Notes under the pieces: model-generated
Seen by the model: the letters and a program-made list of their open reading frames with translations, nothing else
What the model was told of the DNA's origin: nothing
Database searches by the model: none
Assembly: GCA_004375715.1 (NCBI GenBank)
Contig: SOKP01000012.1
Coordinates: forward strand, 1 to 44,685
DNA: 44,685 bases
Reading direction: 5' to 3'
DNA from: Promethearchaeota archaeon
GTDB lineage: Archaea; Asgardarchaeota; Lokiarchaeia; Sigyniarchaeales; SOKP01
Translations under genes and position numbers: made by a program
Part shown: piece by piece, positions 1 through 44,685 of the stretch
Layout of the letters: each line of letters starts with the position of its first letter
How positions within the stretch are numbered: position 1 is the first letter of the stretch

Positions 1-96
1 GGCTAATTTATAATTGTTAATTCCTTTATAAAATTAACCAAATATCTTTTTTTTTTTATTATAATAAACATAAAAAACCAGAAGTAACTCAAAAAA

Positions 97-2385
97 TCAT
101 TCTTTTATTGGTTGAAATATTCCCTTTTCAATTAAATTAAAAATTGTTTGATAATCTTTAGGGGAAGAGGTGTTTTCTGGTATTAAATAAAGCGAATAGA
201 AATAATTGAAATTATTTTCTTTCATAAAAGTTCGGGCTTTACCAACCATCTCTTTCTCAGACATACTTAGCTTGATCTTAGGGTTTTCTACGATTTTTAA
301 CTGATAAAGAAACGAGACGTTCAAATGTTTTTCTATTAATTCTTTCATTTTGTGGAAGGGTTTCAAAATTCCTGCGAAGTTGTCAATCTCTTTTCCATAT
401 TGATTATAAATATCATAGGCTAAGTCTTCCATTATAAATTTAAAATTAGCAGAAGGATTTTCTTTTAATGTTACAATTAATTTTAAATTAACAAATTCCG
501 TTTGCATTACTATTGAATCCTTATATTCTATATTCAATGTACGAGATTCCTTTGCTGTTTCTGAAATCGTCGATCCAAAGTTACTAATAGCTTGCAGGAA
601 TCCTGAAATTAAGCTAGTATCTATTTTTCTTCCACCAAACGATTGGGAGAATACGTCGATTCCAGATTTCGTATCAATCACGATGATTTCGTTGATTTTT
701 GAAAGATCTGTAAATCGACTCAAGAATTTTTCTAGCTTAGTTCTTTGACGCGAGTGAATCCTCTTGTATGCTATGAATGATACTAATCCTAATACTACCG
801 CTCCAAGAACACTAATTAAAATTATTAAAGGCAACGGAAATTCAGGCGTTGGCGTTGGCGTTGGTTCTGCAATGGAAACCTCAAAAATTTGTGATTGAAC
901 GCCTGCATCTATTTCAGTATCACTAAACCAGAACACATAGGCAGTATAAATTCCTACTAGATCAGACAAGCTAAGGCTGTACGAAAAGGGAGTTGCTGAG
1001 GGGAATGTTATTGTCTGATTCGGTTGAGGTATACCAGCAGGATCAAGTAAAATAAAAATATAGGTTCCAGGTGAAGAACTTAAAGGAAGTAAGAATTCTA
1101 TCTCTTGACCTAAGGTATATTCCGTTTTTTGAACGTTTAAATCAAACGCAATATTAGTAGAATCAGCAACGATCTCCCAGTCTGCTCCAATGGATATTGA
1201 ATCGTTTAAAATAACAATTTTATGGTCTGTTGTATCTACTATGACACCCGATGTAATATCACCCTCATCTCTCAATACGGTTATATTCTCCCAGCTACTG
1301 GGATAATTGAACAAAACGCTATAATTAGTGGGTTGTCTTACGATTGTTGGTTTTACACTCCACTTATTTGTTGTGCCTTCTTGGACTACAATGGAACTTG
1401 GAAAATAATGATTATTAGAAAGAGTTACACAACAACTAACATTAAAAAGCAAACTCTCTGAAGCTTGGTTGTTCACGATAATTTGGTAACTTTCACTTCC
1501 CGGTGAGAAGTCAACTACAGTCTTTCCTAAATATCCTTCTTCTTCGCTCGTAGTATTAGATATCTGATACAACTGATTATTAATGTTGGCAGTCATATTA
1601 ATTTCTTCTGGATAAACCGGGGTCTCTACTTTCTGAATCAATTTATGTAAGTAGGTATGATTCTGTACTCCTGTGCTCCACTGAAAAGTTTCATTGTAAT
1701 AAGAAGTGTATAAACTCGCATCACTGGGATTGATGTTGTTATAATACCACCAAATTCTATCGTCATTAACGGTAAGAACATTTGAACCATTTATTACTAA
1801 AAAGTAATTACCTTCAGACAATAAAATAGGACTGGAAAAGTTTTGTCTATGCCATCCCTCAGTAGTGGACATATTTATTTCCACTGTTGAATAAACTGAG
1901 CCATTAGGTTTATTATTTAGTGCGTCATAACCTCTTATTTGAAAATCTATAATCGTGGGACCTTTTTCTTCTTTTACACCATATAGATCAACCCCAAAAA
2001 TAGTAGTAGGTTCAGTTAATTTGAGTTGTATCCCCAACCCATAATTGCGCGATATGAGGTTTTGATAATAAACACGATCATAATCGCCTGTGTAATTTTG
2101 GCCTTCAATTATTTTTAATTCTTTTCCAAATTTTATATCAGTAAAATTAAGCTCAATATCTTGGATAAACCATGAAGATGATGGTAATGTTATATTTAAG
2201 GAATTTACATTTTGATGAGTTTCATTAAATTTGGAATACTCGTTCATTTCGATATTTGTATTGAACGTGAGGGAGGGTCCAGTGCCGTTTGCGGTAATAA
2301 AATCTACTTTTAAGAATAGAATTAAGAACATAAATAGAACGATCGACATGGCACCAATTCTATTAACAATTCTTGTCTTCTTCAT
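97..2385 (-). CDS. Single-pass membrane protein: N-terminal signal/anchor, large beta-rich extracellular region, Pro-Thr linker, TM helix, cytoplasmic longin/roadblock-like domain (Asgard-type receptor-like protein)
   Basis: 762 aa. Hydrophobic N-terminus (MSIVLFMFLILFL), many N-x-S/T sequons, PTPTPTP linker, TM LPLIILISVLGAVVLGLVSFIAY followed by basic KR. The tail IIVIDTKSGIDVFSQSF...LISGFLQAISNFG is typical of longin-like domains. Clear paralog of 11815..14082. Confidence 0.75.
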   Translation of the reverse strand: MKKTRIVNRIGAMSIVLFMFLILFLKVDFITANGTGPSLTFNTNIEMNEYSKFNETHQNVNSLNITLPSSSWFIQDIELNFTDIKFGKELKIIEGQNYTGDYDRVYYQNLISRNYGLGIQLKLTEPTTIFGVDLYGVKEEKGPTIIDFQIRGYDALNNKPNGSVYSTVEINMSTTEGWHRQNFSSPILLSEGNYFLVINGSNVLTVNDDRIWWYYNNINPSDASLYTSYYNETFQWSTGVQNHTYLHKLIQKVETPVYPEEINMTANINNQLYQISNTTSEEEGYLGKTVVDFSPGSESYQIIVNNQASESLLFNVSCCVTLSNNHYFPSSIVVQEGTTNKWSVKPTIVRQPTNYSVLFNYPSSWENITVLRDEGDITSGVIVDTTDHKIVILNDSISIGADWEIVADSTNIAFDLNVQKTEYTLGQEIEFLLPLSSSPGTYIFILLDPAGIPQPNQTITFPSATPFSYSLSLSDLVGIYTAYVFWFSDTEIDAGVQSQIFEVSIAEPTPTPTPEFPLPLIILISVLGAVVLGLVSFIAYKRIHSRQRTKLEKFLSRFTDLSKINEIIVIDTKSGIDVFSQSFGGRKIDTSLISGFLQAISNFGSTISETAKESRTLNIEYKDSIVMQTEFVNLKLIVTLKENPSANFKFIMEDLAYDIYNQYGKEIDNFAGILKPFHKMKELIEKHLNVSFLYQLKIVENPKIKLSMSEKEMVGKARTFMKENNFNYFYSLYLIPENTSSPKDYQTIFNLIEKGIFQPIKE
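845..862. repeat. (GGCGTT)x3 in-frame microsatellite encoding the Pro-Thr linker
   Basis: ggcgttggcgttggcgtt read directly; encodes the PT repeat on the minus strand just before the TM helix. Confidence 0.85.
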
Positions 2386-2451
2386 AAGATCATTTAATTA
2401 TATAATAATCTTGATAAAAAAGCTTTGTTTATTTTCTATAAATAATTTGAG

Positions 2452-3756
2452 ATGATAGGGAATTATCTTATGGTAACAAAAATAACGAATGGTATGAATG
2501 ATTGGTTTGGGTGGTTTCCGGCATCCATTTTTGAAAATGACACCTGTTTTTTTATCCCAAGCATGGCAAATACTTGTGTTTTTGATACAAAAGAAGGGTT
2601 AGTGATCTTTGATGTTCCAATTAGGCAGTTCGCCCAAAAAACCTTCGATCAAGTAAGGAGTTTTACTAATAAACCTGTTAAATACATTATTTATTCACAT
2701 GGGCATTTTGATCACGCTTTTGGCTATGGTCCTTTTATAGAAGAAATAAGAAAAAAAGGTTGGGACATGCCCGAAGTAATTGCTCACGAGAATTGTATCA
2801 GACGATTTGAGAAATACGAAATTTTGGGAAAATATCACGATTGGATAAATAAGCAACAGTTTGCCTCTGTAAGTGGTAGGGGTCAAGATGCTGTCGTTTC
2901 TGCTCACGAAACATTAAACCCTACCATTATTCTTAAAGGAAATGACTCTTCATATTCGTTTAAATTAGGTGATGTAAATTTCGAAATTTACCACGATATA
3001 GGTGAAACTGACGATTCGATTTGGTTATGGGTCCCTGAAAAGAAGACTATTTGCACAGGCGATTTAATGGTTTCCTCCTTCCCTAATATTGGCAATCCTT
3101 TTAAAGTCCAGAGATATCCTAAAGATTGGGCTATAGCAATGGAAAAAATGAGAGAAAAAAACGCAGAATACTTAGTTCCCGGTCATGGGAGACTTATCGA
3201 AGGCACGGAAAAAGTTAGAGATGCTTTATCAATTACAGGGGAGGTGATGCATTTTGTCCACGATGAAGTGGTAAAAAGGTTAAACGAAGGGAAATGGTTC
3301 GAAGAAATCTACCACGAAATGCTAGAAATTTACCCCGATAAATTCAGGAACCATAATATTTTAAGAGGTATATATGGTTGTTATCGTTTCGCTATACATG
3401 CGACTTACAGGCTTTATCATGGGTGGTATGACAGTGGAAATCCTACTGATCTTTTTCCAGCCAAAACAGATGAAATCGCCCGAGAATTATTAAAAATTAA
3501 TAGTGAAGAAAAATATCTAGAGCATGCCAAAAAGCTCTATTCAGAAGGTAAAAAACAGCTTGCTTTACATATTCTTGATATAGTTGCAAAAGGAACTGAT
3601 GAGAAAAATGGAGAACCTCTAGTTGAAACCTTAGAGTTAAAAGTGAAGATCTTAAAAGAAAAAGTAAATGGTGAGACCTCTTTCATTGCAGGGAACATTA
3701 TCAATAATGCAACTCATCAAATAAAAGAAAGATTGAAAGAATTGAAAAAAAATTAA
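2452..3756 (+). CDS. Metallo-beta-lactamase-fold hydrolase, alkyl/aryl sulfatase (SdsA1/BDS1-like) family
   Basis: HxHxDH motif (SHGHFDH), GETDD, TGD, PNIGNP, PGHG, and alkylsulfatase dimerisation-type YHGWYDSGNPTDL. The true start may be the ATG at 2470. Confidence 0.85.
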   Translation: MIGNYLMVTKITNGMNDWFGWFPASIFENDTCFFIPSMANTCVFDTKEGLVIFDVPIRQFAQKTFDQVRSFTNKPVKYIIYSHGHFDHAFGYGPFIEEIRKKGWDMPEVIAHENCIRRFEKYEILGKYHDWINKQQFASVSGRGQDAVVSAHETLNPTIILKGNDSSYSFKLGDVNFEIYHDIGETDDSIWLWVPEKKTICTGDLMVSSFPNIGNPFKVQRYPKDWAIAMEKMREKNAEYLVPGHGRLIEGTEKVRDALSITGEVMHFVHDEVVKRLNEGKWFEEIYHEMLEIYPDKFRNHNILRGIYGCYRFAIHATYRLYHGWYDSGNPTDLFPAKTDEIARELLKINSEEKYLEHAKKLYSEGKKQLALHILDIVAKGTDEKNGEPLVETLELKVKILKEKVNGETSFIAGNIINNATHQIKERLKELKKN

Positions 3757-3807
3757 ATTAAAATTTTTAACAATAACTAAAGGATAATAGCTACAAATTG
3801 CATTAAT

Positions 3808-5337
3808 TTAGGTACCAGCTATTCTTTTTGGATATCGAGTTTGTGCGCTGAGATTTTCGTGGAGTAGCTTGTTAACCAATTCGAATTTAACCCCGTTGTA
3901 TTGTTCATCGTACCACAAGTTATTCAACTCATCTAAATCATTTTTTCTGTCAAATAGATCTCCATAATCTCTATGACCTTCGTATATAGTTAACTTAAAT
4001 TCCTTTGTTATTAGATGTCTTAATCTCTCGTGCAGAGGTCCAACTTCCTCATCATTCTCAATATAACAACAATCTCGTGGTTGATTGGCAGAATTCTCGG
4101 GGTCTTTTAAAACAGCTGACATATCAAAGCCTTGCATATCTGGTGGTTGTTTTCTTTTTGATATCCCTAAAAGGTTTAGGAGCGTCTTTGGGTAGTCTAT
4201 AGAGCTCATTAAAGCATCTGTTACCGCGGGTTTTGTTATTCCAGGAACTCTCCAAATCATAGGAATCCGAAACACCCCCATATAAGCTGATGGACCTTTA
4301 AAAAGCATTCCATGCTCACCCATTAAATCGCCGTGGTCACTGTTATATACTACGATTGTGTTGTCAGCAAACCCTAATTTTTCTAAAGACGCTAAGATCT
4401 GTCCAATACTAGCGTCAAGTAACGCAACAGTACCATATGTATAAGCTATGAATTTTCTAAGTTCCTCTTCATTTGTCTCTCTTAACATCGCCCCAGGCAT
4501 AACGTTAATATACGGTGCTAGATAGGGGTGGTTCCTCAAATTCTCTAGATCCTTGAAACTTTTTGGCAATTCAACATCTTCAGACTTATACATATTCCTA
4601 TATTTTCCCGGGGGATAAACAGACTGATGAGGGTCGGGAAATGAACAATGTACATAGAATGGTTTATTCCCATAATCTCCATTGGCGTGCCTTTCCAAAA
4701 AAGCGGTAGTACGTTCAGTTACATAAGCGCTCGAATACAAATCGACCGGTAATTCGTGTTCAGAAAACACAGAAAAGAAATTGTCAATATTTTTCCACCT
4801 TTTCCGCATGTTGTCCGCTAGCCTTGGAGATCTTTCCTCTAACCAATCCAAATAATGACCCGCCAAGCAAGCCCCATGCCCTATCACAGTTTCCACTTCT
4901 TGGTACCCATAGTAAGGAATAGGAAAATTCTCTCGTACGGGATACCACCCTTCTTTTTGGAAAACCCAATCGTAAAAAGATTCAGCAGATTTATCGCTGA
5001 TTCTATACGGGGCCGTGTTAAATTGATGATGCAACTTTCCAAAAACTGCTGTGTGCCACCCTCTATCAACTAGCGTTTGAGTAATTGTTGGGACATCTTG
5101 AGAGAGAATCATCCCGTTGCTTCTAACACCATGTACATTAGGGTAATATCCAGTTAACAATGTTGCTCTATTTGGCATACACATAGGGTTTGTACAAAAT
5201 GCGTTCGTAAATCGAACTCCTTCGCTTGCCAATCTATCCAAGTTCGGAGTTTTTAACATTTTATTTCCAGAACAACTCATGTGGTCATATCTATGCTGGT
5301 CGCTAATGATAAATAAAACATTCATTTTTTCTTTCAT
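3808..5337 (-). CDS. Type I (Cys/formylglycine-dependent) sulfatase, paralog 1
   Basis: NVLFIISDQHR, CxPxR signature (CMPNRATLLTG), GKLH, DPH, SDHGD motifs. Confidence 0.93.
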   Translation of the reverse strand: MKEKMNVLFIISDQHRYDHMSCSGNKMLKTPNLDRLASEGVRFTNAFCTNPMCMPNRATLLTGYYPNVHGVRSNGMILSQDVPTITQTLVDRGWHTAVFGKLHHQFNTAPYRISDKSAESFYDWVFQKEGWYPVRENFPIPYYGYQEVETVIGHGACLAGHYLDWLEERSPRLADNMRKRWKNIDNFFSVFSEHELPVDLYSSAYVTERTTAFLERHANGDYGNKPFYVHCSFPDPHQSVYPPGKYRNMYKSEDVELPKSFKDLENLRNHPYLAPYINVMPGAMLRETNEEELRKFIAYTYGTVALLDASIGQILASLEKLGFADNTIVVYNSDHGDLMGEHGMLFKGPSAYMGVFRIPMIWRVPGITKPAVTDALMSSIDYPKTLLNLLGISKRKQPPDMQGFDMSAVLKDPENSANQPRDCCYIENDEEVGPLHERLRHLITKEFKLTIYEGHRDYGDLFDRKNDLDELNNLWYDEQYNGVKFELVNKLLHENLSAQTRYPKRIAGT

Positions 5338-5418
5338 TTTACACCTAAATAAGATTTAAACTAAAGACAATATAAATCTATATCTACTTCTTTCAAAATG
5401 TTTCGATGTTTGACAAAT

Positions 5419-6342
5419 TTAAGTTATAAAGTAAAAAACCAGCGCCAAGGCTCCTAATACGAAAATTACAACTCCAACAGCCCTTCCCATCGTTTTAGCA
5501 GATAATTTTTGGATATATGTAGAGGCAATTATGCCAGATGTAATTGAACCGATTGCTAGATAAAACGAAAGTTTGAAATTTAAAAAGAATCGTCCTTTTA
5601 TAGTAATACCAAAAATTTGATAAAATGAGAAAGTACACAAGCCAATTATCATGCTCAGAATTAGAGCTGTACCAACCCCTTTTTTAAGAGGGTATCCATA
5701 AATTATAACTAGTGCTAATACAAAAACTAATCCAGAACTTGCTCCAAATAACCCTGAATTGATGCCAACAAAAATACCAAACCCAATCGCTAAAATATAG
5801 TACATTCGTGAGCCACGCGATATAAATCCTTTAATAGTATCTGATTCAGATGTTAACTGCTCGTCGATCTTTTTACTTAATTCGGTTAGCTCTTCTTTAC
5901 TTTTTCCTCTTTTTACGGTTTTACTTGCCCAGTTCTGAGCCATTTTTTTAACTGATTCGTATGTAGGAAAACCCCTCTTTAGAAAGAGAGCCCCTAAGAA
6001 CATAATGAAAATTGGAACAAACCACCCGTAAATGGAGCCTAGAGGTGTTGTCATTAAAAAAAAAACACCGAAAAAGGTGGTAACTATGCCAATAATGATT
6101 ATTAAAAATATATCTAATCTTATTTTAAATTGTTTTTTCCTAAAATATCCTATTGATACAGCGGCAGATGTAAGCAAATCATTTAATAGATTTATTGCAA
6201 TAGCTAAAAACACATCCCCAGTGAATAACAGAACAATAGGAAGTACAATTCCTAAGCCAGTTTGACCAATAAAGCTTATGCTTATTCCTACGAGAGCACC
6301 TATAGATATTAAAATTGCGATTTGATATATTTCCAAAGCCAT
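5419..6342 (-). CDS. TSUP (TauE/SafE) family sulfur-anion transporter
   Basis: About 8 TM helices in two halves, each opening with a Gly-rich motif (GISISFIGQTGLGIVLP; GINSGLFGASSGLVFV), plus KKGVGTAL. Lies between two sulfatases. Confidence 0.75.
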   Translation of the reverse strand: MALEIYQIAILISIGALVGISISFIGQTGLGIVLPIVLLFTGDVFLAIAINLLNDLLTSAAVSIGYFRKKQFKIRLDIFLIIIIGIVTTFFGVFFLMTTPLGSIYGWFVPIFIMFLGALFLKRGFPTYESVKKMAQNWASKTVKRGKSKEELTELSKKIDEQLTSESDTIKGFISRGSRMYYILAIGFGIFVGINSGLFGASSGLVFVLALVIIYGYPLKKGVGTALILSMIIGLCTFSFYQIFGITIKGRFFLNFKLSFYLAIGSITSGIIASTYIQKLSAKTMGRAVGVVIFVLGALALVFYFIT

Positions 6343-6387
6343 TTTTTATTCACATTTGAATTCTTATTTATAAATTTTCATTTTTTT

Positions 6388-7911
6388 TTAAGTTGCAGCA
6401 ACTCTCTTAGGAAATTTGGATTGTGCCTTAAGGTTTTCCTGTAATAATTTATTTACAAGCTTAAATTTTTTATCTCGAAAGTCTTTTTTATCCCATAAAT
6501 TATTTAATTCATGAGGGTCGTTTTTGCGATCGTAAATATCGCCAAAATTATCTAACCCTTCGTAAACAGTTAGCTTATAATCTTCAGTAATTAAATGCCT
6601 TATCCGAGCGTCTAGAGGACCGACCTCTTCGTCGTTCTCTATTAAAACGCAATCTCGTAATTTCTTTGCTGGATTTTCTAAGACTTGTGACATGTCAAAA
6701 CCTTGCATATAAGGTGGGTGGTGTCGCTCTTTTACATTTAAAAGGTTAAGAATCGTTTTAGGAAGATCGATAGTACTAACTAAAGATTGAGACACTCCTG
6801 ACTTTGTTAATCCGGGGACTTTCCAAATTAAAGGGATGTGACAAGGTCCTACGAAAGGACATGGCCCTTTGAATAATAGCCCATGATCGCCCATTAAATC
6901 GCCGTGATCACTGGTAAAAATTACCATTGTATTTTCTGAATACCCCAACTTTTCTAAAGTCGCTAGTATTTTACCTACGCTATAATCTACGTACGCAATA
7001 GCTGCGTATGTTAAAGCGGTAATCTTGCGAACTTCCTCTTCCGTAGATTCTCGTAAGAAAGCTTTTTTAAAGGGCGGATTTTTTAAATGATATCCTAAAT
7101 ATTCATGGTGATATAAATTCTTAGCATCTTGAAAACTTGCGGGGAGTTCTATATCTTCTGGTTTATACAAGTCTTGAAATCTTTTAGGCGGATATAGAGG
7201 ATAATGTGGATCTGGAAAAGAACAATGCAAATAAAACGGTTTTTCTCCATATTCGCCCTTGGCATGTCTTTCGAGGAAAGCAATTGTTCGTTCTTGAACA
7301 TAGGTAGTGTTGTATAAATCTTCTGGTATTCCTTCGCAATATAAACTAAAAAGATTGTCGTAATTCTGAACTCTTTTTTTCATTTCCTCTGCAATTTTAG
7401 GGGCTCTTTCTTCCAACCATTCTGTATAATGGCCAGCGCACACAGTACCATTTCCTGAAATCACTTCCACTTCGTCGTAACCATAATAGGGGAGGGGAAA
7501 ATTCTTGCCTACAGGATCGTTTTTACCTTTATCTACCGCCCAACTAAACAAACTCTCGGCAGATTTCGTTTTTTGCTTAAAAGGGCCTAACCAAAATTGG
7601 TGGTGTATTTTTCCAATAGCAGCAGTATGCCACCCTCTCTTTCTAAGCGTTTTTGTAATGGTAGGGGTATTTTCGGGTAAATTAATTCCGTTGCTTCTAA
7701 CGCCATGCACATTTGGATATAATCCTGTGAGTAAAGTTGCTCTGTTAGGCATGCAAATTGGATTAGTACAATAATAATTAGTAAACCTCACACCCTCACT
7801 TGCTAACCTATCGAGGTTTGGAGTTTTTAGGATGGGATTTCCTGCACAGCCTAAATGATCGGCCCGTTGAGCGTCAGTAATAATAAATAAAACATTCATT
7901 TTTTCTTTCAT
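6388..7911 (-). CDS. Type I (Cys/formylglycine-dependent) sulfatase, paralog 2
   Basis: CMPNRATLLTG, GKIH, DPH, SDHGD. Collinear with 3808..5337 and shares its MKEKMNVLFII start. Confidence 0.93.
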   Translation of the reverse strand: MKEKMNVLFIITDAQRADHLGCAGNPILKTPNLDRLASEGVRFTNYYCTNPICMPNRATLLTGLYPNVHGVRSNGINLPENTPTITKTLRKRGWHTAAIGKIHHQFWLGPFKQKTKSAESLFSWAVDKGKNDPVGKNFPLPYYGYDEVEVISGNGTVCAGHYTEWLEERAPKIAEEMKKRVQNYDNLFSLYCEGIPEDLYNTTYVQERTIAFLERHAKGEYGEKPFYLHCSFPDPHYPLYPPKRFQDLYKPEDIELPASFQDAKNLYHHEYLGYHLKNPPFKKAFLRESTEEEVRKITALTYAAIAYVDYSVGKILATLEKLGYSENTMVIFTSDHGDLMGDHGLLFKGPCPFVGPCHIPLIWKVPGLTKSGVSQSLVSTIDLPKTILNLLNVKERHHPPYMQGFDMSQVLENPAKKLRDCVLIENDEEVGPLDARIRHLITEDYKLTVYEGLDNFGDIYDRKNDPHELNNLWDKKDFRDKKFKLVNKLLQENLKAQSKFPKRVAAT

Positions 7912-8037
7912 AATCCTAAAAAATCTAATCTTACTTGTTAGTTAAAATTAAAGTCTATTTTATGATTTCATTTTTGATGTTAGAAAATATAAAGGTTCAT
8001 GTAGATATTAGTACTTACACCAATAGCTTTTGGCAAG

Positions 8038-8046
8038 TTTTATAAG
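8038..8046 (+). promoter_or_regulatory. Candidate archaeal TATA box for the leu leader transcript
   Basis: TTTTATAAG about 50 nt upstream of the leader ATG (8095), fitting a transcription start near 8065-8072. The AT-rich background lowers specificity. Confidence 0.45.
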
Positions 8047-8094
8047 TGTCCTATAATTCACTTTTTAATACATAATTAAAGGGATTTAAAAGTA

Positions 8095-8193
8095 ATGCTG
8101 CTTCAAAAAACGACTAGAATTGAATCTAGGAATTCATTTAAGCAATTTTATCCCTTTTTATTATTATTAAATCTTCTCTTATTATTACTATAA
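8095..8193 (+). CDS. Leucine-rich leader peptide (LeuL-like uORF), 32 aa: MLLQKTTRIESRNSFKQFYPFLLLLNLLLLLL*
   Basis: Translated by hand: ATG 8095 to TAA 8191-8193. The last 11 codons are TTA TTA TTA TTA AAT CTT CTC TTA TTA TTA CTA. Purine-rich AAAGGGA lies upstream. Ends 90 nt before leuA on the same strand. Confidence 0.75.
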   Translation: MLLQKTTRIESRNSFKQFYPFLLLLNLLLLLL

Positions 8194-8251
8194 TACCCCT
8201 CTCTTCTATTAGAAGGAAGGAGATATCTTTCTCTTTAGGGGGGGTTGTATA
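8189..8251 (+). promoter_or_regulatory. Putative attenuator RNA with alternative stems between the leader stop and leuA
   Basis: ACCCCTCT (8195-8202) can pair with GGGGGGGT (8238-8245). GAAGGAAGGA (8212-8221) can pair with TCTTTCTCTTT (8226-8236). Alternatively, CTTCT (8203-8207) can pair with AGAAG (8211-8215). Confidence 0.6.
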
Positions 8252-8283
8252 AAAAACGATAAATTTAATATAGGTAAAGAAAA

Positions 8284-9903
8284 ATGGAAAAAAACAGTAA
8301 TGTAAGTGTTTCGCAAATAATGGGGGAAATAAGAGACTCACTTAGTCTTCCGGATAAAGCTTATTTTTTCGATACAACGCTTCGTGATGGTGAACAAACC
8401 CCCGGTATAAGTTTTACTCACAAAGAGAAAATATCTATTGCACAAACACTAAATGATATGAAAATTGATGTAATTGAAGCGGGATTTCCAGTTACTTCTA
8501 TAGGCGATTTTGAAGCGTGTAAATCCATAGCTAAATTAGGATTAGATTCTGAAGTGATGGGACTAGCGAGGATGGCAAAAATTGATATAGATAAAGTTAT
8601 TGAAGCGGATATGGATAGTATTCACCTTTTTATTGCTACATCAGATTTACATCTAAAATCAAAACTTCAAATGAGTCGCGATGAAGTAATAGAGCAAATT
8701 AATAAATATGTTTCTTATGCTAAAGAGCATTACTCGACAGTATTATTCTCAGCTGAAGATGCAACTCGTTCTGATTTGGATTTCTTAATTAAAGCAAATT
8801 TAAATGCAATTGAGAGCGGAGCAACGAGAATTAATATTCCTGATACTGTAGGTACCATCTCGCCAAAAGCGTTCGGATATATGGTAAATAATGTATATAA
8901 AGCAATTCCAAGTGACATTAGAATAGCAGTACACTGTCATAACGATTTTGGACTCGCCGTCGCAAACACTATTGCGGGATTCGAAAATGGAGCCTCGGAA
9001 GCACAAACTACAATTATGGGTTTAGGAGAACGAGCTGGCAATGCTTCCTTTGAAGAAACAGCAATGTCACTCTATGCTCTATATCAATTACCTATGAATA
9101 TCATCACGCAAAAAATATTTCCCACTGCGAAACTCATCGAAAGTTATTGTGGTGGTAAAGTTAGGATAGGACGCCTCCAACCTTTGATAGGGCAAAACGC
9201 ATTTGCTCACGAAGCAGGCATTCACGCCCATGCCATGATTAAAAACGCGCGAACCTACGAACCTATCACTCCTAAGTTAATTGGAATAAGTAGATCTGAC
9301 AGTGTAGTAGATATTCTTAAGGAATCAATTAAATTTGGGAAACACAGTGGTGGACATGCGTTAAAAGCAAAATTGGGAGATCTTGGAATTAATACGAATG
9401 ATAAAGAATTCGTTAAAATAATGAATCACATTAAAGATTTTGGAGACAAAGGACATGAGGTTTCTGAAGAAGATTTTTTAGCAATTGTTAAGGATGTTAT
9501 GGGAGAAATACCCGAAGAAGAACAATACGTCATTCTTGAAGAATTAACGGTTTTGACTGGTTCCATAACTCCTACATCAACTGTGCGTTTAAAAATAAGA
9601 AATGGAGATTTCGTAGAAAAAGTCGCTTCCTCAATAGGAGTTGGTCCAGTAGATGCGTCAGTCAATGCTATTGTTAAATGTTTTAAACCCATGAGTAACA
9701 TTAAGCTTTTAAACTTCCAAATTGACGCGATTACTGGAGGAACTGAAGCATTAGGACATGTGGTTATCGAAATTTTGGACATTGAAAGTAATCTCATAGT
9801 TAAAGCAAGTGCTACTCATGAAGATATTGTAATGTGCTCGGTTTTAGCTCTTGTAAAAGGTTTGAATCTTATAGTTAAGAAAAAAAATGCTGAAATGAAA
9901 TGA
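8284..9903 (+). CDS. leuA: 2-isopropylmalate synthase (LeuA/CimA family)
   Basis: DTTLRDGEQTPG, EAGFP, PDTVG, HCHND, GLGERAGN, HEAGIH and a C-terminal allosteric domain (GVGPVDA). Followed by leuC and leuD. Citramalate synthase cannot be excluded from motifs, but the Leu-rich leader favours LeuA. Confidence 0.85.
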   Translation: MEKNSNVSVSQIMGEIRDSLSLPDKAYFFDTTLRDGEQTPGISFTHKEKISIAQTLNDMKIDVIEAGFPVTSIGDFEACKSIAKLGLDSEVMGLARMAKIDIDKVIEADMDSIHLFIATSDLHLKSKLQMSRDEVIEQINKYVSYAKEHYSTVLFSAEDATRSDLDFLIKANLNAIESGATRINIPDTVGTISPKAFGYMVNNVYKAIPSDIRIAVHCHNDFGLAVANTIAGFENGASEAQTTIMGLGERAGNASFEETAMSLYALYQLPMNIITQKIFPTAKLIESYCGGKVRIGRLQPLIGQNAFAHEAGIHAHAMIKNARTYEPITPKLIGISRSDSVVDILKESIKFGKHSGGHALKAKLGDLGINTNDKEFVKIMNHIKDFGDKGHEVSEEDFLAIVKDVMGEIPEEEQYVILEELTVLTGSITPTSTVRLKIRNGDFVEKVASSIGVGPVDASVNAIVKCFKPMSNIKLLNFQIDAITGGTEALGHVVIEILDIESNLIVKASATHEDIVMCSVLALVKGLNLIVKKKNAEMK

Positions 9904-9935
9904 ATACCTTTTAAAAAAATCGAATGATGTAAATT

Positions 9936-11210
9936 ATGGGTTTAACAATTACTGAGAAAATTCTTAGAGATCATTGCCAAAATAAAAAAGCCATTGCTGG
10001 TGATTTTATTATGGCCGATATCGATAAATGTTTGGCTAACGATATTACTGCTCCCATAGCCATAGACGTATTTAAAAAAGTGACAGAAGATTCTAAAGCT
10101 GAAGTTTTTGATTCTTCTAGAATCATTCTAATCCCTGACCATTTTACTCCAAATAAGGACGTGGCCTCTGCTGCTCAGTGTAAAATCCTTAGAGACTTTG
10201 CTACTAGACATAATATTACTAACTATTTTGAGGTTGGAAGAGGAGGCATTGAACATTGTCTTGTACCAGAACAAGGATTGGTGAAACCAGGAGACGTTTT
10301 TATTGGGGCTGATTCACATACATGCACTTATGGTGCACTTGGGGCGTTTGCAACAGGAGTTGGATCTACAGATTTAGGTGTAGCAATGGCGTTAGGAAAA
10401 TGTTGGCTTAAAATCCCAGAATCTATTAAGTTCATTTATTCTGGTGGATTAAATGAATGGGTTTCTGGAAAAGACTTGATATTATATACAATAGGGGAGA
10501 TTGGCGTAGATGGAGCCACATACAAAGCTATGGAATTTACAGGTGATTCAATAAAAAGTTTACCTATAGAAGATCGGTTTACTATGTGTAATATGGCTAT
10601 AGAAGCTGGCGGAAAAAGTGGAATCATTGAACCTGATACTATAACCAGATCATATTTAGATTCTGTTAAGATATCAAATGATAGTTTTTATAGTAGTGAT
10701 AAAGATGCTGAATATTGTGATATTATAGATTTTGAATGTGCTAATATAGAACCACAGATTGCCCTTCCTCATTCACCTGATAACGTGAAATCCATTTCAG
10801 AAGTGCACGGTATGAAAATAGAATTAGATCAAGTAGTCATAGGATCGTGTACAAATGGCCGGCTTACCGATTTAAGAAATGCTGCGAAAATTCTTAAAAA
10901 TCGTAAAATCAATAAAAAACTAAGATGCATAATAATACCAGGAACGCAAAATATATATCTAAAAGCGATGGAAAGAGGATATATTGAGAGTTTTGTTAAT
11001 GCTGGTGCAATAGTATCAACTCCTACCTGTGGACCGTGTTTAGGTGGTCATATGGGCGTCTTAGCGGAGGGAGAGAAAGCGTTATCCACAACTAATAGAA
11101 ACTTCCAAGGGAGAATGGGGCATGTTAATAGCGAGGTTTTTTTGTCCAGCCCTGCAGTTGCAGCTGCTTCAGCGATAAAAGGGTATATAACCTCCCCAGA
11201 AAATTTATAA
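9936..11210 (+). CDS. leuC: 3-isopropylmalate dehydratase large subunit
   Basis: GADSHTCT, IGSCTNGR, CGPCLGGH and STTNRNF aconitase-family motifs; short archaeal/Firmicutes-type length. Confidence 0.92.
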   Translation: MGLTITEKILRDHCQNKKAIAGDFIMADIDKCLANDITAPIAIDVFKKVTEDSKAEVFDSSRIILIPDHFTPNKDVASAAQCKILRDFATRHNITNYFEVGRGGIEHCLVPEQGLVKPGDVFIGADSHTCTYGALGAFATGVGSTDLGVAMALGKCWLKIPESIKFIYSGGLNEWVSGKDLILYTIGEIGVDGATYKAMEFTGDSIKSLPIEDRFTMCNMAIEAGGKSGIIEPDTITRSYLDSVKISNDSFYSSDKDAEYCDIIDFECANIEPQIALPHSPDNVKSISEVHGMKIELDQVVIGSCTNGRLTDLRNAAKILKNRKINKKLRCIIIPGTQNIYLKAMERGYIESFVNAGAIVSTPTCGPCLGGHMGVLAEGEKALSTTNRNFQGRMGHVNSEVFLSSPAVAAASAIKGYITSPENL

Positions 11211-11218
11211 GAAAAAGT

Positions 11219-11722
11219 GTGAGATTGCCAATGATTGGAAAAGTAATTAAGTATAATCTAAAAAATATTAATACTGATCTAATAATTCCTGCTAGATATT
11301 TAATAAATTCAGATAAGAATTTTCTAGCACAGCACTGTATGGAGGATTTAGATCGCGAATTTATTAAAAAAGTTAGTGAATATAATTATTCTATCCTAGT
11401 TGCGAATTCAAATTTTGGTTGCGGATCAAGTAGGGAACAAGCTCCTTTAGCATTAAAAGCTAGTGGGATAAAATGCATTATCGCACCTTCATTTGCCAGG
11501 ATTTTTTTTAGAAATTCGATAAACATTGGCTTACAAATAGTAGAATTATCTAATATTGATGATATAAAAATTGGAGATGTGCTAGAGATCGATTTAAAAA
11601 TAGGGATAATTAATAATACAACTTCACTACACCATTATACAGTTAAAAAACAACCAGTTTTCCTCCAGGAAATAATTTCTGATGGTGGTTTAGTTAATTA
11701 TACTAAAAAAAGATTGATTTAA
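11219..11722 (+). CDS. leuD: 3-isopropylmalate dehydratase small subunit
   Basis: NINTDLIIPARYL, NFGCGSSREQA, SFARIFFRN. Start is GTG 11219 or ATG 11231. Confidence 0.92.
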   Translation: MRLPMIGKVIKYNLKNINTDLIIPARYLINSDKNFLAQHCMEDLDREFIKKVSEYNYSILVANSNFGCGSSREQAPLALKASGIKCIIAPSFARIFFRNSINIGLQIVELSNIDDIKIGDVLEIDLKIGIINNTTSLHHYTVKKQPVFLQEIISDGGLVNYTKKRLI

Positions 11723-11814
11723 TAAGTTAGATCAATTTCAGAGTTTAATTTTTTCAGAATATAATGATAATAAGAATAATAAAAACTATAGTGCAGAAAA
11801 TAAAAAAAGTAATA

Positions 11815-14082
11815 TTAGGAGTGTGGATTGAAAACTCTTTTAATGATTAGTGAATACAGCGCCTCTATCTCCTTGGAATCAAAAGATTTCTCTCCAATTA
11901 ATTGAGTTACATAAAAATACTCTTGCCGAGTTTGTTTCATCTTAACAATTGCTTTATTAATTAAGGCTTTTTCTGTAGGAGCTATTTTCATATTACCAAC
12001 TCCGGTTAACTTAAGCGGGTATAAGAAGGCAGTACCTAGGTGTTTTCTCAGTAAATTTTCAATACCCTCAAATGGTTGGAGATTACCTTTGAATTCCTTC
12101 AAATAAGTTCCAAATTTCTCCTCCATCTCTAAGGACAAATCGTCAATTACTCCGTAAAACTGTGTAGAAGGTAAGTCTTTCATAATAAATATGAGTCTGA
12201 AATGTTTATAGTCTGACATTAAGATTTTTGAGTTTTGATATTCGAGTTTAACTGTTTGTGAGCGTTCTCCTGACCCTGATATATCAAATCCAAACGTGCG
12301 GATAGCTTCTAAAAATCCTGAAACTAGTGTAGAATTGAATTTTTTCCCCGTAAAAGCTTGATCATACACATTCAGTGAAGATTTCTTTTCTACAACAATT
12401 ACATAGTTTAAATTCAAGATATCCGTAAACTTATTGATAGTTTTTTGTTTTGTTGCGAGTTTTTTTCTTTTATTTTTCTTAGCTAGTATAATTGATGAGG
12501 CTGTTACTGCTGATCCTAATCCCGCTATAACTACTATACCAATCACTAAAGTCCAATCGAATGCAAATGGCAAAATTATTTTGAAAATTTGAGTTACTAC
12601 GCCCGCATCAGTACCGTTAAACCAATACACAAATGCTTTGTAATTTCCATCTAAAGCATTTGAAGGGATTGTATAAGTGAAACTATTTGATTCTGGAGGT
12701 ATTACTTTTACTTTTATACTACTATTAATTTGATCTTCAAATGTATCAGCTAAAAAAAAAGTATAATTTCCTTCGAAAACAGGATCGGCAATGAAAAATT
12801 TTAATTCTTGACCCGCATAAAATTCTGTTCGGTCAACAGTTAGACCTATTGAAACTTCAGTAGAACTAGCAGTTATTAACCAGCTTGCTCCTTCTGTAAT
12901 AGTTTCGTTTGGTATTATTACATAGTTGCTAATATAATCAATAAACACGTCTGATGTTACGTTTTCTCCACTTCTTTTAATAGATAAATTATACCAGCTT
13001 TTAGGGAAAGAAAATTCAACCGAATAATTATCACTATACCTAGTAATTTCAGGGTTAATAGCCCAACTATTAGCAATACCTTCTTGAATTACTACAGAAC
13101 TATCGGAGTTGAAAATATCTTCAAGGTGTAGATTATAAGATAAATTAAAAGATAATTCTACTGATAATTCATTGCTTATGGAGATTTGAAAGATTTCATT
13201 GTTTGGAGAATAATTTAAATTAGAGAGAGTTAAATTGCCTGTTCCTGAATCTATTCCATTAGTTATATTATAAGACATCCCGCCAATATTAGCAGTCATA
13301 TTGATGCTCTCGGGATCATAGGGTCTATCGACTTGCTGAATTATCTGATATAAAAATGGTTCTCCTTGAACACCAGCAGTCCAATCACCGAGACCGACAG
13401 TATATTCCGAAGTATATAAGTTTGGATAGGTAGGGCTTTCTTTATTATAAGCCCAGTAATATTTTGAATTTTCAAAAGCTTCTATCTCTGATCCATTAAG
13501 AACAAAGAAATATTGCCCTACAGAAAGCGAAATAGGGCTCGAAAAAGTCTGGGTATACCAGAGTTCCTCATTAGTCATATTCAACAATGCTGGCGTTCCG
13601 TATATAGTACTATTAGGAATATCATTTAAATTATCATATCCGTTAATTTGAAAGTGAATATATCCTGAAGGAACGATCCCAATAGAAAAACCATAAATTT
13701 TTACACCGTAAACGATCGTAGGTTCTGTAATATTAACTTGTACTCCCAAGGCTTCTGTTTTTTTATCTACAAACTTATCTGTTTCAGATTTATCAATATC
13801 GTCTTCAATCACTTTAACTTCTCTTCCTAATCTTATATCTGTAAAGTTTAGTTCGATGCCAGTGATATCCCATGTTGGAGACTGTATATTTATATTAATT
13901 GAATTATTACTTTCAATCGTTTCAATAGCCCTTGAAAACTCGTGCATAACAAAATCTGATGAAGCAGTTAAATAATCTCCATTACTTTGAGCGTTAACAT
14001 TATTTGGGCCTAAATTTAACCCTAGTAAAAAAACCAGCAATGTTATGTTAATAGTGATTAAAATTTTTGTTTTCCTCAACAT
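11815..14082 (-). CDS. Single-pass membrane protein with cytoplasmic longin-like domain; paralog of 97..2385
   Basis: 755 aa. Signal peptide; shared blocks IELNFTDI, INMTANI, YxAxVxWF..DAGV; TM WTLVIGIVVIAGLGSAVTASSIIL; tail LVSGFLEAIRTFG. Confidence 0.75.
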   Translation of the reverse strand: MLRKTKILITINITLLVFLLGLNLGPNNVNAQSNGDYLTASSDFVMHEFSRAIETIESNNSININIQSPTWDITGIELNFTDIRLGREVKVIEDDIDKSETDKFVDKKTEALGVQVNITEPTIVYGVKIYGFSIGIVPSGYIHFQINGYDNLNDIPNSTIYGTPALLNMTNEELWYTQTFSSPISLSVGQYFFVLNGSEIEAFENSKYYWAYNKESPTYPNLYTSEYTVGLGDWTAGVQGEPFLYQIIQQVDRPYDPESINMTANIGGMSYNITNGIDSGTGNLTLSNLNYSPNNEIFQISISNELSVELSFNLSYNLHLEDIFNSDSSVVIQEGIANSWAINPEITRYSDNYSVEFSFPKSWYNLSIKRSGENVTSDVFIDYISNYVIIPNETITEGASWLITASSTEVSIGLTVDRTEFYAGQELKFFIADPVFEGNYTFFLADTFEDQINSSIKVKVIPPESNSFTYTIPSNALDGNYKAFVYWFNGTDAGVVTQIFKIILPFAFDWTLVIGIVVIAGLGSAVTASSIILAKKNKRKKLATKQKTINKFTDILNLNYVIVVEKKSSLNVYDQAFTGKKFNSTLVSGFLEAIRTFGFDISGSGERSQTVKLEYQNSKILMSDYKHFRLIFIMKDLPSTQFYGVIDDLSLEMEEKFGTYLKEFKGNLQPFEGIENLLRKHLGTAFLYPLKLTGVGNMKIAPTEKALINKAIVKMKQTRQEYFYVTQLIGEKSFDSKEIEALYSLIIKRVFNPHS

Positions 14083-14347
14083 TAAACCCCTAACGTCTTA
14101 TATTGCTTTATAAAAATTTTTTGTTTATCTTCTTATAGATAAAAGTATCTCCTAAAAAATTTAAGCAAGATATTTAATTTTGTATTAATCGAACAAAAAA
14201 TTCTTTTTATCTTTTTATAAGTAATATAACAGTATCCATTTAAATATATGAGGTAAAAAATCAAAAAACAATTAATGTAAAAAAGAGAGTTTATTTTAAT
14301 ACGAAGACTGTTATTTTTCAATTGAGCAATAGAAACTTTCAATTATC

Positions 14348-15598
14348 ATGTCAAAAAAGGCGTTAAAAAAACCAGAACTACTCGCTCCAGCACAAGATTG
14401 GACTTCTTTAAGAAACGTTACTGGATTAGCTGATGCTATTTATTTTGGCGTCAAGAAATATAATATGAGAGCGAAAGCTAAAAATTTCGAAAGAAGCGAA
14501 CTTAAAGAGATAGTAAAATTCTGTCACCATCAAAAACCACCATTGAAAGCATATTTAGCGACAAACATCTTAATCTACGATTCTGAATTGCAAGATTTAG
14601 AAAAATTGATATTAGAAGCAAAGAAAGCCGGTATAGACGCTATAATTGCTCACGATTTAGCGGTAATAAAATTTGCTAAACGCGAAAAACTTAGATTTCA
14701 CATTTCAACTCAAGCAAATGTATCTAATGTTGAATCTGCTAAATTTTTTGAAGATATAGGCGCTGAGAGAATTATTTTAGCTAGAGAGCTATCTCTTAAA
14801 CAGATAAAGCTTATTAAACATCATTTAACTAAGACGCAGATTGAATGCTTCGTTCATGGCTCGATGTGCACTTCGATTTCAGGTAGATGCTATCTATCAG
14901 CTACAATTTGTGATTCTGAAGAATTTTCGGCAAACCGAGGTAATTGTGTTCAGCCGTGTAGAAGAGAGTGGCGAGTAATTGACGATGAAAATAAAGAACT
15001 CATATACGATGGACAAATGTTCTTAAACGCTAAAGATCTCTGCATGATTGAATATATTCCAGAATTAATTGAGGCTAGTATTAATGTTTTCAAAATTGAA
15101 GGTAGAATGAAAAATCCATTGTATATAGAAACAGTAACTAAGTGCTACCGGGAAGCAATTGACAGTTATTTTGAAAATACTTTCTCAAAAGAAAAGGTTG
15201 GCGACTGGTTAGAAAGGTTAGCCAAAGTATATAATCGCGGGTTTCACACAGGATTTTATTTCCGTAGACCCACAATTGAAGACGTTGAGCTAGAAAGAAG
15301 AGGAAATGTATCTCCCTACAGAAAACATTATCTTGGAAAAGTATTATCATTCAATAAGAACAGCATGACAGCAAATATCTTGATTGAAATTAAGGAATTT
15401 AACTTAAAAATTGGAGATGAGATAATAGTAATTGGGAATGAGACGTATCATCATCAAAAAATTAAGCACATGGTCTTTAAAGGGGAAAAAATTCAAAATA
15501 TATATAAAAAACGGAGCGATAATCCTTTTAAAGTGAATCTGCGTTTAAGTAATGAGGTTCATAAAGATGATAAAATTTATATCATATATCAAACATAA
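14348..15598 (+). CDS. Peptidase U32 family Fe-S protein (probable O2-independent tRNA/rRNA hydroxylase, TrhP/RlhA-like)
   Basis: PELLAPA, HISTQAN, ILARELS, FVHGSMCTSISGRC, NRGNCVQPCRR, FKIEGRMK. Confidence 0.88.
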   Translation: MSKKALKKPELLAPAQDWTSLRNVTGLADAIYFGVKKYNMRAKAKNFERSELKEIVKFCHHQKPPLKAYLATNILIYDSELQDLEKLILEAKKAGIDAIIAHDLAVIKFAKREKLRFHISTQANVSNVESAKFFEDIGAERIILARELSLKQIKLIKHHLTKTQIECFVHGSMCTSISGRCYLSATICDSEEFSANRGNCVQPCRREWRVIDDENKELIYDGQMFLNAKDLCMIEYIPELIEASINVFKIEGRMKNPLYIETVTKCYREAIDSYFENTFSKEKVGDWLERLAKVYNRGFHTGFYFRRPTIEDVELERRGNVSPYRKHYLGKVLSFNKNSMTANILIEIKEFNLKIGDEIIVIGNETYHHQKIKHMVFKGEKIQNIYKKRSDNPFKVNLRLSNEVHKDDKIYIIYQT

Positions 15599-15656
15599 CT
15601 CAAATGGTCTAAATGAGGAATCTGGTACATTGAGCCAGTGAAGGTTGAAATGATAG

Positions 15657-16331
15657 ATGGATTACGAAGAAAAGAGGAGTAAATTAGTTGAAAGTCTTAC
15701 AAAGAGAGCCATTTTAACTAAGCCCAGTGTAATTAGGGCAATGTTAAAAGTTCCAAGGCATAAATTTTTACCGAAAGGTGCTATAGAATCGGCATACATC
15801 GATTCTCCACTTTTAATAGGAATAGGACAGACAATTAGCGCTCCACACATGAACGCGATGATGTGTGAACTTTTAGAACTAAAAGAAGGAGAAAAAGTTC
15901 TTGAAATCGGAACTGGTTCGGGCTACCACGCTGCTTTATGTGCTGAACTTGTAGCACCAGAACATTCTAAAAATCCTGGACATGTGTATACAATAGAAAG
16001 GCACAAAGAGTTAGCAGATAAAGCTGAAGAAAGTTTAATTAATACTGGTTACGGAGATATAGTTACGGTTATTTGCAGAGACGGTACACTAGGATATCCT
16101 CAAGAAGCACCATTTGACAAAATTTTAGTCACCGCATCATCGCCAAAGAAAGTGCCTCCCCCCCTAAAGGAACAATTAAGAGATGGAGGAATTCTCTGTA
16201 TTCCCGCAGGTTCAAAAGAATGGGGTCAGAATCTTTACATTATTTCTAAAAAAGAAAACAAATTCAATTCGAAGAGAGTTACCGGTGTTAGATTCGTTCC
16301 TTTAATCGGAGAATGGGGTTTTCCCGAATAG
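15657..16331 (+). CDS. pcm: Protein-L-isoaspartate O-methyltransferase
   Basis: VPRHKF, AYIDSPL, GQTISAPHM, VLEIGTGSGY, APFDKI, VRFVPL. Confidence 0.95.
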   Translation: MDYEEKRSKLVESLTKRAILTKPSVIRAMLKVPRHKFLPKGAIESAYIDSPLLIGIGQTISAPHMNAMMCELLELKEGEKVLEIGTGSGYHAALCAELVAPEHSKNPGHVYTIERHKELADKAEESLINTGYGDIVTVICRDGTLGYPQEAPFDKILVTASSPKKVPPPLKEQLRDGGILCIPAGSKEWGQNLYIISKKENKFNSKRVTGVRFVPLIGEWGFPE

Positions 16332-16368
16332 AATTTAATTCCTAAAAGACTCAATTAAGAGGTTAAGC

Positions 16369-16518
16369 TTAATTAGAAGAAGGTTTTTTCAATCGTTCTT
16401 CAATTAATTTTTTACGAACATTTTGTACAAATTCATTGTTGTCTATTCGTCCTTTTACAGATTGATTAGTGTACGTATAACCGTTTTGCTTTTCTTTTTT
16501 ACTTTCTCTCATAAACAT
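16369..16518 (-). CDS. Small basic hypothetical protein, 49 aa (MFMRESKKEKQNGYTYTNQSVKGRIDNNEFVQNVRKKLIEERLKKPSSN)
   Basis: Hand-translated open frame below the track cut-off. It fills an intergenic gap and has a TTTATATA box about 50 nt upstream on the minus strand. Confidence 0.45.
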   Translation of the reverse strand: MFMRESKKEKQNGYTYTNQSVKGRIDNNEFVQNVRKKLIEERLKKPSSN

Positions 16519-16629
16519 AAAAACTACGAGTTTTTAATGAGGTTATAGTTGTTATTGTACCCTTAACATATATAAAGCTATTTAAAACCGATAATTTAAA
16601 AAAAAATTCATGGTCTTGATTTTAGGGTT

Positions 16630-16836
16630 TTAATTTGAATTCAATTCTTCTTTAGATTTTTTGAAAAAATCATAGTACTTCTTCATATTTTTCCTCGATT
16701 CATCATCTAAGGGAACACCGAATTGTAGTAAAATGATAAAGCCCAAAATTATTGGTAGTACTGGGAAAGCCATTATCCATGAGAATAATATAACATATTC
16801 TACTAAATTCAGAGGATAAAAATCCTCGGAGCTCAT
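16630..16836 (-). CDS. Small membrane protein, 68 aa
   Basis: Long hydrophobic stretch then a charged tail; co-oriented downstream of GH57 with no overlap. Confidence 0.55.
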   Translation of the reverse strand: MSSEDFYPLNLVEYVILFSWIMAFPVLPIILGFIILLQFGVPLDDESRKNMKKYYDFFKKSKEELNSN

Positions 16837-16878
16837 AGGGATGGTTATTCCTAAATCGAAATCGAATGTTTCAAAAAA

Positions 16879-19062
16879 TTAGTAAATTTTGATATTAATA
16901 TTAATCTCCAGTTCTTTACTAAGTTTAAACTGAGGTATCACATTTATACCTTGGTAAATCGTTATGTAACCCTCATCAGTGAATGCATATGTAAAGATCG
17001 GAAATTTTAATATTTCTATTAATTCAGTATCTGCCTTTGTTTCGCTTTGTAGCAAATATTCAAGGTTTAAATTATAAGAGATATCTTGGGCTTTAAAATG
17101 GTTCCCTGTATATTGAAATGGTTTAATTAATTCATTTTTTGACTCATTTAAAAAAAGCAATTGGTTGCTTTCCCATTGAAATTTAACAGGATCACCATTA
17201 AAAAAGAAAGGAAGATCAATTCCTAAGTTCAAATTGTTGATGAGATTTTGGACCAAATCTTCTTTTTCAGGTATTTTCTCGAACTTAATTTTTAGACTTA
17301 TTTTAATTTGATTTTCCTCTACTTTTATTTCCTTAACGATAGAACAAGGATAAGATTCATTAGTACTTGGAACGATTACACTTCCTTTTTGTTCTAACTC
17401 TATAACCGCTGAGTTTCCATTTTTTTCATTTTTAATAATAGAAAATTCACCATCAGCAAACGATCCGTATTCTCTATATCGGTCTGCTTCGATAGCTTCG
17501 AATGTATCGTTCTTGTGATAAAATCTTACCCTAAGCATGTTTTTCTTAAATCTATCAACCATTATTTTATCTCTATCGACATCCTCGTTATCATGATACG
17601 CTTCAGGCCACCGAGTTAATGTGTTTAAAAGGTTATAAGATTTTGGTTTATAGTCTATCTCAAAAATGGTGCCCCCGTCCGAGGGATTAATGTAAACATT
17701 TAAAAGATCGGATTCAATTACGATATCCAATCTACTGTCTTTGTTGAAGTCTATAGGTATAACTGACATATATTTATTTTCTAAGGAAAGGAAATTCGTA
17801 TTCAGATTGTCAATGATGATTTCAGAATTGATGAGGTGAGTATAAACGGAAAACCGTAAAAATTGTAAATAGACACCACCAAATAAGCCATGCCAATAGC
17901 AATCGTTGCATTGTGATTTGTAGATTTCTGTCCAAGCTTCTTTTATTAATTCATTCGCTTCATTTCTACTTTCTTGCCCCACCAACTTATCTAAATTCTT
18001 TTCAACAACAATGAGTTTATCTCTAACATGGAGCATTTTCTTATGCATATTATTTGACTCGGGATATTTGACTAAGAAATATCTCCAGAAGCCTCCTCTT
18101 AAGAATAGATATTCGTCCTGTTTTTCAGGATCCCACCTTACCCTCTCTCTAATCTTCGTAAAAGCTTTCCTCTCCTTAGTTGGTAAAACCCATCTTTCCA
18201 TTTTATCGTAACTTGCGGTTGGTAGATATATTAAACTTTTCGCGGGATATTTATCCATATATTCCGAAAGCGTAATAGACTTTATCCAGTTATTGCTGAT
18301 TATTTGATCGAAGAAAGCGGGAATAAATGGTTTCCCATTGTCTCCCTCTTCATGACCTTGAATGTAACATATGTGGTGTGTAGTTGCCCAAACTCCCATT
18401 TTTTCTGCATCAGATATGAATACAACGCACCTATCACCTTTTTCATTCGCAGCATTTTTCAAATATTCAATTGACATATATGTAGGCTTCCAAGGGGCTA
18501 AATACCTTAAAGCCTCATTGATAGGAAAGACTCTTAGAGTTTTTCCGTCATCCTCTGTAATATAGGAATAGAAAGTCTCTTTTTGAGTAATACCGGTTGA
18601 GCGAAAATGATTATCATCAACAATCACATATTTCAAACCAGTATCATTTAAGAAAGAAGGGTAATTGGGTTCCCACACCCTCTCAGATAGCCACGCACCT
18701 CTTACTTCTAATCCGAATTCTTTTTTAATTAGATCAGATAGTTTTTTCAGTTGAGCTATTCTATCGCGATAAGGGATAATTGCGAATATAGGCTCATAAT
18801 AACCCCCTCCAATAATTTCGATTTGTCCTCTTTTCGCCATAACTTTTAGTTTCTCAATAAACTCTGGCTTGTTTTCGAGAAGCCACTCTAATAAATTTCC
18901 AGAAAAATGTAGCGTGAATTTAATATCTGAAAATTCAAAAATATTATCGATAAGGGGTATATATGATTTCTGATAAACATCTTCATAAATTAAATCTTTT
19001 TGATCAACGGGTTGATGAAAATGGAATATTATCGGCACATTCACGCTTAGTTCCCTTTCCAT
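16879..19062 (-). CDS. GH57 family 4-alpha-glucanotransferase / alpha-amylase
   Basis: HFHQP, GGGYYEP, WLSERVW (nucleophile Glu), DAEKMG (acid/base Asp), QCNDCYWHGLFGGVY, and a C-terminal beta-sandwich. GAGG SD-like sequence upstream. Confidence 0.92.
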   Translation of the reverse strand: MERELSVNVPIIFHFHQPVDQKDLIYEDVYQKSYIPLIDNIFEFSDIKFTLHFSGNLLEWLLENKPEFIEKLKVMAKRGQIEIIGGGYYEPIFAIIPYRDRIAQLKKLSDLIKKEFGLEVRGAWLSERVWEPNYPSFLNDTGLKYVIVDDNHFRSTGITQKETFYSYITEDDGKTLRVFPINEALRYLAPWKPTYMSIEYLKNAANEKGDRCVVFISDAEKMGVWATTHHICYIQGHEEGDNGKPFIPAFFDQIISNNWIKSITLSEYMDKYPAKSLIYLPTASYDKMERWVLPTKERKAFTKIRERVRWDPEKQDEYLFLRGGFWRYFLVKYPESNNMHKKMLHVRDKLIVVEKNLDKLVGQESRNEANELIKEAWTEIYKSQCNDCYWHGLFGGVYLQFLRFSVYTHLINSEIIIDNLNTNFLSLENKYMSVIPIDFNKDSRLDIVIESDLLNVYINPSDGGTIFEIDYKPKSYNLLNTLTRWPEAYHDNEDVDRDKIMVDRFKKNMLRVRFYHKNDTFEAIEADRYREYGSFADGEFSIIKNEKNGNSAVIELEQKGSVIVPSTNESYPCSIVKEIKVEENQIKISLKIKFEKIPEKEDLVQNLINNLNLGIDLPFFFNGDPVKFQWESNQLLFLNESKNELIKPFQYTGNHFKAQDISYNLNLEYLLQSETKADTELIEILKFPIFTYAFTDEGYITIYQGINVIPQFKLSKELEININIKIY

Positions 19063-19177
19063 TTAGGCCTCCTCACATTAATTTTATAGTATTTTAGGGT
19101 TTAGAGCAATTTGTGAGATTTTTAGATTTTACTATTTACTAAACTAAATACAGATTGAAATTTAAAATTATAAAGAA

Positions 19178-19372
19178 TCATAAATTTAAAAAATGATCTA
19201 AATCAAGTTGTTTTTCTTTAGAATCTTTTTTATATATTACACCAAAATTGAGATAATCACTAAAATCTTCTTTAATTAAGCCTTTTTTGGTTAAAACTTC
19301 TTTTAGTTCTTCAGTATTATGAATATTAATAGAAGTTAAATCATAGATATTTTTAATCTACTGTACATTCAT
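19178..19372 (-). pseudogene. Possible gene remnant: 65-codon frame interrupted by TAG at codon 5, ending in a PIP-box-like KQLDLDHFL
   Basis: Hand translation MNVQ*IKNIYDLTSINIHNTEELKEVLTKKGLIKEDFSDYLNFGVIYKKDSKEKQLDLDHFLNL*. Confidence 0.3.
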
Positions 19373-19487
19373 ACCTTTAGATTGAAAAATTATTGAAATA
19401 TGTATTTTTCAAATATATTTCATCGAATTAAAAAGCACTGAGATTAAGAAATCTAATTGTAAATAATGAAATAATTGGTTTGTAATT

Positions 19488-21224
19488 ATGAGAGATTTTT
19501 TTGATAAAAATTTATTCCAACAAGTATTTAATTCTAACGAGTTTAAAGGATGGCTTCTTTCGAGAAGATGGTTTGGTGATAAATCGTTATTATCAAATTT
19601 ATTGTTTAAGATAAAAGTTTACTACTTCCATATCATTTCAGAACGTATTTTTTTAACGATAATCGATGTTACCTACGATGAATATTCTAGAAAATACTTC
19701 TTGCCTATCATAGTCTACGAAAAAATTCAAGATATACTTGAACCTAACGAAAATACTAGAGAAAATGTTGTTAAACTAACTGAAAACACATTCAGCAAAA
19801 TATTAGCACTAAATGTGCATGATAATCAAAAAGAAAAGATAGTTTACCTGAATCTTGTTGAAGCAGAGTATTGCGTGTTATTCTGGAAGAAAATGTTATT
19901 TGATAAAACAATTTCTGAAACATTCCCTAGCATGTCTTTAGAACTCACACTATTTACTGAACAGTTTGAAGACGAATTTAATATGCTGAAGGTACGCAAT
20001 TTAATTGAAGCTAGTTTATATCCTGAACGGTATGAATATGGGTTACAGCAGCTAGGTGGAGGGAATACTACAAATTTGTTATTTTCATTAAAAGTATCAA
20101 ATAAGAAAAAATCGCACGAAAAACCTATTTCATATGTTTTAAAATCGTATAAAGATTTTTCAGGAAGTTTGGAACCAAGGAAATTGTTTGTTTTAGTAAA
20201 AAACAATTTTCCAAATGCTCCAAAAATATATGGTATGATAAAATTAGAAGATAGAGAAACAATTGGGATACTTGAAGATGTCCCAAACAGCGGAAATTTG
20301 GGAGACATCTATTGGAATGAGCTTAATATCATGATGAATTCGATTTTTGAAGTTGTTGATGGCGATGATCCCTCCTTAAGTAATAAAGAGAAAATATCGG
20401 GTTATATAAAAAACTACTGTGTTAATTCTTTACATGTGTCTGAAAAAATAGGACTCCAGATCAAAAAGTTACACGAAGCCTTAATTCTACAGAGTGATCC
20501 GCTATATTCAAAGGAAAAAGTCTTAAGCGTGGACTATTTAAAAGATTACACGAGCAAATTACTTGAGATGGTAGAAAGAATGCAAGAAACCATGAGTAGA
20601 GGTGCTGAAGGTGCTTTTTATTCCTCGCCTAAGGTTTTATCTATTTTAATTGACATCAAGGACATCATTGAGAAATTCCGTTCCGAATTTAAAGCGGATA
20701 CAATTAATATTCAACCAGTTCATCAAGATCTCCACTTCCAACAAATTCTTGTTAACAAATCTGACGGCGAATATATGTTCTATTTTATTGATTTTGAGGG
20801 AGATCCGCAACTCGATAATAAGGAAAAAGAAAAAAAGTTCCCAATAGAAAAAGATTTAGGCAGTTTTTTAAGATCACTTAGTTATATTAAATTTAATACC
20901 CTGCTTAAGTTTATTGAGGATAAATTAATAGATAAAGGTAAGATTGAAGTTTCAGCGGAATTCCTTTTTAATCTCTACTTCAGAAAGTCTTCAAAAGTCA
21001 CGAAAAAGCAAAAAATTTTGGAAAATGCGTTAAAAATCCTAAATGTGTGGGAGAATAAATTAATGGGCAAAATTTTTGATCAAAGTCCAGACCTTCAAAT
21101 TACTTTGATTAATTATTTTACGATTGAAAGAGTATTACACGAATTATCTTACGAACTGCTTTTTAGACCTGACAAAATTCTTATTCCAATTCTTGGTTTG
21201 AAGGAAATTATAGATAAGTATTAA
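19488..21224 (+). CDS. Maltokinase-like (Mak/Pep2) sugar phosphotransferase
   Basis: N-terminal WLLSRRWFGDKS (Mak N-cap), YVLK lysine, HQDLHFQQIL catalytic loop, IDFEGDP, DLGSFLRSLSY, ERVLHELSYEL. Confidence 0.8.
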   Translation: MRDFFDKNLFQQVFNSNEFKGWLLSRRWFGDKSLLSNLLFKIKVYYFHIISERIFLTIIDVTYDEYSRKYFLPIIVYEKIQDILEPNENTRENVVKLTENTFSKILALNVHDNQKEKIVYLNLVEAEYCVLFWKKMLFDKTISETFPSMSLELTLFTEQFEDEFNMLKVRNLIEASLYPERYEYGLQQLGGGNTTNLLFSLKVSNKKKSHEKPISYVLKSYKDFSGSLEPRKLFVLVKNNFPNAPKIYGMIKLEDRETIGILEDVPNSGNLGDIYWNELNIMMNSIFEVVDGDDPSLSNKEKISGYIKNYCVNSLHVSEKIGLQIKKLHEALILQSDPLYSKEKVLSVDYLKDYTSKLLEMVERMQETMSRGAEGAFYSSPKVLSILIDIKDIIEKFRSEFKADTINIQPVHQDLHFQQILVNKSDGEYMFYFIDFEGDPQLDNKEKEKKFPIEKDLGSFLRSLSYIKFNTLLKFIEDKLIDKGKIEVSAEFLFNLYFRKSSKVTKKQKILENALKILNVWENKLMGKIFDQSPDLQITLINYFTIERVLHELSYELLFRPDKILIPILGLKEIIDKY

Positions 21225-21249
21225 TTTACTTTGCTTTAATTTTAAATTT

Positions 21250-21858
21250 TTAGCTTTCTTTATTGATTCTTGCGAATTCATATGAGTAATGTGACGAAGA
21301 AATGTCTAATTTTTTAATCTGATTTTTATACTTTTGACGCAAACTTTTATTCCCTTTCATTTCTTCTTCGATGTAATTCGGATTCAATTCTTTTTGTTCA
21401 AATAATCGCCACAAAAAAGCTTCAGCAAATCTAGTAGGTCCAAATTTCTTTTCTATCAGCACATAGTTGCTTTCATCAAGTAAGTTATTAAAAAATCCTA
21501 GATTATCGCAAAAATCAATCTTGTATTGTAGGTCCTCTTGTTTTCCATAGATTCTAGCAATATCGTTAATAAATCTTCCTAGCTTATCTCCAAAGTTTAT
21601 TTGATCCGTTTCATCCAAGCGTTCAAGAAGATTTCTAAGAAAACTCCTTTTAATTACGACTAAATCACGATCGTTTAATGATTGAATTGTTGATTTGCGT
21701 TTTAAGAAGTATTTGCTAAGCTCTAGATAATTTTTAATAAGGCTATTTTTATTAATACCCATTCGATCTTTCATTCTATCTAAATTTTCATTCAATTCTT
21801 GATCTATCCTTATTGTAATAACTTTGGTTTTCTTTTTTGGTTCAATATCTTTGCTCAA
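21250..21858 (-). CDS. Ribbon-helix-helix DNA-binding protein with an extra C-terminal domain
   Basis: N-terminal KVITIRIDQELNENLDRMKDRMGINKNSLIKNYL fits the RHH pattern; TTG start. Confidence 0.65.
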   Translation of the reverse strand: MSKDIEPKKKTKVITIRIDQELNENLDRMKDRMGINKNSLIKNYLELSKYFLKRKSTIQSLNDRDLVVIKRSFLRNLLERLDETDQINFGDKLGRFINDIARIYGKQEDLQYKIDFCDNLGFFNNLLDESNYVLIEKKFGPTRFAEAFLWRLFEQKELNPNYIEEEMKGNKSLRQKYKNQIKKLDISSSHYSYEFARINKES

Positions 21859-22474
21859 CGGCCATCACTTCAAATTAGAATAGTAGTAATATTTGTATGC
21901 ATTTATAATCGTATGCAACAATTGTAAGTAATGTAACCTAACTAATATAATTTTGTGATCTGGTAGTGGGATATTTATGTGAATTTGTCATCTTTAAATT
22001 TTATTACCAGCAGGTATTTTGACTACGGTTAAAGGCATTTTTCAGTAAAAATCAGCTTGTACCGATAAGCAATCATAGATTGCGTAGCAATATTGGCCCA
22101 TTATTTTTGTATTAATAATAGTGTAAAAAAATTTGCAATTCGTTAAATGTAATTCTTTTTTAAATAAACACCTTTTTGAATAAAATTGACGATCAAATAT
22201 TAAGCGCACATGAATAAAAAAAGCGATTACATAATAAATCAATCAATTTAAGAAGCTATTTGATCAAATTGAATAAAAATTTAATGATCCCACATTTTTG
22301 ACAATTTTCATTTTGCACTATTTCTTACGCATTGTTTGTAATTATTGTAACTATTATAGTTAAATGTTATCAAATGAATATTGAAATAGACTTATAAGGA
22401 TAAGTTAACTTTGTAAATATGTGTCCTAAGATCAAAGTTCTTCTAAGATTGTAGTAAAGGGTTGAAAATTAATT

Positions 22475-22855
22475 ATGGAGTTAAGTGAACCTAACTTATC
22501 GAGTAATGAAATAACAGACTCAGATTTAAATGAAGTAGAAATCGGAAATGTTTTAGAATTAGAATTATTCGATGATAGTCACAATTCATTAAAATCGAAT
22601 GTTACTGTTGAAGATGTCGTGAAAGCGCTTTCTTCACAAACAAGACGCCTTATTTTACGCCAGATTCAGAACTCGAAGGAAGGAATGGATGTTTCTAATA
22701 TTGCTTCGTCATTAAACATGACCGAAGCTAATATTTCTGCTCAAATTAAAAAACTTCATGAAGCGGGTTTAATTTTTTGTAAATATTGTTCGGGTAATCA
22801 TGGAGTAAGAAAAATTAGTAATATAAAATTTAGTCAAATAATTATTAATTTGTAA
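22475..22855 (+). CDS. ArsR/SmtB-like winged-helix regulator
   Basis: KALSSQTRRLIL...VSNIASSLNMTEANISAQIKKLHEAGLI. Confidence 0.85.
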   Translation: MELSEPNLSSNEITDSDLNEVEIGNVLELELFDDSHNSLKSNVTVEDVVKALSSQTRRLILRQIQNSKEGMDVSNIASSLNMTEANISAQIKKLHEAGLIFCKYCSGNHGVRKISNIKFSQIIINL

Positions 22856-22894
22856 CTACACCTATTCCTTTTGCCAAATAATTTAGGGATAAAG

Positions 22895-24055
22895 TTAATT
22901 CTGCTGGAAACTCGAAATCAGTATATTCTTAATGTTTTCAAAATGTCCTAAGTTAATCAACAGTAAATCGTTTAATGCATCTGTCAATCCTGCAATTTCT
23001 ATTTTTTCAACAATTTTATAGTAAGGACTTTTTTTCAGACGTTTTATTAGAGCCTTATTTTCTTCAATTCCACCCAATAAATAATCTCTACATTTTATTT
23101 CCTTGCTTCCAACTATCCTTTGAATAATAGCAAGCAACATTGTATCAAAGGTGACCCTTAGTATGATTTCTCGGTCAAAATCCTTTTTAATTTTAAACAG
23201 ATAATCTTTTAGTAGTAAAATTGATTCTTTAAAAAGTTCAATTGAATCGTTCCCAAGTTTTTCAATTCTTTCCTTAAATTCAGCCTTTTTTGTTGTAATC
23301 AAACATATTGCTGAAACAGTTTGGTATTCAGCGACAAAATGGATGAACCTTGCCTTGGTGTTAAGCGTAGTATCTTTAGACTCAGCACCTTTTAGCAAAT
23401 CGTCGAGGTTAGCTAAGGATTTTTTGAAATAGGTAGAAATAGTATAAAATTTTTCTGCCGCAGCTTCGAATTCTTTATTTACTATTAAGATTCGAGCTCG
23501 TTTTTCTTCTTCTTGATAAAGTTCGTCAAATTCATTGATTTTCATTACAGCTTTTAATATTAATCGTTTTCCTTTATCTTTTGTAATGTGAGATCGTTCA
23601 AGTGCTTGTCCCGCCTCTAATAGGAGTATTGAAGACAAGCTATAATATTCTTCTGGATCTGATTCATATAAATAATCTGATGCGTTTTTCCAACTTTCAC
23701 CAGCTGTTTCCCAGTCTCGCATTCGAAAAGAGATATTTCCTAGCTGGATTAATAGTTTTGCCGATATCTCATATAGTTTTAATTCTTCAGTTTTTCGAAT
23801 AATTGATTTTAAGCGATAAGTTGCTTGAATATTGTTCTTAAATTGCGATATAATTTGAGTTATTCTAATATAGATTTCATCTAACTTAAGATAACCACCT
23901 AAATCAAGGTAAATCTGAGCTGCTTTCTCGTATTCTTTAATAGATTCATCTCCCTTCCCTTTATCCGCTAATTCTTCAGCATAGTCAATTAATCTGATCG
24001 CTTCAGCTTCCTTTTCATCTTTATCGTCGTTGTTATACATAATCAAATTCACCAA
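22895..24055 (-). CDS. Alpha-helical TPR/SNAP-like repeat protein
   Basis: Repeated helical hairpins with TPR-like spacing (YEKAAQIYLDLG; LIQLGNIS..WETAGESWKNA; FEAAAEKFYTISTYF). Confidence 0.55.
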   Translation of the reverse strand: MVNLIMYNNDDKDEKEAEAIRLIDYAEELADKGKGDESIKEYEKAAQIYLDLGGYLKLDEIYIRITQIISQFKNNIQATYRLKSIIRKTEELKLYEISAKLLIQLGNISFRMRDWETAGESWKNASDYLYESDPEEYYSLSSILLLEAGQALERSHITKDKGKRLILKAVMKINEFDELYQEEEKRARILIVNKEFEAAAEKFYTISTYFKKSLANLDDLLKGAESKDTTLNTKARFIHFVAEYQTVSAICLITTKKAEFKERIEKLGNDSIELFKESILLLKDYLFKIKKDFDREIILRVTFDTMLLAIIQRIVGSKEIKCRDYLLGGIEENKALIKRLKKSPYYKIVEKIEIAGLTDALNDLLLINLGHFENIKNILISSFQQN

Positions 24056-24187
24056 GACATTTAGATAAATCAGTATAGATTAAATTTATATTTCTATTAA
24101 GTAATCCAAATACGATAGTTCTTTAGTTATTGAATGAAATTAAGCTTATTTAAATTTTGATCATAAAAAGAGAATTCTATTCATGCT

Positions 24188-25069
24188 CTATAAATTATCA
24201 AATAGTCTAATATTCTCTTTTTTCATTACTTTTTTAAGTTCAATAGCCTGATAGACAGACGCAAAGCATTCTCTTGCGTCTTCAATTGCTCCATAAAAAA
24301 TAAAATTAGAATACCAAGAAGCTATAAACATTATACTCGCTTTCCGAGCCTTTGTGTGAAATTTTTTGTTTAATCTAGGCGAAGAATATTTAAAGAGAAA
24401 AAGGGTTGGTGCGGTACCTACAGGGAGTTTGAGAGCGCGACTAACAATTTGTTGAGTTTCAAGGATGTGTGAGAAACTTTCAATATCAATAACTCCGCCA
24501 TCAATCCATATTTTTTCAATCCCAATTTTCTGTAATCCTTCTATGATGCTGGTATTTCCAGGTTGGTTATTCTCTGTAATGTAATTGTATCTCTGACTCG
24601 ATCGCATGTTAGTAGGACCAAGTATTAGAACTACAGCTGATTTAATCCCAAATTTCTTGATTAACTCAGTTTCTTTTATATTTTTGAGATTTGATATAGA
24701 ATTGTAAATATAATCGTCTGGTTTTATCCCTCGTTCGTTTAAATGTTCAACTCCAGCAATTCTTGCTTCGAAACTACCACCTAAAACAAAGGGAGGGTCA
24801 TATAAATCTAAATAAAAATCTAAATATTTCACCATTGCTTCAGGAGTTGTAGCAGAGATTTCAATCAAATCTGAGAGTTTATATTGAGAGGCTAGACTCT
24901 TTTGAGCATCAATTCTTTTTCTTGCTTTAGATTCATCAAATTGTAGCCCATTTTTTCTATCAACCAATGTTTGGCCTTGGTAAAACATTGTACCAATTAA
25001 AATGGGGGGTAAGGTAAAATTACCGCATCCTAACTTAACATTGCCGTATAAATAATAGTCCTCATTCAT
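24188..25069 (-). CDS. MtrH/MtgA-family pterin-binding methyltransferase (divergent)
   Basis: PPILIGTMFYQGQTLV...FDESKA, TPEAMVKYLDF, IYNSI, LPVGTAP, FIFYGAIE match MtrH-family blocks. No other mtr subunits nearby. Confidence 0.75.
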   Translation of the reverse strand: MNEDYYLYGNVKLGCGNFTLPPILIGTMFYQGQTLVDRKNGLQFDESKARKRIDAQKSLASQYKLSDLIEISATTPEAMVKYLDFYLDLYDPPFVLGGSFEARIAGVEHLNERGIKPDDYIYNSISNLKNIKETELIKKFGIKSAVVLILGPTNMRSSQRYNYITENNQPGNTSIIEGLQKIGIEKIWIDGGVIDIESFSHILETQQIVSRALKLPVGTAPTLFLFKYSSPRLNKKFHTKARKASIMFIASWYSNFIFYGAIEDARECFASVYQAIELKKVMKKENIRLFDNL

Positions 25070-25167
25070 GGTTGCTTCAAAGCATAAATGTGTATTTAAG
25101 AAATTATATTTTACATCAATTATAATTTATCTCATTTAATTGAGTAGATGCAACTATGTTGTTGACA

Positions 25168-26367
25168 TTAAAATTGATGCAATTTCACTCCACAGTTTTT
25201 ACAGCGACTATCAGTTAAATCTTTAAAACAGTGCTCATGGTAAAGGGTTTTGCAATTATCACATCTTAAGATATTTTGCCCTTCCTCAAATATAAAATTA
25301 CACACCGGGCACGAGTTAAACATATCATCCGAATCTAAATCGTTAAAATTGATTAGTTCTACATGTGAAAGTTCGGGTGGTTTAGGGTCTTTTTTAGATT
25401 TTATTCTTGGTCTAACAAGAGAGGTGAGCTTTTGAACTTGAGATACTTCAGTTGGAATTTTTAACAAATAAAAGCAATGAGGACATCGAACAGTTCCCGC
25501 TTGTTTCATTTTGATGTCTTTTTGGGAATTAGCCCAAGAAGATAAGCAATGAATATGATACGGAGCTTGACAATTTGGGCAATAGCGACCGCTAACATAA
25601 AAGGAACTCTTAGTGTAGGGATTTAAATTTGAAAAGCAGATCGAGCATTTTTTATAATCTACTAAGCCTCTTATCTGTAACAAACGTTGTTCTTGATCTT
25701 TTGTCAAATCTTGGACTCTTAAAAGATCAGCTGATATTTTTCTAAGAAAAGCAGGATTCTCAATAACTGAGGATGCTCCATCGCCATAAGTTTTAATATT
25801 AGATCCTGCTAAGTCATGAGCCGCTTGTAGTAAAGATTGAGCGTCATTATTGTAATAATAATTTCCCCCTGTGAGGTCGCTCATCCTTTTTAAGATATTG
25901 AGAGGAGAAAGTTCACCCAATCGAAATGTATCTATTTTTACGTTTAATCCTTGAGCTAAACGTGCCATTTTCAATGGATCAATAGAAGTCGTAGTAAAAT
26001 TGCCATCCGAAATAACAAGGATTCGAGGAATTTTAGCGGCGATCTTCCGTAATTCAGAAATAATTAATTTTATAGAAAGCCCTAAGGCTTCTCCCAAAGC
26101 AGATTTTCCCGAAACTTCTAAAACATCTAATACTTCAAAAAGTTTATTTTTATCGTTTGTAAAATCTATTATTTTTTTTGGCTTATTCGAAAAATTTATA
26201 ACTGCAAACGCGCTCGAGGAATCTTGAACAATTCTCTCACTAATTAACTTTTTTAAAGCATCAATACTACAAGTTAATCGATTTGGGGTGTAATCTGCGC
26301 GATACATCGATCTGGAGGTGTCGATGCAAACAACTATGTTTTCAGGATGAAATTCTTGAGATGCCAT
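25168..26367 (-). CDS. vWA-domain protein with two C-terminal RING-like zinc-binding modules (Ssl1/p44- or Rpn10-like vWA)
   Basis: MIDAS-like DTSRSM, DYTPNRL, ISDG, LTGGNYY. Then CSIC..CPNC..HIHC..CPHC and CPVC..CDNC..HEHC..CKNC. Confidence 0.8.
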   Translation of the reverse strand: MASQEFHPENIVVCIDTSRSMYRADYTPNRLTCSIDALKKLISERIVQDSSSAFAVINFSNKPKKIIDFTNDKNKLFEVLDVLEVSGKSALGEALGLSIKLIISELRKIAAKIPRILVISDGNFTTTSIDPLKMARLAQGLNVKIDTFRLGELSPLNILKRMSDLTGGNYYYNNDAQSLLQAAHDLAGSNIKTYGDGASSVIENPAFLRKISADLLRVQDLTKDQEQRLLQIRGLVDYKKCSICFSNLNPYTKSSFYVSGRYCPNCQAPYHIHCLSSWANSQKDIKMKQAGTVRCPHCFYLLKIPTEVSQVQKLTSLVRPRIKSKKDPKPPELSHVELINFNDLDSDDMFNSCPVCNFIFEEGQNILRCDNCKTLYHEHCFKDLTDSRCKNCGVKLHQF

Positions 26368-26541
26368 TCGGACAAATTCACTTTTACTAAAGCCCGTAAT
26401 TACTTCTAATTTTTATATGAAACAAATAGAATAAAAAATTATGTTTTTCCACAAAACTAAAATTTTATTAATTAGATATTTTACTATAAAATTAAGTTAC
26501 ACTATAAATTAAAGTAAAATTGATATTAAATCCGATGTATC

Positions 26542-27750
26542 ATGTCTGAAGAGGAGACAAAAAGCGTTGTGATTAAAGACTTTTTCAAAAGGTCTGTAAT
26601 AATCAACGAATTAGATGAAGTGTTGAAATTCAAACCAGATTCGTTAATTGGAATTGATCAAATTTCCTCAGACAAATTAATAGAAAATAACATAAAAACC
26701 ATCGAGGAACTAGCGAAATTATCGATCGAAAGTCTTCCAACTATTGAAGAAATTCCTCCTAAAATCCTTCAGAAATGGGTAAGGATCGCACAAGTACTTG
26801 AAAAAGCAATCAGAGAGAAAATTAAAACGCATAAGAAAATTTTGATGATAGGTTTGGATAATGGGGGAAAAACGAGCATTTTAGCAGTTCTCCAAGATAA
26901 ATTTTCAATTATTAAGTCTCTTCTCCCCACAAGGGGAGTTAAACGCGTAAGACTGGACTTTTTTGGTTACCCGATACTTAGTTGGGATTTAGGAGGTCAG
27001 GTCCAATATCGAGAAAAACTTTATTTTAACAGACCGGAATTATTCTTTACTGAAGCCGATTTGATACTTTACGTTATTGACACCCAAGATAATGATAGAT
27101 TTGCTGAAGCTGCAAATTACTTCCGTCAAGTATTAAAAGCATTGATTGAATTAAATGAATTTCCTCCAATCTTAATAGTACTCTCAAAAAGCGATAAAGA
27201 TATTCGCACTTCTCTCGAATGGCAAAATAATGTAACTGCGATAAAAAATAAATTCAATAACATTATGGGCGAATATGAAAATTATTCAATCAGCTATTCT
27301 GATACGACTATATATCAGAAAGAGACTATAATGCAAATGTTCAGCGTAGCTCTGAAATTAGTTTCTGAAACTTCAGAGATAATTGAGAACATCATAGAGG
27401 ATTTTACTCATACTATTGAAGGTAAAGCTGCAAGCTTAATTTCGATGGATGGTTTAATCTTTGGAAGCTTCACGAGCTCAGATCTTGATGAAGCCTTGTT
27501 AAATAATACAGCACTAATTATGCAAACCCTTTCGAACTTTCATACTTCGATAGGATTAACTAGAGAATCTTCAATAACACTTGATTTTCCCTTGAATGGA
27601 TTCTCTATTCGAGGAGAAAAACTTTTTGAATATTCTGAGCTAAAAATACCAGTATATTTGTGGTTGCTTAGTGAAAGCTTTGAGCTATTAAAGGAGAAAA
27701 TCGATTACTTCAAGCAACAGCTGCTACCTTTGATTAATTTGTTCCTTTAA
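26542..27750 (+). CDS. Small GTPase (Arf/Rag-like) with N-terminal HhH-like and C-terminal roadblock-like domains
   Basis: G1 GLDNGGKT, G2 PT, G3 WDLGGQ, G4 SKSD, G5 TTIY. N-terminal LIGIDQISSDKLIENNIKTIEELA; C-terminal AASLISMDGLIFGS. Confidence 0.85.
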   Translation: MSEEETKSVVIKDFFKRSVIINELDEVLKFKPDSLIGIDQISSDKLIENNIKTIEELAKLSIESLPTIEEIPPKILQKWVRIAQVLEKAIREKIKTHKKILMIGLDNGGKTSILAVLQDKFSIIKSLLPTRGVKRVRLDFFGYPILSWDLGGQVQYREKLYFNRPELFFTEADLILYVIDTQDNDRFAEAANYFRQVLKALIELNEFPPILIVLSKSDKDIRTSLEWQNNVTAIKNKFNNIMGEYENYSISYSDTTIYQKETIMQMFSVALKLVSETSEIIENIIEDFTHTIEGKAASLISMDGLIFGSFTSSDLDEALLNNTALIMQTLSNFHTSIGLTRESSITLDFPLNGFSIRGEKLFEYSELKIPVYLWLLSESFELLKEKIDYFKQQLLPLINLFL

Positions 27751-27782
27751 CATATTTATACCTTAAATTCCAATATTTCTAC

Positions 27783-27992
27783 TTACACTTCAAGTTCTTT
27801 TTTTGCTGAAAGTAAAAATTCGGTACTTTTATCCATCATCTCGATGGCTTTATCTAGATTTTCTACGACAGTAAGTAAATTTTTCTCTCTTGCTATTTCT
27901 CTCCATTTTATAAAACTATCTTTATGAGATTCGTTGTGATTCGCCCAATGTTCGCATAATTTGGAAAGTTTTAATATTTGTTTATCTACCAT
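27783..27992 (-). CDS. CooJ-like nickel-binding CODH accessory protein
   Basis: HWANHNESH matches the H(W/F)x2Hx3H CooJ signature. Helical hairpin of 69 aa, directly downstream of and co-oriented with cdhA. Confidence 0.75.
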   Translation of the reverse strand: MVDKQILKLSKLCEHWANHNESHKDSFIKWREIAREKNLLTVVENLDKAIEMMDKSTEFLLSAKKELEV

Positions 27993-28086
27993 AATATTAT
28001 CTTTATAATTAATTGTGCAACTAAAAAAAAAGTGATTATTAAAGTTGTTATTCTAATTTTAAAATAAGAAAAAAAAAATGAATTAA

Positions 28087-30441
28087 TTATCGACATATTC
28101 TCTTCAAAAGGGTAGGATCGATTATTTCTTTGGGTTGCCAATCTTTTTCCTTAAGATATTCGTGAATTTCTGTTTTCAAATTAATGGGAATATCAGCTTC
28201 GACCCGAATGAATTTTTCCAAATCGTTTGGAAAGTCTACTCCCTTATATTTTCGCTCCAAATCAATCCAATGAGATAATTTAATCATGCGACCTTTACTA
28301 TTATCAGCAGGTCTTAATACTAATTTTGCTACGAGGCAAATTGCTTGTTCTATTGATTCTGCGGTTGTCAAAAGATGCTCAGGTGCAGGTCCGATCAAAT
28401 GATTCTCAGTTCCATCCCTAGCGTTGTAAACTCTCCATGAATCTTCGTCATCAGATCGACCAATGTATAGTCTTCTATATTCTGCTGCATGTGGTCCAAT
28501 AACTGCGGGTATACCCAAACCGTTTGCCATACTTGCAATACTAGCTGCTTTTTGAGAATAAGCCCCCCAAGCAACCCCAACGGCTCCTACACGATTTAAT
28601 ATGTAATCTGCAATTTCTTCATAATTACCCCTTAGAGGTCTTCTAGCGAATATGTTAGCAACTTTACAAGTTGCTCCTGCAATATGAGCGTCCGCTACAC
28701 AGGATCCAACATTTACGATACAACCTCTATCAAAATCTCCAGGATAACGGTCATAAATGGTTTTACCTTCCTCGTCTTTAACCAAACCGATGTCCATGGC
28801 AGCACAACCGCTTACGAGAACGATATAATTACGTTTACAGAATTCTTCAGCCATCAAATGTAATTCTTGAATTTCGTGAGAATAGTTGCTGCAACCAATT
28901 AATGCTACAATTCCAGGAATTTCACCTAAAACGATTGGAGCGCCAACATTTCGTATTTCCGTGTCGAGAATAGGTCCCCTTCCAGAACGACAATTATATT
29001 TTTCGTTTTTAATATAATCTCTTGCTCCATGGTTTATTAAAGTAAGAGGAGAAACATTTTTCATGCAATCCTCTTCGCACCTTCCACAACCGAGACATTC
29101 ATGAAATAGGTCACCTAAGAATGCAAAATTACCATCTTTTGCAAGATTAACTCCTTCTACAAGAGGGAGATCATTTGGACAATTTCTCTGACAGTTTCCA
29201 CATCCATTACACCTCATAGCCATGGATTGACAACCCTCATCATCTGGTACAGCACTCTTCCCTTTTCTTAGCGGTTTAATTTTGATCGCAGTTTCAGCTG
29301 CTACAACTCCAGCTTTAATGGGATCTAATATTAATACGCCTTGTTCTCGCCCACTTACTAAGTCATCAATGATTTCTGATGCAGGATCGTCAGTCCTATC
29401 AACTAAACCTCCCATAACTTTTGCGTTAGTTGTAATATAAGGTGCTCCGACAGCTTTAGCTTCTTCAAATGTCCTTAAATTAACACATTGCTCATCAACC
29501 ATGACAACATCCGCAAAACCTAAGCGAATGTAAGGAATTTGTCTTGAAAAAGAACCAATAACTTTAGCACCTTCGAAATATCGAGTTAAATCGTGAGCAG
29601 TACAACAAATTGCTCCTACATCGATTTTTTCATCGTAATTTTTTTCTCGCATATAATCAACTAACTCTACTCCTGGAGCTACGTTGTGTCCAATCATAAG
29701 AATTGTTGCTTTATTTGTATCCATTGTTCCCATACCAAGTTCAACAATTGGAACATCTGGATCACCTATTGGCATTCCGTAGGCTACCATTTGCGCTACA
29801 TCAGAAACTTCCATTCCAACAGTATCGCATAGACCAGCTAAGAAGCTTTTCGCTTCAAAATCAAGATTACTTGATTCTTGGCCAGTATGACCAGCAGATA
29901 AAAGTTGAGTGATGGTAAAGTGAACCCAATTCATTGCAGTTTCTAAATCCTCGAGATTTTCAGGTTTCATGCCAACAATTAATCGAGTCATTGGCATTTC
30001 AACGGCAATGCTATTTCCCATGTTTAGAGGAACATTTCCGTATTTCTCTTTTAGCCAATGGAGTAAATGATCACCATGTGATGAATGACAAGCTGCCCCC
30101 ACGCAACAAGCTATTTCGACAATTCTCGATTGTTGTGTCTCCGAGTTAATACCGCAAGCTCCCCTTCTACCTTTTGAGAGATTACATTTTCCATAAGTAC
30201 ATAAACAACAGAGGTCGCAGATAGGCATATAAAATGGTTTATATCGTTCCATGAGCTTAAAAAACCAGGATCGAAGTGTGGGAATTTCAGGTTTTGGATG
30301 GGGTCCCATTGGTTCCCATTCTGATTCATCTCCTTCGCTTATGATATTGCCAGCGGTGAATTCAAATCCTTTAATTTGCCCGAAAGGACCAGAATAGCTG
30401 TCAATTTTGATTTTTGCGCCTTTTTTTTCCATAATTTCCAC
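28087..30441 (-). CDS. cdhA: CO dehydrogenase/acetyl-CoA decarbonylase-synthase alpha subunit (archaeal Ni-CODH)
   Basis: CDLCCLCTYGKC, GHN, ICCT, DEQC, two ferredoxin-like CxxCxxCxxxC motifs, GCSN, SGC, GSC, WGAYSQKA, PAPEHL. Start is probably ATG 30432 rather than GTG 30441. Confidence 0.95.
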   Translation of the reverse strand: MEIMEKKGAKIKIDSYSGPFGQIKGFEFTAGNIISEGDESEWEPMGPHPKPEIPTLRSWFFKLMERYKPFYMPICDLCCLCTYGKCNLSKGRRGACGINSETQQSRIVEIACCVGAACHSSHGDHLLHWLKEKYGNVPLNMGNSIAVEMPMTRLIVGMKPENLEDLETAMNWVHFTITQLLSAGHTGQESSNLDFEAKSFLAGLCDTVGMEVSDVAQMVAYGMPIGDPDVPIVELGMGTMDTNKATILMIGHNVAPGVELVDYMREKNYDEKIDVGAICCTAHDLTRYFEGAKVIGSFSRQIPYIRLGFADVVMVDEQCVNLRTFEEAKAVGAPYITTNAKVMGGLVDRTDDPASEIIDDLVSGREQGVLILDPIKAGVVAAETAIKIKPLRKGKSAVPDDEGCQSMAMRCNGCGNCQRNCPNDLPLVEGVNLAKDGNFAFLGDLFHECLGCGRCEEDCMKNVSPLTLINHGARDYIKNEKYNCRSGRGPILDTEIRNVGAPIVLGEIPGIVALIGCSNYSHEIQELHLMAEEFCKRNYIVLVSGCAAMDIGLVKDEEGKTIYDRYPGDFDRGCIVNVGSCVADAHIAGATCKVANIFARRPLRGNYEEIADYILNRVGAVGVAWGAYSQKAASIASMANGLGIPAVIGPHAAEYRRLYIGRSDDEDSWRVYNARDGTENHLIGPAPEHLLTTAESIEQAICLVAKLVLRPADNSKGRMIKLSHWIDLERKYKGVDFPNDLEKFIRVEADIPINLKTEIHEYLKEKDWQPKEIIDPTLLKRICR

Positions 30442-30671
30442 GTTTGTTTTTTTTTTGAATTATAATCTATTCCAAAGATAAGTAGAACTATATATTGTGT
30501 TATTAAACAATTTATATTTTTTATTGAGAAAATAATTGTGTGAATTTAAAGATATTTAGCATATTCTAAAATACAAATTAACAATTTATTTTCAAAAAAT
30601 TAGTGTGAATTTTCATTCACTGCGTTTCATCGTTCAGATTTCTATAAGATGAAGAGATTAGAAACTACCTT

Positions 30672-31268
30672 TTAAAGAGAAGCTAAGAAATCAGATACCG
30701 CAGCGTCAGAAAGCTGTTCGTCTATTAAAGCGTTATCAATTTCTTCTGAGAGGAGATCAAATTTGTATGAACATTTCTTGCCTCCTGTTAAAACGCACTC
30801 TACTTCACTACCATCAACTTCAATTCCAAGTAGATCAAAAATACTGTTAAAAATTCCAAGATATAATAAACATAAGTTTTTAGCTAAAAGATTGCCTATT
30901 TCTTGGGTTGCTAAAGAATCGTACACATTTAGGATAATGTGGTCTTTTTTAAACATCCCTGTGAGCCCACCGTACCCCATAAGCGTTAAGCCCTCGAGAG
31001 TTCCCAAGACAACTTCCTTTTTAGTCTCCATGGGAGCATCACTCCAATCCTTGTTAGAAAAAAACTTCTCCAAAAATATTTTGCCTAGCGATTTCCCGAC
31101 CCATATCAAGATATCTTCAGCGTTTGTTCCAGCAAATTCGCAAAATTCCATTATTTCATTTGGACGGAGCATTACAAGCCTCATTTCTTTATCTTTTTCG
31201 CCTAAAAATAGATGTCCTTCTTTTTCCTCAATATTTATCTGTAATTCTTTTTTGAGCCGTTTAAACAT
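30672..31268 (-). CDS. V4R (vinyl-4-reductase/Bet3-like fold) domain protein
   Basis: RLVML, GKSLGK, LMGYG, CLLYLGIF and the EVECVLTGGKKCSYKF V4R signature. Confidence 0.82.
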   Translation of the reverse strand: MFKRLKKELQINIEEKEGHLFLGEKDKEMRLVMLRPNEIMEFCEFAGTNAEDILIWVGKSLGKIFLEKFFSNKDWSDAPMETKKEVVLGTLEGLTLMGYGGLTGMFKKDHIILNVYDSLATQEIGNLLAKNLCLLYLGIFNSIFDLLGIEVDGSEVECVLTGGKKCSYKFDLLSEEIDNALIDEQLSDAAVSDFLASL

Positions 31269-31393
31269 AATTAAATCCTTTTATTCTTGTTATATCTCTT
31301 AACTAGCAATATCTTTAAACAAATTTAATATAATAGAAATTATTTTGGATAGGCTTATAAATTTATTGATACACCAAAATTTGTATAGATTTT

Positions 31394-32431
31394 CTAAGCT
31401 GAGACTAAGGTAAAAATCGTGTTTAATACTTTTTCAATATTATAACTAGTTTTAACAGATGTAAAAACAAATTTCCAATTGTTATGATGTAAACTATCAA
31501 ATTCAAAGAAGTCGATGATTTCTTTTTCTGTTCTTTTTAATTGTTCATCGTTATTGCTATTGTTATGGTTAATTAAATCAACCTTATTACCAAGGATTAA
31601 AAGAGGAATATCTTGTAGATCATTTTCGTTATATATTTTCCAAAACTCAGTTTTTGATTCGTCAAAGCGTAATTGGTTAGCAACATCGACCATATATATA
31701 ATTATATTCGTATCTTGAAGCCCAAGTAGCCATCTGTCCCTAAAGGTGTTTTGCCCTGGGCTATCCCATATTGAGAGAAGACCATCTTGTCTCTGAATAT
31801 ACTCAATGTTAAATCTTTTACTAGGTGTAAAATAATTGTCGTTAAACTTACCTGTTTTAATTCTCCTTGTAAAGCTGGATTTACCCACTTCGTCTATTCC
31901 AAAAAGAAAAACCTTTGTAAACAATCCTGAGGGATGAAAGGAAACATCATGAACTTGTTCCAGAGTTTCATCACCAAATCTTTTAATATCAATAAACAAT
32001 GTTATTAGGAAATTTTCTATTGCAATATCGTCTTTAAATGAGCAACATTTTTCGATATTTAATAGTTCATTGGACATGTCAACGAAAATTTCTCGGTAAT
32101 CGTAAGGATTATCTTCTTTTTCAAATACTAATCCGATAAGCATTTCACCATTAATGCATAAAGTATAGAGGTTCTGGTTCCCAATCAGTTGAGAAACGGG
32201 ATTACCGATTACAAACGGATTAGATTTGTCTTGCGCAGAATTTACTACACGTTCTGATTTGAGATTATCACAACAATCGTTTTCTAGGGATTCTTGATCG
32301 TGTCCTTGGATGATTTTTAACACTATATCTTTATTATCCTTCTTGTTTATATCTTCGGGATAGCTATAGATATCAAGGTTTGTTAAATCATAAGAATTTT
32401 TGCGCTTTAATAAAAAGATTTTAGATAACAC
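31394..32431 (-). CDS. Arf-like small GTPase with an N-terminal longin/uDENN-like extension
   Basis: G1 GIDEVGKS, G3 WDSPGQ, G4 NKVD, G5 SVK. About 170-aa N-terminal domain (YSYPE...LIGLVFEKEDNPYDY); GTG start. Confidence 0.82.
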   Translation of the reverse strand: MLSKIFLLKRKNSYDLTNLDIYSYPEDINKKDNKDIVLKIIQGHDQESLENDCCDNLKSERVVNSAQDKSNPFVIGNPVSQLIGNQNLYTLCINGEMLIGLVFEKEDNPYDYREIFVDMSNELLNIEKCCSFKDDIAIENFLITLFIDIKRFGDETLEQVHDVSFHPSGLFTKVFLFGIDEVGKSSFTRRIKTGKFNDNYFTPSKRFNIEYIQRQDGLLSIWDSPGQNTFRDRWLLGLQDTNIIIYMVDVANQLRFDESKTEFWKIYNENDLQDIPLLILGNKVDLINHNNSNNDEQLKRTEKEIIDFFEFDSLHHNNWKFVFTSVKTSYNIEKVLNTIFTLVSA

Positions 32432-32597
32432 AGAATTTTCCTAATCATTTATTCCCTTAAGGAAGTAAATAAAAAATGCTTAAAAAAAGTTTGGAATTAG
32501 CAGATGTTCTTTCATATAAACTTTATGCTATTGACTCCCTAATAACCAAAAAGTAGAAGCGCACCTAGTGCAAAAAAAAGCTTTTTAAAATAAATTT

Positions 32598-33992
32598 TTA
32601 AGGATCGGTATTTTCTTCTGTAGAATCGGCTTCTTGTTCTGGATCATCAGTTTGACCATCTTCAGAGGGTTCTTTTGGCTCTTTTTTTTCTTCTTTAGAA
32701 GGTTTTTCTCCAACAGGAGTCTCACAGACAGGGCATTTTGTCCAACCCGGCCTTAAACTATATCCACAACTAGCACATTCTGGCATGTCTTGATCGGATT
32801 TCCACTCAGGAATATTCAATCCCCCTCTCTTTCTTTTCTCTGCCAACTCCTGCAAGTCCTCTTCTTTCCATACTTCCATTCCCGCAGGGATTCCCGAACC
32901 GCGCTCTTCAGCTAATTTTTGCAAGTCTTCTTCATTCCAAGTAGGAAGGCTTGGTTGCGCAGCTAACCTTTTTTGAGCTTCGCTGGCGAGCTCTTCAGCG
33001 GTCCAAGACTTTAATTCTTGACCCCCAGGCGTTCTAACCCCTCCACCTGAAGGTCCAGACGCCTGTCCTCCAGAGATAGGTTGTTGTGGCGCCGGTGAAG
33101 GAAGCTGACAACATGCAGCAGATAATTTTAACAAAGCTTCAAAGCAATTTCCAAACCGAGGCTGTCCTTGGCCTTCATCGGAAATAAGGACGATACTTTT
33201 TTTTTCGGAAGGAAGAGGAACTATAATACTACAAACAGCAATGTCTGATTTACTCCTCTTGGATTCTATAGCAGTCGTAATTTTTCCCATGGAGTCGTTC
33301 AAATCAGAATCTTTCATCAAGAAATCACAAATTGGGTCGCCATGTCTTTGAAATTCTTCGTGATATTTCGATAATTGATTTTTAGTAAGTATAGAATCTA
33401 ATGAATTAATTATGGCGCTTACATAGGGAAAAATGTGAGATTTGGGTTCTTTCTGTGATTCATCTAGTTTATATCCCCTTAGATCAATGTTTCCCGTAAA
33501 AGGAGCGAACAATGGCTCTTGACCTTTTATTTTCCCATATACTGTTGTTCTCCCAACAAAACATTTTATCTCCCCATAATACGCAATAGCATTATCCATT
33601 AGTTGAACTTTGTCATGATAAGATATTCGAGGAATAGTGCGAAAAATGACATCGACCCAAGGAAGTTCTTTTACAGGAATTATGACGACACAAGTCTTAA
33701 TAATTAATTCTGATAATTTTTTAAGATATTCTTTCAGTTTTTTTTTAATTTCTTTATACTTGTCTTTTTCTAATTCAGTTTCAGCCTTTTTCATAAACTC
33801 TTTGAACTTTTCTTCATTTTTTTTGACAGAACCCCCATAGGTCTTTAAGTCTCCTACGATATTATCTTTTAAAATGAATGTAGCATCGTTTACGATTTCA
33901 TTTTGTAGTTCTGTAAGTTCTTCCACTAAATAATCACTTACATCAAAATCCAGGCTGTTTATAAAGATTTCAAACAATTTCTCTTCAGACAA
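32598..33992 (-). CDS. Hypothetical protein: globular N-terminal domain, Gly/Pro linker, ~22-aa Trp repeats, zinc ribbon, acidic tail
   Basis: 464-aa open frame with TTG start; repeats WTAEEL/WNEEDL/WKEEDL/WKSDQD; CASC-x10-CPVC. Confidence 0.75.
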   Translation of the reverse strand: MSEEKLFEIFINSLDFDVSDYLVEELTELQNEIVNDATFILKDNIVGDLKTYGGSVKKNEEKFKEFMKKAETELEKDKYKEIKKKLKEYLKKLSELIIKTCVVIIPVKELPWVDVIFRTIPRISYHDKVQLMDNAIAYYGEIKCFVGRTTVYGKIKGQEPLFAPFTGNIDLRGYKLDESQKEPKSHIFPYVSAIINSLDSILTKNQLSKYHEEFQRHGDPICDFLMKDSDLNDSMGKITTAIESKRSKSDIAVCSIIVPLPSEKKSIVLISDEGQGQPRFGNCFEALLKLSAACCQLPSPAPQQPISGGQASGPSGGGVRTPGGQELKSWTAEELASEAQKRLAAQPSLPTWNEEDLQKLAEERGSGIPAGMEVWKEEDLQELAEKRKRGGLNIPEWKSDQDMPECASCGYSLRPGWTKCPVCETPVGEKPSKEEKKEPKEPSEDGQTDDPEQEADSTEENTDP

Positions 33993-34128
33993 TTTTAAAG
34001 CCTTCCTATTTAGATTTAATAATCCTATAATTATAGGAACGAATTGAATATAAAAATTTATTTAAAACACAATCAATTCAGTATTAGATATTGATGAGTA
34101 ATATTTTTACAAGAGATGTAATGAGAAA

Positions 34129-35154
34129 GTGAATAGTAAGAAAATTATAGTCTGCTTTAGCTCTAAAGTTTCTACTGAAGTCCAGAATCATTTAAAAGAA
34201 GGTTTAAAATCGCTTTCAAACTTAGAACTTATGTTTCCAGAAGATACATCGGATGAATATCTAAAAAACATAGTTTCGGAGGTAGATGTCCTAATCGGAT
34301 GGAGGCCGTCTAAAATTTTATTAGAATCCGGGAAAAATTTGAAGGTATTTATTAATCCAGGAGCAGGTATTAACCATCTTTTAGATTTATTTATTGAATT
34401 AAATAGATCTAGAAAAGTAGTCTTAATTAATGGTCATGGAAATTCCTACTTTGTGGCTCAACATGCCGTGGCATTACTCCTAACTCTTACGAATAAAACA
34501 ATACCACATCACATTTGGATGAAAGAGGGAAAATGGAGGACTGGTGATCAAGATGCTGCTTCGATTCCATTGCGGTTTCGTGAAGTTGGGTTGTTAGGTT
34601 ATGGTGCAATTAATAAAAAGATTCATCAATTTCTTGCTGGTTTTGATGTAAAGTTTCATATCCTAAGAAAAAACTGGAATAAACAAGATGAAAAATTACC
34701 TACCGAAGCAGAGAAATATAGTTTTGCTGAGTTAGATGCTTTTTTAAAAAATATAGATGTTTTAATGATAGCTGTCCCGCACACTTCACTGACTTTGGAG
34801 ATGATTAAAATAAGAGAACTTACTCTATTAGGACCTAAAGGGCTAATTGTCAATGTTGCAAGAGGAGAAATAATAAATCAAGAAGATCTATACCACGCTT
34901 TAAAAAATAAGACAATTCAGGGGGCCGCTATAGATGTTTGGTATGAATATCACCCCAAAGGAAACAAGGAAGGTTTAAAACATCCGTACGAACTTCCTTT
35001 TCATAATCTCGATAATATCATTTTATCTCCGCATAGAGGCTATTCCCCTTTTAGTGATCTCTTAAGATGGGATGAAGTTATCGAAAATATTAATCGAATA
35101 AGTCAGGGTCGAAGTGATTTAATCAATATTGTTAATCTGAAAGAAGAATACTAA
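34129..35154 (+). CDS. D-isomer-specific 2-hydroxyacid dehydrogenase
   Basis: GAGINH, VAQHA, GLLGYGAI Rossmann motif, VNVARG, AIDVW, LSPHRG. Confidence 0.9.
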   Translation: MNSKKIIVCFSSKVSTEVQNHLKEGLKSLSNLELMFPEDTSDEYLKNIVSEVDVLIGWRPSKILLESGKNLKVFINPGAGINHLLDLFIELNRSRKVVLINGHGNSYFVAQHAVALLLTLTNKTIPHHIWMKEGKWRTGDQDAASIPLRFREVGLLGYGAINKKIHQFLAGFDVKFHILRKNWNKQDEKLPTEAEKYSFAELDAFLKNIDVLMIAVPHTSLTLEMIKIRELTLLGPKGLIVNVARGEIINQEDLYHALKNKTIQGAAIDVWYEYHPKGNKEGLKHPYELPFHNLDNIILSPHRGYSPFSDLLRWDEVIENINRISQGRSDLINIVNLKEEY

Positions 35155-35703
35155 TCGTAAAATTAAAAATATGTAAAAAGGAGTTAAGATTTTTTTTCAC
35201 GCTATTAAAAAACCATAAATTAATAATATTTCGAATTTTTAGAGAACTAGGAAGATAATTTTGTGGAATAATTAATCTAGAGTAATTTTTTAAAAAATTG
35301 TGGGCTCAATTAATACCAATTTGTAATTTGAATCATTTTCATTTAAGTTCTGGTAATTTCCGAATTTTCTTGCGAAAAAGAGGATATATAATTTTTTTTT
35401 ACGGATTTAAAAGTTCGACATTAATTGTATTATAATAATTAAAAAAAAATTAAAAATTTTCAATAAACATAAAAAATTTTCAAAAATATTTTCAAATATT
35501 ACTTTAAAATGATGATCTTTAACTTAAGCGTAATATTTAGAACCAGAATGAGATATTGGGATAAAATTTACCTTGAATTATAAATTTGGAAAAATAAATT
35601 TTATAAAAATATATTAACCCCTAAAAAAAAATCTTTAAATAGTAATTTGTAATAAATAATTATATAACGAATAATCAGAAAAAAATATGGTTAAGGCGAT
35701 TTC

Positions 35704-35994
35704 ATGAAAATTGTTACCGTAAATGTACCTGAAAGTTATATAGAGGCAATAAAAAAATTAATTGGGCGAGACGGATTGTACCCTAGTCGATCAGAATTGA
35801 TAAGATGCGCTGTTAGAGAGTTTCTAATAAAAGAACTTAAGCTTGCTAATAATATGGCAAAATATAATGAAGTAGAAATCGAAGATTTTGACGATAAAAA
35901 TTTTGTAAGAGTACCAATAGAAACTTTAAATGAAAAATCTGAACCGGTACGGGAATTTAGAACTTATAAAATTTTAAAGAGGTTGGAACACTAA
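35704..35994 (+). CDS. CopG/Arc/MetJ ribbon-helix-helix regulator
   Basis: MKIVTVNVPESYIEAIKKLIGRDGLYPSRSELIRCAVREFL. Confidence 0.88.
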   Translation: MKIVTVNVPESYIEAIKKLIGRDGLYPSRSELIRCAVREFLIKELKLANNMAKYNEVEIEDFDDKNFVRVPIETLNEKSEPVREFRTYKILKRLEH

Positions 35995-36050
35995 AAAATA
36001 AAAATATTTAATTAAATACGATTTTTCTCACAAATAATGGCAAACTTCTG

Positions 36051-36074
36051 TTTTTTTCTTTTTTTCTTTTTTTT
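36051..36074 (+). terminator. Oligo(T) archaeal-type terminator after the RHH gene
   Basis: TTTTTTTCTTTTTTTCTTTTTTTT about 55 nt after the stop at 35994. Confidence 0.55.
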
Positions 36075-36337
36075 ATGTTATTTGAAGTGCGCGTAAATGA
36101 GCAATATTTTATTCACTACATTATTGTATAAATGAACAAAATTCTGTTTTTTTGCCTTGTACTAGATAAAATTTTCATTTAACCTAGAAGTATTACCCAT
36201 TCTTAATCTCAACTACATAAAAACTCATTTTTTAAAGTGTTTAAGTTAAACTTTTAAGAGAAGCAAATTCTAATTATGATATTACTAATAGTAAAGGGTG
36301 TAATAATATTTCGAGCAAAATAATTTTTCCCGATTTT

Positions 36338-37573
36338 ATGGAGTGGGGCATCATTTCAACTAAAAACTTTGCTGGAAAAACTACATACGATGTTCCAATT
36401 AAAAGATGGGATCCGTTATCAACTGTGACCATAAGAACTGAAGATTTTGGTCTTAGAAAAGAAAAAATTAAATTTTATGGTCATTACGCCTATATTAGCC
36501 CCGTTCGTGGTAAAAGGCCAAAGGGTTTTACAACTATTGAAGAAAGGAGACAATTTGTCGATTGTTCAAAGAAAGATGCACTCAAGCATAAAGATATCTT
36601 TACATCGATTACAGAAGGAAAGCCAATTTATGATGACTGGGGAAAACAGTTAGGTGATGGTTTTACGATTGTTATTACAGAAGATGAGAAAAGAAAAGAC
36701 AATCCATTTTTAGAAATGCCACATCCAGCTCAGAGAATACCAGATAATAGTAAAGCTCTTACATTAATTAACAGATATCCGTCTATGGCTCGGATTGTTG
36801 ATCCTGAAATTGAAAAAGCAATTACAGATAAATTGCCTTTACATTTGAAACTCTCGAGGGGAATAAATTTAGTTACGATTTCTAGAGATTTCTACCCCTC
36901 CTTGTGCTTTAATTTAATACCTGAAGATGTATTAGCGGGAATTTTTATTTCAATGAAAGCAGCAATTCTTTATTGTGTGGAAGAAGCAATTGAAAGGGAT
37001 TATTACGATATTCCAGTAACACCATTCTTCAACATAGGTATTAAAGTTGGTGGCTCGCAACCTCGCATACATGGCCAAGTCTATATTGATTTGAATATGG
37101 ATGGTCACGGAAGTCGATTAGAGGGTCATCTTGAAGCGTTTAAAGAAATGGGGGATAACTGTCATCTATGCCAAACATCTCATGGAGATAGCGATCGTGT
37201 AATATTAAAAACGGAATATTGGACTTTTTACACCACGGGAAGTCCAGTGAGGAACTACCATATTCGATTTCATCCAAATGAACATTTGCGGAGGTTTTCT
37301 CAACTAAAAGTCAACCAAATAAGTGATTTAGCAAAAATCCTTAGGATCATCTTTCAAGGTTTAGATGATATTTCAATCGATAAAAACAGAAATATTCTTT
37401 TTAACTGTTGTCCTTTTCACTATGACGCAAATTTCCATCTTTTTGGTGATATTATCCCGCATGAAATTATTGGGGGCGCTGAAATGGTAGATGATATGAG
37501 AGTTGCGAGGAAATTACCCCATATCGCCGCAAAAGAGATAAGGGATTCGATTCAAAAATATATTAATCACTGA
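36338..37573 (+). CDS. GalT-like (HIT superfamily) nucleotidyltransferase/phosphorylase, divergent
   Basis: RWDPL, RGKRP, NRYP, FFNIG..GGSQPRIHGQ (variant of HxHxQ), CHLC, FHLF..IIP..GGAE. Confidence 0.72.
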   Translation: MEWGIISTKNFAGKTTYDVPIKRWDPLSTVTIRTEDFGLRKEKIKFYGHYAYISPVRGKRPKGFTTIEERRQFVDCSKKDALKHKDIFTSITEGKPIYDDWGKQLGDGFTIVITEDEKRKDNPFLEMPHPAQRIPDNSKALTLINRYPSMARIVDPEIEKAITDKLPLHLKLSRGINLVTISRDFYPSLCFNLIPEDVLAGIFISMKAAILYCVEEAIERDYYDIPVTPFFNIGIKVGGSQPRIHGQVYIDLNMDGHGSRLEGHLEAFKEMGDNCHLCQTSHGDSDRVILKTEYWTFYTTGSPVRNYHIRFHPNEHLRRFSQLKVNQISDLAKILRIIFQGLDDISIDKNRNILFNCCPFHYDANFHLFGDIIPHEIIGGAEMVDDMRVARKLPHIAAKEIRDSIQKYINH

Positions 37574-37640
37574 GAGTGGTAATAAATTTATATCTATTAT
37601 TCACCATATAAATAATAAAAAGTTTTTTGAGAAGATTAAG

Positions 37641-38789
37641 TTGAGAGATTGGTCTGCCATAATTCTAGCTGGAGGTCAAGGTAAAAGGCTGTTACCACTA
37701 ACATCTTTAATTCCTAAACCGCTAGTAAAGGTAACAAATAAAGCCATGGTAGATTATTCTATAGCTCATCTGATGTATGCTAACATAAAGCATATTATAC
37801 TCGCATTAGCTTATATGGGTAAAGAGTTAAGAAGTTATATAGAAAAAACGTGGACAGCAGATAAATTAGGGGATGTTGAGTTAGAATGCGTTATTCAAGA
37901 AAGTAAGGGAACTGCTGACGCCTATCGCTTAATTAGCGAAAGAATTGATTCTGAGAATATTGTTGTTAGCATGGCTGACATTGTGACTAATCTTCCTATG
38001 GCTAGTTTTATGGATTTTCACATCGAGAAGGGTGGAACAACGACAATTTCGATGAAAACCAGCGAAAGCCATACAAGTCAATATGGTGTAGTTCTTTTAG
38101 ATAATAATCGCAAAATTTACCTTTTTTTGGAAAAACCCGCTCCTATGGAATTATATTTAAGCAGTATGGCTCAAAGAACGGATTTGTTTTTACACACAAA
38201 TATAATAAATACAGGAATATATTGTTTCAAAAAGGAAATTGATCAAATACTTCAAGAAACAGGTTTGATGGATTTTGGAGGAGAGGTTTTTCCATATCTC
38301 CTTGAAAATAGCTATGACCTCTATGGTTTTGTACAAAATTATTACTGGCTTGATTGTGGAAACGCTCAAACATATTTGTGGGCTAACTGGGATTTATTAA
38401 GGAAATATTCCTGGCCAATTACCCCAAATGGTGATGAATACGATGGGATTTATGTAATGGGAATTATTAATTCTGGGCAAAATGCGACGATTGAAAAGCC
38501 AACTTGTTTTGGAGAAAATGTTGAGCTTTTAAACAGAGCAATAATTAAACCTTTAACTTCAATAGGAAATCGCGTTAAGGTCGGAGAAGATACAATTATT
38601 GAGAAAAGTGTCATATGGGACGATGTAAATATTGGTGCAGGGTGCCGAATAGACGAGTCCATCATCTGTAACAATTGCGATATAGGTGATAATGTAGTTC
38701 TACATAATGCGATTGTAGCTCCAAATAGCCGAATTAGTAATGACACCCAGATAAGAGATAAAACTCTTGATTTAGGTACTGATATCTAA
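37641..38789 (+). CDS. NDP-sugar pyrophosphorylase (mannose-1-phosphate guanylyltransferase-like) with C-terminal left-handed beta-helix
   Basis: AIILAGGQGKRLLPLT..PKPL, GTADA, YGVV, FLEKP, INTGIY, DFG, YWLDCG and hexapeptide repeats; TTG start. Confidence 0.88.
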   Translation: MRDWSAIILAGGQGKRLLPLTSLIPKPLVKVTNKAMVDYSIAHLMYANIKHIILALAYMGKELRSYIEKTWTADKLGDVELECVIQESKGTADAYRLISERIDSENIVVSMADIVTNLPMASFMDFHIEKGGTTTISMKTSESHTSQYGVVLLDNNRKIYLFLEKPAPMELYLSSMAQRTDLFLHTNIINTGIYCFKKEIDQILQETGLMDFGGEVFPYLLENSYDLYGFVQNYYWLDCGNAQTYLWANWDLLRKYSWPITPNGDEYDGIYVMGIINSGQNATIEKPTCFGENVELLNRAIIKPLTSIGNRVKVGEDTIIEKSVIWDDVNIGAGCRIDESIICNNCDIGDNVVLHNAIVAPNSRISNDTQIRDKTLDLGTDI

Positions 38790-38805
38790 ACTCTAAAAAT
38801 AGGTC

Positions 38806-41800
38806 TTAGGTTTGAGGATAATTATGCAAATCATCTAAAAACTTAATAACCTGGAAGTTAGTGGTTTTTGAAACTTTTTTAATTATTAAATAATAATCTA
38901 ATAACTTCTTTAATTCCTCATCGACATCATCTTTCGATTTAACAAGCAATTCAATAATAGCAATCGTCCACATCCATTTAATAAAATTATCAAATAATTC
39001 CGCGTTATACCATAGAAGTTGTTGAAATCGGTTAACCTTTAAATATTGCTGTACTTCGGGATCGCTAAAAAACAGTTGGAAAACGGAATACAAATCCTTT
39101 TTGCCATTTATAACTAAATTAGACCAATCTTGTAAACCTATCATCAACTTAATAATTGAATCTACTTCTAAGCTCTCATCCCTTTTATCTTTGCTCAAAT
39201 CATTCAGTGTTTTGTTAATATACTTAGAGAGCCTCCATTCATCAAATAAACTTCGACTTAGGAGCTTATAATTATTATTTGATTCGAATCGCCCTAATTG
39301 GTGAACAATAAGATATGAAAAGATAATACCCCATTCAACTTCAGATAATGGAAGTAAGTTACTGAAAATGTCTCGATATTCCTCTGGAATTCTCATTTCT
39401 CCTATATCATGTTTTAATTTTATTATAACTTCAATTCTCAATACGATATCATTCTTGATATCCGTATAATCCTTTTGACTTGTTGAATACTTTTTTACTT
39501 CAAGCAAAAATGAATCTAGATGATTGTAAATCAATTCTACTTCTTTTCTCACTCTTTTTGGATTTAGAAGATCTTTTAATGAGCTCGTATTGATTATAAT
39601 CTTAAAAGATTCATGCAAGGGTTGATACACAAGTTCGTGTAAGGTTTCATGTATGTTAGGGACACCCTTACCATTTAAAAGATCATGAAGCTGGGCATAA
39701 TGGAAAAACTCATTATCGTTGATGGTTTTAAAGTCCATAAACAAGAACTTTTGATATGCATGTAGTTCAATATATAAACCATAATCATGGAGTTCCTTAT
39801 TTCGTCTTATGTATTCCAATCCAGTAAGAGAATCTTTAAAGATACAATACCCTTCTACAGGTAATTTTAAACCTTCTGCTAAGGTTCTCTGGATTATCTC
39901 TTTATTATCGTTTACTTTATGTGCAAATCCAACTGAATTTTTTATAAAACCGCTCACCTCAGCGTACCTATTATGAAAAATTATTAAGGCACATTCATTA
40001 TTAACCCGGTTAGAATACGCAAACACATCTTCGTTGACTATATTCCCCGTCCAAAAGTCATACAGTAAAAAATTATTAGCATTAGCATAAAGATAGCGTT
40101 TCTTCATTATCGGGAATATAATTTCCTTATGATGCTCTAGTAAGCCTAAATTGATTTCTTCATCCCAGTAAGCCCGTCTGTATTCCATGCCATACTTTTC
40201 GTGATATCCTTCGATTTGTCCATGGCTAAACATTGGAAGCCCTGGCATGGTTACCATCATTAAACAAACGCCAAAATATTTATCTCTATCAGCAAATTGT
40301 TTTATAGCGGTTTCTTCATCTGGATTACTCATAAAATTTACAAATCTTTTAAGAATTTCCGGATCGAATTGGAGAGTATTTTTTAATACTAAACGATACA
40401 TAGCGTTATCCTCATCGCTAAGCATATTCATAAACGCAGAATTGTATACACGATGCATCCCTAGTGTTCTCACAAAAAATCCTTCAAGAAACCAGAATGC
40501 CTCTGCTAATAATAATGTATCTGGATTTTCCTTATTGATCCTGTCAACAACTTCTCGCCAAAATTCTGATGGCATCGCCTTATAAAACTCATCTTTGGAG
40601 ATTCCATGCTCCGCTCTTGAAGGTATAGCACCTCCAGTTCCCGGTTCTGGAAACCATAATCTTTGGTAATGTTTTCTTGTGAGGGTCATTGCAGCATCAA
40701 ACCGAACAATAGGGAACATCTTGGAAACGTGTAAAATAGTCTGAATAACTGCTTCTCGAACATCTGGATTTAAAAAATCCAATTGAGCTGTATCATTCCA
40801 TGGAAAACTAGTACCGTCATTTCCATGATAAATATACTTGATTTCGCCAGTACGAAAATTTTCGTGTTTAAATGTAACGGCGGCATCGGTTCTAGTTAAA
40901 TATTTATCCTCCAGAAATATACCTACATTAGGATCTCCAGATAAATTCTCACCTGAAAAATTATAAGATGGAAACGGAGAATATGGTAAAGAAATATACC
41001 ATTCGGGATGTTCTAGTACCCATTTTGAAACAATTCCAGTGTGGTTAGGCACCATATCACAAGCGAGACGAATTCCTCTCTCTTTAGCCCTATTTTTTAA
41101 ATTATTATAAGAATCATAACCTCCTAATTCATGCGCGATGACATAATCGTAAGTTGAATAAGCACTAGCTTCTGCTTCGGGATTACCACACCATCTTTTA
41201 ATTGTTTTGGACGCTTGGCTTCTTTCCCATAATCCAATGAGCCAAAGGCCAGTAAAACCCCATTCTCTAAGTTGATTTAGTTCTTCATTGGGAATATCAT
41301 GTAATTTGGAAATTGTTCTATCGTACTTTTTCGAAAGCTGATCCATCCAAACGAAAATATTTTTAGCGATCATTATTACTTTTGGCATCCATTCTTTATC
41401 GATAGTATAATTTTCTATTTCCAAAGAATCATATTCATAAGCTTCTGACTCTCCAGGACCTAATCCCCTTAACATTTCTTCTTCCCTTATAATATCAAGA
41501 GCGATTAAGATTTGGAAAGTATACTTTCCTAATACATATCCCCAACTGTCATGAATGTATGTTAGTTGTTCTCGAATTGAATGTGGAAATTTTTCTACCG
41601 GTTCTTTCAACATTTCAATTAAATTTTGATTATTAGGTCCAAATTTAGCTTTTTCTTCAAAAAAGTTAGAGATCTCATCAACGATTTCCCTATAAGCTGT
41701 CCGTTTTTCAAGCGATTCATCGTCAAATAACTCGATAAAAGGAGAATAGGAGGGATTCATATTTCCGAGCCAAAGATTTACAAATTCATCAACAAAATGG

Positions 41801-42219
41801 ATTTCGTTTTCAACTCCCTCAACCTTATCCTTTAAAAACGCTTCAATTTTTTCTTCTTCTTGGTATACAATATCAGGAGGAAATTCCTCTATCAAGGAGT
41901 AGATTGCCCTATCTAATTTAGAACGTCCAATTTTTTTTTCTAAAAATTCATAGAGTTCGTTATTTAACAGTGAATTCTGGGTTTCTTCTTTGTACAAATT
42001 AAACAAGAATTTATTAATTTCGTATATCAATGCCATTCCATTAAATTCACCGATTCGAATAGCAATTTCCGGATAATTAATTAAATCTCTTTTTTGATTT
42101 AATTTTTGAACGAACATCCTAACTAAATGGATATTTCCGTTAAATTCAATATTACCCTTTTCTGAAAATTTAAACTCAGCAAATTCGTACTTATTCCTTG
42201 CGTCTCTCGAGATTTTCAT
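38806..42219 (-). CDS. Large GH13 alpha-amylase-family protein (1137 aa)
   Basis: GH13 conserved regions DMVPNH, RFDAA (nucleophile), AEAFW (acid/base), SNPDE and PGLPMFSHGQ, with long helical N- and C-terminal extensions. Confidence 0.88.
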   Translation of the reverse strand: MKISRDARNKYEFAEFKFSEKGNIEFNGNIHLVRMFVQKLNQKRDLINYPEIAIRIGEFNGMALIYEINKFLFNLYKEETQNSLLNNELYEFLEKKIGRSKLDRAIYSLIEEFPPDIVYQEEEKIEAFLKDKVEGVENEIHFVDEFVNLWLGNMNPSYSPFIELFDDESLEKRTAYREIVDEISNFFEEKAKFGPNNQNLIEMLKEPVEKFPHSIREQLTYIHDSWGYVLGKYTFQILIALDIIREEEMLRGLGPGESEAYEYDSLEIENYTIDKEWMPKVIMIAKNIFVWMDQLSKKYDRTISKLHDIPNEELNQLREWGFTGLWLIGLWERSQASKTIKRWCGNPEAEASAYSTYDYVIAHELGGYDSYNNLKNRAKERGIRLACDMVPNHTGIVSKWVLEHPEWYISLPYSPFPSYNFSGENLSGDPNVGIFLEDKYLTRTDAAVTFKHENFRTGEIKYIYHGNDGTSFPWNDTAQLDFLNPDVREAVIQTILHVSKMFPIVRFDAAMTLTRKHYQRLWFPEPGTGGAIPSRAEHGISKDEFYKAMPSEFWREVVDRINKENPDTLLLAEAFWFLEGFFVRTLGMHRVYNSAFMNMLSDEDNAMYRLVLKNTLQFDPEILKRFVNFMSNPDEETAIKQFADRDKYFGVCLMMVTMPGLPMFSHGQIEGYHEKYGMEYRRAYWDEEINLGLLEHHKEIIFPIMKKRYLYANANNFLLYDFWTGNIVNEDVFAYSNRVNNECALIIFHNRYAEVSGFIKNSVGFAHKVNDNKEIIQRTLAEGLKLPVEGYCIFKDSLTGLEYIRRNKELHDYGLYIELHAYQKFLFMDFKTINDNEFFHYAQLHDLLNGKGVPNIHETLHELVYQPLHESFKIIINTSSLKDLLNPKRVRKEVELIYNHLDSFLLEVKKYSTSQKDYTDIKNDIVLRIEVIIKLKHDIGEMRIPEEYRDIFSNLLPLSEVEWGIIFSYLIVHQLGRFESNNNYKLLSRSLFDEWRLSKYINKTLNDLSKDKRDESLEVDSIIKLMIGLQDWSNLVINGKKDLYSVFQLFFSDPEVQQYLKVNRFQQLLWYNAELFDNFIKWMWTIAIIELLVKSKDDVDEELKKLLDYYLIIKKVSKTTNFQVIKFLDDLHNYPQT

Positions 42220-42294
42220 GAGAATTACAACTCATTACTCTAACATTTATTAAAAGTGCCCTAATGTTAATTGACAAATGTATTTTAAAACAAG

Positions 42295-42335
42295 CTATAC
42301 TAATTATATTTATATATACTATACTAATTATATTT
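42295..42335. repeat. Perfect 17-bp direct repeat CTATACTAATTATATTT in a divergent promoter
   Basis: Copies at 42295-42311 and 42319-42335 (24-bp period), around TTTATATATA at 42309-42318. Confidence 0.8.
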
Positions 42336-42363
42336 TCGATAATTCAAAATTTGAAAGGTTAAA

Positions 42364-43749
42364 ATGTCTTCACGCATACAAAAGTTAGATGAACTTAATA
42401 AAAATGGTCGAATTGTAGGAAGGGCTAATTATATATTTACACCCGAGATTGCGAGTTCTATTGGTTCTATTCATGGGAGTTCTTTTAAGAAAGACGAGAC
42501 TATTGTTATTGGACGAGATTATCATAACGATAGCCGTATGTTAAAGAGAGGTTATACTGCGGGAGTAATGAGTACTGGAGTGAATGTATTAAATCTGACA
42601 GAATGTACATTTCCATTGTTAGAATTCACCATAAGACGATTTGGAGCAAGTGGAGGTGCATATTTTTCAGGAGGTCATCTATATAGTGAAGACGTAGGAG
42701 TGAGATTTGCTGATGCTGGAGGTATAGAATTAGCACCTCTGGAAATAGAAAAAATCATTGAATCATACAATACCTACCCGGCTCAAATTAGACGCGTTGA
42801 TCCTAGGAGGATTGGACGTATTATTGCTATCCCTCAGACTCAAGATGTGTATGTGAAATCATTAGAACAATTTGTCAGCAAAAAACTTATCAAAGAGGCT
42901 GATTTAAAAATAGTAGTTGATTGTTCTTTCAGTCCAACGGGTAAATTAACTCCACTCTTAATTAATGAAGTAGGGGTTGAAGTAATTGCGCTAAATACTC
43001 ATTACCGTGAGAGATCACTAGTTCCGGTTCCAAGCATAAATACTATTAAAAATACTGCAGAAATCGTAAAAGCATCAAATAGTCATTTAGGAGTGTGTTT
43101 TGATGTTGACGGATCACGATTACTAGTAGTTGATGAAAATGGCTTAGAAATTAGTTTCGAAGATCTTTTGATGTTCTTCGTCTCTTATGATGAAAAAATC
43201 CAAAAAGCTAAAAATAGTACGATAATTACTACACCTTCAATTTCTCGCGTTGTTAAAGATTTTATAAAGGAGAGCGGACATCCAATTAAACTTGTAGAAA
43301 ATTATCCCGGTGAGCTTTCTCGTCAAATAAGACAAGAGAGAGCTTGTTTTGCTGCAGCAGATTCCTTGAAATTTTACTTTCCTCATTATTCTCCAATAAG
43401 CGATGGAAACTATATTTTACTCAAAATTTTAGAAATTATGGCTCTTCAAAAGGATTTAATAAGTTCTCTTACAAAAGGATTTCCCAAGGGTATAAAAGTC
43501 AATAAAACAATACCAATTTCGGCAGAAGGATTGGAGACAATCCACAACAAATTAATAGAGTTTGCAGATGAGCATAACTTGAAGTATCAGGATATTATCA
43601 ATGAATTAAAAATTATTGACGATGATGTGTACGTTAATATTAAGGTTGCTCTTAATAGAAATGCGATATTACTCTCTGCAGAGTCGGACGACAAACACAA
43701 ATCAGAAAAAATGATATCGGAGCTATCAAAAATACTTTCCAAATTTTAA
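42364..43749 (+). CDS. Phosphoglucomutase/phosphomannomutase-fold protein with a degenerate active site
   Basis: IGRD..SRML and KIVVDC present. FDVDGSRL replaces DxDxDR, and FSGGHL replaces TASHNP, so the catalytic Ser before His is missing. Confidence 0.8.
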   Translation: MSSRIQKLDELNKNGRIVGRANYIFTPEIASSIGSIHGSSFKKDETIVIGRDYHNDSRMLKRGYTAGVMSTGVNVLNLTECTFPLLEFTIRRFGASGGAYFSGGHLYSEDVGVRFADAGGIELAPLEIEKIIESYNTYPAQIRRVDPRRIGRIIAIPQTQDVYVKSLEQFVSKKLIKEADLKIVVDCSFSPTGKLTPLLINEVGVEVIALNTHYRERSLVPVPSINTIKNTAEIVKASNSHLGVCFDVDGSRLLVVDENGLEISFEDLLMFFVSYDEKIQKAKNSTIITTPSISRVVKDFIKESGHPIKLVENYPGELSRQIRQERACFAAADSLKFYFPHYSPISDGNYILLKILEIMALQKDLISSLTKGFPKGIKVNKTIPISAEGLETIHNKLIEFADEHNLKYQDIINELKIIDDDVYVNIKVALNRNAILLSAESDDKHKSEKMISELSKILSKF

Positions 43750-43930
43750 TCACCCAAAAACACTAAAATTTAATTACATACAAAGTTAAATTATTACTAA
43801 TTTTAGCATATTATTTTATACCACGAAGCGAAATTAAAAATGGTCTGGTATTAATTTAAAATAATATGTTGTTATAATATATATAATTGATAACTAAATT
43901 AAAAATAATAATTAGAAGAGAGTTTTTATT

Positions 43931-44623
43931 ATGGCTGTATTTGATATAAATTCTATAATTATCACAGGAACTTTATTTGTTATATTTGGAGTTTTTTTAT
44001 TTTTCGATCTTTTCAAGAGAAACGAAAAGTACGGTTATTTAGCGTATATTGTTGCTTTAGTACCCGTAAATTTTCTATGGTTTCTTCAGTTTGATGTTCT
44101 AGGGGCGTACTTGATATTGTTTATACTATGGAATCTGTGTTTATTACGGGATTTGTTTGGAGTTTCACGAAAGAATGATCCAAAACGAATCAACGACATT
44201 TTGCTATACCTGGTGTTAGGAGTAATAATTCAAATTATAATAACAGCGATTTTACCAGTGTCAATTGTTAGTATGCAAACTAATACTATGGCGTACGGAT
44301 TTTTCTATCTTCCTGATATTTATACTGCTTCGTTTGGTATTGAACTCTGGGTTAATCCTACAATATTGCTAGTCTTCCGTATTACTGCTTCTTTAATGAT
44401 AGGATTAGTCATCATTCCTTTGCTTGTTGATCTTAGAGATGAAGAGGTACCTCTTCCGGTATTCGTTTTCGTAATTGCTTTGTTTATCCTACCTTTTCTA
44501 TATTTGAGCTTTATTTGGCTACCAGAAGCGATGGGAGTACTAACTTTTCTTATGAGCGTCATCCTATTCATAATTTTACTTATTATAACAAAAAGTGGGA
44601 AAGAAGTCAAAAAAAAGAAATAA
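43931..44623 (+). CDS. Polytopic membrane protein of unknown function
   Basis: 230 aa, about 7 hydrophobic segments, basic C-terminus; no recognisable motif. Confidence 0.7.
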   Translation: MAVFDINSIIITGTLFVIFGVFLFFDLFKRNEKYGYLAYIVALVPVNFLWFLQFDVLGAYLILFILWNLCLLRDLFGVSRKNDPKRINDILLYLVLGVIIQIIITAILPVSIVSMQTNTMAYGFFYLPDIYTASFGIELWVNPTILLVFRITASLMIGLVIIPLLVDLRDEEVPLPVFVFVIALFILPFLYLSFIWLPEAMGVLTFLMSVILFIILLIITKSGKEVKKKK

Positions 44624-44685
44624 ACTATAATTTTGGGTATAACACCTTTTAGGTGATCATCAAATTTAAGTTTTTACTCGTAAGC

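What the first reader, a model, noticed from the sequence alone, without database searches (positions are those of the whole stretch)
8095..8283. Leucine-rich leader peptide upstream of leuACD: candidate ribosome-mediated attenuation in an Asgard archaeon
Seen: an unannotated 32-codon ORF (MLLQKTTRIESRNSFKQFYPFLLLLNLLLLLL*) lies between a TATA-like box and leuA. It has 12 Leu in total, and 10 of its last 11 codons are Leu. These use four different codons (TTA, CTT, CTC, CTA), so the run is not just a TTA microsatellite. Established: tandem cognate codons in a uORF ahead of an amino-acid biosynthetic operon are the hallmark of bacterial attenuators (leuL, trpL, hisL). Archaea couple transcription and translation, but to my knowledge leader-peptide attenuation is barely documented in them. 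Inference: ribosome stalling on Leu codons under leucine limitation controls leuACD expression. This would be an apparently undescribed amino-acid-sensing system in the archaeal lineage closest to eukaryotes, comparable to eukaryotic uORF control.
Basis: partly seen in the sequence, partly recalled or inferred. Interest (0 to 1): 0.92.

Follow-up and report, generated by a model that had tools for sequence, protein, structure and literature searches.

The report
Leucine-sensing leader peptide in Asgard archaea
A tiny upstream gene that ends in a run of leucine codons, followed at once by a stable RNA hairpin, sits in front of the leucine-biosynthesis genes in most related Asgard archaea, which suggests these archaea sense leucine supply through the ribosome as bacteria do.

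Summary
The 32-codon ORF at 8095-8193 is real and lies 90 nt upstream of leuA-leuC-leuD. It is not a chance TTA repeat. In the order that holds this genome, 64 of 70 evaluable leuA loci carry a same-strand uORF with at least 6 Leu in 11 codons. The antisense control gives 5 of 70. The Leu run changes almost only synonymously (11 synonymous against 2 non-synonymous codon states), while the N-terminal part drifts (8 against 53). A stable hairpin starts 0-4 nt after the stop codon in every leader.

In this genome the only other comparable C-terminal Leu run lies upstream of leuS. That leader is conserved in 17 of 17 evaluable genus loci, and its hairpin covaries.

I read it as a ribosome-mediated, leucine-sensing leader. 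The output step is unresolved. The hairpin is not a bacterial hairpin-plus-U terminator. No antiterminator pairing is supported. No RNA data were available. Eight full-text searches found no report of leader-peptide attenuation in Archaea.

The parts
8038..8045 (+). TATA-like box (TTTTATAA), 57 nt upstream of the uORF ATG; candidate promoter of the leader-leuA transcript
   Evidence: Sequence. The same TTTATAAG-type element stands upstream of the uORF in the genus-level orthologues printed. Promoter function is inferred; no transcription start data were available.
8080..8085 (+). Shine-Dalgarno-like AGGGAT, 9-14 nt upstream of the uORF start
   Evidence: Sequence. The 16S rRNA 3' end reads GGATCACCTCCT. 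AGGA/GGGAT-like motifs stand before the uORF start in most orthologues. The match to the anti-SD is only partial.
8095..8193 (+). Leader ORF of 32 codons plus stop (MLLQKTTRIESRNSFKQFYPFLLLLNLLLLLL*)
   Evidence: Conserved with frame, ATG (or TTG) start and stop position in orthologous loci.
8158..8190 (+). Leu-codon run (codons 22-32: LLLL N LLLLLL), the proposed sensor of charged tRNA-Leu
   Evidence: Among 8 distinct genus leaders the last 12 codons show 11 synonymous against 2 non-synonymous alternative codon states. The 19 codons before them show 8 against 53.
8196..8243 (+). Stable Y-shaped hairpin that starts 2 nt after the stop codon. The outer stem is CCCCTCT/AGGGGGG and there are two inner hairpins.
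   Evidence: RNAfold. The 65 nt after the stop fold at -21.4 kcal/mol, against a null mean of -5.74 and a 1st percentile of -15.4 for 1500 like-placed windows of this genome. A hairpin at the same place with a different sequence is present in all leaders.
8244..8270 (+). A/T-rich spacer (GTTGTATAAAAAACGATAAATTTAATAT) between the hairpin and the leuA ribosome-binding site
   Evidence: The AAATTTAA(T)-N-AGGT motif recurs in orthologues. Its function is unknown.
8271..8274 (+). leuA Shine-Dalgarno core AGGT, 9 nt before the ATG
   Evidence: It is conserved as AGGT(G)A in orthologues. AGGTGA, GGAGGT and AGGAGG peak at -20..-8 before gene starts in this genome.
8284..9903 (+). leuA, 2-isopropylmalate synthase (539 aa)
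   Evidence: NF002085, 561.6 bits, cut-off 517.
9936..11210 (+). leuC, 3-isopropylmalate dehydratase large subunit
   Evidence: TIGR02083, 658.2 bits, cut-off 610.65.
11219..11722 (+). leuD, 3-isopropylmalate dehydratase small subunit; a T6 tract follows about 30 nt after its stop
   Evidence: TIGR02087, 174 bits, cut-off 108.95. Sequence.

Best explanation
The ORF at 8095-8193 is a leucine-sensing leader peptide gene of the leuA-leuC-leuD transcript.

Shown by sequence comparison:
- A short ORF with a conserved start, frame and stop ends in a run of Leu codons. Within that run only the amino acid (codon family) is conserved.
- A stable hairpin begins 0-4 nt after its stop codon.
- leuA starts about 93 nt after the stop.
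- The same design precedes leuS.

Inferred: the speed of the ribosome through the Leu run reports the supply of charged tRNA-Leu. Because the run abuts the stop and the hairpin, the ribosome's position decides whether the hairpin can fold.

My preferred version: when Leu-tRNA is scarce, the ribosome waits on the last Leu codons and holds the 5' arm of the hairpin in its mRNA channel. The hairpin then cannot form and the transcript is completed and used. When Leu-tRNA is plentiful, the ribosome terminates and leaves. The hairpin folds and expression of leuA is cut down, by premature termination or processing that depends on archaeal factors rather than on a hairpin-plus-U terminator.

The sign of the response and the output step (transcription, RNA stability or translation) are inferred, not shown.
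For: 1. Association. In this genome the two most extreme C-terminal Leu runs upstream of ORFs of 120 aa or more are the one before leuA (9 of the last 10 codons) and one before archaeal-type leuS (8 of 10; TIGR00395, 922.7 bits, cut-off 648.5).

2. Conservation. Of 154 genomes in the order, 74 have a LeuA orthologue. Of 70 evaluable upstream regions, 64 have at least 6 Leu and 44 have at least 8 Leu in an 11-codon stop-free window on the sense strand. On the antisense strand the counts are 5 and 0 of 70. The leaders are spread over 14 genera of two families.

3. Coding signature. There are 11 synonymous against 2 non-synonymous codon states in the Leu run, and 8 against 53 in the rest of the peptide. 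In distant leaders the Leu codons are interspersed with charged residues (for example ..SLGLRLNELDLDLLLL*). That does not fit a membrane helix.

4. Geometry. The distance from the end of the stop codon to the leuA ATG is 87-96 nt in 17 loci and 82-101 nt (median 93) in 44 more. The hairpin starts 0-4 nt after the stop.

5. Hairpin stability. The 65 nt after the stop fold at -14.1 to -25.3 kcal/mol in 17 leuA leaders. That is within the best 1.6% of 1500 control windows. The median is -20.1 in 53 further loci.

6. leuS leader. It is present in 17 of 17 genus loci with at least 200 nt of upstream sequence. In its hairpin 93.3% of cells are paired, against 30-50% in slid controls, and 6 of 13 pairs show compensatory change.

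7. A Leu-rich leader also precedes a bacterial-type leuS in 2 genomes (TIGR00396, 411 bits on the first 266 aa).

8. The conserved leuA SD at -13..-10 would fall outside an mRNA started from the TATA-like element that follows the hairpin (reasoning). The translated leuA mRNA should therefore begin upstream, through the leader.
Against: - There are no expression data of any kind. No listed run is on record as RNA, and the contigs laid say nothing about the leader. Transcription start, translation of the uORF and response to leucine are all untested.
- The hairpin is not followed by a U tract. The mean T fraction of the next 8 nt is 0.37, which is background, and only 18 of 53 distinct leaders have 4 or more T. 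Genes of this genome mostly end at T tracts without hairpins.
- No competing antiterminator is supported. The actual Leu codons pair with the hairpin region no better than synonymous alternatives do. The fraction of synonymous variants pairing at least as well is 0.30-1.0 in 15 leuA leaders and 0.29-0.95 in 16 leuS leaders.
- Pairing of the Leu run with the leuA ribosome site is ordinary for this A/T-rich genome (rank 506 of 2108).
- Homologous uORF-hairpin cassettes with Ile- or Val-rich tails, or with no run at all, precede genes with no evident link to those amino acids: an FrhB/TrmB-like gene and small acidic ORFs.
- The genomes are related metagenome bins, so the counts are not independent.
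- 6 of 70 leuA loci, including all 4 of the two G+C-richer families, lack the leader.
Confidence: 0.7

Rival explanations
1. The sensor is the same, but the output is translational, as proposed for the actinobacterial LEU element. The U-rich Leu-run region pairs with the A-rich leuA ribosome-binding site and closes a base stem around the central hairpin. A ribosome waiting on the Leu codons breaks this stem and frees the leuA start.
For: - The minimum-energy folds of many leaders pair the Leu-run region with the SD/AUG region.
- With a ribosome-sized mask 10 codons before the stop, the mean probability that the leuA SD..AUG is unpaired rises from 0.46 to 0.61. The rise is at least 0.15 in 19 of 42 distinct leaders. 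With the mask at the stop codon it rises to 0.54 (9 of 42).
- One pair of close relatives (L006/L007) shows two changes that keep a 7-bp helix between the Leu/Asn codons and the AAATTTAAT motif. I read this by eye.
- The LEU element has the same logic (PMC1262725, passages read).
Against: - The duplex between the leader and the leuA start region (-13.0 kcal/mol) ranks only 506 of 2108 against the start regions of other genes of this genome.
- RNAalifold does not keep this stem in the consensus of 10 leaders.
- 23 of 42 leaders show no rise of 0.15 or more, and no shuffled control was run for the masking test.
- The leuS leaders lie 112-156 nt from the leuS start with variable spacers, which fits this model poorly.
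Confidence: 0.2
2. The uORF is an independent small gene for a short hydrophobic peptide, and the hairpin is the end of its own transcript. leuA and leuS would have their own promoters in the A/T-rich stretch after the hairpin, and the neighbourhood would have no sensing role.
For: - The motif after the hairpin in leuS-type cassettes (ATAAAATTTAATTGAAA) resembles the promoter-like element upstream of the uORF (ATAAAATTTATAAAACAG).
- Cassettes of the same family precede unrelated genes, and some have no amino-acid run.
- The hairpin loops of the leuS-type cassettes hold T5-T7 tracts, which are the archaeal termination signal (PMC13681488, passages read).
Against: - The Leu-rich versions go with leuA, archaeal-type leuS and bacterial-type leuS, which are three unrelated loci.
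- The hydrophobic stretch is 9-14 residues, too short to span a membrane. In distant leuA leaders it is broken by D, E and R.
- Paralogous cassettes switch wholesale between Leu, Ile and Val rather than mixing them.
- For leuA, a promoter after the hairpin would leave the conserved SD out of the mRNA.
- The distance from stop to ATG is held at 82-101 nt even where the sequences have diverged.
Confidence: 0.07
3. The conserved element is a structured RNA, such as a protein- or ligand-binding leader. The ORF and its Leu codons would be by-products of a U-rich sequence.
For: The hairpin is the most stable and best supported part. No translation data exist.
Against: - The start codon, the frame and the stop position are kept across 14 genera, while the nucleotide sequence of the run changes synonymously among TTA, TTG, CTT, CTC, CTA and CTG.
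- Phe (TTT) and Ile (ATT, ATA) codons would be equally U/A-rich, yet they are nearly absent from the run.
- No Rfam family matches either leader. The best E-values are 2 for the leuA leader and 5.2 for the leuS leader, all far below gathering scores.
Confidence: 0.03

Closest known systems
Leader-peptide transcription attenuators of enterobacterial amino-acid operons (leu operon leader leuL; also hisL, pheL, thrL). Details recalled, not from a call.
   Same: A short uORF with a run of cognate codons stands directly upstream of the cognate biosynthetic operon and is followed by stable RNA structure. The ribosome serves as the sensor of charged tRNA.
   Different: - No U tract follows the hairpin.
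- No mutually exclusive antiterminator is supported.
- Rfam families, among them (by recall) the Leu leader family, give no match at E up to 10.
- The host has an archaeal RNA polymerase, whose intrinsic termination relies on oligo-dT tracts and on the factor FttA (PMC13681488, passages read).
- The Leu run is much longer (10-11 codons) and ends at the stop codon.
LEU element upstream of leuA in Actinobacteria (Seliverstov et al. 2005, PMC1262725; abstract and passages read)
   Same: A uORF with a Leu-codon run stands upstream of leuA, with no classical terminator. The proposed control is a stem between the Leu codons and the leuA Shine-Dalgarno box that encloses a central structure. Minimum-energy folds here predict a similar base stem.
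   Different: The base stem is not statistically supported here. No pseudoknot was sought. There is no sequence relationship, and the host is archaeal.
Factor-dependent attenuation with regulatory codons next to the leader's stop. Examples are the tna operon (TnaC/Rho) and the Cys-run leaders of actinobacterial cys operons, as discussed in PMC1262725 (passages read). tna details are recalled.
   Same: The regulatory codons sit at the very end of the leader ORF and no intrinsic terminator follows. A ribosome held at the end of the ORF could mask what lies just downstream.
   Different: Archaea have FttA/aCPSF1, not Rho. No factor site is defined here. A stable hairpin, not an unstructured entry site, follows the stop.
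pheM leader of the pheST operon in E. coli, the one bacterial aminoacyl-tRNA synthetase operon I know of that is controlled by a leader peptide (recalled)
   Same: A cognate-codon leader peptide stands upstream of an aminoacyl-tRNA synthetase gene, as found here for leuS.
   Different: pheM works through a classical terminator/antiterminator. The leuS leaders here have a covarying hairpin with a T-rich loop and no U tract after it.

Membership tests
Bacterial-type leader-peptide transcription attenuator | Short translated uORF with tandem codons for the amino acid made by the downstream operon | tested here: met
   32-codon uORF with 10 Leu in its last 11 codons, 90 nt upstream of leuA-leuC-leuD. 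It is conserved in 64 of 70 evaluable orthologous loci. Translation itself is not shown.
Bacterial-type leader-peptide transcription attenuator | Intrinsic terminator (G+C-rich hairpin directly followed by a U tract) between the uORF and the first gene | tested here: not met
   The hairpin is present, but the 8 nt after it have a mean T fraction of 0.37, which is background. Only 18 of 53 distinct leaders have 4 or more T.
Bacterial-type leader-peptide transcription antiterminator pairing | Alternative (antiterminator) pairing that competes with the terminator and is controlled by the ribosome's position | tested here: inconclusive
   Leu-run to hairpin duplexes are no stronger than those of synonymous-codon variants in 15 leuA and 16 leuS leaders. 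Direct occlusion of the 5' arm by the ribosome needs no such pairing and remains possible.
Rfam leader families (Leu, His, Thr, Trp leaders; T-box) | Match to the family covariance model | tested here: not met
   A cmscan of 7800-8400 at E up to 10 gave 3 unrelated weak matches (best E = 2), all far below gathering scores. The leuS leader likewise gave 3 unrelated weak matches (best E = 5.2).
Actinobacterial LEU element | Base stem between the Leu-codon run and the leuA Shine-Dalgarno box | tested here: inconclusive
   The stem is predicted in single-sequence folds, and the masking model gives a modest effect (19 of 42). It is not kept by RNAalifold and is not exceptional against other gene starts (506 of 2108).
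Actinobacterial LEU element | Conserved pseudoknot | not tested
   No pseudoknot search was made.
Factor-dependent (tna-like) attenuation | Termination factor needed for premature termination, with its access blocked by a ribosome held at the end of the leader ORF | not testable with these tools
   The geometry is compatible: the run abuts the stop and there is no intrinsic terminator. No factor or 3'-end data exist.
Small membrane peptide gene | Hydrophobic stretch long enough to span a membrane, with free exchange among hydrophobic residues | tested here: not met
   The tails are 9-14 residues long and almost purely Leu. Distant members interleave Leu with D, E, R and N. Substitutions within the run are synonymous.

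The most novel reading that the evidence does not exclude
Lokiarchaeia-type Asgard archaea carry a whole family of ribosome-read uORF-hairpin cassettes tuned to single branched-chain amino acids. Leu versions precede leuA, archaeal-type leuS and bacterial-type leuS. Ile- and Val-rich versions precede other genes. These cassettes would gate expression by a mechanism that is not the bacterial hairpin-plus-U terminator. It could be a ribosome-controlled hairpin that governs factor-dependent termination, RNA decay or ribosome loading. That would make it an archaeal form of attenuation and a functional counterpart of bacterial attenuators and T-boxes.
Probability: 0.45. Interest if true: 0.9.

Novelty: new variant of a known kind. 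Interest (0 to 1): 0.86.

Why it matters
Leader-peptide attenuation is the textbook case of gene control through coupled transcription and translation, and it is regarded as a bacterial device. Eight full-text searches turned up no report of it in Archaea. That library omits most subscription journals.

Here the design is conserved before leuA in 14 genera and before leuS. The hosts are archaea whose RNA polymerase and termination machinery are of the eukaryote-like type. If it works, two things follow:
- Ribosome-based sensing of tRNA charging would exist in the archaeal lineage nearest to eukaryotes.
- Functional transcription-translation coupling in Archaea would gain a natural, mutable test case. 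So would the question of whether the termination factor FttA can be regulated.

The absence of a hairpin-plus-U terminator means the output step must differ from the bacterial one, which is the most interesting open point. One genome with the leader (G059) is a complete 6.0-Mb single contig, so a tractable organism may exist.

Tried and rejected
- Chance or microsatellite: rejected, by the genome-wide rarity of such runs, synonymous codon change and conservation.
- Classical terminator: rejected, because no U tract follows the hairpin.
- Antiterminator between the Leu run and the hairpin: the synonymous-codon test gave no signal.
- Stem between the Leu run and the ribosome-binding site: not distinguishable from background. 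The masking model gave a modest effect without a null.
- Second promoter after the hairpin: TATA-like k-mers show no sharp position before genes of this genome, so the geometry could not settle it. I argued against it for leuA only from the position of the SD.
- Other cognate leaders in this genome: scans for runs of W, H, M, C, T, V, P, R, S, G, A, Q, E, D and Y gave only alternative frames of coding regions or genes with no link to the amino acid. One Cys run before a cysK/M-like gene was left. That gene has no orthologue in 40 relatives at E <= 1e-80, so it could not be tested.
- The one class-I synthetase paralogue found with the LeuRS query (contig C94) has no leader.
- RNA evidence: no RNA holder was listed. 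Laying X1 and X2 gave contigs only. X1 covers parts of leuA at 90-95% likeness and not the leader, so it bears no evidence on expression.
- Literature: eight searches found no archaeal case. The only 'leader peptide' passage in PMC6393860 concerns bacteriocin precursors. In PMC2965389 and PMC4833913 'archaea' occurs only in the reference lists.
- Supplementary files were not consulted.
- The leuS-subgroup tally is blurred by length differences, and I do not rely on it.
- The uORF-like Leu frame in L085 has no start codon before the run, and I do not count it as a leader.
Full report
THE OBSERVATION

The ORF at 8095-8193 on the + strand exists exactly as described. It has 32 codons, an ATG start and a TAA stop, and encodes MLLQKTTRIESRNSFKQFYPFLLLLNLLLLLL. 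It holds 12 Leu, and 10 of the last 11 codons are Leu. The run uses TTA, CTT, CTC and CTA.

Upstream lie a TATA-like TTTTATAA (8038-8045) and an SD-like AGGGAT (8080-8085). Downstream come leuA (8284-9903), leuC (9936-11210) and leuD (11219-11722). All three score above curated cut-offs. The gene on the other side (6388-7911) is an arylsulfatase-like gene on the opposite strand. The 372-nt gap is therefore a divergent promoter region.

THE ORGANISM

- The window is contig C62 of a 3.07-Mb assembly of 320 contigs with 32.3% G+C.
- Another contig carries an archaeal SSU rRNA (RF01959, 1352.7 bits).
- The closest LeuA relatives in named records are titled Promethearchaeota or Promethearchaeia archaeon (76-96% identity).
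- The next closest are Methanopyri, Methanocaldococcus and Hadarchaeota, at 44-47%.

The gene is therefore archaeal and not a recent bacterial import, and 'Asgard archaeon' is a fair label. The assembly is a bin, so the link between contigs rests on binning.

IS IT CHANCE?

- In all six frames of the assembly, only 12 stop-free windows, in 9 loci, reach 9 Leu in 11 codons. The window at this locus reaches 10 of 11 when slid by one codon.
- I scanned frames that end within 300 nt upstream of ORFs of 120 aa or more for any amino acid filling at least 6 of the last 10 codons. This locus is the top hit, at 9 of 10.
- The only other hit with 8 or more Leu lies 154 nt upstream of a 962-aa ORF. That ORF is archaeal-type leucine-tRNA ligase (TIGR00395, 922.7 bits, cut-off 648.5).
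- So the two most extreme Leu runs fall on the two most leucine-specific transcription units. Chance does not explain that, even allowing for the many windows this scan has read.

CONSERVATION BEFORE leuA

In the order that holds this genome, 74 of 154 species genomes have a LeuA orthologue at E <= 1e-150. Four upstream regions cannot be judged: two genes are cut by contig ends and two have runs of N. Of the 70 that can be judged:

| Max Leu in an 11-codon stop-free window | Sense strand | Antisense strand |
|---|---|---|
| at least 6 | 64 of 70 | 5 of 70 |
| at least 8 | 44 of 70 | 0 of 70 |

- All 61 evaluable loci of the window's own family have the uORF. One reaches only 5 of 11, and one has a weaker tail (..INLSLHLLLRYL*).
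- In the second family, 4 of 5 have it. One of these is a complete 6.0-Mb single-contig genome (L232).
- The four loci of the two G+C-richer families have none.
- The leaders come from 14 genera. The genomes are kin, so these are not independent trials.

THE MARKS OF A READ FRAME

- In one search, 51 of the 55 newly fetched loci were assigned an ATG-started uORF. Two are cut by contig ends, one has a run of N, and one was found only by eye.
- In two genus members a TTG stands where the others have the ATG.
- Length differences in the run are whole codons.
- Among 8 distinct genus leaders, the last 12 codons show 11 synonymous against 2 non-synonymous alternative codon states. The 19 codons before them show 8 against 53. 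Selection acts on 'Leu' and on little else in the peptide.
- In distant leaders the Leu codons are spaced by charged residues (..SLGLRLNELDLDLLLL*..LELCLDELDLLLLLL*). That rules out a membrane helix.
- Ile and Phe codons, which A/T pressure would favour, are almost absent from the run.
- TTA makes up 94 of 149 Leu codons in the last 12 codons of 16 leuA leaders. It accounts for 45% of Leu codons in long ORFs of the genome.

THE HAIRPIN

- In every leader a stable structure starts 0-4 nt after the stop codon. In some folds the stop itself is paired.
- In the window the structure is 8196-8243. It has an outer stem CCCCTCT/AGGGGGG around two inner hairpins.
- The 65 nt after the stop fold at -21.4 kcal/mol here and at -14.1 to -25.3 in 17 leuA leaders.
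- For 1500 windows placed likewise before other genes of this genome, the mean is -5.74 and the 1st percentile is -15.4.
- In 53 further loci the median is -20.1.
- The stems differ in sequence between genera but keep their place. Examples are GCCTCTTAGATTC/GAATTTAAGAGGC, GCCCTATTCC/GGAAGTATAAGGGC and ATCTCTCTTT/AAAGAGAGAT.
- The distance from the stop to the leuA ATG is held at 87-96 nt (17 loci) and at 82-101 nt, median 93 (44 loci).

THE leuS LEADER

In the genus, 17 of 17 leuS loci with at least 200 nt of upstream sequence carry a uORF of 27-32 codons. One further locus had only 53 nt. The two loci of another family have no leader.

- The uORF ends in ..VLLQSLLLLLL*, ..LLQALLQLLL* or ..DLLAVLLLLL*.
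- A hairpin follows after 1-4 nt. In it 93.3% of cells pair, against 30-50% when the partners are slid. Six of 13 pairs show compensatory change.
- RNAalifold finds the same stem unaided.

A covariance model of this leader matches 34 of 42 genus genomes and 91 of 135 family genomes, in 6 of 13 genera. I sampled 20 family hits:

| Hits | Downstream gene | uORF tail |
|---|---|---|
| 5 | archaeal-type leuS | Leu-rich |
| 2 | bacterial-type leuS (TIGR00396, 411 bits on the first 266 aa) | ..KVLLLLL* |
| 4 | FrhB/FdhB-plus-TrmB-like gene | Ile/Val-rich where a uORF was detected (none detected in one, L236) |
| 7 | small acidic ORFs, unclear ORFs (none found in one) or, once, an acyl-CoA dehydrogenase-family gene | Val-rich |
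| 2 | unclear | one Ile-rich, one without a run |

The same Ile-rich cassette is in this genome on contig C293 and in 6 other genus genomes. The cassettes share an N-terminus like M-I-S-N-N-T-A.

The wholesale switch between Leu, Ile and Val tails in paralogous cassettes, each kept at its own locus, argues that the identity of the codons matters. On the other hand, the genes behind the Ile and Val versions have no evident tie to those amino acids. That counts against a simple cognate logic.

HOW IT MIGHT WORK: WHAT WAS TESTED

1. Bacterial terminator: not supported. The 8 nt after the leuA hairpin have a mean T fraction of 0.37. Only 18 of 53 distinct leaders have 4 or more T. In this genome, 56% of long ORFs have a T5+ tract within 100 nt after the stop, mostly in the first 30 nt. 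leuD is followed by T6 without a hairpin. That is the archaeal norm (PMC13681488, passages read).
2. Antiterminator: not supported. The real Leu codons pair with the hairpin region no better than synonymous variants do.
3. Sequestering of the leuA ribosome site by the U-rich run: weak support. It is predicted by single folds. A ribosome-sized mask on the run raises the accessibility of the SD..AUG from 0.46 to 0.61, with a rise of at least 0.15 in 19 of 42 leaders. But the duplex is ordinary for this genome (rank 506 of 2108) and is absent from the alignment consensus.
4. A second promoter after the hairpin: cannot be excluded for leuS. There the motif after the hairpin resembles the upstream promoter-like element. 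For leuA a start about 26 nt after the TATA-like GTATAAAA would leave out the conserved SD at -13..-10. The SD is plainly used in this genome.

What remains is geometry. The run abuts the stop, and the stop abuts the 5' arm. A ribosome waiting on the last Leu codons must therefore hold that arm, while a ribosome that has terminated frees it. I take the folded hairpin as the 'off' signal. It would act through factor-dependent termination, processing or decay.

The opposite wiring fits the sequence equally well. In that version the ribosome lags early in the run, the hairpin folds, and the hairpin is protective.

OUTSIDE THE ASGARD GROUP

Among 77 archaeal leuA loci from named records with at least 200 nt of upstream sequence, 6 have at least 8 Leu in 11 codons on the sense strand, against 1 on the antisense strand. 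No other amino acid reaches this except Ala, once on each strand.

- Three of the six are Promethearchaeota. (Three further Promethearchaeota records fall outside this count: one has too little upstream sequence, and two have weaker runs of 7 and 5.)
- Two are records titled Altiarchaeales and Methanobacteriota. They share a leader ending ..LLLLLLGLRE* or ..LLLLLLRLRE*, with a hairpin over the stop codon.
- The sixth has no start codon before the run, and I do not count it.

KNOWN RELATIVES AND NOVELTY

The nearest known designs are these:
- the enterobacterial leu leader (recalled);
- the actinobacterial LEU element and Cys leaders (PMC1262725; abstract and passages read);
- the pheM-pheST leader, for the synthetase case (recalled);
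- tna-type factor-dependent attenuation.

The element fails the test for membership of the classical terminator/antiterminator class. It matches no Rfam family. Eight full-text searches found no description of leader-peptide attenuation in Archaea. The library lacks most subscription journals, so an older or paywalled report cannot be excluded.

VERDICT

- The interpretation as a ribosome-read leucine sensor is well supported by comparative evidence, but it is untested by experiment.
- The output mechanism is open and is clearly not the bacterial one.
- I rate it a new variant of a known kind, of high interest.

Noticed in passing
L115:161-310 (G000 contig C275:33620-33770, + strand), outside the window: A second Leu-run leader (MVLKNAALLSSVKEFLQKKVLLQSLLLLLL*) plus a covarying hairpin lies 151 nt upstream of archaeal-type leuS. 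It is conserved in 17 of 17 evaluable genus loci.
   Followed up: yes
L168:201-381 (G000 contig C293:4600-4780, + strand): A homologous uORF-hairpin cassette with an Ile/Val-rich tail (MVSSYTATRRLTRLFIPLIIIIVAVLIR*) lies upstream of a 474-477-aa FrhB/FdhB-like protein with a C-terminal TrmB-type HTH. It is conserved in 7 genus genomes and in other genera. The link to Ile or Val is unexplained.
   Followed up: partly
L248, L249 (genomes G086, G091): A Leu-rich cassette (MISNNNMKNSLSLQFLNKVLLLLL*) lies upstream of a bacterial-type leuS (TIGR00396, 411 bits on the first 266 aa). This is a third, unrelated leucine locus with a Leu leader.
   Followed up: partly
L237-L240, L247, L251, L252; also L176 (G007 contig C40): Val-rich cassettes (for example ..GVVVLVVVL* and ..SSVVVVDVVVVLL*) lie upstream of small acidic ORFs of 59-65 aa. 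In L251 the downstream gene is of the acyl-CoA dehydrogenase family. Two weaker hits (L175, L177) have uORFs with no amino-acid run.
   Followed up: partly
L116:3278-3349, minus strand (G000 contig C34): A uORF ending in SCCCSICCCC* lies 88 nt upstream of a cysK/cysM-like PLP enzyme, which is followed by a radical SAM/SPASM protein. It could be a cysteine leader or a peptide-natural-product precursor. No orthologue of the enzyme was found in 40 relatives.
   Followed up: partly
L106 and L108 (records titled Altiarchaeales archaeon and Methanobacteriota archaeon): Leu-run leaders (..LELLLLLLGLRE* and ..LTLLLLLLRLRE*), with a GCGAGAG/TCTCGC hairpin over the stop codon, lie 86-94 nt upstream of leuA. 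They are outside the Asgard group.
   Followed up: partly
window 8159: One contig of run X2 lacks 3 bases here. This is an in-frame loss of one codon of the Leu run in a co-occurring strain.
   Followed up: no
window 2452-7911: A cluster of sulfur-ester genes lies next to the leu locus: an alkyl-sulfatase-like gene (2452-3756), two sulfatases (3808-5337 and 6388-7911) and a TauE/SafE sulfite exporter (5419-6342).
   Followed up: no
leuA leaders of many genera (L186-L231): The leuA leader peptides share an N-terminal M-K-x-L-Q motif across genera, although the middle of the peptide is not conserved.
   Followed up: no

Follow-up and report, generated by a model that had tools for sequence, protein, structure and literature searches.

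Leader-peptide attenuation is a textbook hallmark of bacteria, and it needs coupled transcription and translation together with hairpin-plus-U terminators. At the locus described here, a leucine-rich small open reading frame (ORF), with a hairpin located at its stop codon, precedes the leuACD genes of an archaeal genome, which raises the question of whether the position of a ribosome could set the folding of this hairpin, and of what such a hairpin may do where a terminator of the bacterial kind is missing.

The leuACD locus and its leucine leader

The sequence-only reading of the window, i.e., the whole analysed stretch of 44,685 nucleotides, had taken the host to be an archaeon, an assignment which is borne out by the 16S gene; this gene, located on a different contig, matches the archaeal model at 1352.7 bits and has the 3′ end ...GGATCACCTCCTA. 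The host genome has a G+C content of 32% and encodes an actin-family ORF (339 bits) as well as a profilin-like match of 24 bits (cut-off 25), the latter with 0 matches in 14 control genomes, and these two features would fit an Asgard-type lineage. A sigma-70 scan returned one promoter-like match, which is irrelevant for an archaeon. The features of the locus are the following:

8038–8045, + strand: TATA-like box TTTTATAA, read from the sequence; probable promoter of the leader-leuACD transcript
8063–8172, + strand: helix 1 (fold, covariation), in which the 5′ UTR, the SD-like AAAGGGAT of the leader (8078–8085) and its start codon are paired with downstream codons
8095–8193, + strand: leader ORF MLLQKTTRIESRNSFKQFYPFLLLLNLLLLLL (ORF translation), 32 codons, stop TAA at 8191–8193
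8173–8190, + strand: second Leu run, CTT CTC TTA TTA TTA CTA, which links helix 1 to the hairpin as a single strand
8189–8251, + strand: stop-adjacent Y-shaped hairpin (fold plus conservation/covariation), core 8195–8245
8252–8271, + strand: A-rich spacer from the hairpin to the leuA ribosome-binding site, read from the sequence
8272–8275, + strand: leuA Shine-Dalgarno (SD) core AGGT, 12 nt upstream of the ATG
8284–9903, + strand: leuA, 2-isopropylmalate synthase with LeuA allosteric domain (NF002085, 561.6 bits, cut-off 517)
9936–11210, + strand: leuC (Aconitase, 325.7 bits)
11219–11722, + strand: leuD (Aconitase_C, 71.5 bits)

At the TATA-like box, the block AAGTTTTATAAGTGT is retained in the same-genus loci L001–L007, while AGGT is found at −11 to −13 in leuA orthologs almost without exception and the spacer consists of 54% A and 28% U across relatives. 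In the whole genome (G000), 1506 ORFs have a length of 200 aa or more, and only 285 of them have an SD-like word 5–16 nt upstream of their first ATG. A look-up of RNA records for 7950–9950 returned none, and among four sequencing runs compared with the locus, the one possible RNA run matches only parts of the leuA coding region (8618–9366), with 90–95% likeness, and no part of the leader. A sulfatase-family gene (6388–7911, − strand) is divergent from the leader promoter region, and a 755-aa ORF at 11815–14082 (− strand), for which no Pfam match was obtained, is rich in N-x-S/T sites and has a membrane segment at its C-terminus.

Leucine accounts for 10 of the final 11 codons of the leader ORF. 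Among 430 Leu-dominated small ORFs situated upstream of long ORFs in the genome, the leuA leader has the highest Leu count (10 of the last 12 codons), and the second-richest of these small ORFs precedes leuS (8 of 12 codons). A genome-wide filter for a leader combined with a stop-adjacent hairpin returned 14 candidates, with more than six residues of one kind only in the leuA leader; the leuS leader and a Cys-rich leader, both described below, were recovered only when the hairpin filter was dropped.

A close leuA ortholog is present in 74 of the 154 genomes of the same taxonomic order. With a leader defined as a small ORF with at least six Leu among its last 14 codons, 63 of the 71 leuA upstream regions examined, representing 14 or more genera and two families, were found to carry a Leu-rich leader that ends 82–138 nt before the leuA ATG, and in nearly all relatives the Leu codons reach the stop. 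Of the eight other regions, one has its leader at a distance of 359 nt upstream, beyond an assembly gap, and another is truncated at a contig edge, while the leader is absent from the remaining six, i.e., four from two G+C-richer families and two from the second family.

A hairpin at the leader stop codon

The minimum-energy fold of positions 8185–8255 has an energy of −24.2 kcal/mol (RNAfold). The four alternating pyrimidine/purine tracts that had been described from the letters alone are all present:

8195–8207: tract 1, ACCCCTCTCTTCT
8211–8221: tract 2, AGAAGGAAGGA
8226–8236: tract 3, TCTTTCTCTTT
8237–8245: tract 4, AGGGGGGGT

The outer stem is formed by tracts 1a and 4 (8195–8202 with 8238–8245), and the two inner hairpins by tracts 1b and 2a (8203–8207 with 8211–8215) and by tracts 2b and 3 (8217–8223 with 8230–8236). 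The outermost four A-U pairs (8189–8192 with 8248–8251) include two bases of the stop codon, in agreement with the earlier description of a hairpin base that overlaps the leader stop. The absence of a bacterial U-tail, likewise noted earlier, was confirmed, as an A-run (8251–8256) follows directly 3′ of the hairpin, a terminator scan returned 0 sites, and among 63 relatives a U-run of at least four within 12 nt of the hairpin occurs in just eight (at least five in three of the 63). Furthermore, Rfam returned 0 matches at the gathering score, and at an E-value threshold the best E was 0.9, with Phe_leader reaching 15.3 bits against a cut-off of 55.

Against shuffled sequences the window hairpin stands out only modestly (z −2.46; 4 of the 200 are equally stable), because purine/pyrimidine tracts fold well anyway; the case for its reality comes from conservation and not from the single-sequence fold statistic. 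In 63 of 63 relatives, which are not mutually independent, the largest hairpin after the stop starts between −3 and +6 nt from the end of the stop codon. These hairpins are 40–67 nt in length, with a median z of −2.97 and a z below −2 in 46 of the 63, while their stem sequences diverge widely between genera. Covariation across orthologous leaders, which had been proposed as a check, was indeed observed: cognate arms pair at −12.0 kcal/mol as against −7.1 kcal/mol for arms swapped between relatives (0 of 2000 permutations), and when each of 39 sequence clusters is reduced to a single member, the corresponding values are −11.46 and −7.04 (0 of 5000).

A similar picture emerges from alignments. 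One iteration of a covariance model aligned 26 sequences, including that of the window, and in this alignment, which is structure-fitted and leans towards structure, 82.9% of the cells are paired compared to 72.2% in shuffles, changes on both sides are seen in 14 of 20 pairs (a number reached by 12 of 500 shuffles), and the covariation score is 0.391, compared to 0.213 when shuffled (0 of 500) and 0.09–0.21 with the partners slid. A MAFFT alignment of 13 sequences from one clade, which was not structure-fitted, gave 84.1% versus 79.0% paired (0 of 500). RNAalifold applied to MAFFT alignments of 62 and 32 sequences returned 0 pairs, because the 3′ arms are out of register in these; the alignment of a first covariance-model search (E up to 1), which drew opposite-strand matches, was left out. 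Taken together, the covariation of the arms and their conservation indicate that the hairpin is real and under selection.

The Y-shape of the window is not general, since outside its genus the hairpin is mostly a single straight long stem, i.e., the four-tract appearance is the local form, in one genus, of a conserved hairpin. The sequence-only reading had proposed mutually exclusive stems among the four tracts, and this is overstated: tract 2 does swap its partner when a ribosome is placed at the stop, but the nested fold dominates the free ensemble, in which tract 2 has one half bound to tract 1 and, simultaneously, the other to tract 3 (expected pairs in the window: 7.25 for 1:4, 6.92 for 2:3, 4.37 for 1:2 and 0.0 for 3:4). 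At −21.4, the nested fold is much more stable than the tandem alternative, whose two halves reach −8.1 and −4.2. Tandem folds of the 1:2 and 3:4 type, with both halves at −3 kcal/mol or better, are available to 21 of 62 relatives, which is no excess over 12 control genomic hairpins of similar energy ratio (all that could be found), and the tandem fold was rejected as a conserved alternative. In the window alone, the 1:2 pairing is no better than its composition predicts (z +0.6), while family-wide the 5′ arm pairs slightly better with the hairpin interior than with shuffled interiors (−5.47 versus −4.60), with a z below −1.64 in 13 of 62.

The accompanying claim that U-rich tract 3 is at times exposed did not hold, as its pairing with tract 2 persists whether the RNA is folded freely or with any of the four ribosome constraints. 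With a ribosome at the stop (positions 8173–8203 masked), the outer stem is lost and tract 2 pairs wholly with tract 3, which is therefore never exposed; the constrained folding that had been suggested as a check for two folds thus yielded a hairpin that is remodelled near the stop, yet has tract 3 paired in every state. Of the 63 relatives, 31 have a U-rich 8-mer within the 3′ half of their hairpin and six a U-run of at least five, so that neither a U-tail nor a masked U-tract was found as a conserved feature among these 63, and a search of the same relatives returned no conserved factor-binding motif. Given that tandem folds are found in 21 of 62 relatives, that tract 3 is always paired and that a U-rich tract occurs in 31 of 63, the conserved principle is the position of the hairpin at the stop codon and not a four-tract switch or a masked U-tract.

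Ribosome position, helix 1 and related leaders

What does stand of the earlier proposal is that ribosome position would govern whether tract 1 is free: the hairpin starts at the stop codon, and ribosome position therefore decides its folding. If the ribosome is taken to cover 15 nt to each side of the first base of the P site, the basal pairs are lost in 63 of 63 relatives once the stop occupies the A site. For the window, folds computed with the A site at 8161 or 8179 retain the hairpin, whereas those for position 8188 and for the stop show it remodelled. By this geometry, the base of the hairpin must open for a ribosome that has reached the final two Leu codons or the stop, and a ribosome on any earlier Leu codon (8 of 10) would leave the hairpin folded.

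Upstream of the hairpin, the 3′ strand of helix 1 is composed of ATCCCTTT (8150–8157), i.e., the codons before the first Leu run, and of four TTA codons (8158–8169). The predicted duplex has an energy of −22.6 kcal/mol in the window, and across 62 relatives cognate strands pair at −21.15 versus −14.89 for swapped strands (0 of 2000 permutations). The last six Leu codons of the leader (8173–8190) are the sole unpaired stretch between the two conserved helices, which leave little single-stranded RNA in a leader of approximately 190 nt. Once transcribed, helix 1 would shut the ribosome-binding site of the leader, and sensing is therefore probably a single event, performed by the first ribosome behind RNA polymerase.

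Two further leaders of the same genome are relevant to this arrangement:

L089:306–413, + strand (G000:C275): leuS leader ORF ending in ...KKVLLQSLLLLLL, upstream of leuS (L089:565–3453)
L090:1179–1250, − strand (G000:C34): Cys-rich leader ORF MRIKYQYKVRTLTSCCCSICCCC, upstream of L090:71–1093 (− strand)

The leuS product is a 963-aa archaeal-type leucine-tRNA ligase (TIGR00395, 922.7 bits, cut-off 648.5), and its leader (...LLAVLLLLL) is kept in 27 of 29 related loci. The leuS helix designated A:C starts at the last base of the stop codon and its strands are matched to each other (−16.05 versus −13.09; 0 of 3000). The alternatives to it also co-vary, i.e., A:E (1 of 3000) and B:D (2 of 3000), with B located within the A:C loop, while none of three control pairings was significant. 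Covariation of all three pairings indicates that the leuS leader has competing folds, A:C as opposed to A:E and B:D. Between the 3′ limit of the conserved RNA and the start codon there are tens of nucleotides, and their number varies, which speaks against masking of the ribosome-binding site for leuS. Of the 135 genomes of the family, 73 encode the type of LeuRS that comes with a leader, and nearly all of these belong to two genera; four of those genomes each contain a weaker match of just 37–39% identity.

The Cys-rich leader is followed by the gene for a PLP enzyme resembling cysteine synthase; its cysKM score of 273 bits falls short of the cut-off of 344. Its leader (...CCCSICCCC) is kept in 8 of 10 related loci, and in it the final Cys codons pair with ACAACAG just past the stop, followed by a second conserved hairpin downstream. 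A small ORF ending in ...VNHHHHHPVLQ (G000:C109:25516–25596, + strand) lies 110 nt upstream of a doubtful 120-aa ORF; no histidine gene was identified adjoining it.

A proposed role for the hairpin and its relation to known systems

It is likely that the hairpin serves as a ribosome-gated helix of a leucine sensor. The fuller statement, according to which it is the ribosome-gated downstream helix of a leucine-sensing leader before leuACD, acting co-transcriptionally, without an intrinsic terminator and in a protective manner, is put forward tentatively, at close to an even chance. Under this proposal, when leucine is scarce the ribosome would lag, the hairpin would fold behind the polymerase and the transcript would run on into leuA, while under plentiful leucine the ribosome would arrive at the stop early enough to prevent hairpin formation. 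Left without this protection, the transcript would end prematurely or be cut, probably through a factor such as aCPSF1/FttA and not at a hairpin-plus-U terminator, and the hairpin would act as an anti-terminator instead of a terminator. The candidate termination factor in archaea is aCPSF1/FttA (PMC11616081, PMC7515710), and the genome contains a 638-aa Beta-CASP ORF that is aCPSF1-like.

That the hairpin would be protective and not inhibitory is deduced only from regulatory logic and codon geometry: if leuA and leuS are to be raised by starvation, the folded stop-adjacent helix would have to be the permissive state, and in leuS this folded helix would exclude the alternative long fold. Both the direction (folded being permissive) and the output of the hairpin are thus suggested with reserve, doubt somewhat outweighing confidence. 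The hairpin should refold after the ribosome leaves, no kinetic trap being predicted in the window, and the decision would therefore fall within the dwell of the ribosome at the stop; moreover, the Leu codons abut the stop, so that stalls on the last two would mimic the leucine-plentiful state. Archaeal polymerases are not known to respond to nascent hairpins.

Translational control of leuA had been named as the alternative in the sequence-only reading. In such a scheme, the pyrimidine-rich Leu-codon tail would pair with the purine-rich leuA ribosome-binding site, the hairpin would act as a clamp and a stalled ribosome would free the site. The minimum-energy fold indeed pairs 8171–8192 with the leuA SD region, with a probability of 0.72 for the pairing of SD and tail in the window and of at least 0.5 in 22 of 59 relatives, and with a stalled ribosome more of the ribosome-binding site is predicted to be unpaired (a fraction of 0.83 instead of 0.44 in the window, and of 0.63 instead of 0.51 on average in the family). 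The composition of the hairpin arms, of which the 5′ arm is 76% and the 3′ arm 29% pyrimidine, fits a long pyrimidine strand opposite a long purine strand, and a precedent is available in the base stem proposed for the actinobacterial LEU element (PMC1262725). However, dinucleotide-shuffled tails pair equally well (0.576 versus 0.556, p 0.25), and no specific contact between Leu tail and SD was found over what base composition gives. The leuA SD is also of ordinary accessibility (0.32, where the SD-like motifs of 284 control genes average 0.37; the window ranks at the 48th percentile) and hence not unusually masked, and a pseudoknot between the hairpin interior and the ribosome-binding site was rejected (mean z +0.11, below −1.64 in 3 of 63). 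In addition, helix 1 over the ribosome-binding site of the leader fits one-shot co-transcriptional sensing better than repeated sensing on mature mRNA, and the conserved RNA of the sister leuS element stops well before the start codon. With shuffled tails, SD accessibility and interior complementarity all null, translational attenuation is physically possible, but it is without specific support and appears unlikely.

A second alternative is that the hairpin is a constitutive stabiliser of the long untranslated leader, be it against 5′-3′ decay, factor loading or the sliding of ribosomes after termination, with leucine being sensed otherwise, if at all. This would agree with the scarcity of single-stranded RNA that the two helices leave in the leader, and with the fact that no fold test revealed a specific output. 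Nevertheless, although the stems have diverged, the 5′ end of the hairpin lies no further than 9 nt from the stop in any of the 63 relatives, and the leuS leader has the same placement; a mere stabiliser would not need to be pinned to the stop in this way, and this account is improbable.

Thirdly, the hairpin might be inhibitory, acting as a pause, a roadblock or in a terminator-like manner, with a ribosome stalled on the last Leu codons blocking its 5′ arm. In the pyrBI and pyrE attenuators, the ribosome prevents a hairpin by occupying the 5′ arm. The extension of the Leu codons up to the stop would suit such a role, as would the presence of TTTTGTAT directly 3′ of the stem in same-genus relatives, and in leuS the longest, 3′-most fold (A:E plus B:D) would then be the negative one. 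However, a ribosome touches the core stem only once its A site has come to one of the final two Leu codons; since the hairpin persists during stalls at any of the eight codons before these, an inhibitory hairpin would shut leuA off in starvation. A U-tail of at least four is, moreover, absent in 55 of the 63 relatives, and we regard an inhibitory role as highly unlikely. Least probable of all is a switch between 1:2 plus 3:4 and 1:4 plus 2:3 by which the ribosome sets the exposure of tract 3 to aCPSF1/FttA: the partner swap of tract 2, the slightly better than shuffled interior partner of the 5′ arm and the action of aCPSF1 with U-tracts (PMC8716108) speak for it, while the permanently paired tract 3, the composition-level 1:2 pairing, the control hairpins, the patchy U-rich tract and the predominance of a straight stem beyond this genus speak against it.

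The preferred reading, that of a protective, ribosome-gated helix, may be widened to a general proposal, namely that Asgard-type archaea use true transcription attenuation in which a pioneer ribosome gates a stop-adjacent anti-terminator hairpin and aCPSF1/FttA terminates, with leuA and leuS as examples and other forms for cysteine and further amino acids; in this generality the proposal is speculative and rather doubtful.

The archaeal leader is related in its logic to the classical transcription attenuators that employ a leader peptide, i.e., the leu, his, trp, thr and pheST leaders, represented in Rfam by Leu_leader and relatives. In both cases, a short ORF (whose translation is predicted here) with codons for the cognate amino acid is located directly upstream of a biosynthetic operon and of the gene for the cognate tRNA ligase, the helices are placed where the footprint of the ribosome decides their fate, and a helix shuts off the leader's own ribosome-binding site. 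The differences lie in the archaeal host, in the lack of a GC hairpin plus U-run and of any Rfam match, and in the absence of a clear antiterminator/terminator pair before leuA, although the leuS helices do compete. Furthermore, unlike a classical terminator, the stop-adjacent hairpin would here fold in starvation.

Among bacterial systems, tnaC and mgtL exemplify Rho-dependent control by a leader peptide. As in these, the position of the ribosome on the leader ORF would set the structure or masking of stop-proximal RNA, with no need of an intrinsic terminator; archaea are not known to possess Rho, and the candidate factor would instead be aCPSF1/FttA, for which the genome has the aCPSF1-like Beta-CASP ORF. 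In translational attenuation of the erm/cat type, the ribosome-binding site of the regulated gene is situated in the 3′ arm of the hairpin that is melted. A ribosome stalled in the leader would melt an adjoining hairpin in the present case too, whereas the leuA SD (8272–8275) lies 27 nt beyond the end of the core stem (8245) and is not specially masked.

The nearest published architecture is the actinobacterial LEU element (Seliverstov et al. 2005, PMC1262725), in which a Leu-codon leader ORF likewise precedes leuA; its structure is compact, an obvious terminator is lacking, and the Leu codons may form a base stem with the leuA SD. The conserved pseudoknot of that element was not found here (the mean z of +0.11 cited above), and a base stem of the LEU type would correspond to the pairing with a probability of 0.72 in the window that shuffled tails equal. 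The LEU element has no sequence relation to the present leader, and its host belongs to another domain of life.

Full-text literature searches returned no report of leader-peptide attenuation in archaea, and a bacteria-style amino-acid gauge of this kind appears to be not yet described for them. Here, the sensor half of such a gauge is strongly conserved in the archaeal lineage closest to eukaryotes, with covarying helices that are positioned to the nucleotide relative to the ribosome footprint, while the bacterial terminator is missing. If the leader acts co-transcriptionally, it would provide a mutable test case for ribosome-polymerase coupling as a means of archaeal regulation, and for how factor-dependent termination by aCPSF1/FttA reads RNA structure. 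True transcription attenuation with aCPSF1/FttA would represent an archaeal counterpart of Rho-dependent leader-peptide control, and action on translation or RNA stability would make it an archaeal control of the uORF type, paralleling eukaryotic uORFs.

Two variants of the locus were observed. At L009 (G039:C95), the Leu leader and hairpin are 359 nt from leuA, and the interval contains a run of N and an apparent second partial copy of the leuA 5′ end, so that this arrangement probably reflects an assembly problem or a local duplication. In a close strain (DNA run, contigs of X2), a 3-base deletion in the TTA run at 8159 removes one Leu codon in frame, and a few substitutions are found in the hairpin loop and the spacer (8229, 8257–8260).
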